Positions 1 to 64,000 of a stretch of 64,000 bases of DNA are shown here, one piece after another. The position numbers were made by a program, and so were the translations under genes. Origin of the DNA: Lytechinus pictus (lineage: Eukaryota). The notes beneath the pieces were generated by a model. It searched no databases and was not told the DNA's origin. It saw only the letters and a list, made by a program, of their open reading frames with translations. Each line of letters opens with the position of its first letter. Position 1 is the first letter of the stretch. The DNA is taken from NCBI RefSeq assembly GCF_037042905.1, contig NC_087245.1:26352001-26416000 (forward strand), read 5' to 3'.

Positions 1-764
1 CCCTAAAAAGACTGGGAGGGGGGCTGATTCAGCCCCCCCCCCTCGTCATTTTTTCGCGATAAATCTGTAACGCGAAAAGCTGGCGCTGTGCCGTTCCATG
101 ACTTTTTTCTTTCAAGTCTTGCGCAACTTTTGAGACCAAATTTGCGACGCCAGAGTACGTGGTTCCGAAATTACGCAACATTTTGTAAGTGCATGTCGAC
201 CCGAAATTGCTCAAAAACGTGAATTTGTGTACAAATCCAATGCAAATTGTGTTTTTAGCCAAACTTCATAAATGTATCATTATTTTCAATTTTCCTAATC
301 AAACTTAATTAATTTCATCTTGTTAATGGTCAGAATAAAGTAGCGGACGATTTCCATTGAAAAAACAATAAAAAACAAAAAGTCGAAAAACAAAGAAATA
401 CATAAGAAATTTAAAAAACAATAAAATACATAAGAAAAGAATTGTGATATTGATTTTTTTTTAAAGTACATTTGATCAGAATCTTTCAGAGTCTGTGAAT
501 AAATAATGAGCAGTTTAGAGGCCTTATCTAGTTAATTAGAGCAAATCTTTGATTTTATGCATAAATTAGCATAATTAATGAATTATGAGATTTTTCGGAA
601 AATTTGATCCTATAGTCTTGAAGATTATGCCATGGGTAATGCACATGCAAATTTTCGTCGCGATCGCGCGGTCGACGGCCGAGATCATAGGGGGGGGGCT
701 GAATCAGCCCCCCCCCCCCCCCCCCAGTCTTCTTAGGCATCAAAATAGCCCAGTCTATTTAGGG
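1..764. mobile_element. piggyBac-type MITE
   Basis: TIRs CCCTAAAAAGACTGGG / CCCAGTCTATTTAGGG followed by TTAA (765-768); the left TSD is outside the window. Confidence 0.8.
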
Positions 765-1854
765 TTAACTCTTGCAAGTTAGATTATAGCTAGAATCTTT
801 ACAATCTATGGTAAGCTAAATGGTATTCACATAAAGAGTGTAAAAAGATTTCTGATACACACTGAAATTTACTTCACTATTGTTTCAAAATATGCTTTAA
901 AAATATTTGGATATATATCAATATCTAAGCAATGTCTGGCTAATTCTACATGGGACTATAAGCAAATTTTGAAAGAAAAAGATAAGAAAACACTTGAAAC
1001 AAGACAAAAATCACAAATCAGGAAGAAATTTGCAGCAGAAAATTGAAAAAAACACACCTCTTATGGAAACAGGCGGCACTCAGTTCTTTGCTTCTATACA
1101 GGCATTAAAACTTCAAAATTTATATTTGAAAAAAAAATACTGAATGATAAGAGATAGTTTGCTAGTGCACATCCCATACTTACTCTCTTACTGAACTGAG
1201 CATTCACACCATTTATTCATTAATTCACTCATTACTCATTCACTCACTCATTTACTCATTCATTCCTTTATTTCTCTCTTCATCTATTTATTCATTCATT
1301 AATAATGTTTCAAGGTTACTTTTTATAACCTTGAAATGACCGAAACGTTTCTCTAAGAGCATAGAGTTCAACCTCATTGTAGTCCCTTAAATGTCATTTT
1401 TTTGCAAGTAGTATAGCACACCGCCTCTCAAAATATAATTTAATAATTTTCTGTATCAAATATCTGTCCCAAAGAGAATACTAAGAAAATATGATCTACA
1501 TAGCTATTTCACATTCATTCATTTATATTATGAATAAATTACTATTCATCAGCAATTCATAAATATAACAAGACTTATCTACCATAAAATACCAGTCTAT
1601 CCCAATCAAACCATCCTTGACCTTCACATCCTATACATAATTTATAATTACCATGATTGATAATACAGAAATACACTATATCCATTTAATAATGATGTTA
1701 TTGAAATAGACAAAGGTATTTCTGTCAATTTGGTGTTAAGTCATTTGTAGTACTCAAGATAAAGACTCACTGAGAGATAGGTTTATATGCTGTTTTTGCA
1801 ACCGCAAGGAACGTAGAATCTGCAGTTAGCATACAAAATGGAAGAGAAGAAAAG

Positions 1855-2009
1855 CAGTGTTGTAGTGTCTGGATGATTGAATGTGCCCTAGAGCCTATTT
1901 TTTGTTCATGCCTTGACCTCGGCCTGGGTTCCAAGGCCTTTAGCCTTGGTCTTTAGAACGTAATGCCTAAGCTTTGGCCTTGAGATTTTAGGCCTTGACT
2001 ACAACACTG
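1855..2009. mobile_element. Short internally deleted copy of the CAGTGTTGTAGT-TIR element
   Basis: Same 12-bp TIRs and GCCTTG subterminal repeats as 19986-22539. Confidence 0.75.
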
Positions 2010-2797
2010 AACAAACCCCATTGAGGTGATTGGCCAAAATCTACATCCAAGTAGATTTATGCCGCACATGTAGTTCCATGAGGGCAACAACCAATCAGCA
2101 TGCTTGTATGATGTAAATGATCCCATATTCCAGCTGAGGTTGCAAGAAACAGCTTCTTACGAGAGTTGTTGGAGCATGGAAGCTGTACCTCTTTTATCAC
2201 ACGTTTGTAAAAAAATGCTAGTAAGGTGCTAGGTATAGCCAACAATGAGACATTAAGAGGTAACTGTAGGTGTTTTCTCAACATGTACTGTCATTTGTCA
2301 ACAAATCCTTTTCGGGTTTACAGAAGTATATAGGAAATGCTTTATACTAGTACCATTCTAGCATGAGACCTGACCGTTGTTACAGTAGTACGAGTGAGGA
2401 AAATTTAACCAATATACAAGTGCTATTGAAAGTCCTGATATCTAATGCCCCATATAAATGATGATAAGATTCTCAAATTATACCAATGTGGTCATGAATT
2501 TGGCTCTGGCTTGGTTGACAGATACTAGAACTGATTCAATTCACTTGTTTAAAGGATAGAAAAATAACTCTTGATGCTATTCATAGGATACTTCAACAAA
2601 ACATGGGGGCCACTTTTTAAAAGCGCGACATGTGGCTAAGCCAATGGACATGACCAAAGTTTACGCTATAAGCCCTCCAACAAAACTGACTCCAAACCAA
2701 TCGTCGATACACAAGTAAAAATACAAAGTAAAGTAACAGTTTGTATTGGTGTGGAGCTGGTTATATAGGTGTGACTATAGCATTAGGTAGCAAAGCT

Positions 2798-2938
2798 GGG
2801 GCCCGTTGCAGAAAGAGATGCGATCAAACACAACTCAAAATATCTTGCACAACATGATTTTCATCCAATGAAGCACCCGTTTTCGGGACTTGCGCTTGAT
2901 ATTTTAACAAAAACGCAACTCTTTCTGCAACAGGCCCC
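2798..2938. mobile_element. PIF/Harbinger-like MITE (same family as 25537-25682)
   Basis: GGGGCCCGTTGCAGAAAGAG...CTCTTTCTGCAACAGGCCCC inverted termini in a CWG context. Confidence 0.7.
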
Positions 2939-3696
2939 AGAAGAAACTAGGCAGTGATACAGCAGCATACCCATAAATGGCAGATTCGCAGCATGAATGG
3001 CGTGTAAGACAAGTTTTCAAAGGCAGTTCAATGCAACATTACTGCTTCATTTATCTTTGGTTGATAGTTACTTCAGTAGAACCTAGACTGAGGTACATGG
3101 AGACAGCGCTCCATCCTAATGGATAACAATCCATGAGGTTCTTTGACATTCAAAGACATAATATTCTCCTCGGTCAAATTTGTTACTTCAGTCTTGGTTC
3201 CTTGGGCACTGAAGTTGACTCTGCAGAATAAGCTTTGCCAATATATCAAAGAGATCTCCATCGATGTGCGAATTTATGCAGATGTTGTTTGATAACTCCT
3301 GCATGGAATATTATATGACATGGACAGGGACACCAGTTTCCATGCCGCTTGTATAAAGAACATTCCATGGTTAATTTTCAGAAATATGTGAATGAAATTT
3401 ACTATTTTAAGGCTCAGTATGTAGATAACCTACTCTTGAAATGCTTTCACTTAAGTAATACCATGTTTCTGCTAGAGTTATGTGAACCAACTCTTATGAA
3501 GTAAAACCAAATGAGGCTTGGGATTTCATGAAGTTAACCCATTGGCTACTGGAACTGGGTGTTTCCTAGAAAAAAGACTAACAGACTTCAGCAGGCAATG
3601 CGTTAAATTCTGGTGCAGAAGACGGAAGACTAGTGCTCTCTGTCTCCCTTCTCTCGTGAGATGTGAAGTCACAGGAAATGGCAATGATGGCTGTCT

Positions 3697-3798
3697 CTAT
3701 AATATTTTCTGAAGGAGAGCATTGGCTATATCCATTGTTTCATCTGATATAAGAACTATGTCGTACCTCTCTTTGTAGGACTCAAGGTTTTGATCAAT
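3697..3798 (-). CDS. NT5C3: NT5C3 terminal exon 7 (IDQNLESYKERYDIVLISDETMDIANALLQKIL*)
   Basis: ttccAG acceptor; 102 nt including TAG; YDIVL..DE...AN..LQKIL family C-terminus; total protein 323 aa. Confidence 0.95.
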   Translation of the reverse strand: MDQNLESYKERYDIVLISDETMDIANALLQKIL

Positions 3799-4324
3799 CT
3801 GGAAAATGGAGGAAAAAGAGGAAAATTATTAGAGGCAAACTGATGCTGAACTTATGAGGACTTATTTATACAAACTCAATTAAAGTTTCAGTAAAAGACT
3901 ACATAAAATGTATTAAGGTTCATTACATGTAATTCATTATATGTATGATCAAATCCAATTTTGGAATACATTCTTTAAATCTATGTTGCTGTTGCAATTT
4001 TCTTCGACTATTTTTACTTGCTTTGTTTTGAGAAAATATATGAAGATTTAAGGATTTTATTTATTCTGGATGCCAATTGTATTTTGGGTTGGTTTGCATA
4101 TAGCCTGGCCAAATTAGAGTTTGGGGAGGAACAAGTGTAAACAGAAGTGGCACATTCAAGATTAAGTTTGGGTAAGTCCTGGGAGGTCCTCTGCTATTAC
4201 TAAAACACTACTACTTGTACTATTGCTACTTCCAATACTATTTACTACAACTAAACCTTACTTATTCCGAAGGACAGCAAGCTTTGGCTAGTATGAACAA
4301 CCCTAATGGTTATCTACCACTTAC

Positions 4325-4525
4325 ATGATCATTAAGGAATCCAATGGTAAGTATAGAAGTGGCCTGCGGCATGCCATCAGCCATTGTAAGATCACCTAGC
4401 GTATCTCCTAGCAGGATGACATTGGTTCTATGCTTGTGACAGTCGAAGAATTCAGGATGGTGAACAGCGACTTCGTGCTTGTTGTACGTGTGGATCAGCT
4501 CGCCCTTGAACCCTACAAGGTTATC
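4325..4525 (-). CDS. NT5C3: NT5C3 exon 6 (DNLVGFKGELIHTYNKH...NVILLGDTLGDLTMADG...IGFLNDH)
   Basis: ccAG acceptor and GTAAGT donor; 201 nt, phase 0; HAD motif III Lys and motif IV GDxxGD. Confidence 0.96.
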
Positions 4526-7500
4526 CTGGAGAAGGAAGAAACGGTTGAGATAAGGGTTTTTAACAAAACTGGGAAATGATAATTGCAATGATAACAATTA
4601 TTCTTCAGGAATGCCACTTCTTAGAATTTGTTTCAAAAAGTAAGAAAGTCATTTAGAATACTAGTATCCCCTTTTGCACTGTCTATAACAAGGTGTTTTC
4701 GTGTCCTGAAATGTGCTGAAACAGTAGCAATCTGTACTCTGTCTGAAGATGGCATCTCAGGACCTTGTTGCATATAAGAGTATAATTATGCTACTGTACC
4801 ATACAATAGTAAGCTACCATGGTAATGATGCTAAACAGTCAACTAATATCAAAGTTTCAATGGAAGTAGTACATGTAGTAAAGTTACTATAATAGTAACT
4901 ACATGGGTCATTGGTCTTGGATTTGAGAACGTTCAGGCATCCTTGTGCATTATGCAATGAAATTGTTTGCTTGCACACATTTTTCACACAAACAAGATGA
5001 AGGCAACATGAAAGGACGCGCGAGGTAGACTCTGCTTTAGTCGACCTTCCAAATAATCACATGTCAAAGCATATTTTAAAATCACAATATGCAAACATCT
5101 GCTATTTACAACCTCTAAGTCAAATTTTTTCTCATTTATTTTATTATGGTCCCAAATGATTCAAATTTGGCAGGTTCCTTTTAATTTTCTTTTTTATGTT
5201 AAAATGTTTCAGTAATGTATCGCTTTGGTTAATACAGGCATGCTACTGTATATGAGAAAAGTCATATCAGAATAAAGTCCTTTGGCCAATATCTGAATTG
5301 GTATGCATTGAATGAATATGCAAATAAATTCCAATCATTATGTGTAAGCAGATTGCTGAAGGTTTTGTTTTGAAGTGTGTGACAGCATACATGTATATGT
5401 ATACACTGTGCAGTGGGTTTTTCTAATATTGTTTTATGAATGTAAACAAACATAATAATATCGGTATCAAATCAATTGTTGAACTTGAAATAATATATTC
5501 TAACTGCTGAAATGGGAGAAAGAACAAACAAGATTCTGGCAAAGATATTCTAAAACAACAATTCTGTTACCTGGGAACCAGAAGGAAAGACCTAGAACAT
5601 GATAATGTTTCAGATTTCCTTTATTTATGTTACATGACACTGAATGACACTTTGAAATATTGTTGAGTGCACTTTGAGCCTATTTGTCTCTTGCAACATA
5701 CTTTGGGAATTCCCATGAGGATTTGCAATATGAGAAGCCAGCAACCTGAATGTTATTATTTGTCATTAAGTCGACCCCCGCATTTATTTTTGTGTTTGTT
5801 TTGGGAAATAGTGATTTCTTCATGTTGAGGCATGTATCAGTGATATTATTTGTAAATGATAAAAACAAGAATAATGACTGCTTCGTCAAAAGAATGAAAT
5901 TGGCACTATTGATCTAAAAGCTGAATTTAAAATCTGAATAAAAACTAGTAATGCTACACTCACAATGGCGAAAGCAACCCCACACTAACCGAAGTTCTAT
6001 GCTATTCCTAATGGTATACCATCGCTTGGTTTGATGTTCCCTATTGTTGGTTTGCATTCCAAGTAGGCAAATTAGATGGCAATGCGGGAAAGTTAAGCTG
6101 TGTGCAGTGATGTAAGAGTCATTTGAATCATTGACCATTTTCAGCATGCAGTGGACAAGTCACACTTCCAAATATTCATTTATTTTTTCTATCTAATTTA
6201 CATGAATTTGATGTTTCAGTGACCACTGATGAATTTCTGTTACTTGGTATTAATTAATTGCTCCTGAGATCAACTTCAAAAATAATTTTCCACAAAGTAG
6301 TGGATATATGAACTTATCGAGTTAAACATATCGTGTTGAATGACTTCCTCATTCAAGATTATTTCAGAATAATTTTTATGTCGAGAACATTTATAAACTT
6401 GTGTCAATTGATCATTCTGATTCTGTTCGGTTTTTTGGGGGGGTTCACAAATGTAAGTGAAAAGAGAGAGAGCAGAGAAAACGTCTTGTCCCTGCAGCTG
6501 AAGTATGGTGCCTCTCAAGGGCTGAAGTATGGTGCCTCTCAAGGTAATATTATTCTAATTTATTTATTATATTAGTATACATGTTTCTTTTGCAAAGAAA
6601 GAAGCTCAATAGGAAAATATTTATTTCCGGTTGAACATGCGAATTAGGAGTTGGTTTCATCGGTGTGATCGTCCAGTTTAGCCCCCGTTACAGGAAGGCT
6701 ACCTTTCCAAAAGCCAACACTGAAGGATAACTCATGAATTCCTTAACCCAGCTCCAATCCCATCAACACCCATAGCTTCCCTCTTACAATGGCCAAACTG
6801 GATTATAGATGGCTCCCACATGCGGCAATGTTGAAGGACAAGCAATAAAACAAGTGCATCAATCTGTTATCAATCATTGTTTGTATGGTCTCATGCACAC
6901 ATTTTCAATTTTTTATTTTCTCCATGGTGGGATCATTTGTGAACCCCCTATTGTTGTGACTGCAACAAAATGTGGGATTGGTGTATGGTTGAGTGCTTCA
7001 ACCTCATACGCCTCCCATTAAAACTAAAGAAAAACAAACTTTAAAAGTATCTTAAAGAACAAATTCTAAGTCACCTCCATAAACCAAGATCATGACACCA
7101 AATGCTTTTAAAAGGGTGTGGCTCAAAATAGGGTATCCAGACATGTTACAGTGCCATTGTGTATAACATTCTAATGAGCGTTAAATTCTATACACACTAT
7201 GATCTGCACACATGATGTACTTTTACACAGAAAGGGGTATGCCTATTGTTGAGTAAAGCTCCCAAGTCCTTTGTTCTATTGTGGCATGCTTGGGACAGAT
7301 TCTCAATAAAGCACTGTCTGCTTTTAATCTTGGTTGGGATTGGAGCCTGAAGCTGATAGTAATGAATAAACATTTGGCAGGTAATAGGGGAGAGTTTGAT
7401 GAAAGACAATACTACAGGAGTCAGAGAAAGGGTACTAGATTAAGATATTGATCCGTTCGTTTATAGTCAGCATTTAATCCTAATACACTAAATATGTTGG

Positions 7501-7809
7501 GACATGGACATTTTACATTCTGTATTTGCTCAAAAGGGCAATTGCCAATAACCCCAAAATCACATCGACTTGATTATATTGATAATAAACCGATGATGGG
7601 AATCTCAAAACACTCAACGCAAATATTAATTTCAATACTCCTTTAAGGTCAAACTTTAAATGAGCATTTTGCCAGGTTAAAAATTTACTTTACAGTGTAT
7701 TTAATGAATACTAAGCAATTCACAGCAAATTTCATGTTAAAATTATGACACAGAAGCCTTGTAACATAACACTGTAAATACATTATAATTATAGCACAGT
7801 TAAGATACC

Positions 7810-7971
7810 GGGGTGGTGTTTCATAAAGCTGTTCGTAAAGTTACGCACAACTGAAACCTGTTCTTAGGCGCTAAATCAGTTACATAGAGATATCATTTAG
7901 CACAAGAAAAGGGTCACCAGTCGTGCATGAAGTCATTTGTAACTTACGAACAGCTTTATGAAACGGGCCCC
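7810..7971. mobile_element. Harbinger-like palindromic MITE
   Basis: GTTTCATAAAGCTGTTCGTAA / TTACGAACAGCTTTATGAAAC inverted repeats with GGG...CCC ends. Confidence 0.65.
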
Positions 7972-8034
7972 TGTAAGTACGTCTTTATGCAACTGGCCCC
8001 TGGATTTCTAGCAGTCCTTCCCACTCTTGCCTAC

Positions 8035-8287
8035 CTGGTCATCAAAGTCCATGAAATTTGAAACAACCTGCATGTTGGGAAAGAACTGTGAAAACTGGCG
8101 AATGGCTTCGGACAGGATGTCCCCGATTCCTGCAGAGAAGACAAGGCAAGGTACATCGGCTTCGCTGAGCTTCCTGAAGAGCTCTGTGGTTCCTTCCCTC
8201 AGTACCATGCCTGACCTAGCAATCATTTCCTTCAGGTCTGATCGCTTGAGTCCAGCTTTCACAAGCAGGTTGTGCGCACTTGTCCAC
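8035..8287 (-). CDS. NT5C3: NT5C3 exon 5 (WTSAHNLL...LVFSAGIGDIL...VVSNFMDFDDQ)
   Basis: cttAG acceptor and GTAGGC donor; 253 nt; HAD motif II FSAGIGD and VVSNFMDFD; lies inside ORF 8008..8403. Confidence 0.96.
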
Positions 8288-8780
8288 CTAAGGGAAGAAA
8301 GAAAAAAAACATGGATGTTATTAAAAGAGCTCAAAATCAGCTGAATGTTGGTCTCAATGCTCTCTTTGCCCTTATAAACCTTTTTTTTTTCATATCCATA
8401 CAAACAGGCAGAATGAAATAAAGTTCTTAGATATATTATTGTCCTTAAAATTATTTGTTTTCTTAATTATTTCTCAATATTATTTGGATTTTAAAAACAA
8501 GAGATTGTTTTGAATAAGTAAAAGTAAAAATAATAATACAAGTTTTCATTTTGCCTTTTTATAGGAGTTATACTTGAATTCACAGAGTATGAACAATTTT
8601 AGGTCTGACAGGCCCTTACAAAATTTTACATACAATCAGTCAAATAATCATCATCATAATAAAAATGATATGAGAGCTGAAATATATTACTGTGAACTAA
8701 ATACTCATTGAATTTCTATGTCATGGTATTCCAATGTTAAAAGAATATTGTTCAACCCTTACGCCATATGCTGTACTTAC

Positions 8781-8913
8781 CACTCTACCATAAGGTTATA
8801 TTTCTCATCGATCGTAATGTTATTTGCCATCTCAAGCGGGTAGTACTTGGATCGTAGCTTGTGTGCTGCCTCCCTGTAGCTTTCGGGCAGAGCCTGGCAA
8901 TCATCTAGGACAG
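8781..8913 (-). CDS. NT5C3: NT5C3 exon 4 (AVLDDCQALPESYREAAHKLRSKYYPLEMANNITIDEKYNLMVEW)
   Basis: tacAG acceptor and GTAAGT donor; 133 nt, phase 1 to 2; YYPxE...EK...MVEW family motif. Confidence 0.95.
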
Positions 8914-9116
8914 CTGTAATTTGAAATTGTACAAGTAGGGTTTCATTGCACAAAGGCTTGCAATAAAATGCTAATAGCAGTGAAGATCATTGCTACGTGT
9001 GCATTTTGCTTTAAAATGAAAGGAACAAAAATCAAAATAGTTCTTTCATATTTGCAATCTATCACAGAAATATGTGTATGGGGTCCATTGAATTACTAGG
9101 GAATATAGATTCACAT

Positions 9117-9381
9117 CAATGCTGGATCCAGGAAGGGGGGGCACAGCCGGCCCATGCCCCCCCCCCTTTAGGAGGCACAATTAAAATTTGTAACGTAAAT
9201 ATACAGAAGTGTACCCCCCCCCCTTTCGAAAATGAAACCCCTTTTTTTTGGCTTGTCAAATTTTTTCGTGGACAAAATCTCCTTAATTTTTGGTTGAAAC
9301 CCTTTTTTGGGGTCAAATTGTCAAATTTTTCCTCAGGAAAATGTGCCCCCCCCCCTTTGAAAAATCCTGGATGTGCCCCTG
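9117..9381. mobile_element. hAT-type MITE with 8-bp TSD ATTCACAT
   Basis: Exact TSD at 9109-9116 and 9382-9389; degenerate CA..GGATCCAGG termini. Confidence 0.8.
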
Positions 9382-9966
9382 ATTCACATGATTTTTTTGA
9401 TACTCTTTCTTTCCTCCTTTTTCTTCCTTTGTTTCTCTATTGAGAGAAGTGCCTCCTGTATGGTTTCTTATTCAGCACATTCACAGATTTCTCAAGAATG
9501 GGCTATAAATCAATTTTTGACAGGGATGAGGGAAACCAACACCTTTAATAAGCCCCTGCCTGTATATACTTAAGATCGTATCTTTAGAGGAGACATGAGG
9601 AACAAATTTTCAGCAAAAAATACAGGGAGCATACCAAGATTTTAACACTCTGATATGGGATCTTTGATAATGATAGTATGGTCAAACTAATATGGCAGAT
9701 AACTGATTGTTGGACAATAACAAACATAATCATGCTGCTGGAATCATAACTACATGTACCATCTCTGTCCATAAGGAGCTCTGACATTCCATGACCCTTC
9801 TTTGACCGATCTATTGTACACTCTTACATAATGCAAATTCAATTAGTTCAATATGAAAGGATAAGCCCTATTGAGACATGGCTTATTACCACATCATTAA
9901 ACAGCACACCCAGAGATCTTAGTACATGTTGGCTGTGAAAAAAAATGCTGCACAATAAACAATTAA

Positions 9967-10552
9967 AGGTCAAGTCCACCCCAGAAAATGTTGTTTTGAA
10001 TAAATAGAGATAAATCAAACAAACATAACGCTGAAAATTTCATCAAAATCAGATGTAAAATAAAAAAGTTATGGCATTTTGAAGTTTCACTTATTTTTCA
10101 CAAAACAGTGATATGCACAACTCAGTGACATGCAAATGAGTCAGTCGATGATGTCCACCACTCACTATTTTTTTTTTTAATTGTTTGAATTATACAATAT
10201 TTTTTTTTTTTTACAATAAGGACCACCTTGACTTAACCATGTAGTATTCAACAATGCTAATTCCACATGTTCAGGGAGGAATTAATCATTGTTTCCCTTG
10301 ACAATGAAGAGAAAATTAGAATATTTAATATTTCATGTAATGAAATACAAAAGAAATAGTGAGTGGATGACGTCATCAGTCTCATTTGCATACAGACCAG
10401 GATGAGCATATAACTCTAAAACTTAACTATAACTTTAAAATGTCATAACTTTCTTATTTTACATCCGATTTTGATAAAAATTTCAGTGCTATGCTTGTTT
10501 GGATTTTTCTCTTTTTCTTCAAATCAACATTTTGTTGGGGTGGACTTGTCCT
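9967..10552. mobile_element. Kolobok-type MITE (TTAA TSD)
   Basis: TTAA|AGGTCAAGTCCACCCC ... GGGGTGGACTTGTCCT|TTAA; second copy in opposite orientation at 32170-32666. Confidence 0.8.
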
Positions 10553-10643
10553 TTAAATTCAGCCCTGGGTAGGCTAGAAATTCAGACTATTTTTTTGTGT
10601 TATGACAAGCCCCCCCCCCCCCCCCCCATGAAGTTCTACTCAC

Positions 10644-10713
10644 CATGACAAGTGGGTACCTTCCTGCCTTCAAACATAAACCTTGTTATTGTTCTGTCAA
10701 AATCTGCAACAAC
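10644..10713 (-). CDS. NT5C3: NT5C3 exon 3 (VVADFDRTITRFMFEGRKVPTCH), HAD motif I DxDxT
   Basis: AG acceptor and GTGAGT donor; 70 nt ending in phase 1; catalytic DFDRT motif. Confidence 0.95.
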
Positions 10714-11255
10714 CTTGACAATAGGAGACAATTCAAAGGGGAACAATTACAGTCACTCATTATAGCCCAGGGTCAAACATTTGCAGATCTTTATCAGTTA
10801 ATTGTTTCTAAACATTAAATTGCATTCAATACATGTAAGTTAAAAGTCGTATTACTATTACTCTGAGTGAACAGATAATAGTGTGAAAAAAAAAAAAATC
10901 TTTTCGCACTGGCTTTTATTAAAGCAGTATCTTTGTATCATTACTTTTATATTATTTGTTACTCTCAGAAACCAAGAAGACTACAGTACCATGCACTAAC
11001 AAAGACAATGGATATGAATATTATGTACATCTAACCAAGTAGCCTGGGTATGGAGTAGGTCAAATTAATGACCAAGGCCCATAGACCTTACCTCCCATAT
11101 TAAAGTATGTAAACTTCATTTCATGTCCAGTATCAATGTCGGATCTTATGCTTTAAAGTTACTGATAGATGTTGCTAATTACATCATTTTATCAGAGATG
11201 TATTGTTAAAGTATTTTCACTATTGAAGTTCAAGTAAACATAATGAGATCCCTAC

Positions 11256-11354
11256 CTGTAGATTTTGACGTCCATCTTTGACGAGCTGTGCAATGATAGA
11301 AGCCACTCTCTCCGGATCTCGTATATGAACATGACTCCTCCGCAATTCTTGAAT
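11256..11354 (-). CDS. NT5C3: NT5C3 exon 2 (IQELRRSHVHIRDPERVASIIAQLVKDGRQNLQ)
   Basis: ttccAG acceptor and GTAGG donor; 99 nt; matches the family V(R/H)I(K/R)xPxRVxxII...GxxxLQ segment; not in the ORF-track frame. Confidence 0.93.
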
Positions 11355-11897
11355 CTGGAATATAAAAAGAATATGTCAAATTAAAGTGGATATTGGAGCA
11401 TTTTAAGGGGATGAAAAGAATGGGAAATGGAGGGGAAGGGGATGCATATGAGGAATGGTAAATGGTAGGGTACTTGTATGTAGAGGAGGGGAAGGGAAAG
11501 AAGGAGTGGAAATTGGAAGAGAGCAAACAGGAGAGAATGGGAAGGGGAGTGAGAGACAGGGGAGAAACAGAGAGGCATAAAAGTGAGATGGAGCTGAGAC
11601 ATATGTTTATAGAGAAAGAATATAAATGCCATTGGATAGTTATGATATATCATCCCATCCCATCTACCCACTCATACGACCCAAGCCCATTCTACCCCCC
11701 CCCCCCCTCATAACCACAGACCCCATAGAGTTAGCCTCCTTTCCTGAATCTTGTATGCAATTTAATCAAATTTAAAGAATGACATCTGAAGCCACTTAAT
11801 CCAAATTTACATACACACTAAACAAAAAAACAAAAAATTCTGTCTCTCATTCTATCAACTTTGCTTTTTCTCATTAATCATTCTTATCCTTCATTCT

Positions 11898-12053
11898 CAG
11901 GGGTGGATCCAGGATTTTCCATAAGGGGGGCACATTTTTAAGAGGAAATATTTGAAAAGAAAAAAAAGAAAAAAAGTCTCCACTTCAAGGGGGCGCACTT
12001 CTGTTTTAACGGCACAGGCCGACTGTGCACCTCCTCCCCTGGATCCGTCAGTG
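11898..12053. mobile_element. hAT-type MITE with 8-bp TSD TTCATTCT
   Basis: CAGGGGTGGATCCAGG ... CCTGGATCCGTCAGTG with an exact flanking duplication. Confidence 0.8.
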
Positions 12054-12280
12054 TTCATTCTCATCCAAATATACTAGTCTTTTTCCTCCCATTCTTTAAA
12101 ACCAGCCATTTAGCCATTTTAAATAAAATCATATTTTCTGTAAAAATCACATATCCCTCATCTAAAAAAAAAAATGCATGACTCAGAGCTTTATTGGTTA
12201 CATTAGGAAAAGTTAATTACAAAAATAACTCTATCATGCATGCAACAACCCAAAACTAGACTACATGTACACATTTTTTT

Positions 12281-12534
12281 TCTTCATCATGTATCATTTA
12301 TTAAAATTGGCTGTGTATAGGGGTAGCCATTAAGAGGCACAACAACAAAATGAAATAAAGAGTTAATTTCTATTGTGCATATATTTGTACACCTCCACAA
12401 TCATTTTTCTTGATCATGTATCCTTTATTAGAATTGGCTGTGTATAGGGGAAGTCATTAAGAGGCACAACAACAAAATGAGAAACAAAAGATTTAATTTT
12501 CATTTGGCATATTTGTACACCCCCACTATCATTT
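12281..12534. repeat. Tandem duplication, 2 x ~127 bp
   Basis: Repeated ATTGGCTGTGTATAGGGG..CATTAAGAGGCACAACAACAAAATGA block. Confidence 0.85.
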
Positions 12535-14355
12535 AAAACACTATTTCTTTGATATTAAATCAACCATTCATATACAGCGCAGACAATGCTGTGGGGAATT
12601 CCAAGTGAACTTTTGATACCATAATGCATTCAAGTTGATGCATAGAGTGCAACAAATGATTTACAAATAAAAGTAAACAAAGGATGTTGCGCAATACAAA
12701 TATACATGTACCTGTACATCATTATACCTCTTCCCTCCTCCAAGTGTAACAGTCAAAAACAAAATTTCAGCTATTTTAGAACCTATTGCTTTCAATGATG
12801 AGACCAACATACATACGTATATACTTTGTAAACATATTACATTGGTATTGAACACTGGCAAGCAAGTTCATTTTACATGCAATACAAACAATTATGCCCA
12901 TTTTTTCCATCTTAATCATTCATCAGTGGCAGATCCAATATACTACAACATGTATGATAATAACCTAAAAACACACCATTACTCATTTTTATGATGAGCC
13001 TTTATTCGTAAAATTGCCAAAATTAGTATTTTTCTTTCATTGCTGCAATTTCCTTTGAAAGTTCATCCATCACAAATAAAGGTTATAGGCCTACATGTAC
13101 CTGTGTCTAAAGTTAAAAAAAATGTACATGTACACATAATAGAAAAATTTAGATTTCTTTTTATTTGTTTGGTTTACATTTCCATTAAATTGCCAACTTA
13201 GGAATTTAGTGATTGATTTCCTTCGTAATAAAAGCACTGCAATTATGCCGTGCACATTATGGGTAAAATAACTATTTCTTCTCACATACATTGTATGATT
13301 TTTAGGGCTCTGAAACAGAATTCGTCAATTTGTTCTTTTTCCTTCAAGATCTTTCAATAAAATCAAGGTAAACCACACATAAAAATAGTCTTTCATCCTA
13401 AATGACAGCTACATGAAGGATTAAGATGTGACACACTGGTACTTAAATAGAGTAACCAGTATGCTGGCCTGATTGTATTCTGATAACCTTATACATTGTA
13501 GATTTGCATCTTTTCTTGTACATGTACATCTTATGATCCACTGACCCTTGTACATGTACACTGTGCATACATGTATGAATGCACCTCAAATAATGTTCCA
13601 TTGTTTTGAGGTCAATGGCCTGTATCACCAAGATTTAATAAAAAAAATACTACCCTTTCCTTGACCTACACATGCTTTTACTTGGAGATAATACAAATTA
13701 CAGGAAATTGATATGAGGAGGAAGTTTCATTTAACACCACCAACAGTCAAGGAACAATGGTTGCATGTCAAAGAGTACATGAACCATTAAATGTTCAGGG
13801 TTTAAGTGCTAAATTTGCAACAATTGGGGAAATGGTCTTAAAGTATAAAACACACCTTTGCACTTCATAGAACGAGGCACAGCCCTTTGAAAATCACCAT
13901 CCTTGTCAAACATGTAATGATCCAGAATGGATTTTTATCTTTGTTTTGAAGGGCACTAAAATTGAATTTAACAACACAACAATACCATACTATATGTATG
14001 TTATAAATAAACCAAACCGACATTACTTTATTCTAGTCAAACACACAATCATCAATCTTGAAAGGGTAATACAGTTAACTTCCATTCAGTCATAACTTCA
14101 ATTTGCTAATTCCATATCAATTTTAAGCAAATCAATTTCCATTTTCTGAGGCAAGATGCAGATCAGCAAACAATCCACATCCATGTAAAATCAATTGTTA
14201 GATTTACTATTGATTTTTAACCTAAAATTGCCTGGCAAATAGGTGTGTTTTTAGCAGTATCCATTGATTTATGGCTTGAACTAAATATGAATAAAGAGAG
14301 TAACATTTTTAAAAGTACTATTACTCACAATTAATCAAAATGTGATTGTGATGTA

Positions 14356-14999
14356 CAGTTGAGGCCAAAAGTTTACATACACCCATGGAATTCAGTAAAA
14401 TTTGTTCGCTTGCCAAACATTGTAAAATTTACTATATCTTCATAAATCTTTTTAAAAAACATGGCAAATTCGCTATCAAATGAAAGAGCGTATTAAGCTC
14501 TTTCACATGATTGGGATGCTGTTTGGATTAAAGTATATTTCAAGTGGAATTTTCTTTGAAGAAAAATAGCAATATTTGTGCCAAATGTATTCTATTGTTT
14601 GTTAAATTATACTTTCAAATATTGTTTCATAGAAATATATAAATGTCAAATCTTTGATTTATATTACATTTTCTATCATGATATGTCACCACTATAACAA
14701 AACAGTGTAATCTGAAATGTTTGTGTTTATAAGTAACTAGCACAAATATGAAATGTTTTTGTCAAGTTTTTATTAGTAATCTGTCTAAGATATGAATATT
14801 TTTTGGAAAAAATGACACCTAAATATTAAGCTCCTGATGACGAAGCACAGTGATGAAGGTGCATAACATACTCGTTTGTTTGATATCAAATTATTCATGA
14901 TAGCACAAATATTTTATAAGATACAGTAAAATTTATGTTTGGCAAGTGTCAACTTTTCTTTGAATTTCCTGGGTGGATGTAAACTTCTGGCCTCAACTG
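14356..14999. mobile_element. Tc1-like non-autonomous element (TA TSD)
   Basis: TA|CAGTTGAGGCCAAAAGTTTACATACACCC ... GGGTGGATGTAAACTTCTGGCCTCAACTG|TA; TIR resembles Sleeping Beauty-type Tc1 ends. Confidence 0.85.
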
Positions 15000-16130
15000 T
15001 ACATGTACATGTTTGAAGAAAGACGAGCACATGGCATTTCCAGACTTTGCATTGTTTAATTGAAACAATGAATATTGAATAAGTGAACTGAGTAAGTCCC
15101 AACTTTTCCTTGTGTTTTGTTACAACATCCAACTTCTTCTTTAACATAAAAATATTACATCATTCAATTTCTTCTAACATTAAAATATGTTTGATATTCA
15201 ATTCAGTATTTATTAAAGTTTTACATAAATCCTTGAAGAATAACAAACTTCTCATTCTGAATTTTCAAAGATTTGATTTTGTGGCATCCCATGTGAATTG
15301 CTCCCCTGTAGCAATTCTCTCTAACAATATAAATGCAAAGAATACATGTAGATTCAGTGGAACAAATTGATTGTCCTGTGCGTTCACAGTGTGGACGATA
15401 AAGCAAAAAACTTATTCAATTTGAAATAATCATACAGAACTTAACCAAAATCGAGATTCTGCTTTGGAAAAAGTTTGGTGTGAATAAACTTTTGTAGCCA
15501 GTCACAAATTTTGACAATCTCATTTTGTAAATACATTACACAACTAAATTATATTTAAAAAAAAAATTATTATATTTATTACCAACATTAACACTCCAAT
15601 AACTAATCTATTGATCACCTGAACCTAGAAAGCAACATTGGCAATCAGGAAAACTTCTATTTGACCTTAGATCTTGATGTTGTCGTTCATTGTCTCAATC
15701 AGAATTCTCCATCACAGTAGTTTCAATACGGACTGAAGTTTATGCAATTAGCTGAAAGTTAATATTTTGATTGCTAACTTCATATAAAAACTACATGTAC
15801 AGCAAATGCAAAGTCTGATTGAAATTTTGACAGACAAGATTGAAGCAAAAATAGAACTGCTCCCAATGACCAATGTAGCTTTAATTTATGAAAGTGGTTA
15901 ATTAGATAATAGAGGGAATATATCTGGGCAATTCTTGAGCAAAATGTGTTTGATAAAATAGAGGGGAAATACGCACGTGGGTTGGATATGAAATTCTATT
16001 ATTGGACATCAGAAGTTTTATTTAAAAAAATGATTTTTAATTAATTCCCAAGACTGACCCAATCAGATATGGACCAGGGTGATTGGCCATTCCATTTGGC
16101 AATCTTGTGGTCAGTGGTCATGCACATATT

Positions 16131-16602
16131 GAAGGGGAAGTTCCTGTCTGATGATAAGTTGGTTTTAATAAGAGCAGGTAAAATATTGGTGAAGGTTTAA
16201 TGAAAATCCATCCAAGAATTAGGGAGTTAGGAAGCATTTTTAAAGTTGTTGTTTTTTTTACGTCAAGAGGAGCAGCTTCTCCATATATTGTGTTATAAAA
16301 TAAGAAAAGGTAATTGTAATTAGTATTAAATAGTGGACATTAATTTTATTTGTGAAGGGCTAGATCAGATGCATCATTTCACATCCCCTTCTATATAAAA
16401 TAAAATAGTTCAATAAAAAAACATATGGAATTTCTATCACAAGATATATATAGGAACTGCTCGCTTTTCAAATCACAAATTAAAAACCTTTGAGAATTCA
16501 GATTTCTTATTCTTTGATATTCATTTAACCATTACCAATATTTTCCATATTTTTTTCTGCTTTTATTAAAACCATCCAACTTCAGTTTATGGTGAACTTC
16601 CC
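16131..16602. mobile_element. Decayed Kolobok-type MITE related to 60561-61065
   Basis: AAGGGGAAGTTC...GTGAACTTCCC ends; shared GGAGCAGCT and subterminal motifs. Confidence 0.5.
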
Positions 16603-17312
16603 CATAGATATCTGATAAACCCTAATATAACCGTTTTTCTGAATGAAACTCATCAAGAGCCGCCAGACATGTCAAGTCTTGCACTGAAGACATGAGACCC
16701 TTGCTTAAGCTTAAAGGTAAATGCTAGTTTTGGTAACGATATCAAAATGAGTTCGTACAGAATCCAATGAAATGACCACCAAAGTGTCTGTTTGTATAAA
16801 TAAAATGCATGTGCCAAAGGATTCTGGAAGAAATTGTGTAATTGCTGAGAAATCAGCAAATAAGCACAGGATTCGGGTAGAGCGTCGGGCCCGACGCTCA
16901 AAGCAATAATTATACACAGTCCCACGTGCGCTTATCTGTGTTGGGGAAGTTCAGTCTGAACATTTTTCAGCGTAGATTTCAAGATTTCACAAAGTTCAGT
17001 TTATGTAACTGTACCAGATTTAGATCCTCGATGATATACTGACAATTAAGCCTGGTTTTACAGACTTTCTCATGAAATCAGTGTTTACTGCAACTACTGG
17101 AATTTCTCTTTAACCTTAAGGGCCTTCAATTTTTAAAATAGCGGCAGATCTCTTTTATTTAGTCTTTTTCACATTTTAATTACAGCCTATCCTCATGCAT
17201 ATACATTAATACACAATGCCTGGTGATCTCATGACATGTGCATGTCCCACAACAATCACATTTTCAGTCTAAAATTGGGAAGAGTTGCCTCGTCAGTTAG
17301 AGTCAGAGTTAC

Positions 17313-17637
17313 GGAGCGTTGCAAGAAAATTGCAATCAATTGCAAGTCTATTTTCAATCATATGTTTTAGGGCCTATTACCTTATTACCGGATGTACCTA
17401 CCTAGGTTACTGGAAAAATGCACTCATCCTACGAACGAGGTTATCTATTACTAATCGTGAGATTTGCAGCCAAGTTTTGAAATTAATTGCCAATTTGTGC
17501 TTGATTGTCTTAACGTTAATCTGCTTCTTGAAACAAACAGTCAGTGTAATCTGATTTGCTACAGTCAAAAATTGATCAACAGCAAACTTAACAGAATATT
17601 TGCAATTGATTGCAAATATTTTCTTGCAACACCCCCC
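17313..17637. mobile_element. Harbinger-like palindromic MITE
   Basis: GTTGCAAGAAAATTGCAATCAATTGCAA / TTGCAATTGATTGCAAATATTTTCTTGCAAC inverted ends. Confidence 0.65.
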
Positions 17638-17938
17638 CCTTCACTTTTTCAGCTGAAGATTGTGTAAACTAATTACAAATATTTTTTGCTAAGATTAGAT
17701 CCAGAGAAAAAAACTAAATGACATAAATGACTAAAAGATTTGCCTCTGAGCTCTGCAACTTCAGGGCGGCGCCCAGTCCAAGTTTATGCCGAGCCCGAGC
17801 CCGCCCAAGTTAGTCCCCGATCCCCAGGCCCAGCACAGGCCAGCCCTGGCCCAGACCCGTCCCAGGCCAGCAGCGCTGCGACGCCTCACTGCAGCATCGG
17901 TGTCTACTCATTTCACTGCGACAGCTACGTAAACATAC

Positions 17939-18052
17939 CATGTCGTTTATCTTGGCCTTCTTGCATTTACCCTTCGACATGTAGACTGCTACAGCACCAG
18001 CAGCAACTATTCCTCCAGCTAAAACCAGCTTGAACGAAGATGAACGCCACAT
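17939..18052 (-). CDS. NT5C3: Cytosolic 5'-nucleotidase III, coding exon 1 of 7 (MWRSSSFKLVLAGGIVAAGAVAVYMSKGKCKKAKINDM; hydrophobic anchor followed by basic residues)
   Basis: ATG at 18052; 114 nt (phase 0) ending at a GTATGT donor; joins exon 2 in frame; resembles the N-terminal membrane-anchor extension of long NT5C3A isoforms; CpG-richer context. Confidence 0.8.
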
Positions 18053-18260
18053 TTTGAGAAAACTAAATTAAATACAGTGCAGAATGGAGGTAATCAACAA
18101 CGGCTGATACGTGTCGCGACGTCGGCGGCTTGATCGGAATTGATCAAATGAGATCGACCGAGAAATACGGTAAATAAATTATAGATGGCGCTATAACAAT
18201 TCTGGCGCGGAAGCTCCACAGAAATACAATTTGTTGGGAAGCCCCCGAAGAGATTAGAAA
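18053..18260 (-). promoter_or_regulatory. Probable NT5C3 5'UTR/core promoter region
   Basis: Local CpG enrichment directly upstream of the first ATG in an otherwise CpG-poor background. Confidence 0.45.
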
Positions 18261-18628
18261 AACTATCAGTCATCATCATCATGTTTCACCAAATCAGAAT
18301 TCCATTCTCTAAACCAAGTCCGGCTAAAATCCACTTCCTTCCCATCATGATTTCATGATGCAATCCAACTTTTCCTCCCCATCATGATGCAATCCATCTT
18401 TTCCTTGGTCAGTATTTCTTGAACTTTTCCCTTTTCATCTTTCGACCTGTGTTTATCCCCACATCATAATAATCAAAGTCTCTTTAATTTTCTCAAGCAT
18501 AATCTATGCCCCTATGCAACCCCCACTCACCCATTTTGTATTTTTCACATTCCTTCTTCATTTTCCGCATGCAGCAGGGAGACATCACGAACTTGCCCCC
18601 CCCCCCCCAAAAAAAATACTTATATATA

Positions 18629-18632
<4 letters not shown>

Positions 18633-18684
<52 letters not shown>
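18633..18684. repeat. (AT)n microsatellite
   Basis: Direct reading. Confidence 0.95.
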
Positions 18685-18688
<4 letters not shown>

Positions 18689-18923
18689 TCATTTTTTTAT
18701 CATGAGGGATTTTTTTTAAATAAATAAATGTTTTGGTTTTTTTGCTAGTAAGGTGAGAAAAAAGAAAACCAACCACTGGTCAAATTTGGCAATCTCATCG
18801 GATCAACTAGTCGGATAAAATCCACATCACCCATGTATTTTTTTCAATCTTACCCTTTCTTTCTTCCTTTCAGCTTTCTTTTTTTTTTCTTTCTTTAATT
18901 CTTTCTTTCTCTCTCTCCCCCTC

Positions 18924-18925
<2 letters not shown>

Positions 18926-18967
<42 letters not shown>

Positions 18968-18969
18968 TC
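18926..18969. repeat. (TTTC)n microsatellite in a pyrimidine tract
   Basis: Direct reading. Confidence 0.9.
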
Positions 18970-19774
18970 GCTCTCCCTCCCTCAGTTGGCGGGGTGGGGC
19001 CTGGGACCCATGCCACTCTCTAAAGTTTCACGACCCCCCAAAAAAAAAAATAATAAAGGGGAGAAAAAGGAAGAAAATAGGAAAGGGAAAATGTTACAAT
19101 ATGATAGAATTTTCTGAATTGTATGTGGCAAAATAAATCGCAAAATTATACATTTTTGTATTACAGAGGTCAAATATTTTGCTCGCTCCCAACTTTTTAG
19201 ATTTTTCCCGCTACGCCCAGTGTGGCCCCTGGCCCCCTCATTTTGGCTCATTATGGCACTGATTGACGGACCCACTGGTCGGGACCTCCACTGCCCTGGC
19301 CTTGCGTAATCAATGTCTTTTTAATCCAACCTATCCACCTGATTATCGCAACTGAACATGACCTTCGAACGATTAAAAAGGAAAGCTGAAAAAAAATGGT
19401 GCATAGTCAATATCGTGAATTCAGATAAGTAAACATTAAACGTCACTCTGTTAAACAAGATGTTTTGCGGAAATCCCAAGAATGCAAACATATCAAAATG
19501 TCAAAGCTTGCGTCAAATATGTTTGCACTGCTGTTAAGGTCTATGTAGGCTACTCGAGTAGAATATTGTTCTGGCTCTACTGCCCAATTATATAGGACAA
19601 CCCATCAATGAATATTATATTGATTAATGAAATCATACATATATACATTATATAGCCTACATCCCGCGAAATTATTTTTCCCACCGAGTTCTGGACCAAC
19701 ATATGAATATTCATGACTTGCGTCTTCGGATTGAGAGTACGCATGTGGATCGTAAGCATTCACGTTGCTCAGAA

Positions 19775-22700
19775 TGAATTAGCATCGTCAAATTACCGGT
19801 ACCCTTACATAGTTACATAGGCCTTATAGGCTTAGATCTATATATACATCCAATTCTTAAACACTTATCAAACTAGCTGCCATTAATGGCAAGACATGTG
19901 CTAGGGTAGGGCTAGCTCCTAGCTTAGGCTAGCGCATTAACTTTACCTCAAATCTGGACCTGTCTAATTAATGCCTAGTACTAATCAGTGTTGTAGTGCC
20001 TTGATGCTCGGCCTTGGCCTTAAGGCGCCTTAATGCCTAGCTACTTTTTCAAAGCCTTGGCCTTGAGGATTTTGAGCCTTAAAATTTTAAGGCATTTTCA
20101 AGGCTTTTTCAAGGCATTTTGTATTTTGTACTTTCATTTGTTTTAAATAAGTAATTATAAATGTTTCAATTGTTTTTTTATATATATTTAATAATGGTCA
20201 CTTCTACCAATCACCAGTAACAGTAGCAGCAGCAGTAGTAAGTGTACTAGCAGTGTCATCAATTGTAATTGTCACCATTATCAAGAAATTCAAACAAAGA
20301 ATACATCAGTTATGAAAAATAGCATTATGTATTGGTAATGTGTTGTAATCATATGATGATAATGACAGTAAATAATAATGGTCATGATCAAGATAATAGT
20401 GCTTTGATGACAAGAATAATTTTAACATCTGACTGCAATTTTGACAACAATTTTCATACTTTAAACATAGCTAACTCTAAAGAACGATAACAAGGTTGAT
20501 TTCTATTCCATTAGGATTTTCCTTGTATTATTTTCTTTGGCCAACAAGAATGTTTTAAGTCTTAATGATATTCTGAAAAGATTTGGTAAACTTGAACGCA
20601 GTCTCCAATTTTGTCATATCCAAATGGGTTATGTCAATGGCATGATGAGCCAGAAACTTTGAGGGGCCAAGCATGGCATATATAGAGCAAAATTTCTGTC
20701 AAAAAAGAAGAAAGCGATTGAAGCGAGCGAGTGAACAAAATTTGTCCCCCTCTTTCTATAAGAAAAGCTAATTTTGCAATAGATTGTTTAAAAAATAATA
20801 TCACATTTACTCCATCTTTTCCTTTCCCTTCCCCCCCCCCCTTGTCTAAGTTTATTCTTGGTGGTGGGACTTCTTCTTCTCTCTATCTCTCTTCTAAATT
20901 TTATATTTGTTTTGGGTCAGATTGACAAAACAAAGGGGAAAAAATGTTTAATTCTTTTTAATCATATATCGTTCAACATTGAATCTCATTTCTCTACAGT
21001 TTCAAGGAAATAAGCAACGTATTTGTTTTTGTGTCAATATGGTTTCAAGAAATAATAATTAACAAAAAATAATTTAATAATTAATAATTATCAATATTAT
21101 CAATAAGTATTAATAATTAATGATTAATTAACTGTTTGATAAAAGTGGTTGTAAGCAGAAAAAAATATGAAAACTGACAAGAGTCCTAAAAATGACTCAT
21201 TTTCAGTTTAAGCATTTGAAAATTTTAGCTTGCGCTTTGTGCTCTCTTGCCCCCCCCCAAAAAAAAAAATCCCTGTAGGATTTTTTTTTCCAAATGAAAT
21301 ATGCCCTTTTTAAAAAAGAAATACCTTCTTTAATAATAAAACATAATACATTTTAGGTTCGAAAATCACAGATTTTGAATCGTACTTGCATCAATTATTG
21401 TTTAGTACAGTACTGCTAATGGTTACAAAAATGTATAGAATGTTGCTTTATGGTTGAAATATCACAAATATTTGGCTCGCTTCCTGCACTCGCATCAATT
21501 ATTGTACTCGTTCTCTTCTCGTTCACAAAAAAATGCTTAGAATGTCCAGTTTTCAGGTTGGAATATCACAAATTTTTGAGCTCGCGCTTTGCGCTCGCAT
21601 TATTTTTTATTGGTGAGTTATGTATCTTATTTAAAATGCAGTAATTAACTGCTTCCTTTACTGGTCAGTATATAAAAAAAATTAGCGAGCGCAAAGTTAT
21701 TTTTTAGTTAGATACACATCTTTTTCATGATTACAAAACCAGCTCAGAATAAAATAATTTCCATGTCTTATTACACGACATGTCAAGAAGTTTGAGCTGG
21801 TGATTCGCGCTGGCAACATCGCGCAAGGAAATTTCAACAATGATTAGCCCCATAATTGACCATAAATCAAGTTTTACAACATCAGAATTGATTTTTTTTT
21901 TCAAAACCGCTTGCTCGCTATGCTTGCTCGCTGAGAAGTAAAACCTAAAGCAAAATATCTATCTTATAATTAAAAATCACTTTAGAAAGCCTTTGCTCAA
22001 CTTAATTTCTATAAAACACACAATTACTTCACACAGTTCATAATCTCATTTTGAAAATGCATGTATCTGTTTGCACAAAAAAACTCATTTTGATAAATGG
22101 GTGCCTTTTTGGCGTTGACTCCATAATAATTTTCTGTTGCCCCTGTCCCATGGAGTGGAGAAAAACATACGTTGACAATGCCAGAATCATAATTATTGCA
22201 ATGTAAATCGCCTATAGAAAAATTATGGATTATGTGTACACAGGTAACTATATCATTATTTTAATATGTCTCTATCATGAAATTATTTTTGTTTTAAATG
22301 TACAAAGGTTAATTTTTTTTTCTCGCTCAGTCCCCTCGCTCACATACATTTTACCATGTGTGATGTCTGCCGCCTAATTGTTAGTTCATTGTTCTGTATA
22401 TCGTAAGTTTGAAATGCCTTGGCCTTGAGGTTTTCAGGCCTTGGCCTTGGGTTTCCATGCCTTGGCCTTTGGTATTGAAGCCTTGGCCTTGGGTATTAAA
22501 GCCTTGGCCTTGGAGGTTTGAGCCTTGACTACAACACTGAATAGCCGACTAATGCCATGGTTAACTTCGAACTGGTTAATTTCGAACTTCACGTTTAATT
22601 AGGTTTAGACAAATATTAGCTTATTTGCCATGGTTTAATATGTCTAGTCCGTATACAAAACCAGTCCTAGATCTAAAAAAAATTTATCTTAGTTCTAGTC

Positions 22701-23754
22701 TAGTCTCTATATCTAGACTCTGATCTACGCTGTATCAGCATGGAACCACTATAGTGTAACAAGGGGGGGGGGGGGGAGACTGTCCCTCTGACGAGTCACA
22801 ACTGATTCAGGGGGCGTGCCCCCTTTGAGAAGCCAAATTAATAATTTGTAATGTAAAAATGCAATGAAAAAGACGTATGTCCCCTTTTTTGAACGTGAAG
22901 ATCTTTTCTTTTTTTTTTTGCTTGTCAATTTTTTTTTCAGCTAAGAAATCCATAATTTGGGGTGAAGACCCTTTTTTTTTGGGGGGGGGGGCTTGTCACA
23001 TTTTTTCGCGGACGAAATATCCTCTAAAAAATTTGCCCCCCTTTTGGAAAATCCTAGGTACACAGTGCGTGCATGGAACGTATTCTAACGTCAGGCACAA
23101 ATTAACGTCAGTGATCTTGATCCCTGTCTTCACCCAAAATTAAGGATATAGCTGAAAAAAATTTGACAAGAAAAAAAAAAAGATCTTCACGTTCAAAAGA
23201 GGGGACAAACGTCTTTTTTCGTTGCATTTTGACATTACAAATTATTAATTTGGCTTCTCAAGGGGGGGGGGGGCACGTCCCCTGGATCAGTTGTGACTCG
23301 TCAGGGGGGCAGTCTGCCCCCCCCCCCTTTGGTACACTAGTGGTTCCATGCTGATAGCGCGTAGATCAGAGTCTAGATCTAGAGACTAGACTAGAACTAT
23401 GAAATTTTTTTTAGATCTAGGACTGGTTCTGTATACGGACTAGACATATTAAACCATGGTAAATAAGCTAATATTGGTCCAAACCTAATCAACGTAAAGT
23501 TCGGAATTAACAAGTTCGAAGTTAACCATGGCATTAGTCGGCTATTCCTATTAGTATTAGGCATTAGACAGGTCCAGATTTGAGGTAAAGTTAATGCGCT
23601 AGACTAAGCTAGCCCTACCCAAGCACATGTCTTGCCATTAATGGCAGCTAGTTTGATAAGTGTTTAAGAATTGGATGTATATATAGATCTAAGCCTATAA
23701 GGCCTATGTAACTACTGTATGTAAGGGTACCGGTAATTTGACGATGCTAATTCA
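19775..23754. repeat. Long inverted duplication: left arm 19775-19985 plus 22540-22943, right arm 23149-23754
   Basis: Continuous reverse-complement match of ~600 bp once the 19986-22539 insertion is removed; ~205-bp spacer. Confidence 0.9.
19986..22539. mobile_element. 2.55-kb non-autonomous TIR element (CAG...CTG, hAT-like ends)
   Basis: TIR CAGTGTTGTAGT / ACTACAACACTG; GCCTTGGCCTTG subterminal arrays; absent from the opposite palindrome arm; no ORF. Confidence 0.85.
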
Positions 23755-25536
23755 GCCAGTGGCGTAATGAGCCAGACGTGGCTCATGGGGCCCAAAATTT
23801 TCCCTCTTTTAAACATATAAATCATTATTATCTTAAAGTCCTATTCATAAAACAATATCACATTTCACCCCTTTCATTATCTCCATTTTATTTTTATTTT
23901 TTTTGGGGGGCGTGAAAATTTGGGGGTCCATGACCCCAAGCCTTCCATCTGTACGCCAATGTGTATAGCTCGTGTCCAAAATTCCTAATTTTAGCAAATA
24001 ATTTTAGCAAAAAGTATCTCTTGATTTGCTCCTCCTATTTCGAAGTGATAAAATTTGTTTTGCTTGTCAGAATTCGTGTAAAAAAAACACCACCCACCTC
24101 ACTCCCCTCAGCAGAGTGAGCACAACTTTGTTCTCTTGTAAGCGGCGCAATGAGCTAATAACTTTGAGGGTTCCAGATATGGCGTATCGGGCAAAATCTA
24201 TAAAAGATGCGAGCGATCGAGTGAGTGAGCTAAAATTTTGATATTTTTATTACAAAAATCTATTTTATGATAATTTTTGACATAATTCAGAAAATTATAT
24301 ATATTTTTACCCTTCTTTCTATCCTTTTTTTTTCGTGGTCATGAATTTTTTTTTTTTTTTGGGGGGGCCGCCCCAAGCTCCCCCATTTGTACGCCACTGC
24401 CTCTTATTTCAACATTCAAAGATTAATGAAATAATGTCCCTTAAAGAACAATTCAGAGATTTTCAGCGTTCCCCTCCTTTGTTTTAATTGAAATCCTGGA
24501 TCTAACCATGGACCTACTAGAGTAGGTCCATGATCTAACCTTGCCAGAGACGCGGAATGATGCATTACTGACACACGACAAGTGGTCGCACGTTTTAGCT
24601 TCTGAATATTATTGACAACACTTCAACCCTGTTGATATAAGCAATCATAATCCAAAATATTAATGAGAAAAGTCATAGAGTTACCATGGAGCTAGACGAC
24701 ACAGTGTTTTGCCCAGATTTCCAACATGACCTTGATTCCGTCAAACTTCTTTCTAAAATATAGCCTAATTTCCAAGATTATTTCAACCTTCAATTAAATA
24801 TTTGACCCTACACTCTTGCTATAAGAGACAATTTGATCATTATAAAACTCATGTTATGAATAATATTAATGTTTTTGATGTTCTGATTTTAATGTCTGTG
24901 ATTACCTTTTCACAACTTCAAAGAAAACAAATGCACAACTTTTTACAACTTCATTTATTATATTATTTTGATGTCAATTTTTCTTTCGATAAGAATGACT
25001 TCATTTCGTGTCAATGATTTGCCAAAGAGAATTGTCAATAATAACCCAAATCAGGGTTAATAAACCCTGGTTATGAACCATGAATAGCTATACCATTCAT
25101 GGCTTATATAATATATATATTTCGCAGGGGGCGCGGGCGGTTTTAAAAATGAATGTGACGGGATAGGCTGAGCCAATTTTTTTAAGGGGGGGGGGGGGTG
25201 ACCAAGCAGAAATCACAATCATTCGGTCATTTTTATTTTTTGTGCACGTTTATTGAAGAAAAAAAAAGTGAAGGGTGTTGAGCCCCCATCCCTCTCCTCA
25301 GTTCTGCGGCCACTGAATTTCGTGGCATGGTGGGGAAAACTTCGTAGAAAGGGGGAAATTTGTTTAATCCATTCAGGTTTTTAGCCGATGACATCACAAC
25401 CCCATTTGAAGGTCATAAACATTCAGGATCCTCATATAGAATGACGCATTCCGCCCAAATTAATTCTGTACTGATTATTATTTTTTAGAATCTGACTCAT
25501 TACTCTCTCCAACAGGGCAGGCCAGTACTTCGTTCT

Positions 25537-25682
25537 GGGGCCCGTTGCAGAAAGAGTTGTGTTAAACGCAAGTTAAAAAATCAATCGCAAGTCCCAAATG
25601 CGCGCTGTTGATTGGTTGGAAATCAAGTTACGCATGATTTTTAGAGTTGCGATTGATCGCAACTCTTTCTGCAGCGGGCCCC
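25537..25682. mobile_element. PIF/Harbinger-like MITE
   Basis: GGGGCCCGTTGCAGAAAGAGTTG...CAACTCTTTCTGCAGCGGGCCCC. Confidence 0.75.
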
Positions 25683-25734
25683 AGATGAGATAGGCGTATT
25701 TTGAACCACATCTTGATCATAATGATAACCATCA

Positions 25735-26374
25735 GGGGAGCGTTTCATCAACATTTTTGTCCGACAAGTTGTCTGGGGAGTGTTTCATCAAGATTTTCAT
25801 CCGACAAGTTGTCAGATCTGACATCTTTCTCTGATGTTGATTGGCTGAGAGGTACTGTTACTATGGTAACTGTCGGATAAAATGGGACTTGTCGGATAAA
25901 ACGTCCGACAAGTCCTTTCATGAAACGCTCCCCAGATCTGACATCTTTCCTTGATTCTGATTGGCCGAGAGCCACTGTTACTATGGTAACTGTCGGATAA
26001 AACCGGGGGGCGTTTCATGAAAGGACTTGTCGGACGTTTTATCCGACAAGTCCCATTTTATCCGACAGTTACCATAGTAACAGTACCTCTCAGCCAATCA
26101 ACATCAGAGAAAGATGTCAGATCTGACAACTTGTCGGATGAAAATGTTGATGAAACACTCCCCAGGACTTGTCGGATAAAACGTCTGACAAGTCCTTCAT
26201 GAAACACTCCCCAGGAGTGGATACCCGCGGAGCGTTTCATGAAGGGACTTTGTCCGACAAGTTCTGTTTTATCCGACAATTACCATAGTAACAGTACCTC
26301 TCAGCCAATCAGAATCAAGGAAAGATGTCAGATCTGACAACTTGTCGGACAAAAATGTTGATGAAACGCTCCCC
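25735..26374. mobile_element. Four copies of a ~160-bp Harbinger-like MITE, two nested inside the first
   Basis: GGGGAGYGTTTCAT...ATGAAACRCTCCCC termini; copies at about 25735-26212 (split), 25775-25933, 26005-26163 and 26227-26374. Confidence 0.85.
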
Positions 26375-26375
26375 A

Positions 26376-26649
26376 GGGCTCCGTCTTACAAAGAATTGCG
26401 ATTGATCCGATCAACCCATAGAGACATCTCTATGGATCAACCACAACTCCCCACAACTATGGATGGCCAGCAACGTCTACATCTAAAATGCAGATTTGTT
26501 CAAAATAATTTCTAGATATGATGTATATTCAAAATTCATTTTTCTCTTGAAGATTCAGTGTGATTCTTTTTGTTTACTAAGAAGACAAAATGGTATGGAT
26601 TGAGTTGAGATTGATTGGATCAATCGTCACTCTTTGTAAGACGGGGCCC
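26376..26649. mobile_element. Harbinger-like MITE
   Basis: GGGCTCCGTCTTACAAAGA...TCTTTGTAAGACGGGGCCC. Confidence 0.75.
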
Positions 26650-29600
26650 ATGCAGCGCTGTACTTTGGATCGATCACTGGCGTACATCTTAGGGCAATGA
26701 CCGCCCCACACCTACCTCAAAATATCTACCACTAAAAAAAGGAGAAAGAAGGGGGGAAAAGGAAAGGTATAATATTGTTTTCTGAAAACTATGGCAATGT
26801 CTATCATGAAATTAGTTTTTCTTGTAGTGCTCAATTGGGGGTAAGCTGCCTATGAACCGAGAACATCACACTTTCAAGCAATTATATTGTCAAAGAAAAC
26901 TTTTGGATTGTTGGAGAATATCGACAAAACGACAAATCTCGGTCATTAATGAATGACTCTGATTGAGAGAAGCATCTACGTGTGTGGTAGTACTATTGAG
27001 GAGCAGTTTCTCTCGCCCATCGCGCGAAGCGCGAATGCGCTCACGTCATCAATTCTGAAACCGTTTAAGGCAAATATGACTGTTTCTTGAAAGATATTGG
27101 TGTTGACCTTAAGAAAAAAAGACTAGTTAATGGGAAAAAGAAACATGCCAGAAATTATCAGGCCACGGTGCATCTAATTACGAGCGAGTAACCCAAGTGA
27201 GGAAAATAAGCTTTTTTTTTTCATGATGGAGTTTTCCCTCACTGACTTTTTAGCATAAGTGGATAGGCCTACGTTATGGAACCTATCATAAAACTTGAGT
27301 TCATCTGTACATGATCAAGTACAATGAATGAATCTGAAAAATCACCCGGCACCAGGATATTTTGATTGGAGGGAATGGAGGGGGGGGGGGGGCGTGAAAC
27401 GACCTATAAAACTGACGCCTTAATTATGATTATGGGGATAGTTACACAGCTCAGACCTCAATTTTTTACATTCTCCTTTCTTCCCTTCCCTCTCTTTCTT
27501 TGCTCCTCCCTTTTCTTTTCTTTACACTTTTCAACCTATCCCTGCCCCTCCTGTGGTTTCGCCCCTGAATACTTGCAGACTTGTACTGAGCAGTCCCAAC
27601 TGACATCAAGTCTAATAAGGTCATGCCCCCAATGTCATTACCACCTCGCTGACTCGCACCGAAACTCCATGTTCGGATGCAAACCAATGGCATAAATCCA
27701 TCATTGTGGAGCAGCAAAATGTAAATTCCTGCTGACGTTTCATTCTGCAAACACTAAATATGCTGCAGGTGTCATTATAGGGGAGGGTGGGGGTGGTTCT
27801 GGCAAAATAATTTAAAGGGAGCTTTGAGGACCACTCTTATAAAATCTCTCTCTTTTGAGGCAACTTCTTGCACGCATTCTTTTGGGGACTATTCTTGAAT
27901 CGCGGTAACCCCCAACAGGGGATCTTTAAAAGAAAATCACTTCATCAGGCCATAATTTAGTTGTTTCTTTCCGTTTTGCACTTGCAGGGGCATGGGCGGA
28001 AATCTGTCCCCAAGGGTAGGGGGACCAGGGGCTGGGAAATTTGACTTGCTATTTTTGGTAGGGGGACGCGTCCAGGGGAGTAATTCATCCTAATAAATAC
28101 TATTTTTTTCTAAATAACATACATGAATCAGAGAATTGCCTAACTCCCACTTACTATGCGTCGATGGTCTCTCGTATCCCGCAAAAGACGGATGTTACAG
28201 TGCTAATAATTTATTATAATACTAAAAAAGTCTGCTGTGCAAACCCTTAACTGGAGTTAAGGGTCTGAATGTGCAGCCTACTAATGCTTTGTGTACTGAA
28301 GGCCCCAAAAGCAAGTTTTGATCGCCTTCCTATGAATAGTTGTTTGGAAACCACTTCATATAATCATAGCTTGTATATTTTGCTTTGTCTACTTTATTTA
28401 CCAAACACATTGCCACATTCCTTTTTTTTTTGGGGGGGGGGGGGGTGGTGGGGGAGGATAAGTGGGTAGGTTTTTTTTTTTTATTATTATTATGGTTGTT
28501 ATTTTTTTGTGTAACTAAATTGTGTTTATGTGATTTGCAATCACCTATTAATCATTTGTAAATTTTGTGATTTATTTCAATTTGAATAATAAAAACAGAA
28601 TTATAAAAAAAGTTTTGATCGCCTTTGCATAGAGACCCACTTGTTGATCAAAGTTTCAATCGGGGTCTGTGCCTGCAGACTACTTATATACATCAGTAGT
28701 AGCCCAATCATTCCGGGAATCATCGTATATAGTAAATATATTTTAAATGTTTATTATTTTCAGCTACCACAGACGTCAGCTAGTGTATATGTCTTACAAA
28801 TTGCAGTCATAAATGTAAAGGTACATCAATGAGATGTGGAAAATCTCTATATATATTCTTTAATTAATCAAGTAACTTATTTATTTACTTTTATACAAAA
28901 CTTCGTATATACTGTCTAGTATTAAAAAAGTAATACATACGTCGTACGAATAATATACACCTGTTAACCCCCCCCCCCCCCCCCTCTACTAACATTCAGA
29001 TCATGTTGGAGGGAAGTGAATATCATCGGGGAAACAGCAAATTTGCATATTTAGCATGTTTCCTTGTCCTGTATTATCATTATCTATCAAACTTCAGGAA
29101 ATATCTTATTGCTGATATTGTCATAACCCAATGGATATGGCTTTAACGTTATTATGTTACCGGCTGCAGACATGCCGAAATTCTTTTCACCCATTCGGAT
29201 TTGATACTTGACCTTTATGTCTGCATATACTTCACTGCATGTTTGGGGGAGGGGTTGGAGAGGTCGGGTGAGGTTTGGTGAAATCTGTAACGTTGCCGAT
29301 GGGGGGGGGGGGGGGCATTTCGATCATTTTTCATGAAGCTGATCAGCACTAAGCAAACAGTCATTCTCTGTCAGTTGCCATGGTAACAATCAGAGACAAG
29401 TTTTGCTAAGCCAATTAAAACCAATGATTTCATATTGTCAGAGGTGACTAATTTCAAGAAACGGTCCCTGGCAAGCAATTCGATCTATACCCGTTATTTT
29501 GCTTTAAAAGTCCAATATGTACTCCTTGTCCTTTAACAGGTTTGGGGTCAGGGGAAGAGGGGGGGGGGGTAGAAACTAGAGTGACTAAGAACTCCTTATT

Positions 29601-30088
29601 GTTACCTTTTTTTACGTTTTAAGAACATTTGAGTAAATCATCCCACTTTCTGTGCCCCCGTTATTTATGAAATCCTGGATCTACCCCTGCCATCTGCATC
29701 ATCGTCTGCGCCGATATATCCCCAGAGAGAGATTCATTTTTTTAGTCAAAGGAAACTTTTGTCTTGTTGGTTTTCTCACTCCACCTACGCACTCCGTCTA
29801 TACTCTCACTCCTCTCAGTTTGCAAAATATTATTGTCTGTTGAGATTTTCAAAATTCTCAGAGTAACAACAGATCACTGGGAAAATTGTTGTTATATCTG
29901 AAATGGGATGTGACTTTGTCTGAATTGCTACGTCAGATAGTAATCTGTTGTGTGGTTTGGAAGACGTCTTCTTGAAAGGAAACAACCAACATTCTCGATC
30001 AACAAGGTAGGTTAAAATTGTTGATTATAATATTCAAGTTGGAATTTAATTTATTAATTTGTTTTTATGCAGTGATATCGAGTATGTA

Positions 30089-30504
30089 CGGTTTATTTCC
30101 GATTCGTCTTATGTCAATTCGCCCAATTGCCAACTAGTCTACTATCGTTTGGTCAACCATCAGTTCGTCCACTATCCACATGGTCAAATTGCCAATTCGT
30201 CCACTCACCATTTCGTCTAATAACCAGTTGGTCCAATAGCCATTTAGTCCATATACCATTTGGTTTAATTGGACTGAGTGTTAATTGTGCAAAGTGAATG
30301 AAAATGAAATGGATATTAGACCAACTGTTTACGAGACGAAATGGTGATTAGACGAAGTGATGATTGGACCAAATGGATTGGACCAAATGATTGTTAGACG
30401 ACCGAAATGTTGCCGGACGGAATTGCATTAGACTAAATTAAAGTAGACCATGTTGTGAGTGGACGAGTTGGCAGTATAGACGAATATTTTATTGGCAGTT
30501 TACC
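30089..30504. mobile_element. Foldback MITE built from short tandem motifs
   Basis: CGGT...ACCG ends; left half has reiterated (TTC/TTG)GTC(C/T)A motifs, right half has their reverse complements T(A/G)GAC(C/G)AA. Confidence 0.6.
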
Positions 30505-30642
30505 GTCATGACCGTATTGACTAGATTTTTCTCTTCTTGTCATTATTTTGGCCGTCTTTTTGATCCCTTTAATATGCCGTCCGAGACACTGAACCTTTCT
30601 TTATAACGTGTTTAAGAAAAATTTTGCGTATAAGAGTTTGCA

Positions 30643-30929
30643 GATATTATTATTACGGCCATCAGTTCCAATCAGTTATTCCCGCACACAATATATGCTC
30701 TTTCTCCACTCGATGGGGAGTGTTCCTGCCAGTCGTCGTTGGGCGCACATAAAGCTACAATGACGTTCACATTCTACCGGATAGGTATACTTTGGGTATA
30801 TGATAGCAGAGTGTGCATGCATGCTTATCGCCTTGCCAAAGGACGCTAGACCGCGATGAGATTCGAACACACGACCCTCTGATTACAAGGCGAGAGTCAT
30901 AACCACTGGCACTACACCACAGCTTCTCC
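30643..30929 (-). mobile_element. tRNA-derived SINE
   Basis: Minus-strand head GGAGAAGCTGTGGTGTAGT..GG (A-box-like), B box GTTCGAATC, CCTTTGGCAAGGC core, (TAA)n tail. Confidence 0.75.
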
Positions 30930-32169
30930 AAACTTTTTTTTCATAATAAAAGCTCTCCTTCCCGAAACCCCACCCCCTCCCTCTCCCTACTTTCAACAAT
31001 ATCCTACATCTATTTCCTTTAAATTTCATTTTTTTTTTTTTGGGGGGGGGGGGTTGTCGAGATGTATAGATTCGTTAATGTGGGTATAGAATAATTATGA
31101 ATAACTTTCCCCAACAAATTATACATGTACCAAGGTGGGTACATTATTTTATTGCACTCTAAACATGCTAAATCAAGGGTTTGAATGTTTTTGTTTTTGT
31201 CACATCGTTGTCGATATTACCAAATTTTCATTTGTGATACCCCTTTTCAATGTGGCGGGGGTGAAAGATTTCAAGTTTAATTCAATAAAAAAAAAATCGA
31301 TGCGATACATGATAATACCGCCATGCAGTGATTGATTAAAATGCTACCTTTTAAATCGATGATAAACCACCTTTATTTCTAAGGAGGTCAGAGTTTGGTA
31401 TAGATTATGATAAATCTAAATACAATGACAAGTGATGAAAGATATCATTGACTTTAAAGATACCAAATACAGTTAAACAAGCACTTAACACATCTTGGTT
31501 TTGACAGCGAAGCTAGTGAGGGAGGGGGGGGGGGATTTGGTCTGCATGAGGGGGTAGTAGGACCGTCCCCCTATTACTCTTTACTGATATTAAAAACAAG
31601 GATCGACCCGACGTTTTTAAACCTTAAAATGAATAACAAAACCTGAATTAAGCTCCATGTTGCTTTGCTCGATCCCCAATGTATATGTTTCAAACAGTTT
31701 ATGTATACCCCCTTCCTTTATAGGCTTAAGGCTCAAGATTCTGCGTTCGGCCTGTGGGATTGAAAGGGGATGGAAATAACTTCGATCTTTGATCAATGTG
31801 CTCAAAACCTGATGTAAAATATGTGGCTTATTTTTCACAAAAGATTTATTATGCAGGTACAGAGTGGGGTTTATGCAAATCACGTAGTCGATGATGTCAC
31901 GCGCCCACTTTTTCTTTTATATTTCATAACGTGCCATGTTAAATCGTTCAATATAATAGCTTCGGTGCATTATAATTATCATTGTTTTTAAAGGTCACTT
32001 CTTCCCTATTTAACATCCACTGGTATTGGTAAAGGTTTCAGCGTTCTACTTGCTTTGATTGTTCTCTATTAATGTCATTCAAATGAGTTTATTGTTGAGA
32101 TGCACTTGACTTTCAAAGAGCCAATGAATTACATGTATGTACAACATAGCATACACGCGGGTGTGTTAA

Positions 32170-32666
32170 AGGACAAGTCCACCCAAACAAAAAGTTAATT
32201 TGAACGTTATGACATTTAAAAGTTCGCTTAATTTCACAAAACAGTTATATGCACATCTTGGTAGGTATGCAAATTGGCAGACTGATGACGTCACCCACTC
32301 ACTATTTCTTTTGTATGTTGTGAAACAAAGTTTTATTTCTCCCTGAACATGTGGAATTACCATTATTTTAACAGTTTATGGTTAAGTTAAGTTGGTCCTT
32401 CTTGTCAAATCTGTAAAAATTGAAATATTGTATTATTAAAAAAAAAAAATAAATAAATAAAAAATAGTGAGTGATGGACATCATCGACTCTCTCATTTGC
32501 ATATAACTGAGTTGTGCATTTAACTGTTTTGTGAAAAATAAGCGAAACTTAATAATGTCATAACTTTCTTATTTTAAATCCGATTTCGATGAAATTTGCA
32601 GCGTTATGTTTGTTTGATTTTTCTCTATCGATTCAAATCAACAATTTTCTGGGGTGGACTTGACCG
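32170..32666. mobile_element. Kolobok-type MITE, same family as 9967-10552
   Basis: TTAA|AGGACAAGTCCACCC ... GGGGTGGACTTGACCG|TTAA. Confidence 0.8.
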
Positions 32667-34919
32667 TTAATAATTACACCATAAATTTATAATGTTATTC
32701 AACCCCATTGGTGTATTCATACACATTCATATAAAACTATATGGTGCATTTTTCACACCTGGGATATGGTATTCTATCACATCACCCATTAGTGTTTATA
32801 AATTACACTAACACCTTAGTTTTCTACGATCTATCTTTCCCTGGTCGAATAATATTTGAAGTATAGGCCTACATCTCACAATGTCACCTTGATCTCTTAT
32901 GCAAATGAATCGAATAGATAACCAAATAAAAACAATTACCATTGTCATTTGGCGAAGAGATAGCGAGAGAGCAGAGACAATTTTCCAGTTCCACAGTGCT
33001 TGGTTTTTATTCAGGGGATTATTACAATTTTATATTGCACGCTTGTCGTCTCAAAACGAAGGTAACTAGCCTCAAAAACAAATTGCTACCAATATTGTGG
33101 CTGTAATTGTTGTTGTGTGTATGGTTTTATGATTAATCATATTGTTTCTATATAAAATATTTATGATCTATAATTGAGACAGGCCTGTGTGTCATATTGT
33201 ATAGGTTACACAACATAAGATTGAAAATGGATTATCTCATCATTAAAATAATGTCCAGCCTTCATCAGATCTATTGAATTTCTATTCCATGCGATAAAAG
33301 TGTGATTCTGCGCACAATGATTATGATTGGTGATAATAGACTTCGGCTCTATACATAAATACATTTGCATTTTGTCGGTAAACGACACATATAGCATGTC
33401 GATCAAATTTCCAGGGGGTGCGAGTATATAGCTGATAAAATCGGGGGTGCTTCCCGCATCCCAGGGCCATCATTTCATATTGAAGCAAAATGCTAGCCAA
33501 GTGTTGGAAGGAGTGATTACTATTTTTTACGAGACAACGTTGCATCCATAAAAAAAAAAAAAAAACAGGGTCGCAAACTTTTTTTCCATGGTTAAGCCAT
33601 GCAGGGAATAACTCTTCCCTGCATTTAAGCGGAAATTGCAGTTTCCTTCGCTGGCGCGTTTTTTCGATTGCGTAATGTCATGTGTGAATATGTTATTCAA
33701 CAGTTCAATGAATCAATGTCAATGTCCTACATCATTTTTGCTTTTTTATTGTTCTGCCTAATGTAACACTGTGTTTTAAAATGTCAATGTTTGGCATGGT
33801 GAAAACAAAATAAAACAAACCAACCAACAGGGAGAGAAATAGGAGTCGTTTATTTAATTTTGTTTCATTTTTATTTCCAGGAACACAATAGTAATAGTGA
33901 TCGGATCAAACTATACAGCAACATGTTTTGCGGATCGAGAGTCAAACATTGGCGGAAAAAAGGGGGAATAGACCGAGGCGTAAACGAGGCAAAATTTCTA
34001 TTAAAAAAGTATCGAGGGACCAACAAGTTTGACCTTTTGTATTGAAAATCTAATTTTGTGCTAGATTTTCTATAAAAAAAAATTATTCGCCCTTCTACAT
34101 TTCCTTTTACATTTTGTCTCTTTTCATTTCTTTCTTAGTCGTGGAAAATCTCGAGACAGAATCCCTGCTTGATAAATGATGATGATCACATAGATGAAAA
34201 TATTACTAAATTGAATATATTTATTGTGTCTTCCTGATATTTTCTGATCGAGGTTTTAAAAGGGCAGAAAACTTGACGTTTAGCAGGAGTATGCAGGGTC
34301 ACGTTAAAGTGCATGGGCAATGATTTGTTTAAATTTCCGACAAGGCCCCCATAAAAAAAAGGGGAAAAAAGAGGAAAAAAAAACGGGGCGGGGAGGGGAG
34401 GGGTTCTCACTCCAAAATTGTATACGCAAATATAGACTGAATTTGAAGCACATAAAAGAAAGAAAAGAGATTCTAAGTGGTAAATTTTAAAGTTTGTGTG
34501 AAAAGAGTTATGCACGTCGTCATGAATATTCATTAGATGGGCTGATGATGTCACCCTTTTCTTATGCTTTTACATGAAATCATAATTGTTTCATTTTTAA
34601 TACATGTGCGAGTGATTATGTCCCCCTTGTAATTAAATAAATAGCAGCAATGACTACGTAATGCACTTAAGCAGTTGTTATTCCAATATTTTTGGTTCTT
34701 GAAGGAATAAAAATGAATAAACCTAATTTCATATAATAAAATACAAAATAACAAATGGGGATATGACATAATCAGTTTGCTCATTAATGTTCATGAAGAC
34801 ATGCCTATATAGGCCTATAGAACTACTTCACCAGAATAATGCAAATTTTTAAAATGCCATGACTTTTTTGATCAAGTTTTCAGTGTTTTGTTTGTCTGAT
34901 TTTTCTTAATCTGTTTAAA

Positions 34920-35535
34920 TAATATTAATTTCAGCTTGGAGTAAAGTTCTTCATATTTGTTTCCACTCATTTAGACCATTCGTCGAATAGGTATATATAC
35001 AGCAACGTAGTGAAAAAAAGGAAAGCTCGCAAATATTGGATCACAAAATAATGATGAATAATATTTTTGTTCTTGCTTTCGTTTGCCGTTTTCTTTCTCT
35101 CCTAATATAGTAATTATGTCTAGGGGACGATTATTTTGTTCAGCTGTAGCCTACTATGATGCATTATAATCTTTGCTGTCATAAAGGATGATTTATGTTA
35201 GTAAGATTTTGAAAACGAATCATATTATTTTTGCATGGAGTACCCCTTTAAGGCCATTAAAAGTTCTTTTTTTCCCCAATCATTCAGACCATTCGTCGAA
35301 TGAGTATACAACAACGTATAGTTAGTGAAAAAAAGGAAAACCCGCAAATAGGCATATGGATCACAAAATAATGATTTTTTTTCTTGCTTTCGTTTTTCGT
35401 TTTCTTTCTCTTATATAATAGGCCTCTAGTAATTATGTCTTTAGGGGACGATTTGTTTACGGCCTAGCTATACTACGATGCATTATATTTTTGTTATCAT
35501 AAAGGCTGATTTATGTTAGTAAGATTTTGAAACCA
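34920..35535. repeat. Diverged tandem duplication, ~310-bp period, including a Kolobok-type MITE end
   Basis: AGACCATTCGTCGAAT...GGATCACAAAATAATGAT...GATTTATGTTAGTAAGATTTTGAAA present twice. Confidence 0.85.
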
Positions 35536-37249
35536 AAAGTGCACGCAAGTGTTTTCTCAACACACGAATATCAGTGGGCAAAATTATATATTTGAGGTTA
35601 AAGAAAAGAAATGTGATGACAGCGGTGAATAATGATGACGACTCAAATTAAGATGAACAAGATTAAGAACTTATACAGGCTATACGGGAGGGGGGTGAGT
35701 GAGTCATGATAAACCATTCATATTCAAAGGAATATATTTGTCTGTCCCGTTAAAGTAAAAATTTTAATTTCACTTCACCTCTAGGCCTATTCATTACGAA
35801 ATGTTATCCCTGTCTTTCCAATATATTTTCACTTATTTCATTGATTGATACCCCCCCCCCCCCCCGTTTTCCCCCAAATTGAAGGTCCTGTATCTAGTTT
35901 CATCAAGCCTTTTCCATCATATTTTTTCATTGAATCAACATAATAGAAGAGTTACCCCCCGGCCCCCCCCCCCATAGTGATGATAAAAAACACCCCTCCC
36001 CCATATGAAATAGGCTCATCTTGGTGGCTACTGCACCCGAAATTGCTCGGCTAGCTGCATAGAGATGTATACTCAGTGTCACTGAAACTAGTTTTGTGGC
36101 TCAAGCTCAACCTCACGGAATTCGCCTTGAACCAAGTCGACCATCTCCGTATATCAACCGAGTATCGATTCACTGCCCCTATATAGTGCCATTTTTTACT
36201 CATTATTTAGAAATGACAGGTACTTTCAAAGAATTTTTTTCTTATATTTTATGCCATCAGACCGAGCGTATCAAAATAAATAAAAAAGAAAGAAACATTT
36301 TTGCGTACTTAAAATACAAAGGCGTGCAGTTGCCCGGTTCCGTGACCAAAAGAAAAAAAAGAGAAAAGGGTGAAGTATGATATTATTTTCTGAATAATAT
36401 TATGTCGAAATCTGCGACAAAATTGGATTTTTATTATAATGTCGAAATTTTGCTCGTCCTCTTCGCTCTCTCAACTTTTTAGGCCTATATATCTTACCTG
36501 ATACGCCATGGACGCCATCTCGCCATCCCTCAACTTTTTTGGCTCATTATGCCAGTGTATTATTTGCCTAATTTCACTTTTAGAGAGGTAACATTATCGT
36601 GATGTGAGATAACACTGCATGGCCTCAGAACTTCATTGATGAAAAAAAAAAAACTGTCAGCCGGGCCCAGATCATCTCAAACTGATGGTGCAAGCTGGGT
36701 TCTGGAAATTTAGAACAATAATTATTGACTGAATTAACTTGAAGAAGGAATATCGAAGTGCTCACGTTCTTAAGTAATTAGTGCAGGTATAGGGCCTATA
36801 AGAATGGCCACGACCTTTTCTCTTCCAGCCGTCAAATAAAGTTGCAAAGCAAATAGTGACAGGCTCTTGCTTGACTGATTTTCTTTGATGGTTTGTTTTA
36901 AAAAAAAAAAATCTTCACTCCGAATGAAGGTGATTTTTGTCAAGAAAAATTTGACAAGCAAAAAAAAAAGAAAAGGTTCTCAATTCATAAAGAAGATTAT
37001 TTTGTCATGCCCGGTGGTAATTTTGTGATATATTCAGATATTTCACCAGTCCTTGATTTTGCTTTCAACTTCATTCTGCGGCCCTTGCTTAAGTTATAAT
37101 CTGCATTTTATTTTGTTCTGATATATTTGTATCATTGTATGCATCATCAGCCACCAGCCAAAATGTGGGAAACATAATAAAAACAACGAATTATTATTAT
37201 TATGCCTAAATTTATAGGCCTACATTGTACGGGGTCGTAATATTGAAGG

Positions 37250-37522
37250 TCGAGTTGTATAAAAGCAGCGCATATGAAAAACGGTACCGGTACGTACCGG
37301 TATTTGTATACATTACGGTACTGTATAGTGCATGCAGTGTATGCGCTATATATGCAGTGCGTCGCGAATTAATTGGAACTGCATCTGTCGACGAGCTAGG
37401 GCAACACTTTTGGGATTAACGTTCGTGTTAATTAACTTCGGAGAGTGACCAACCAAGTACAGGCCGTTAAACTTACTTTTACCTTTGCTACTTGAAAGTC
37501 AGAGGAAGTAAAATAATCAATC
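37250..37522 (+). promoter_or_regulatory. Probable SPATS2-like promoter/5'UTR
   Basis: CpG enrichment from about 37250 to 37750 around the first coding exon. Confidence 0.45.
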
Positions 37523-37547
37523 ATGCCGCGAAAGAATGCTGCTCAAG
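37523..37547 (+). CDS. SPATS2: SPATS2/SPATS2L-like, coding exon 1 (MPRKNAAQ)
   Basis: atcATG, 25 nt, GTAAGA donor (phase 1) compatible with exon 2; CpG-rich first-exon context; resembles the vertebrate SPATS2 start MSRKQNQ. Confidence 0.75.
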
Positions 37548-38024
37548 GTAAGATTCAGAAGATCAAAACAAAAGTTATATTAATCTCACAAGCCCGAATA
37601 GCCGAGGCACTGCCGCGCTGCTCTGCCTGCGCTCTGGCCGCTGTATGATAGACCTACCGTACCGGTACCTAATTAATGGCTATGCTGCTCTGGCCTGGAC
37701 CGGGTAGGTTATTCGCGTATTTGCAGCCTGGCTTAGTCGTGTGGAGGAAAAAAAAACGAATTTTTATTTACTTTAGTTTTATACTTTTTGCTCTTTTTAT
37801 GTAGTAGGCCTAACGTTAGACGTAATACTAATACCAAAGCTTTGGTCTCTGTAATTTTAAATATTGGTTGCTGGTTGTTCCGCTGAATTCTGTTGCTTGT
37901 TGTTGGCTCCACTCACCAATTACAGTCTACACTCCCAGAGACCGAAGTAACTCGGTCTGTATATAGTGTACAGCCACAGGGACTCAATGGCTATATATGT
38001 TTATGTATCAAGTTTGGATAAACC

Positions 38025-38843
38025 TAGCCTGGAGGCGTCTGGGGAGTAAAAATCATGGTACTATCGTACACTTACTCTCCAAACGCCTGGGTCGGGAAGG
38101 TATGCCTCGCTGTAGAGGCTAGCCTAGGATTACCCATGGTGATTTATTTAGGTCTAGTTTCACCAATTTTTATTTTTTGTAAAGCGCCAAAACTAAAGTA
38201 CATGGGCAAGTTTTATGTTTACCCCCATTTTTTATCAAATTTTCTAATTTTACTTGAATACTTATTTTTAAAATCGAAGAAATGCAAGTAATTTTTTAAT
38301 CCAAGTTGGCAGCTATACTGTATACAGTGTAGAGCTGCCAACTTGGATTAAAAAATTACTTGCATCTGCCGATAGATATCAGGAATTGTAAAATATTTGT
38401 TTTAATCAATAAATATCATATAAATTACTTTATGATATTTATCAACCGAAACAAATATTTTATTAATCGGCAAATGCAAGTATTTTTAAAATCTAAGTTG
38501 CAGCTCTGCACGCGTGTGGTATCTAGGTATCGATAACAAAAGAATGGAAAATTGCGACGTAAACAGACGGGGTAAGTGAATGCTCTTGCTCTTAATTTTC
38601 TTCGATTTTAAAAATAAGTATTCAAGTAAAATTAGAAAATTAGATAAAAAATGGGGGTAAACATAAAACTTGCCCATGTACTTTAGTTTGGGCGCTTTAC
38701 AAAAAATAAAAATTGGTGAAACTAGACCTAAATCACCATGGGAAATCCTAGCCTCTACAGCGAGGATACCTTCCGACCCAGGCGTTTAGAGAGTAAGTGT
38801 ACGATAGTACCATGATTTTTACTCCCCAGACGCCTCCAGGCTA
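38025..38843. mobile_element. Foldback element with ~260-bp TIRs, TAGCCTGG termini and 8-bp TSD GATAAACC
   Basis: TSD at 38017-38024 and 38844-38851; arms about 38025-38282 and 38597-38843; internal hairpins. Confidence 0.88.
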
Positions 38844-39149
38844 GATAAACCATGGAAGTGGGAGTTGCGTGACAGCTGAAGTAAGTCACTGTTTTTTCCC
38901 CTTTTAAGTTCATTTTTCCCTTTTTGGTGCATTTCAGGCCAAAACAGAATAATAATAATCTTTAATTTGGCCCAATTATGTTTATATAAAGACAAAAATT
39001 GATGAGCCCCATCAGGGAAATTTTGCATTGTTTACCCCTCCCCTAATGGCGACTGTAGTCACTGTATGATAGCGAGCCGTCTGTGTACGAGGAGAAATAA
39101 AAAATAATGTTAAAAAACTCCTTGAAACAGATGGCTGCCAGCTGTCTAT

Positions 39150-39632
39150 TAACCCAGGGAGCTCCGGCCAGCAAAGCGGGCCGGAGCCCAGGAGTCGACT
39201 GTGCAAAACGAGGGAGATACGGGACTGGGGTAGATTGGGGTCTCAATAGTAATCTTAATAAAATGTGGAAACAGAAATTATGCACTTACCACGATTATAT
39301 GGATGAAGGTCTATCATGACACACAAATCCTGACATGGAGGCACAGACTGGAACCTCAAAAAAACAAAATATAGCCTCGGTCTCGATCGGCCATTTTGTT
39401 TTGAATTTCGAAAGAAGGAGAGGTATCGCAACAGAACTTTTCTTTTTTTGAGGTTCCAGTCTGTGCCTCGATGTCAGGATTTGTGTGTCATGATAGACCT
39501 TCATCCATATATTATAATCATGGTAAGTGCATAATTTCTGTTTCCACATTTTATTAAGATTACTATTGAGACCCCAATCTACCCCAGTGTCTCCCTCGTT
39601 TTGCACGGTCGACTCCTGTGCTCCCTGGTTTA
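39150..39632. mobile_element. Foldback element with ~200-bp TIRs and 9-bp TSD GCTGTCTAT (MULE- or AcademH-type)
   Basis: TSD at 39141-39149 and 39633-39641; near-complete palindrome with a ~70-bp spacer. Confidence 0.88.
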
Positions 39633-42600
39633 GCTGTCTATATGCGCGCATGCCGACTGAGTTGTGTTTTTAATTTGTCACCTCTCTTCTCTTGTGTGTT
39701 GGCATGGTTGTCTGTTGATCATTTTGATGTAGCCTTGAGGACTTTGTGATGACATTTTTTAATATTTTGACATATACATGTAGATCTACTTATTCGTCAC
39801 GAAGCCTTGAAAACCTTCCTCATACAGGCTAAGCGAGACATATAAACACAGATGGATTTCCATAGGAAATCCATTATTAAACCTACTAATCACATAAATT
39901 TGTTGCATTTTCTTTATTTATACACCTTCATATGCCTATTATGCGAATGAAGGTGCAAAAAAAAATGTTAGTTTAAATATGAAAAATGAGAGGTTTCTTA
40001 CCAGACCAATCTCGTGTAGATCCCTTGATCCATTTGTAAACACCGCATATACAATAAGTTTGACCCTTGAACTGCCTCGTTATGATGTAGCTTCAATATA
40101 GCAATGTTACAAAATGCTGTTTGGAAGAACAATTTATTGATAAAAATTATTATTTAACAAATTCAATTTGAAACTTGATGATAAATAATTATTATTTACA
40201 ATAAAGTTTCTAATTTTAATTTTTGTTAAGTAATAATTTTATCTATAATTTAATAAAATTTTGGTTTAAAATGCTATCAGCAGTTGCAATGTTAAATATG
40301 AAGGGAATTCCCTTCTTGACTACCGGTACATAGTTTGCGAAGCATAGTCCCATTTGAGTGTCTAGGCTCCGTGATGGAATGACAATATCAAAATCATTAA
40401 AAAATATCATCACAGAGTCCTCTAAAAACTCTAGGCTGGGGTAAACAGGCAATTATGCAATATGAAGTAAATATCATTATTCTGCCATCTATGATCTAGA
40501 CTAGTTTTAATTTTGATTTCATAAATCTTGAAATTTTGGCACTGACAGTTGCAGATCTTGGGGTGACTCTAAAAAGAATGGTCACCCTGGAGCATGCATT
40601 TGGGTAGACAGCTGAAATCCTTTTGTTTGGAGGAGTATTTAAACATTTTAAAAGCTTTTTGTAATGTTGAGTGGAGCCAACGTACATACCGGAATAACCA
40701 ATGTACAGAGACTGAAGCTTTTGGTCAAGATAGCATTTGGGAGAATTTTAGTGGCAATTTTGACTGTCATGAGGGCAGAGTCTCCTGGCGCCCCCATGTA
40801 TTTCCTACACTGCCAGGACTGAAACTTTCAGTCTGATCCTTGGCTTGATCTTGGCCACAATTCTCTTATAAATAGCATTGTGTTGAATTCTAATTTTGAA
40901 TGGCTGTGGTTCACTATTGTCTGTTGGATGTACATGTACTGTACCTGATTGAGACCTACATGTATTATTTTCATGCAACTTGGCTCATCCCCCAGCACAC
41001 CGTCAGAATATTTTGATGGGGGGGGGGGGGGCATGCCAGCTGAAGGACCTTGATTTTTTTTGTAATGAGAGTTGCAAGTGCTCTGGAGTCTGGACCAATC
41101 TTTTTAACAGTCAAATATACTGGCTGGTGCTGGGAGGAGGGGGGGGGGGGGGGGGAGGGGGCTATCTATTGAATTACACTGTGATACATGTATGCTTGTG
41201 TGTTAGATTAAGTTAGTGGCCACTTTACATATTGAATAATGCACGTTCCTAAATACCAAGATAACTGATTCAATAATGGCCTCTAGCCTGTGTGTTACAA
41301 TTTGTGACACCACTGACATAATTGCTGTATAAAGTAATAATTTTACAGTACAGTTATGAGATCTTACAATGACAGATGCATGAATTTCAACACTTCGCAT
41401 TAAGTTGGCACATACTTGTACATGTAATGGACGTAGAAGTTCAACTTCAAGGTATATATGTAAAAGAAGAAAATGCACTGGAATCTGAAACTTAGAAAAC
41501 TGAAGAAAAAGCAAAATTATACTTTAATACTACATGTAACAACATATTTAGGTCTACCCATACCGGGACAACCCAAGTACGGTGTGTCATCTTCCAAGCA
41601 AGAGTAGCCCTTTATTGTTTTGTCTGCATAGCACACCCCACCTATTATTGTTAAGGGAACAATAGAAAGTATGCCTGCTGATTGTCATACCACGGTGATA
41701 ACCAGTGCAATGCACTGCACTGGGTTCAGTGCCTCTCCCATTCATGAAGCGGATATGGTGGATGGTTTATTAAATGATAATAACGTTAAATGTGAAGTTT
41801 ATACATACTCAGTACTGTGTAGGCCTATAGTGTATTCACTTTTATTATTTCAAATCTATACCAAGTTGTTTGTCTGGACATGATGTAAACTCCAAATATG
41901 AACAGCAATTTCAAGATACATGTATTTGCAAGTAAACTTTGTTGGAAAATATCATCACTACAATAAGAACAACTTTTTATTTATTATCTGTGCTTCATGG
42001 TGCATGGTACATGTAAAATTCAAATGGAAAATAAGATTTTCTTGAGTGTCATTCAGACATCCGACCCCCATCCAACAAGTGGAATTTCAAAACACCATTC
42101 TGATGTGAATTCACTTGCAGTTGTGTTGCATTTGCCTTTAATACAAGAAAGTCTCGCTTTCTACAAATGTGAATGTAGACAGTATATACATGTAGTACAA
42201 TGTTATGATGTGTCATTTGAAGAGGTTTTCAAATAATTTGTTTTAAAGGTGGAGTCATTTCTAGTCATACATCTGTCCCTATTTAAACTTAACAAATCCC
42301 AGATTTTATTTTGTAAACACACAATTTAATAGTATAATGCTTCACAGGCAGTGACTAACTGGGGATTAAAAGGTCCTGTGAATTCAGTGCACTCACCTGT
42401 GTATACCCTAACTTCTACTATTGAGTCTTCGAAAATGTATTTTTTTACAGAGAGAGACTTGTTGTTTTGTGGCCATTTTGTAGCAGTTTTAAAGCTTTTT
42501 TGTAGCCCCTTTGAAAAATGGATAGACAAGTAAATGTACATGAAATGGCTGCATGTCTAAAGCGGCAAATTTTGTCCACTTTGCACAGCTTTCCTCACTA

Positions 42601-43717
42601 TGTGTACGATGCAGCAAATAAATAAGAATATTACTCTACTTTCCTTGATGATTTGTGTACTGTATGCTTTTCAAATTTTATCTTTAATAGGGAAATAATG
42701 ATCAACTTGATATTTACATGTATAATAAATGTATTTCATAATCCACGGGCCACCGACGTACATTGTCATGAAAGGCCTTGTGGGTTTATAGTGAGAATTG
42801 AAAAAGTTTAAGAACCCTAGATACTTTCAGAGTAATCCCAGAAAAAAAAAGGTTTGTGTGACTTGTTTCTGTGATTTTAAAACTTGAAATTATAGAAACC
42901 TCTGTTGATTGGTGTGGGTCCTCCATTCTCTCAGGATTAACATCAAGGAGTGATGTCACGATATAAAGAGCGCAACTTGCGCACACTTTCTCACCAAAAA
43001 TTCAGGGATACATTGATACAAGTACAGCATACATATTATCAGACTTTTCTTCAAAATTTGCTAGTCCATAATCAAACTTTATTGAAAAGACAAAGTTTGG
43101 TACAAGTGGAGACAGTGGATATATCCTGTCAACATAATCGATTTTCTTGTACTGTACATTTAGTAAACATGTCTGTATGACTTCAATGAGCAAGAGGCAA
43201 TTATTAACAATTGTTCTACTAAAAACAATGAGTATAATAAACCTTGGCTTAGAGACCATGACCCACATTGTCATGCATCCACAGTTGTTATCATTGCTAT
43301 TAAAACTTTTTAGTGGTTAAACTGTGCTTGTGGACAGTTACATTTACATTTTGGAAATACCATTATTAAATCTCCGACTTTGCCTAATCTTGGACTTTGA
43401 CAGAGGTGTCTTGGTTTTCCCATGTTATGTAAACATGAAGAATGAAAGCCCTATTCAATGATGACTTTGAGCTTATCAATTACTCCCTCTGTATACACGA
43501 ACATGCAGGTCATATATTCTTTTTGCTTCTTACGGTTGTCGCAACTATCAAAGGATCCTAGAAAGCACTTTGTACATCAGTATATTGTAGTACAGTAGTC
43601 TTTGATATAATGACCATTATTTTGGTAAAGAATGATACATGCACTGTTCTTCATATGGTGTATTCTTGATTTTATAAGAAGAACACACTGAAAAGCAAAC
43701 TAAATCCCTGTAATACA

Positions 43718-44537
43718 TAGCCTCTTGTGGAGGCCCTGTCGGCTGCTTTAAGCTTTCCTAAATTTCACCGACTTTCTTTTGTTATTTTATTGTTTTTACC
43801 AATATACCGACCAAAAACTGGTCGGTAAAAATCATCCAATGAGAGCGCGGGCTGCTATGATGTCATATTGAATATTCATGAGCTCATCTTGAATGGCGAC
43901 CCGTGGATTCTTGGCTAAGAGTGACGACGAAATATCAAAGAGCATTGAATATGCCTCTAAAATGCTGAATATTGACCGATTTAAGGATTTGCAAGTCGAT
44001 AAAATTAAATCTGCACTGAAAGGACGAGATGTTTTTGTAAATCTACCCACAGGATATCAAAAAAATGTTATCTTTCATGCGATTTCACTGTGTGTTGATT
44101 ATCGTTCTCCGCGGTGCAGTGAGGGAATGCTGGAGTAGAGTTGTTTCCCCTTGACTCGAGTCTGACCCGCGGCTGACCAGTATCTCCCGGCAAGTTTCGG
44201 GGCGGTGATGGGTCTTTTACGGCCAGTACTAGTAGTAGTAGTAGTAGTACCACTGCTTGTACATGTAGCACTTTGCTGGTTATATCCCCTTTAGTGTCCA
44301 GCAATTAATCGAATCCCCTGCAGAATAGTGGACTACTATAGTATTCCGAACCCCGGACAAAACGGCTTTGACATTTCATTGGTTTACTAGGTGACCGGTG
44401 ATATTACAACTCATGTATATTCATTAGGAAGACGTTCCTCATGAATATATAATTCAGATCAGATGTCAAGAGGCCCTGGCTCGCGCCATCCCTCGCTTCG
44501 CTTGGGAAGCAGCCGCCTGGGCCTCGACAAGAGGCTA
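43718..44537 (+). mobile_element. Academ (AcademH-like) deletion derivative carrying a RecQ-helicase fragment
   Basis: TIR TAGCCTCTTGT(G/C)GAGGCCC at both ends; exact 9-bp TSD TGTAATACA (43709-43717, 44538-44546); internal helicase-like ORF. Confidence 0.85.
43893..44138 (+). pseudogene. Truncated RecQ-like SF2 helicase N-terminus (transposon cargo)
   Basis: FKDLQ...IKSALKGRDVFVNLPTGYQK corresponds to motif 0/Q motif plus a degenerate Walker A (PTGYGKS to PTGYQKN). Confidence 0.75.
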
Positions 44538-44628
44538 TGTAATACACTGTACAACAAGCAATTACTCTCAGCTTATCAATTCTATAGATCCACATTCATG
44601 TACAGTTTGTTTCCTCCATGTACATGTA

Positions 44629-45483
44629 GGGGAAGGCGGGGTAAGTTGAGCATAGGGGCAAGTTGAGCCACCACCCCCAGGCCAATAATGAATGAGTCGG
44701 GCATCGTGGTGGTGCCATGTATTGATGACCCATTGCATAACCTCTAACCCCACCACATTTTTTTCAACTTTGAAACAAAAAGTACTTTTTTAGAGGGAAA
44801 ATACAAATTTCAGCCAAAAAAGTAAAAAAGGGTGTAAAATAAATAAGTGCTTTTTCCACGCACATGTCTTTAAATATAATAAAGACATAAGAACAAAATT
44901 GTTAGTCCAGGTATGGATCTTCAGTCTTGTCGTAGTTTTTACATGATGGATGCATACGAAATGTGTGGATGCAAAATTATCGCATTAAGTTAGGACTGGG
45001 GTAAGTTGAGCAAACCAACATGGGGTAAGTTGAGCCACAGTTATTCTTATGGTAATGTGTATAAAAAACAAACAAACCTTAAAAAGCCATCGATATGCAG
45101 GCAGAAAGGAGCAAATTTACATGACTGTTCTTTTCCTTTTAGAGGATGTTGGTATTTATAGAGAATAAGCGAGTGAAAAGACTTTAAATAAAAAAATTGA
45201 CATGGTGGTTCTTCCCCCATACATTTTGTACATAGTTTTTGGGGCTCAACTTACCCCAAAAGGTGGCTCAACTTACCCCACAGATGGGGCAAGTTGAGCC
45301 ATTTGACATCTCTTTTTTCAAAGGTGACAGTGACTTTCAGTGTGGGGGTAGGAAGTTATATAGGTGAAAATATTTCAGAAGAATTAGATTTTAAGGCAAG
45401 GTATTTATTTCTACAAGACCATTAATCATATCAATTCTAACATGCAAAATGCAAAAAGTGTCACAACTTACCCCACCTTCCCC
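44629..45483. mobile_element. TA-flanked MITE with reiterated GGGG(T/C)AAGTTGAGC motifs (pogo/Tc-mariner-like)
   Basis: TA|GGGGAAGGCGGGGTAAGTTG ... CAACTTACCCCACCTTCCCC|TA. Confidence 0.8.
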
Positions 45484-48230
45484 TACTTGTTAATCTGTCA
45501 AAGGAACTGAGAAAGCACTTGTACTCACTTGAGGAGCACAGTCCAAAAAGTAGTTTAATGACCATATTAGAAAATATTACGATGCAAATGAAGCGCAAAT
45601 AAAGGACAATCTACATGTACGTGTAATCTGCATTGTACATGTCATGTTCATGTATTTTATTGAGCTATGTAGAAACCTAGGATTGTGACCATTGTAGGCC
45701 TTAATTGAAAAGAAAACAACGGAACAAAAACAGAAATTTATGTGAAATGTATTTGAGGTCTTTAACAAAGTATTTGTGACACTGTGCAAACAGTATCCAT
45801 ACAAGATGCATGAACTCATTATCGTTTTACAAGTACCGGTATATTCTTAGATTTATGTGCACATTGTTTGATGATTGGATTAAAATGGCTTTGTTTTCAG
45901 GATCAAAGGTTACAGATTATGTTCTCATTGTATTCTTTTATCCTTGCCGAATCCATTAACCATTTGACTTTCATATTTGCAAAGTGTTGTTAGTGCTACA
46001 GGTATCTTGGAAGGTATTATTAAAGGGAAATGTGCTCCTTGCACCACGGTCAGGGGGAGGTTGCTCAAAAAATGACTTAACAAAAAAAAAGAGAAAATGA
46101 AATGAAAAAGAAGACCCCCACCTAAATGTACAATGTGTATGTATTTTTTTTTTAAATCAAGATTTAAAAGTGGACAGCATTTTAACCCAGCCTGACCCCA
46201 ACTTTGAATGTTGGAAGTGGTGCAAAATAGCACTAGCAGATTTATACCCCACCAGTTACAGGTATTTTTTCTCTAAACTCTGTATAATACCGAGAAAAGA
46301 GTGAAAGATAACATCTATAGCCAACATGTACAATGTGGTCTGTCTATGGAGGTAGATATTTTGTTGTAGCCCTCATACATGTACATGAATGTTGATTTGC
46401 TTAAAAATGAACTTGTGTTTTTGAAACTAATATTTTTGCTTGTACACATCATCATGGTACGCAACAATAGTAAAAATGCCACTTTCCTTGATTATGAAAG
46501 AATTTTGTACACACTTTAGGCGTACATGAAAACATGATGTATAATTTGCAGTATATTTGTTGTTGACATTACGAGAAGTTTAAAACATATGGTAGGCCTG
46601 CAGAAGTTTGTATATAAGATTCCCTTGAAATTTTTTTTGATACCCGACGGATATCTTTCCTCACTGTGTGGACATTTTCATAGCACACTTGATGACTTTG
46701 AGGAATTCCATGGAGCTTGAGCCTATAATGACAACTTGTGAGATCTCTCTTGAATCTTTATTGCATGCAATTTATCTTCTTTTCATTGTATTCCCTTTTG
46801 GCAATTAATTTACAGACCTGTATGTTCTTTCAAATGAACATTCTACGTGTGTACATGTACATATGCACATGTACATGTATTGAAATGTACAATACAATGC
46901 AGAAGCTACCCATTGAGAATGAGAGCTAGTGAAGCATTTAATATCAGTGATCTGGGTATTTCACAACCTTCCTAATTTGTGGTTGGTGGGCACACTCGTA
47001 GGAGCATTGATTTGAAATTACATAAACTCTGGTTGTGCAACTCACTCTGATGTAAAGCTGTTACATGACCAGAACAAGGTTGAACACTACTGAATTTATT
47101 TTAAGGTCATTACAGTGTATTTTTGAAGTACTAGACATGCCCCCCCCCAAAAAAAAGTGACCGATGTAGACCTAGAAAACAACCATTAAAAGTTCAGGGA
47201 CACTCTTGGAAAAAACTTACATTGTAATGTACTGGTATCATGATAAAGAAATAAAAAGGTGCATAAACTGTAGGCCTACATGTCAAAGCAGGCCTACCCT
47301 TTTTTGTGAAAAATAAGCAAAATTCTAATATGTCATTAATACGTTGTTATTTTACACTTTGATGAAATTTTCAGAATTTTGCTTAAATGATTTTTTCCCT
47401 TTTTATGCAACTCAACTTTTTGTCGGGGTAGACTAGACATGCCCTTTCGGACGTGTCTTAAAGGTCAAGTCTGCCTTTAAAATGGCCGGGTCTTATGTAT
47501 ATAGTGTCAATTGCATGTACATAAATAGGCTTTAGGCCAGAGTCACACAAATTATAATTAAGTAATATCCTTGCAGTTGTCTGCATGTATGTTCATGCCC
47601 ATATACCTGTACATGCAGGTGCATCAATCATGCTCTGCAGTATTATAGTCACAGTTAATATTTGCTTTCCATAACACGACCATGGAACATGGACACTCTT
47701 GACAAACCTGCAGTGATTTACGTCAAAACAACCAGCTGTTGCTCTGATGGAGTCCCTGGGTGCAGGGGGGAAGTCCATCAAAACCAGGTGACGCAGCCAG
47801 TTTTAGTTCTCACAGTGCAACCATAGAGCTATTTTGCTGGAGGAGGATGCACAGTAGAGTCTACACTGTACATGCTTGAACTTGTTTCCAGAATAGAAGA
47901 GAGCAAGTCGGGCCTCTTGAAACCACCAAGTTCAGGAAAATATACAAAAAGCTTGAAATCAGGTCTGTGGATACACGTATTGCTCATCAGCAGGTGAAAT
48001 TCAGTGGTATCGGACTACATCATAGTATAGTGTACATGAACATTGTTGTTCTGTTTCATTTTTTCACATTGATTTTCATTTTGATTCTATCACAACTCCA
48101 GAGTTCCAACATCTTGAGCCTATAGTGGAACTTGTATGTAATTTTTTTTTTTTATAACTTGTTAAACGAGTTGAACTATATGTGTATTCAACTGTAGAAA
48201 ATGCTTTAATTTCATTTTTTTGGGTATCTT

Positions 48231-49864
48231 CAGGGACTCAGTTTAATAATTATGAGGGGAGCAATAAAAAGCTCTCCTAGAACTTTTAAGGAGAGCGGTA
48301 GAGGAGCACTGCAAAAAGCTTTTCTTCCACATACAAGGGGAGCGTTTTGTCCAATTAACAAAACGGATGGAGGAAATATATGTACTAAGTTACAATCAAC
48401 AACCAAAGGAAGGAAACAATCGAATATGCAATATTGATGCTGTACCTCAGTGAACATGTTATTGTAATTCTTGAAATATAATTGTTTTACAATGTATTGT
48501 AATGAGATTGTGTGATATAAAACCTGTTTGAGTGAGGTTTTGACTTTGGCTAAAAGTTAAGTCACTGACAATTTTTTTTTTTTCGGGGGCTCCATTTTAA
48601 ATTTTTTGTCAAATTTCGGGGGCTATTTTTAAATGCTCTTTTTGTATTTGAGGAATACCTGTTCACTTATTAATAATGAATTATATTACTTTTTGTTTGA
48701 TATTGTATGATTTTTAAAGTTATTTTTTCATGCTTAGAATCTTGGATGTGGGTGTGTGTGTGCGTGTGTGTGTGACTGTGAGTTGGACTTGGATATAAAT
48801 GAATTCAATATCTAATTTCTACTCCGTCTATTCCAGTACAATACCCTGTACTCGGCCTTGTACATGTAATAAAGGCCCACATAACCTCGTTCGTAGGATG
48901 AGTGACATACCCTAACTTTTCCTGAAGTTCTTTGAAAACGCAGATCTCCATGAAAATTGCATTTCTCTCTGGGGGAGTCTAAATTCGGTGAGAATGTATT
49001 CATTAAGAACTTAAATATACATGACAATGAAGAAATCATCAAACTTTATTGGCAGTTTTGAATAATATACCTGAAATGTAAACTCTGTCTGAAACAGAAA
49101 ATCACCATCATTGAGGCCTTTACTGAGCGAATTGTCCCCCAGAGCTCTGGCAGAGAGACAGAGCTCCGACTGGCTAGCTAGAACAAACGCCAATGCGTGC
49201 GCGAGCCTGCCGCCGGCCTTGTAAAATAGATGGAGCTTTGTTTGATGATTTATTGTCTGATATTTACCTCATCCCCTAGAAAAAGAAAACAAATGATTTT
49301 TTAGTTATAATTAATAAATAAGGTAACTTATTTTGGATGTTAATAGGCCGTTTTGAAAAGCAAAGCCGAATGACAACTCACCAATGCTAGGTTACTAGAC
49401 TCTGGTATTTATTTCCTCTTTTATCACAGAATTGTGATATCTGTAGGGGAAACATGTGCATTCGAAATTGCACATGGTGGTAGTCATAATGGACCCCTTT
49501 ACATGCAACTCTTTCCCGACCGTTGCGTTGATTTTTTTTTCCATACCTGGTACCATGTGTATGGAAATACGTGGTACAGAAAAAAAGACGCAAAATTTGA
49601 AACTGCGCTCCTCGCTATTTTCAAGGCTTATTCATGATTTTGAGTGTGGATTTTGGATGATTTTTAAATGGTAAGCGGAGCTCGAGCATATGGCGCTAGT
49701 GGGCCGTTGAGTTGTTATCACTCGGCAGTAATTCCGGGGGCGACATTCAGATTTCCGCGCAGCTCAGCGATCGCGAGGCGCGCCATTAATCGCGCTACCT
49801 AAAATGGATTAAGGCGCGCATGTAGCGCGCGATCGCTCTCGCGCGCCTTAAAATCGAGTCCCTG
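48231..49864. mobile_element. 1.63-kb hAT-like element with 6-bp TSD TATCTT
   Basis: CAGGGACTC...GAGTCCCTG termini; TATCTT at 48225-48230 and 49865-49870. Confidence 0.75.
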
Positions 49865-49880
49865 TATCTTGTTCATACAG

Positions 49881-49978
49881 GTGACGGTAAGGACACTGGA
49901 ATCATACTCATTGACGATAGGACAAAAGCAGTAATGACTGACCAACCAAGACATGCACAAGAAGCTTTCAGGGAACAG
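49881..49978 (+). CDS. SPATS2: SPATS2-like exon 2 (GDGKDTGIILIDDRTKAVMTDQPRHAQEAFREQ)
   Basis: tacAG acceptor and GTATGC donor; 98 nt, phase 1 to 0; bridges exons 1 and 3 in frame; loosely like SPATS2 KDSSGFIFD...ENMKEK. Confidence 0.8.
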
Positions 49979-52900
49979 GTATGCTTGCACTGATCAGTTG
50001 AAAATTTTCATCGTCAGAACCTCTTAGAAATTATACTCAAGCAACTTATTTTCAGGCCTTAAAAATATATATTTTGGGGTTTAAAACTCTAGATTTAGGC
50101 TTTGATCTAATAGGCTGTTTGAGTAAATACCTCAAGACTGCCGTCTTCAAGGCATCAATTCATGTATTTTTTTTATTTTATTGTATTTTTTAATTACATT
50201 GCGGTGCATTTAATCTACATTATCTTTTTACATATAGGGCTATGTATAGGCAAACTTTGTATGCTGATTACATGTAAATTGAATATTTTCACCCTGCGTG
50301 TTGATTGTTTGATGTGTGTTTGCAGACCAAATAAAGTACATTGTACAGTATTGTACAGGAAGCCTCTATTAAACATTTAAGTAAAGAAATGAATTGGCTT
50401 CACCCAACATGGTGCACATATTGGGCATACATTTCATACAGAACCAACAGAGTCTAAAAGCAGAGTCTGTTCATAAAACAAACCTGCTGTACATGTAGTA
50501 ATAGTTGTTTAGGTGCAGCAGTTGGTGGTTGGAAAATTGCCACTGCAGCAAACGGCAGAAAAAAAAACAGATGAAAAGATATGTAGAAAAACGGCAATGA
50601 TTTAGGGCGACAAGTAACTAGGTGGAGATGGGATAAAGAATGACAGAAAATAAGAGTCAGAGAACGAAATGATGGAGGAGGAGGGAGAGTTAAGAGAGAG
50701 AGAGGGAGAGATGAGGAGAGCAGTGATGAACTTATAACCAGGGATTGACCTCGTGACCCAGCCACTCACATTTTTTGCCTAGATGTGCAAGAAATGGGAT
50801 AGGAAGTAGATCACATCCGATAAAATAAGTCTTCCTGTTTCACTCCGATATATGTAGAATTGTAATTTTTATTAGGATCTATTTTAAACCAGTTTTAACA
50901 ATAAATTCATGACATCTGCTCTTATTATTAATAAACTGCTCTTTGGGCAATTGTCACTATTCAAGATCCCACCAAGCTTCTCAGTAAAAATTTTATGATG
51001 TATAGGAGAGTTTTGTCAATAATGTCCCCTTTTTCACAAGTCCTATCATATCTTTTTAATGGGTAGCAGTAGAAACATGATTAGACGTCTAATAATAGGT
51101 CGACGCTAGACCTAAATTATCCAATAGAAATTTGAGAACTACATGTGATCAATCTCATTTGCATATTAATGAGCATTATTGTTTTCAGGGGGCCTTATTT
51201 GCCCACTCGAAATGGGTAAATGAGGCCCCTAGCTTCATACAAAACCATTTTGTGATATACACTCTATGTAAAGTGAAAACAGTTCTGTTGGTTTGATCAT
51301 GGTTTGATACAGTACATGTACAACCACTTAACATTTACTAGTAACAATCACTTGAAATATTTAATTATTTTCCCAAAGGCCCCTATTTAATAATCCTATA
51401 TTATGGAAAAAAAAGACTGTTGGATTGTGTTTTCAACTGCCACAGTAATATTATTATGTTTCTACATGTTCTATTGGAGTTGGTGCTTTTAGCTAGTGAG
51501 GGGATGTCAACACTGCATTTTATACGGGGGGGGGGGGGGGGGGGTCACTTGCCGTCGGGTATGTTAAGTTCATAGGCCTCCAGTCAGAAAAAAGAGGGAA
51601 AGTAGTGAATTTTACTTCAGTATTGGCATGTACAATAAAGGCCTTTAATACAAAAGTCAACTCGTCTCTTATCTCTAAATTGGCGATGCTACATGTACAG
51701 TATGCTAATTGCTAAGGAACTGTCTCAAATACCATGCAAACAGCAATCCGTTTGGCACTGTCTTACTTCGAGTAGTGAGCTTAAAACTAACTGGGGGCCT
51801 TATTTACGCCAGGGCCTCAATTACCCCGCTCTCCCCTACCTCCAATTTAAAAAAAAAAACCCAAAACCTGTTTGAAACTTTCCCTGCAACTATTACCCAC
51901 TGGTTAGTATAGTGATGGTGAAATGTACTACCATTTGACTTTTTGAAGTGTAGAGCAATTAGACGGAGTCTTTTTATGAATTTTGACTTTTGATTATCAA
52001 TACAGTCAATGACAAACTTACTTTCATTTGGAGATACGTGTACAGTACATATAATGTACATACTGTACACATGTACGTACTGTACATGTATGTAGGCCTA
52101 CTTGTGACCCCTTAGTCCTGTTTGGTACTTTATATGAAAAGTTGCAAAGTACGTTGACCTGCTGCTCTTTTTTTCTGTCATGTTTTGGCCTACATGTACA
52201 TGTACTTTAAATGTAGACAAGGAAGCACAAAAAATGATAAGAATTTGGCAAAGGGCCCTTTTTAATTGCTATTGATGTTCCCAGTAAGTTTTATGTGAGA
52301 TAATAAACTGACCATCATTTATCGTATTACATACACGTATACACGTAGTATGATATTAATATTTCACATGGAAAGTTTTTGTATGCTGTGATTAGGTCTG
52401 ACACTGGTTGGTTATGTTGATGGTGATACATACCGGTACTTTATGATACCTGTATTTTATTTGTATAGGCCTATAAACACACATTCATGTACATGTAGGG
52501 CCTACACGGTAATAGTTTTACTAATCTCACATACATGTACATGTACTATGTATGTATCAGCCATAGATGAAGGCAGGCCTCTCTTTTCTGATTCATTTTC
52601 TGGGTCTGCAATGGCAAAAGCATGCATGAGGTTTTATAATGGAGGCCATCAGTTGACCTGTCTGTGTATTTACAATGTACATGTACTATGTATTTTCATT
52701 TCCGCACCATTTTATATCCATCTGTTTTTTTAACTCAGTGTACCGGTACATGTATTGTCCTTTCAAATGTTATGATAGGTTTTGTATGCTGGGTCACCAA
52801 ACTTTTTTTGTGTGGTTTTAGCATTTAATGTTAAACAGAACAAAACAAAAAATTAACTCCCCCTTTTTTCATAAGTACCGGTACATGTATGTGCTCACTC

Positions 52901-53391
52901 ATGTGTGACTTTATGGATCAATACAATTTTCCACAAAGGTTTTAATGTACATGTAAACACGCCAGTTCAATGAATTATTTTGCTAGAAACAATTATATTT
53001 TGAAAAAGGAGGAGTTAACTTTTTTTGGCTGCATTTATCAAAAATGTGTAATCAGTATAAATTGGAATATTGTGGGTAGGATGTACAGTACATGTATAAA
53101 TGTAATCTATATCTCATTTGTGGGGGGGGGGGGCATAAGGATTTCCTTCCCTCTTAATATTTCCCACCCCCCCTCTAAAAACAAGAATAAACATTTTTCA
53201 TGATAGTACTGTAGGCCTTGATGGTATTTAATGTACATGTACACGTATACTGTATGTAGGCCGTAGTACTGCCATCAGCATCTTATTGAAACAGCAAATT
53301 CATAATAACTTATTAATTTTTAAAGGGGTTATTATGAATAATTAAACATGGCCAGGTTTTTATAATTTCCATCAAATTTGTCCCTTTCCAG

Positions 53392-53500
53392 ATTGCCAGA
53401 GTTCATGAGGTCGTTCCAAGTCGGAGTAGAGATGATGTTGCACTTGTTCTTCAATACCATGAGGGAAATGTGGATAAAGCAATCCAGTCATTCATGGAAG
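53392..53500 (+). CDS. SPATS2: SPATS2-like exon 3 (IARVHEVVPSRSRDDVALVLQYHEGNVDKAIQSFME), UBA/CUE-like segment
   Basis: ttccAG acceptor and GTAAAC donor; 109 nt; matches SPATS2 I.AVR.IVP.KSNNEI.LVLQHFD..VDK.VQAFME. Confidence 0.9.
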
Positions 53501-53593
53501 GTAAACTCTTCATAATAATTGTAAAACTGTTTCCGACAGTATAGATACATTGTCGAAATGACTGAATTGGATTTAGAAGTGGAGAAAACTACA

Positions 53594-54154
53594 TGGGGTA
53601 CTCTAGGCTAAATTCACTGAGCAAAGCACTGAGAATTTCATCATTCTCTAATAAAGAATATTTAACAAAGTCATTAGATTTTGAAGTTTAGCAATACATG
53701 TACCTTGTAAAACATTTATATGCACACCATAATGAATATGAAGGTGTGCATGAAATCATAATTATGAAATTAACATAATTTCACTTTTTTAAACATAAAA
53801 ATGTGTGTAATAATACCAGTATGTTTCCCTTGTAATAAAATAAGTTGCAACAATGATTAACTTACACATTAAAATCAGTTGTCAATCCATTTTTTTTTTC
53901 ATTCTCTGTGAAAAAATTAATAAATATTTTTATTATTAGTTTTGATATAAAGTTGGGGTATGACATCACTAGCTTGCTCATTGCATGTTCATGAAGACTT
54001 GCACACAACTGTTTCGCCGAAATAATGCAAAATATTATTAACGTCATAAATTAAACTTTGTTATTCCTAGTCTGATTTTGATGAAATTTTTTTTTTTGGT
54101 CTGATTTTACTTAATTTGTTCAAAATCATACTATTTTCAGTCTGGGATACCCCT
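53594..54154. mobile_element. Decayed Kolobok-type MITE (related to about 34480-34945)
   Basis: GGGGTACTC...GGATACCCCT|TTAA ends; shared TATGACAT...TTGCTCATT...GTTCATGAAGAC block. Confidence 0.6.
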
Positions 54155-54839
54155 TTAAATCAAGGTTTGATCATCAAAATTGTGAGGAATATGGAATGAT
54201 AAAAAAATAAAGACCAAAATATTTTATCATCAGATAGTTTCAGTTCTTCTGTTACGACCATACAATACCACAATACCAAAACCTGTTCATTTATGTATTG
54301 CGTGTACATGTATAACCAAGGAGATATCTCCTTGGTATATTAAACATTCCATAGTATACCCGGATTCTTGTGTGAAAACAGAAAAAGACTCTGTCAAGTC
54401 CAAAGTGTTATGTGTTATTGAAAAGTGGGTGTTGGCCACGCAGCATGACCTAAATTTTAATCATAACCTTCCCAAACTTGCCAACCTGTTGCATCTGACT
54501 CTGCAAAAAGTTTTTTTTTTATAATTTTTTTTAAAATTAGATTTTCTAACCTGGCTCTACACATGACCAGCTTTTGTAACCACACAAAGACATTGCTTGG
54601 GTTTATTCGGTATTAATGGTATTTGATAATCAAGTTCACATACAGTGTGAATTTGTTCTATATTTTACAGTCTGTTGGTCGAATGACTGTTCAGGCCATT
54701 AATGGACACAATGAAGACCGGATGTTAAAGATCAAATTATTGATTTGGGGGATGTAAATACTAAATACTGTAAAATACATTGATGAAATGTCACAGATGT
54801 GAAATTAATTTGTAAAGCTCAGGATGGTGGTGTACATTA

Positions 54840-55002
54840 CAGGGGCCGCGGAACCAGAGGGGGGGGGGGCTGGGAGGGCTTCAGCCCCTCCCCCTCCACC
54901 TTTTCCAAAACCATGTACAAAAACGTATAAATGACCATCTGATTGTGATTTTTTGCATGGTCACCCCCCCCCCACACTTTAAAAACCGTTCCGCAGCCCC
55001 TG
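54840..55002. mobile_element. hAT-like MITE with apparent 5-bp TSD CATTA
   Basis: CAGGGGCCGCGGAAC...GTTCCGCAGCCCCTG. Confidence 0.7.
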
Positions 55003-55989
55003 CATTATAAACAATATTTAATAGCTTTACTTCTTTTCTTGAAATTGATTCTTCTCGGATAAATTTTTTTCTTTTTTTTTATTCAGGCCTACAAATACAA
55101 TCTTCCTTCCGGAGACAGGAACACTTTTAATATGAGCACATAATTGCACTTGTACTGTGTTGCCTCCTGACAGACTAAGATTGTTTTCACACTGAGCACA
55201 TACAGACAAAAAGATAGGACTACAGTATACATGTAGCTGACTGAAATACATGTATAGAGAGAGTCTAACGTAGCATTTTATTTGTTTTTTTTTTTGCATT
55301 TTATGAAACAGAAATTTGTATCGACAATTTGCTCCGAGCCAATTTAATGCAAGGATTTCTGTAACAAGAGTAGTGAAAGTCACTGACTACCGGTTTTGTG
55401 AAATGCTCCCCTGCTGTGAAGAGAACCTTGTTACATGTACATGTAGGCTACAATCTACAAGGCAGAGATGAAATGTATTATTCATAGGCACTATAACACC
55501 AAATTCAGGTTTATTGACCATTCTGCACAGGCAATGCTGATGTCTTGCAACCGATGTATGTATGTTCGCTACACTGTAGCTTATGATAAAATGCAGCTTT
55601 ATCTTTGCTGTATGTACACAAATGTAATAAATATATCTGATGAGGAATACTTTATATCACAGCAGTCACCCCCTACACTCTCCAGTCTTGCGTTAGTTGT
55701 TTGTTTTTTATTGACCAGGATTCGGTGCAGGCTTTTGCTAAGAAAAACTGCCATCGGACATTTGTAGATATTAAAAGAAAACTGGTAATGCAAGACCTGA
55801 GTGTGTGTAGCGAAGCAGCCACTGCACATACTCTTCTGCATCAGATGTATTGCCGATTTTTTGCGTAACAGCATCAGACTCATAAAGGCAGACAAAAGCT
55901 GGTATAGTGATGCAAACTGTTTCATGACCTTGTCTTTTAGAGTCATACAAAAAGAATGCGCTTGAAACATATAAAATTGTTTGTAACTT

Positions 55990-56180
55990 TTTATGCATTT
56001 TTTGCCACAAACTTTATTACAGGACTTTATTCTTAATTTGAACAATTGATTGTCATACAGGCCATGTTCAATTTTCAAAGGATGGATCGTAATGTGTAAC
56101 AAAGAAATACATTGTAAGCATTAATTGCAAATTGTAAGATTTCCTTGCCCAATGATGGGCAAGTATGCCTCTAATAACCG
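55990..56180 (-). mobile_element. Highly decayed non-LTR retrotransposon ORF2 C-terminus
   Basis: EAYL...LHITIHPLKIEHGLY...R...CN resembles the LINE C-terminal R.S.H.L.IE.GRY...R.C..C motif. Confidence 0.35.
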
Positions 56181-56633
56181 TTTAGCTCTTCCGGAAATCA
56201 AAAGATTTCATATCCTCCCAAGATTACTCAGGTTCAGCGAGATTTGTATCATGAGTAAAAAGAAAAATGTAACCTTTGAGATCAATGAATGATTGTTCGG
56301 CTTGCTTTCAGTGGTGCTGTTTATCCCCTTTCTACATTATAATTGTCCACTATCTTGATTATTACTCATTTCAAGTGTTCTCAACACAGTTCATAAACTC
56401 AAGGAGGATACAATGTACTATCCTTTTGTCAAGGCCTTTTGACAAAAAAATTGGATGTACTGTACATGTATATTTTCCATGCTGACCTGCTTCAAAGATG
56501 AAAATTTCCCCTTCCACCCAGTTTCATGAAGATTTATAATGCTAGTGCAATGAAAATCTTGAAAATGATTTCTGAATGGCAAAGTTACAATACGTACTAA
56601 AACATATTAAAGACACTTAAAGTGCTAGCGAGA

Positions 56634-56900
56634 TAAGTGGTCTGCAGGCACTGACCCTGTTTGAAACTTTGATGAACAAGTGGGTCTTGAGACAAGACTA
56701 GCATAACTACAACTTGTTTCAATTTGGGACCTAGCTTCCATGCATAAGTCTTGGTGAACTTTATGCATTCAGACCGTTTTCCTTTAGTTTAAGCTTTTGC
56801 GTAGCAAACTTCGAATGGGCCCGACATTCTTTTACATTGTCAGTGGAGTTATTTGGTATCACCTCCTTGTTATTACACCATGTGACAGTGATGGGAGCGA
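56634..56900. repeat. Dispersed repeat, inverted relative to about 28140-28685
   Basis: AAGTGGTCTGCAGGCACTGACCCTGTTTGAAACTTTGATGAACAAGTGGGTCT matches the reverse complement of 28634-28685. Confidence 0.65.
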
Positions 56901-58269
56901 GGAACTGTCATTGTATTCAATATCCAAGAGCAAAGTTCAGAAGGGTATTTTGAGGTTTATTTGTCTAAAAGTTTGATCATGATCGAATTGATATCTTTGG
57001 GTAGTGATAATCATTGTTTACAGGTCAAAGATAATTCCCTTCTAATTGTTTTAAACCTCAATCACTAGTCATGCATGTACATGTACATGTGTCTAGTAGC
57101 TAATAGCCTCCCGTAGAACCTCGTGAATTGTTACATAATTTTCTGTACACTTGGCCTGGTTGGCCACTAGCAAGACAAATGCCGAGAATGAGATTCTGTA
57201 AACCTTTTTTTTTAAATTAAGATTAGTACTAATAAACAAATGAGAGGCATCACTGTTACATGTACATGTACAGTGTCTTTAACTCTACATGAACATGTAC
57301 TTGCCTCAATATTCAATATTGAATTTTATTTTGAAGTTGGTATTTTAGTCCGCAGTGTGGGAAAAAGTTAGTGATTTACATTTATACATGTACATGTACA
57401 TGTGTATGTAATTCCAGTGAGCAGCATGTAGGAATTCTCGTACATCGCTCGGTTTTAATCTTTGGAAAAAGTTTTTCTTCTCCAAAACATGAAAGCATAC
57501 ATGTATGTAGATTTCACCTACACATACTGTATATGTGCTTCATGCACATGTCATGTACATGTATCTTTACAGACACTATTTTATTAAAGTGACTATGTAA
57601 TTAATGCAGAAATTTTAATAGAGTGAACTTTCAATGTTGTTTAGAGTTAAAACAAATTCAGCTGTATCCAAGAATATTATATTAGCTTCTGCCTTAAATC
57701 AGGCCTAATTCAATAAAGAGTATAATGTGTTTTGACATGAATATATTATGTCCTTGACAAAATGGTTGTTTAATGGTTGGCATGGCAACAGCATACACAT
57801 CACTTTACTTTCATGTTTTCATTGATACATGTACATGTAAAGTGCGTGACGTGATATCATCTGTGCTTTAATTTTTACCTTGCTAACTTTGTATGTTTTC
57901 CATATATAGGCCTATCAGTAACGTGTGTTCTTTGCTGATACACGATGCCCAACATGAGCCTCTAAAAAATTATCTTCCCTCCTTTTTATATTCATTGCCG
58001 ATTTCATAGAAGTCCAACACAAATCAACAAGTTGACAAAATAATGTCAGTTCCACACTGGAAAGGGTAATAGTTGCAGTTTTGGGATTGTTTATAATGGA
58101 GAAGGAATAAGTGGGACATAACATTGGTTAAATCTTAAGATTGCAATCCTTTGTTATTACATGTACATGTACATCTGTAACATTCAAAATAGTGACCTAT
58201 ACACAGTTGGAGGTGTACTCTGGTTTTGGCTTGGTATAATCTATTCATTCAAACATAAAGTCTAAAGTT

Positions 58270-58470
58270 GGAGGCGCAACAGCTCAGGCAGTAGAGCGGG
58301 GGTTTCGGATTCTGATGACCCGGGTTCGATTCCCACCAGTACGCTAGTACCCTTTGGTAAGGCATTAATCCTCATTACCAGGTCCCTTGGAGATAGGACC
58401 TTAACCCGTCAGTCCTCTGGTCGCTTGCTTATAAGCATTCATGCCTTCTTAGCAATCAGGTAAAAAAATC
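58270..58470 (+). mobile_element. tRNA-derived SINE
   Basis: AGCTCAGGCAGTAGAGCG A-box-like sequence, B box GGTTCGATTCCC, CCTTTGGTAAGGC core, A-rich tail. Confidence 0.75.
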
Positions 58471-58902
58471 ACCACCAAAGTATGCATGTTCCACAGCCAT
58501 GCTCAAGCGAGAATCCTCCCCCCCCCCCCACCCTGGTCTGTTGGAAATGGGTTTTTTCAATCTTGAGATTTAACAAACTAGGGCTGATGGAGCACCATAA
58601 ACAAAAAGAATTTTGTCAACTAACCCCCCCCAAAAAAAAAAAAATAATAATACTAATGATGATTTAAAAAAAAGGAAATTAAAAACTATATAATAAAGAA
58701 ATAGAATGAATAAATAAAGAAATGAATATGAAAAATATGAAAAATTATTCCTTTGCAAATGGGGAAATGTCTTTACATTATTTGTATGAACTTCTTTCAC
58801 CTATTGACAGTGATTTCATGAAAATGTTAAATGGTTTCTGATTGTTGAAGGCTGTGTCATTTTCAGACACTAAGTGCACTTTTATTACTTAATCTCTTTT
58901 AG

Positions 58903-58955
58903 ATGGCGCCAGAACTGTTTTGAACGAGTGGCAGTCACATGGCAAGAAAAGCAAG
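58903..58955 (+). CDS. SPATS2: SPATS2-like exon 4 (DGARTVLNEWQSHGKKSK); the gene continues past the window
   Basis: ttttAG acceptor and GTAAGT donor; 53 nt, phase 1 to 0; matches SPATS2 GSA.EVL.EW...GKKK. Confidence 0.88.
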
Positions 58956-59140
58956 GTAAGTGGTACATGTAGGCCTAATGGTTTTTCTCAATGTAAACTA
59001 CTCTTTGGGTATCTAATCATTAAAAAAAATGCATCGTACCTTGTGTACATACCGGCATGTAATTGTTGTAGGTGCACATCATGTCATGAACATCCATTTC
59101 TGTATTATATATTTTACATTGCTCTCTATCTCCATCTTAA

Positions 59141-59724
59141 AGGAGAATGAAACACTTGGAGCAAGTTAGCTTTTGTGAAAGCAGAAAAATCAAAGAATAA
59201 GATCAACAAAAGTTTGAGTAAAATAGGACTAGCAATAGAAGAGTTATGAGCATTTGAATGTCGAGATCACTAATGCTATGGAGATCCTCCCATTGGCAAT
59301 GCGACCAAGATCTATGATGTCACAGATGAACAACTCTCCCCTTTTGGACACTGAAAATATACCCCAAAACATCTCTTTTTGCTCATTCTAATCATATGAC
59401 AAACAATTCATTAATGATATAATGTTGTGAAACCTCTGTACTTGTCCTCTCATAAAGAGAACACCTCATCTTGTGATAGACTCTATAAAAGTGAGAATAT
59501 AAGTGAAATAAGTACTAAAGTAATGAGGGAGTTGTACGTGTGTGACATCACAGATCTTGGTCGCATTGCCAATAGGAGGAACTACATGGCATTAGTGATC
59601 TCAATATTCAAATGCTCATAACTTTCTTATTATTTATTCAATCTTCCTCAAACTTTCAACAATATGTTTCTTTGATTTTTCTCTTTAATATGGATTCAGC
59701 TGGTTTCAAGGGTTTCATTCTCCT
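59141..59724. mobile_element. Kolobok-type MITE with ~80-bp subterminal inverted repeats
   Basis: TTAA|AGGAGAATGAAAC ... GTTTCATTCTCCT|TTAA. Confidence 0.85.
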
Positions 59725-59837
59725 TTAATTTCGTGATCAAATCCCCGTCATGATACATAGCAATGAGGAAAGGTGTATTTGAGGTTCTCTGGAATCGAAG
59801 TGTCTGTAACCTGGCTCTGAAAACATAATACTCTAGA

Positions 59838-60061
59838 CAGGGCTCGACAATAGCATTGGCCTGGGACAACCAAAATTGAGAGTAGGGCCACCAAAATTGT
59901 ACAAAAGCCACACTTGGTGGTCCGGTTGGGCAACCAAAGTTATGATAAATTGCAATGTGTTTTATTGATTTAGGGCCACCAGCGGGCCACCAAGAATATG
60001 AAATTGATGGTTTTGGTGGACTGATCGGGCCACCAAGAAAAAAAGTTAGTGTGGAGCCTTG
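59838..60061. mobile_element. hAT-like MITE with GGCCACCA repeats, flanked by CTCTAGA
   Basis: CAGGGCTCGACA...TGTGGAGCCTTG; CTCTAGA on both sides. Confidence 0.75.
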
Positions 60062-60560
60062 CTCTAGAACCGAAATGTTATAGCATGGAGTGAGCTCCAT
60101 GGTTATTGGGCTAAAATGGGGTTCTCATTGCTGAAGCACAGACATTTATAATGATTACTACCCCCCCCCCCCCTCCTCCATCCCTGGGATCACTGTCTTG
60201 CCCTATATTCATTAGTATTGAAATGATTCACATGGGGGAAAGATCAAGGCGCAACACATATCAAAATAGTCAATCGTATGTTTCAATTCCATTTCCTGGT
60301 TAAACATATCCTGGCATGAGAAACATGTTTGATATATTTAAGCTAAACAATAGATAATCATGTGTGAATTGTTGGGAACTACAGGTGATTAGTTCCCACA
60401 ATAATATTGTAATTACAATGACTCGATTGGCCACTCCCTCTTTTTTTTAGTCAAGTTTTTATTGTCCATTGAGTAAACTTTTTTTTTTTTTTTGTTCTAA
60501 GAACAAGTACATGTAGGGCATACTGGTAGGCATACAGAGCTATTAATAGATGTATCTTAA

Positions 60561-61065
60561 AGGGGAATTTCACCCTGAAGAATAATTTGTTTATAAAAAT
60601 ACCAGAAAAAATAATATAAAAAATGTTTGGGAAGCCTTGAGGAAAAGCCATCAAAGATTAAGAAAGTTATTAGAATTTGAAGTTTTTGATGTTTGACATC
60701 ATATATAGGAGCAGCTGCCACATGTGTCATGTAATACTGAATGCTTAAATTTCAAATTTTTAATGGTTCATGATGACTGAATTATTTTTTCTTTCAGGAG
60801 CGGGGTCAAATTATTTGTTTGTTGATGCAAAGGCGTGATCAAAACCATTATCAATATTTCGAGAAAATGACATTCCATTGAATTTTCTAACACACAATAT
60901 ATTGGGAAGCTGCTTGCATACATGTATGGCTTCACAAATAGAAAAAGATGATAAAATTCTATTTCTAATAACTTTTTTAATTATAGATGGATTTTCTTCA
61001 AACCTTCACCAATATATTTTTTCTGCTATTTTTACAATAATCTTTTGTCAGGATGAACTTACCTT
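60561..61065. mobile_element. Kolobok-type MITE
   Basis: TTAA|AGGGGAATTTCACCCTGA ... TCAGGATGAACTTACCTT|TTAA. Confidence 0.7.
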
Positions 61066-61949
61066 TTAAATGGCTGTCATCATGGCTGCCATTTTAAGCT
61101 CAAGTTAAAATTCGCCCGTATTGGGTGACGGAGATGGGGTTTCATGAATCTAGAGAGGACTACAGTATGTATATAAACCAGGCTAAAATCATTAAAAAAG
61201 GATTAAACAAACTAGTGTTAATGGGACCTGCATCGCAGGGAAAAATTGCACCTTGTCTTGGAGTGATTTTGTCTCCCCGCCCCCAAATGCTGAAAAGAGC
61301 CCTAAAAAGTATGTTAGTGCCCCAGAAAATCCCCATTCACTGTGATATTAAAGCTGATTCAATGTTGCAGATTTAGTCTCTGGGTTGTGAAAAATAGCTC
61401 CCCCCCCAAAAAAAAAAAAAAATAATAATAATTGATAAATTTTTGCCTGCTGCACAGGGGTAGTACATATATGTCATCTTCTATCCTGGTATCATTTGCC
61501 AGTGGAAGAATGTTGCTAATATTAAATCCTCACCAGGGGCAGAGTCAAGGCCACCATAGACCCGTTCTGCTGCACGTTTTTTCAATGACCATTCCCTGGT
61601 GAACCCAAACACTTCCTGTCTGCCTCTGCTCCACATATTGAATGAATTTGGGGAGGTCATGAACTTGAAACATATCGTTGACCTTTGCAAGCCCTTTCAG
61701 GTCCATCCTTGTTGATATCATCCAGACCACACATGTTCTTCCATCCTGTTTGAATGAAATGGACAGAATCCTGAGCAGACGCAGGATTTTGGGGAGTTGG
61801 TAAGGGACCAAGGGCGGACACCTATCCCCTTTTTCTTGAACTCTGATGTGTTGGATTATGACTGACTCTAACCGAATTATTGCAAGTAATATAGCTAATT
61901 TTGACATCTAAAAAATGAAAATCCCCAAGAGAAAAGTACAAATATAATA

Positions 61950-62400
61950 GTAATAGATTCAAGAAAAGTTAAGAGTAGGAAGCATTGAATAGACGAGTCT
62001 TTAAAGGTAACTTTTAAATGTGTCAATGGAAGTGCATTCATGGATTACCAGGGGAAGATCATTCCAGAGAACAGTGCCAGCTGTGAGCAAAAGCCTGAAC
62101 CCCCCATGTCTAACAGATTTGGGAATAACTAGGGAACCAGAGTTGGATGAATGTAGGGACCTGACAGGAGTGTATTTGTTGATTAGATTAATATTGTACT
62201 GTGGAGCAGAGCCGTTAATTGCATGGAATACAAGGAGAAGGATTTTGAAGATGATGCGATCGTTAACCTTTAACCAATGAAGAGATTTCAGAATGGGTGT
62301 GATATGAACATGTTTTTTTGATAGGGTGACCAAACGTGCTGCAGCGTTCTGGAGCTTTTGGAGTTTAGACAACTGGGTGTTGGGTAAATTGTAAAGCTCA
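61950..62400 (-). mobile_element. 5'-truncated L2/CR1-group LINE, ORF2 C-terminus
   Basis: KLQKLQNAAARLV...HITPILKSLHWLKV..RIIFKILLL...LWNDLP...FKSYL is a typical L2 ORF2 tail. Confidence 0.88.
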
Positions 62401-63816
62401 ATTGTAAAGGTCAAAATATACCCAAGCCAACTCTTTATCACTGCCAAAATAACCACATCTTTGCCTCCCCCAAAGTTGAGGCCATCTAAAGTGTTTTTAC
62501 AAAAGACCGAAACGGTCTATAATGAGATGGGGTACAGGTACATACTGAACATGTATATATGACGGAAATGTACTTTTCTATCCCCTCTCATGAAGCCCCA
62601 GTGGAAGCTCAGTTTCTTGTAGGCCAGATTATAATGGACATTTCTTCTTTATAATGGAGCGAGATAAAAGATTGCTGAAGGAACCAAGTATTTTCTAACC
62701 ATTTTAGGGGGAATAGGACTAATAAACTTCTTCAAACACTTTAGTGTGCTACTATCCAAGCAAATTAATCCTTGAACCAAGTGACCCAACCCATTGTCAT
62801 TAAAAAGCAAAAAAAAAAGGCATTTTATTGAATAAGAGGTTTCTAGAAAGAGATTGAAATTATAGAATGGTGTGTTTGGGAGATCAAAGAAAGGAAGGAG
62901 ATGCATCAGTGATTTATTATTATTTATACATCATTTTAGAAGAGAGTGTTGTGGAATTCTTAATTGATTTTGGTCGAATTTCATTCTAGATCTCCATGAT
63001 TTTTGCTTACAATTGGCCAATCAGATTCAATGATTTCAGTAACTTATCACATGAGTCAGTGAAAGCAAGGATTTTCAAACAGAATCGTTGTAATATGAGT
63101 AACATGTCACTTTGTGAAGTGCTCCCTAAATACCCTCTGCCCAGATATTATTGCTCACATATTTTCATTGAAAACAACTTCATTGGTCTCGATGTTTTGC
63201 TGAAATTGATTTTTAGTTAAACCTTGCATGTTTACCCCTATAATGACAAACACAAACGTATGGGCTTTCTCTCACTCTCCTGCATGCCCAGGTCCTGTGA
63301 AATGTACTTCTCATGACATCTGGGGTTGTAATTGTAGGAGATACTCCCCAATAATCCATATGAATTGACAAATGGATCCTTCAATACCTGTTTGCAAGGA
63401 AGTGTAAAATGTAAAAACTCACAAAACATCTGTTGAATTGTCAAGAGGAAGACCATAGATTTCAGTCAATATCATATCCCAGGTGTTAACATTTTTGTTT
63501 GTTTATACTGTATGCAGAGCTGTTATCGTGACATATACTGTACATGTATGTAGGCCTACATGTAGTTGTTCAGTCATGGACTATTAGATTAAGTTTCAAG
63601 TTCAACTCAAGCACTTGTTTTCATCTTGAAAAAAATGATACATGAAAATAGTGTTGAAATCCTGATGGTTTTATATGTAGGTCCCAAGACAGTTCGGGGA
63701 TCAATGCATACACACCTATACATTGTTACTGTATCCAGAACTGTAATGTCAAGCTATATGTAGATCTAGATAAGAATCTAGTGTAAATGCCGAAATCCCA
63801 CTGTCACGCTTAGCCC

Positions 63817-64000
63817 CAGGGATGCCACTTTTCCGTATTTATACGGAATTCCGGCTTTTTTCCTGCTATCTGTCTTATTTCCGTATTTCCGACTTTTCCT
63901 GTATTCTGTGTATTAAAATAAACGGAAAGTCCTCCTTTTTTTCCCCCTATCTCTCCCGATTGCGATGCATGTCGATCGACCGAGTGAGAGATATTTCTCC
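63817..64000. mobile_element. Left end of a hAT-like element running off the window
   Basis: CAGGGATGCCAC start followed by reiterated TTCCG motifs. Confidence 0.5.

Follow-up and report, generated by a model that had tools for sequence, protein, structure and literature searches.

The 26-bp palindrome at positions 24507-24532 is a recent insertion with a 7-bp target duplication and is very probably an excision scar of the type expected for a transposon resembling the P superfamily. It lies within a window (the whole 64-kb stretch of DNA that was analysed, to which all positions refer) that consists of repeat-rich animal DNA. An earlier note, made from the sequence, had interpreted the structure at 24500 as a P-type scar, an interpretation supported by an excess of such structures over shuffled sequence, an empty orthologous site, junctions of 24, 26 and 28 bp and a target motif similar to that of 1360 and Galileo. 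The polarity of the insertion, the length of its duplication, the recurrence of the core in three lengths, the enrichment and the resemblance of the target motif were all observed. The P-like assignment is based on anatomy and not on a parent element, and membership of the P superfamily is unproven.

Structure of the repeat-flanked hairpin

The elements of the structure and its host sequence are as follows.

24500..24506, no strand: left copy of the 7-bp target-site duplication, ATCTAAC; present as a single copy in orthologous contigs.
24507..24532, no strand: 26-bp hairpin, putative excision scar composed of head-to-head transposon-end stubs of 14+12 or 13+13 nt; orthologue without the hairpin, and 24- and 28-bp variants in other contigs.
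24533..24539, no strand: right copy of the 7-bp target-site duplication, ATCTAAC, exact.
24489..24543, forward strand: host sequence belonging to a MITE-like repeat family, whose 3' end the insertion at 24507 interrupts; in register with paralogues once 26+7 bp are removed.

Sequence inspection revealed that 24500-24539 is composed of a 7-bp repeat, a 26-bp hairpin and a second 7-bp repeat. The hairpin has a perfect 12-bp stem, a 2-nt centre (AG) and CA...TG termini. The CAT...ATG hairpin with an exact 7-bp duplication that was first reported at this position was reproduced exactly on re-inspection. Deletion of 26+7 bp at 24500 restored the register with paralogues in the window at 29668 (20/22 positions), 11919 on the minus strand (17/22) and 9360 (16/22).

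The sequence flanking the hairpin bears on two explanations that require no P-type excision. In the first, template switching or polymerase theta would have copied flanking DNA into an inverted and direct repeat as a local repair artefact, without a transposon. Immediately upstream, 12 bases agree with the stem at 8/12 positions, as such copying might leave; however, a young and perfect structure should copy its template exactly, whereas the best match within approximately 150 bp is 9/12. With the further evidence from recurrence and termini given below, this explanation is barely credible. The second, which we regard as highly improbable, is a scar from a different superfamily whose excision likewise leaves end stubs; hAT would be an example for the 8-bp class. 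Duplications of 8 bp and CA ends are common to hAT elements (the hobo target motif) and no transposase was linked to the scars in the window, but hAT excision is described as forming hairpins on the flanking DNA and leaving random footprints that keep no element ends (available text of PMC3878927), and three of the four sites in the window carry 7-bp duplications. The palindromic filler copied from the flanks that characterizes a hAT footprint was not found, the best match of the stem to its flanks being 9/12.

Empty orthologous site

Four public runs (X1, X2, X5 and X3, comprising three samples from three studies) were compared at 80% with positions 23960-26700 of the window. Between 5 and 9% of sampled window words were present in the runs, a value that is no evidence on its own. 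Orthologous contigs approximately 95% identical to the window were found in 4/4 runs, and they lack exactly 33 bp (26+7). Position 24498 is contiguous with 24532 in X1 record 1 and X2 record 8; the same 33-bp skip in X5 and X3, for which one piece each was listed, was derived from piece ends and distances. Since the skip removes the hairpin together with one repeat, the structure at 24500 is an insertion with target duplication. An orthologue with a single copy of ATCTAAC, proposed earlier as a test of the scar interpretation, was found in all four runs. The orthologous contigs may represent a sister species or a distant population, since many differences are common to all samples.

Recurrence of the core and junction variants

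In the four runs, summed depth over the hairpin exceeded the depth of the orthologous contig by a factor of 34-64, a measure of recurrence and not of copy number. The high depth indicates that the core recurs elsewhere, though the sampled organism is without the insertion at 24507. The presence of the core at other loci largely refutes the local repair artefact introduced above.

Two variants of the core were detected, in each case in few but deep contigs. Among the rows listed, the variant shorter by two letters was found in at least 10 contigs of X1, at least 3 of X2, none of X5 and at least 10 of X3, and the variant longer by two letters in at least 3, 2, 3 and 3 contigs of X1, X2, X5 and X3, respectively. 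The variants, seen as the core alone without flanks, are perfect palindromes of 24 and 28 bp. The 24-bp form corresponds to a pair of identical 14-nt ends that overlap by annealing of a self-complementary 4-nt tip, the 28-bp form to a blunt join and the 26-mer of the window to 14+12. The series of 24, 26 and 28 bp fits that expected from end-joining of two identical transposon-end overhangs; alternatively, the 26-mer may be a 24-mer in which two bases were duplicated later. The tail length is not fixed by the data for 24507 since the junction is palindromic, the 28-bp variant being compatible with ends of 14-19 nt; the 17-nt tail known from Drosophila is compatible with the structure. No long-element end at 24507 was found among the loose ends listed in the contigs of the runs.

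The recurrence was also considered in terms of a palindrome of 18-28 bp that is itself mobile, a minimal element moved in trans with a fresh duplication at each insertion, which would be the smallest transposing unit. Such a unit would account for the many places at which the core recurs, the exactness of the duplications and the lack of a detected parent in the window. Nevertheless we consider it very unlikely, since Drosophila P and zebrafish Pdre2 have internal transposase sites or subterminal repeats in addition to their terminal repeats, more than 26 bp can accommodate (available text of PMC7776569), and one end with three centre lengths fits repeated joining better than the copying of one unit. 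The anatomy of a self-mobile non-autonomous MITE, with uniform copies and an interior, was likewise not found; the interior is 0-4 nt and there are three core lengths.

Other hairpin sites in the window

Three further structures resembling that at 24507 had been reported at 26417, 54317 and 60084, and all are real, with an exact 8-bp repeat, a repeat with two mismatches and a repeat with one mismatch, respectively.

26409..26442, no strand: second putative scar, an 18-bp CATAGAGA-type hairpin (26417-26434) bounded by exact 8-bp duplications and located in the left inverted repeat of the MITE at 26376-26649.
26443..26452, no strand: separate 10-bp insertion (8-bp duplication plus 2 bases) adjoining the second scar and not part of it; family contigs skip 36-37 bp, not 26.
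54310..54341, no strand: third candidate scar, older, an 18-bp perfect palindrome (54317-54334) with a 7-bp duplication containing two mismatches.
60077..60108, no strand: fourth candidate scar, an 18-bp hairpin (60084-60101) with a 7-bp duplication containing one mismatch.

All four sites in the window have CA...TG termini and are symmetric, with centres of 0-4 nt, and three of the four are exactly 18 bp. The target duplication is 7 bp at three sites and 8 bp at 26417. The empty form of the site at 26417 is matched at 41/48 positions by the other arm of the host MITE, and family contigs carry on directly after 26416 (153 in X1 and 169 in X5). The family contigs skip 36-37 bp because the 10-bp insertion adjoins the scar. 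That second small insertion (26435-26460), made up of an 8-bp duplication and 2 further bases, overlaps the scar's right duplication and is possibly another excision footprint at the same spot.

The symmetry of these sites is relevant to a further alternative, in which each structure is an extreme internal-deletion derivative whose element tips were left by aborted sister-chromatid gap repair or by a later deletion, and in which stub length would be uninformative on cut depth. In wild-type flies the most frequent outcome is synthesis that aborts before the ends are joined (available text of PMC2895639), and the lengths of the CATAGAGA class in metagenomes are spread over 19-28 bp among the matches listed, the pattern having a ceiling of 28. 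This alternative is nonetheless unlikely: the window sites are symmetric with centres of 0-4 nt, three of them measuring exactly 18 bp, no intermediate-length copy with the same ends is present in the window, and the 24- and 28-bp variants are perfect palindromes.

Several other hairpins were rejected as candidates. Eight of 12 with CA-N-R-G ends (1311, 1932, 12013, 20050, 24674, 25052, 33587 and 33602) have no flanking repeat. The 26-bp hairpin at 33599-33624, with a 10-bp stem, has a 7-bp repeat with one mismatch and was left out for its non-CA termini, and the hairpin at 20076 sits in a local repeat.

Enrichment over shuffled sequence

Hairpins were scanned without regard to their termini (stem of at least 7, loop of at most 8, low complexity excluded) and the counts were compared with those in 200 block dinucleotide shuffles. 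In this terminus-blind scan, 5 of 109 hairpins were flanked by a 7- or 8-bp repeat with no more than one mismatch, whereas shuffled sequence gave 0.245 on average and never more than 2; the repeat was exact for two hairpins, a result obtained for none in the 200 shuffles. The terminus consensus was taken as CA-N-R-G, a consensus for which no statement was found by literature search. Repeats with at most two mismatches flanked 4 of the 12 CA-N-R-G hairpins; the mean in shuffles was 0.124 and 0 of 500 shuffles reached 4. The CA-N-R-G figure is optimistic since the filter was picked after the sites were seen, which does not apply to the terminus-blind figure. Ten control termini yielded no repeat-flanked hairpins except one, which is the site at 54317 shifted by a base. 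The restriction of repeat-flanked hairpins to CA-N-R-G ends among the 11 termini tested is further evidence against a local repair artefact. It had been proposed that a frequency no higher than in dinucleotide-shuffled sequence would speak against scars; in both scans the repeat-flanked hairpins were far above the shuffles. The density of 4 sites in 64 kb corresponds to 62 per Mb (Poisson 95% range 17-160; one window).

Target motif

The three 7-bp duplications agree with the 1360 target motif GTTNAAC (PMC3276498) at 13/18 positions (P=3.7e-5 relative to resampled 7-mers of the window, for a small sample). A 7-bp duplication is typical of 1360 and Galileo (PMC3276498, PMC3698922, PMC4168063, PMC2775673). 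As judged from sequence, the duplications in the window resemble the GT...AC-type palindromic target motif of these elements, a resemblance that would fit P-type excision. The available texts of the same four papers describe for 1360 (Hoppel) and Galileo 7-bp duplications of GT...AC type (GTTNAAC, GTANTAC) and occasionally of 8 bp, as in the window; in contrast, 1360 and Galileo themselves have long ends, and the host of the window is not an insect. The word "footprint" is absent from the available text of the Galileo and BuT5 literature examined for it.

Parent element

In the 64-kb window, none of the four termini was found to bound a long element, and a search of 408 kb of metagenome loci likewise revealed no longer parent with the same exact ends. 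Look-alike ends occurring singly at 7883, 28628 and 36058 were rejected, as none is paired with a duplication-bearing partner. A P-superfamily parent would be expected to encode a THAP domain and an RNase H DDE transposase with a GTP-binding insertion; among the 150 longest of 555 open frames in the window, no match to THAP or P-transposase families of Pfam was obtained. The window holds four candidate scars with no parent element found, a combination that itself needs explaining in view of the fly data below.

Metagenome and viral contigs

Metagenome contigs were scanned with termini of the 26417 type (CATAGAGA) separated by a centre of 0-12 nt, the pattern imposing a length ceiling of 28 bp, which returned at least 121 matches in at least 120 loci. 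Six of the 121 matches listed are flanked by an 8-bp repeat, exact in five. When the flanks were cross-paired, none of the 14,278 pairs matched exactly and 37 matched nearly, from which 0.31 repeats with at most one mismatch are expected. The six repeat-flanked matches are 19, 20, 24, 27, 27 and 28 bp long. Open-frame cover is 0.18-0.64 in the six loci, whereas the median of 75 other loci is 0.84, and on visual inspection the six contigs look like repeat-rich animal DNA. In one of them (L053) an upstream paralogue reads through the site without the insert. Viral contigs scanned as a control with the 26417-type termini gave 0 of 121 matches with a flanking repeat.

The hairpin of 24507, with a centre of 0-14 nt, gave no matches in metagenome contigs. 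Its 14-nt end was found in 49 loci of viral contigs, with one match each, taken as chance. A 31-bp CATAG-type hairpin with an 8-bp repeat containing one mismatch was observed at 5627-5657 of a contig of low coding cover (L005); it was left uncounted, an animal origin not having been shown.

Proposed mechanism and comparison with known systems

A pathway that could generate the structure at 24500 begins with insertion of a P-superfamily-type cut-and-paste DNA transposon, which would have duplicated 7 bp. The long element presumed to have been there would later have been excised in the germ line, probably by a P-type transposase, whose cleavage falls at the element end on one strand but well inside the element on the other. 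With such a staggered cut, each donor end would keep a long 3' single-stranded tail of element sequence. The two tails would then have been end-joined by a presumed repair pathway, with some trimming or with annealing at self-complementary tips, and the product would be the duplication, an end stub, an inverted end stub and the duplication. The ends of the 24507 family appear identical for at least 14 nt, which would be consistent with a tail of 14-17 nt or longer. The 18-bp sites may represent other families or deeper trimming.

The closest comparison is with Drosophila P, the transposase of which cleaves one strand at the element's 3' terminus and the opposite strand 17 bp further in (PMC7776569), such that excision leaves 17-nt 3' tails on the donor (PMC2895639). 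Table 1 of the latter reports, for end-joined fly donors, a duplication, a stub starting CATG, an inverted stub and a duplication, with microhomology, blunt and insertion junctions. The layout in the available text of that report (Chan, Yu and McVey 2010, PMC2895639) is as at 24507, and its junction classes would fit the 24/26/28 series. The fly junctions were obtained in the laboratory from repair mutants and have an 8-bp duplication, 17-nt tails and a known parent, whereas the sites in the window belong to a natural genome and have several end sequences, duplications of both 7 and 8 bp, lengths of 18-28 bp and no parent found in the window. In the long-microhomology classes of flies (20 isolates), little or nothing of the stubs survives, and sister-based repair is favoured at first (PMC2895639). 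Since fly joins often erase the stubs and sister repair is initially favoured, the high density of long-stub scars in the window needs explaining.

Among deuterostomes, the zebrafish Pdre2/THAP9 element is P-like, with CAT...ATG ends, a 13-bp terminal repeat and an 8-bp duplication (PMC10983969, PMC7776569); however, the Pdre2 end CATAC, as given in the available text, does not fit the CA-N-R-G pattern of the window sites. Tc1/mariner footprints also contain overhang sequence between copies of the target duplication after end joining, as in the window, but consist of 2-3 nt of element and a TA duplication (PMC3878927) compared with 9-14 nt per end and 7-8 bp in the window.

Significance of the scars

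Cut-and-paste excision normally leaves 0-6 bases, which are not assignable to a family. The scars described here would retain sufficient sequence from both ends for the family to be named and for the event to be dated relative to an empty orthologue, and would constrain the cleavage geometry of P-like transposases outside Drosophila. At 62 per Mb, they would be a common source of small insertions overlooked by repeat annotation. The mechanism is already known from fly assays; the P-type excision scar seems to be a laboratory-known outcome that is here fixed in a natural genome many times over. New in this analysis are the orthologous empty site, the 24/26/28 series and the matches in other animal-looking contigs. 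A natural genome-wide class of P-type scars was not found described in the literature searched, a search that mostly did not extend to subscription journals and Repbase Reports. We see about an even chance that excisions by many P-like families have left a dense and legible record in marine animal genomes, with 9-14 or more nt of both ends per scar, such that family-specific cut depth and germ-line repair choice could be read from assemblies without a transposase.

Other features of the window

The window contains no Rfam matches. Spliced exons of a pyrimidine 5'-nucleotidase (UMPH-1) were identified at 4313-8986 on the minus strand, the sole Pfam match above cut-off among the 150 longest of 555 frames. 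Frames at 61545-62516 on the minus strand resemble by eye the end of a decayed LINE reverse transcriptase, with no Pfam match at E 0.01. The sequence TACATGTA occurs 73 times (raw count) over 3924-63564, clustered at approximately 40-46 kb and 50-59 kb, with 2 occurrences between 15.8 and 39.7 kb.

Nested long inverted repeats occupy 19841-23683, with arms at 22539-22917 and 23168-23547 and a wider pair extending from approximately 19841 to 23683, an arrangement that suggests a foldback-type element with nested MITEs. A very high-copy MITE family, self-nested and with 161-bp inverted arms, is present at 25735-26376, and a second high-copy MITE at approximately 25537-25684. Two MITE-like elements of approximately 820 bp that start with TAGCC are located at 38025-38843 and 43718-44537, flanked by exact duplications of 8 bp and 9 bp.
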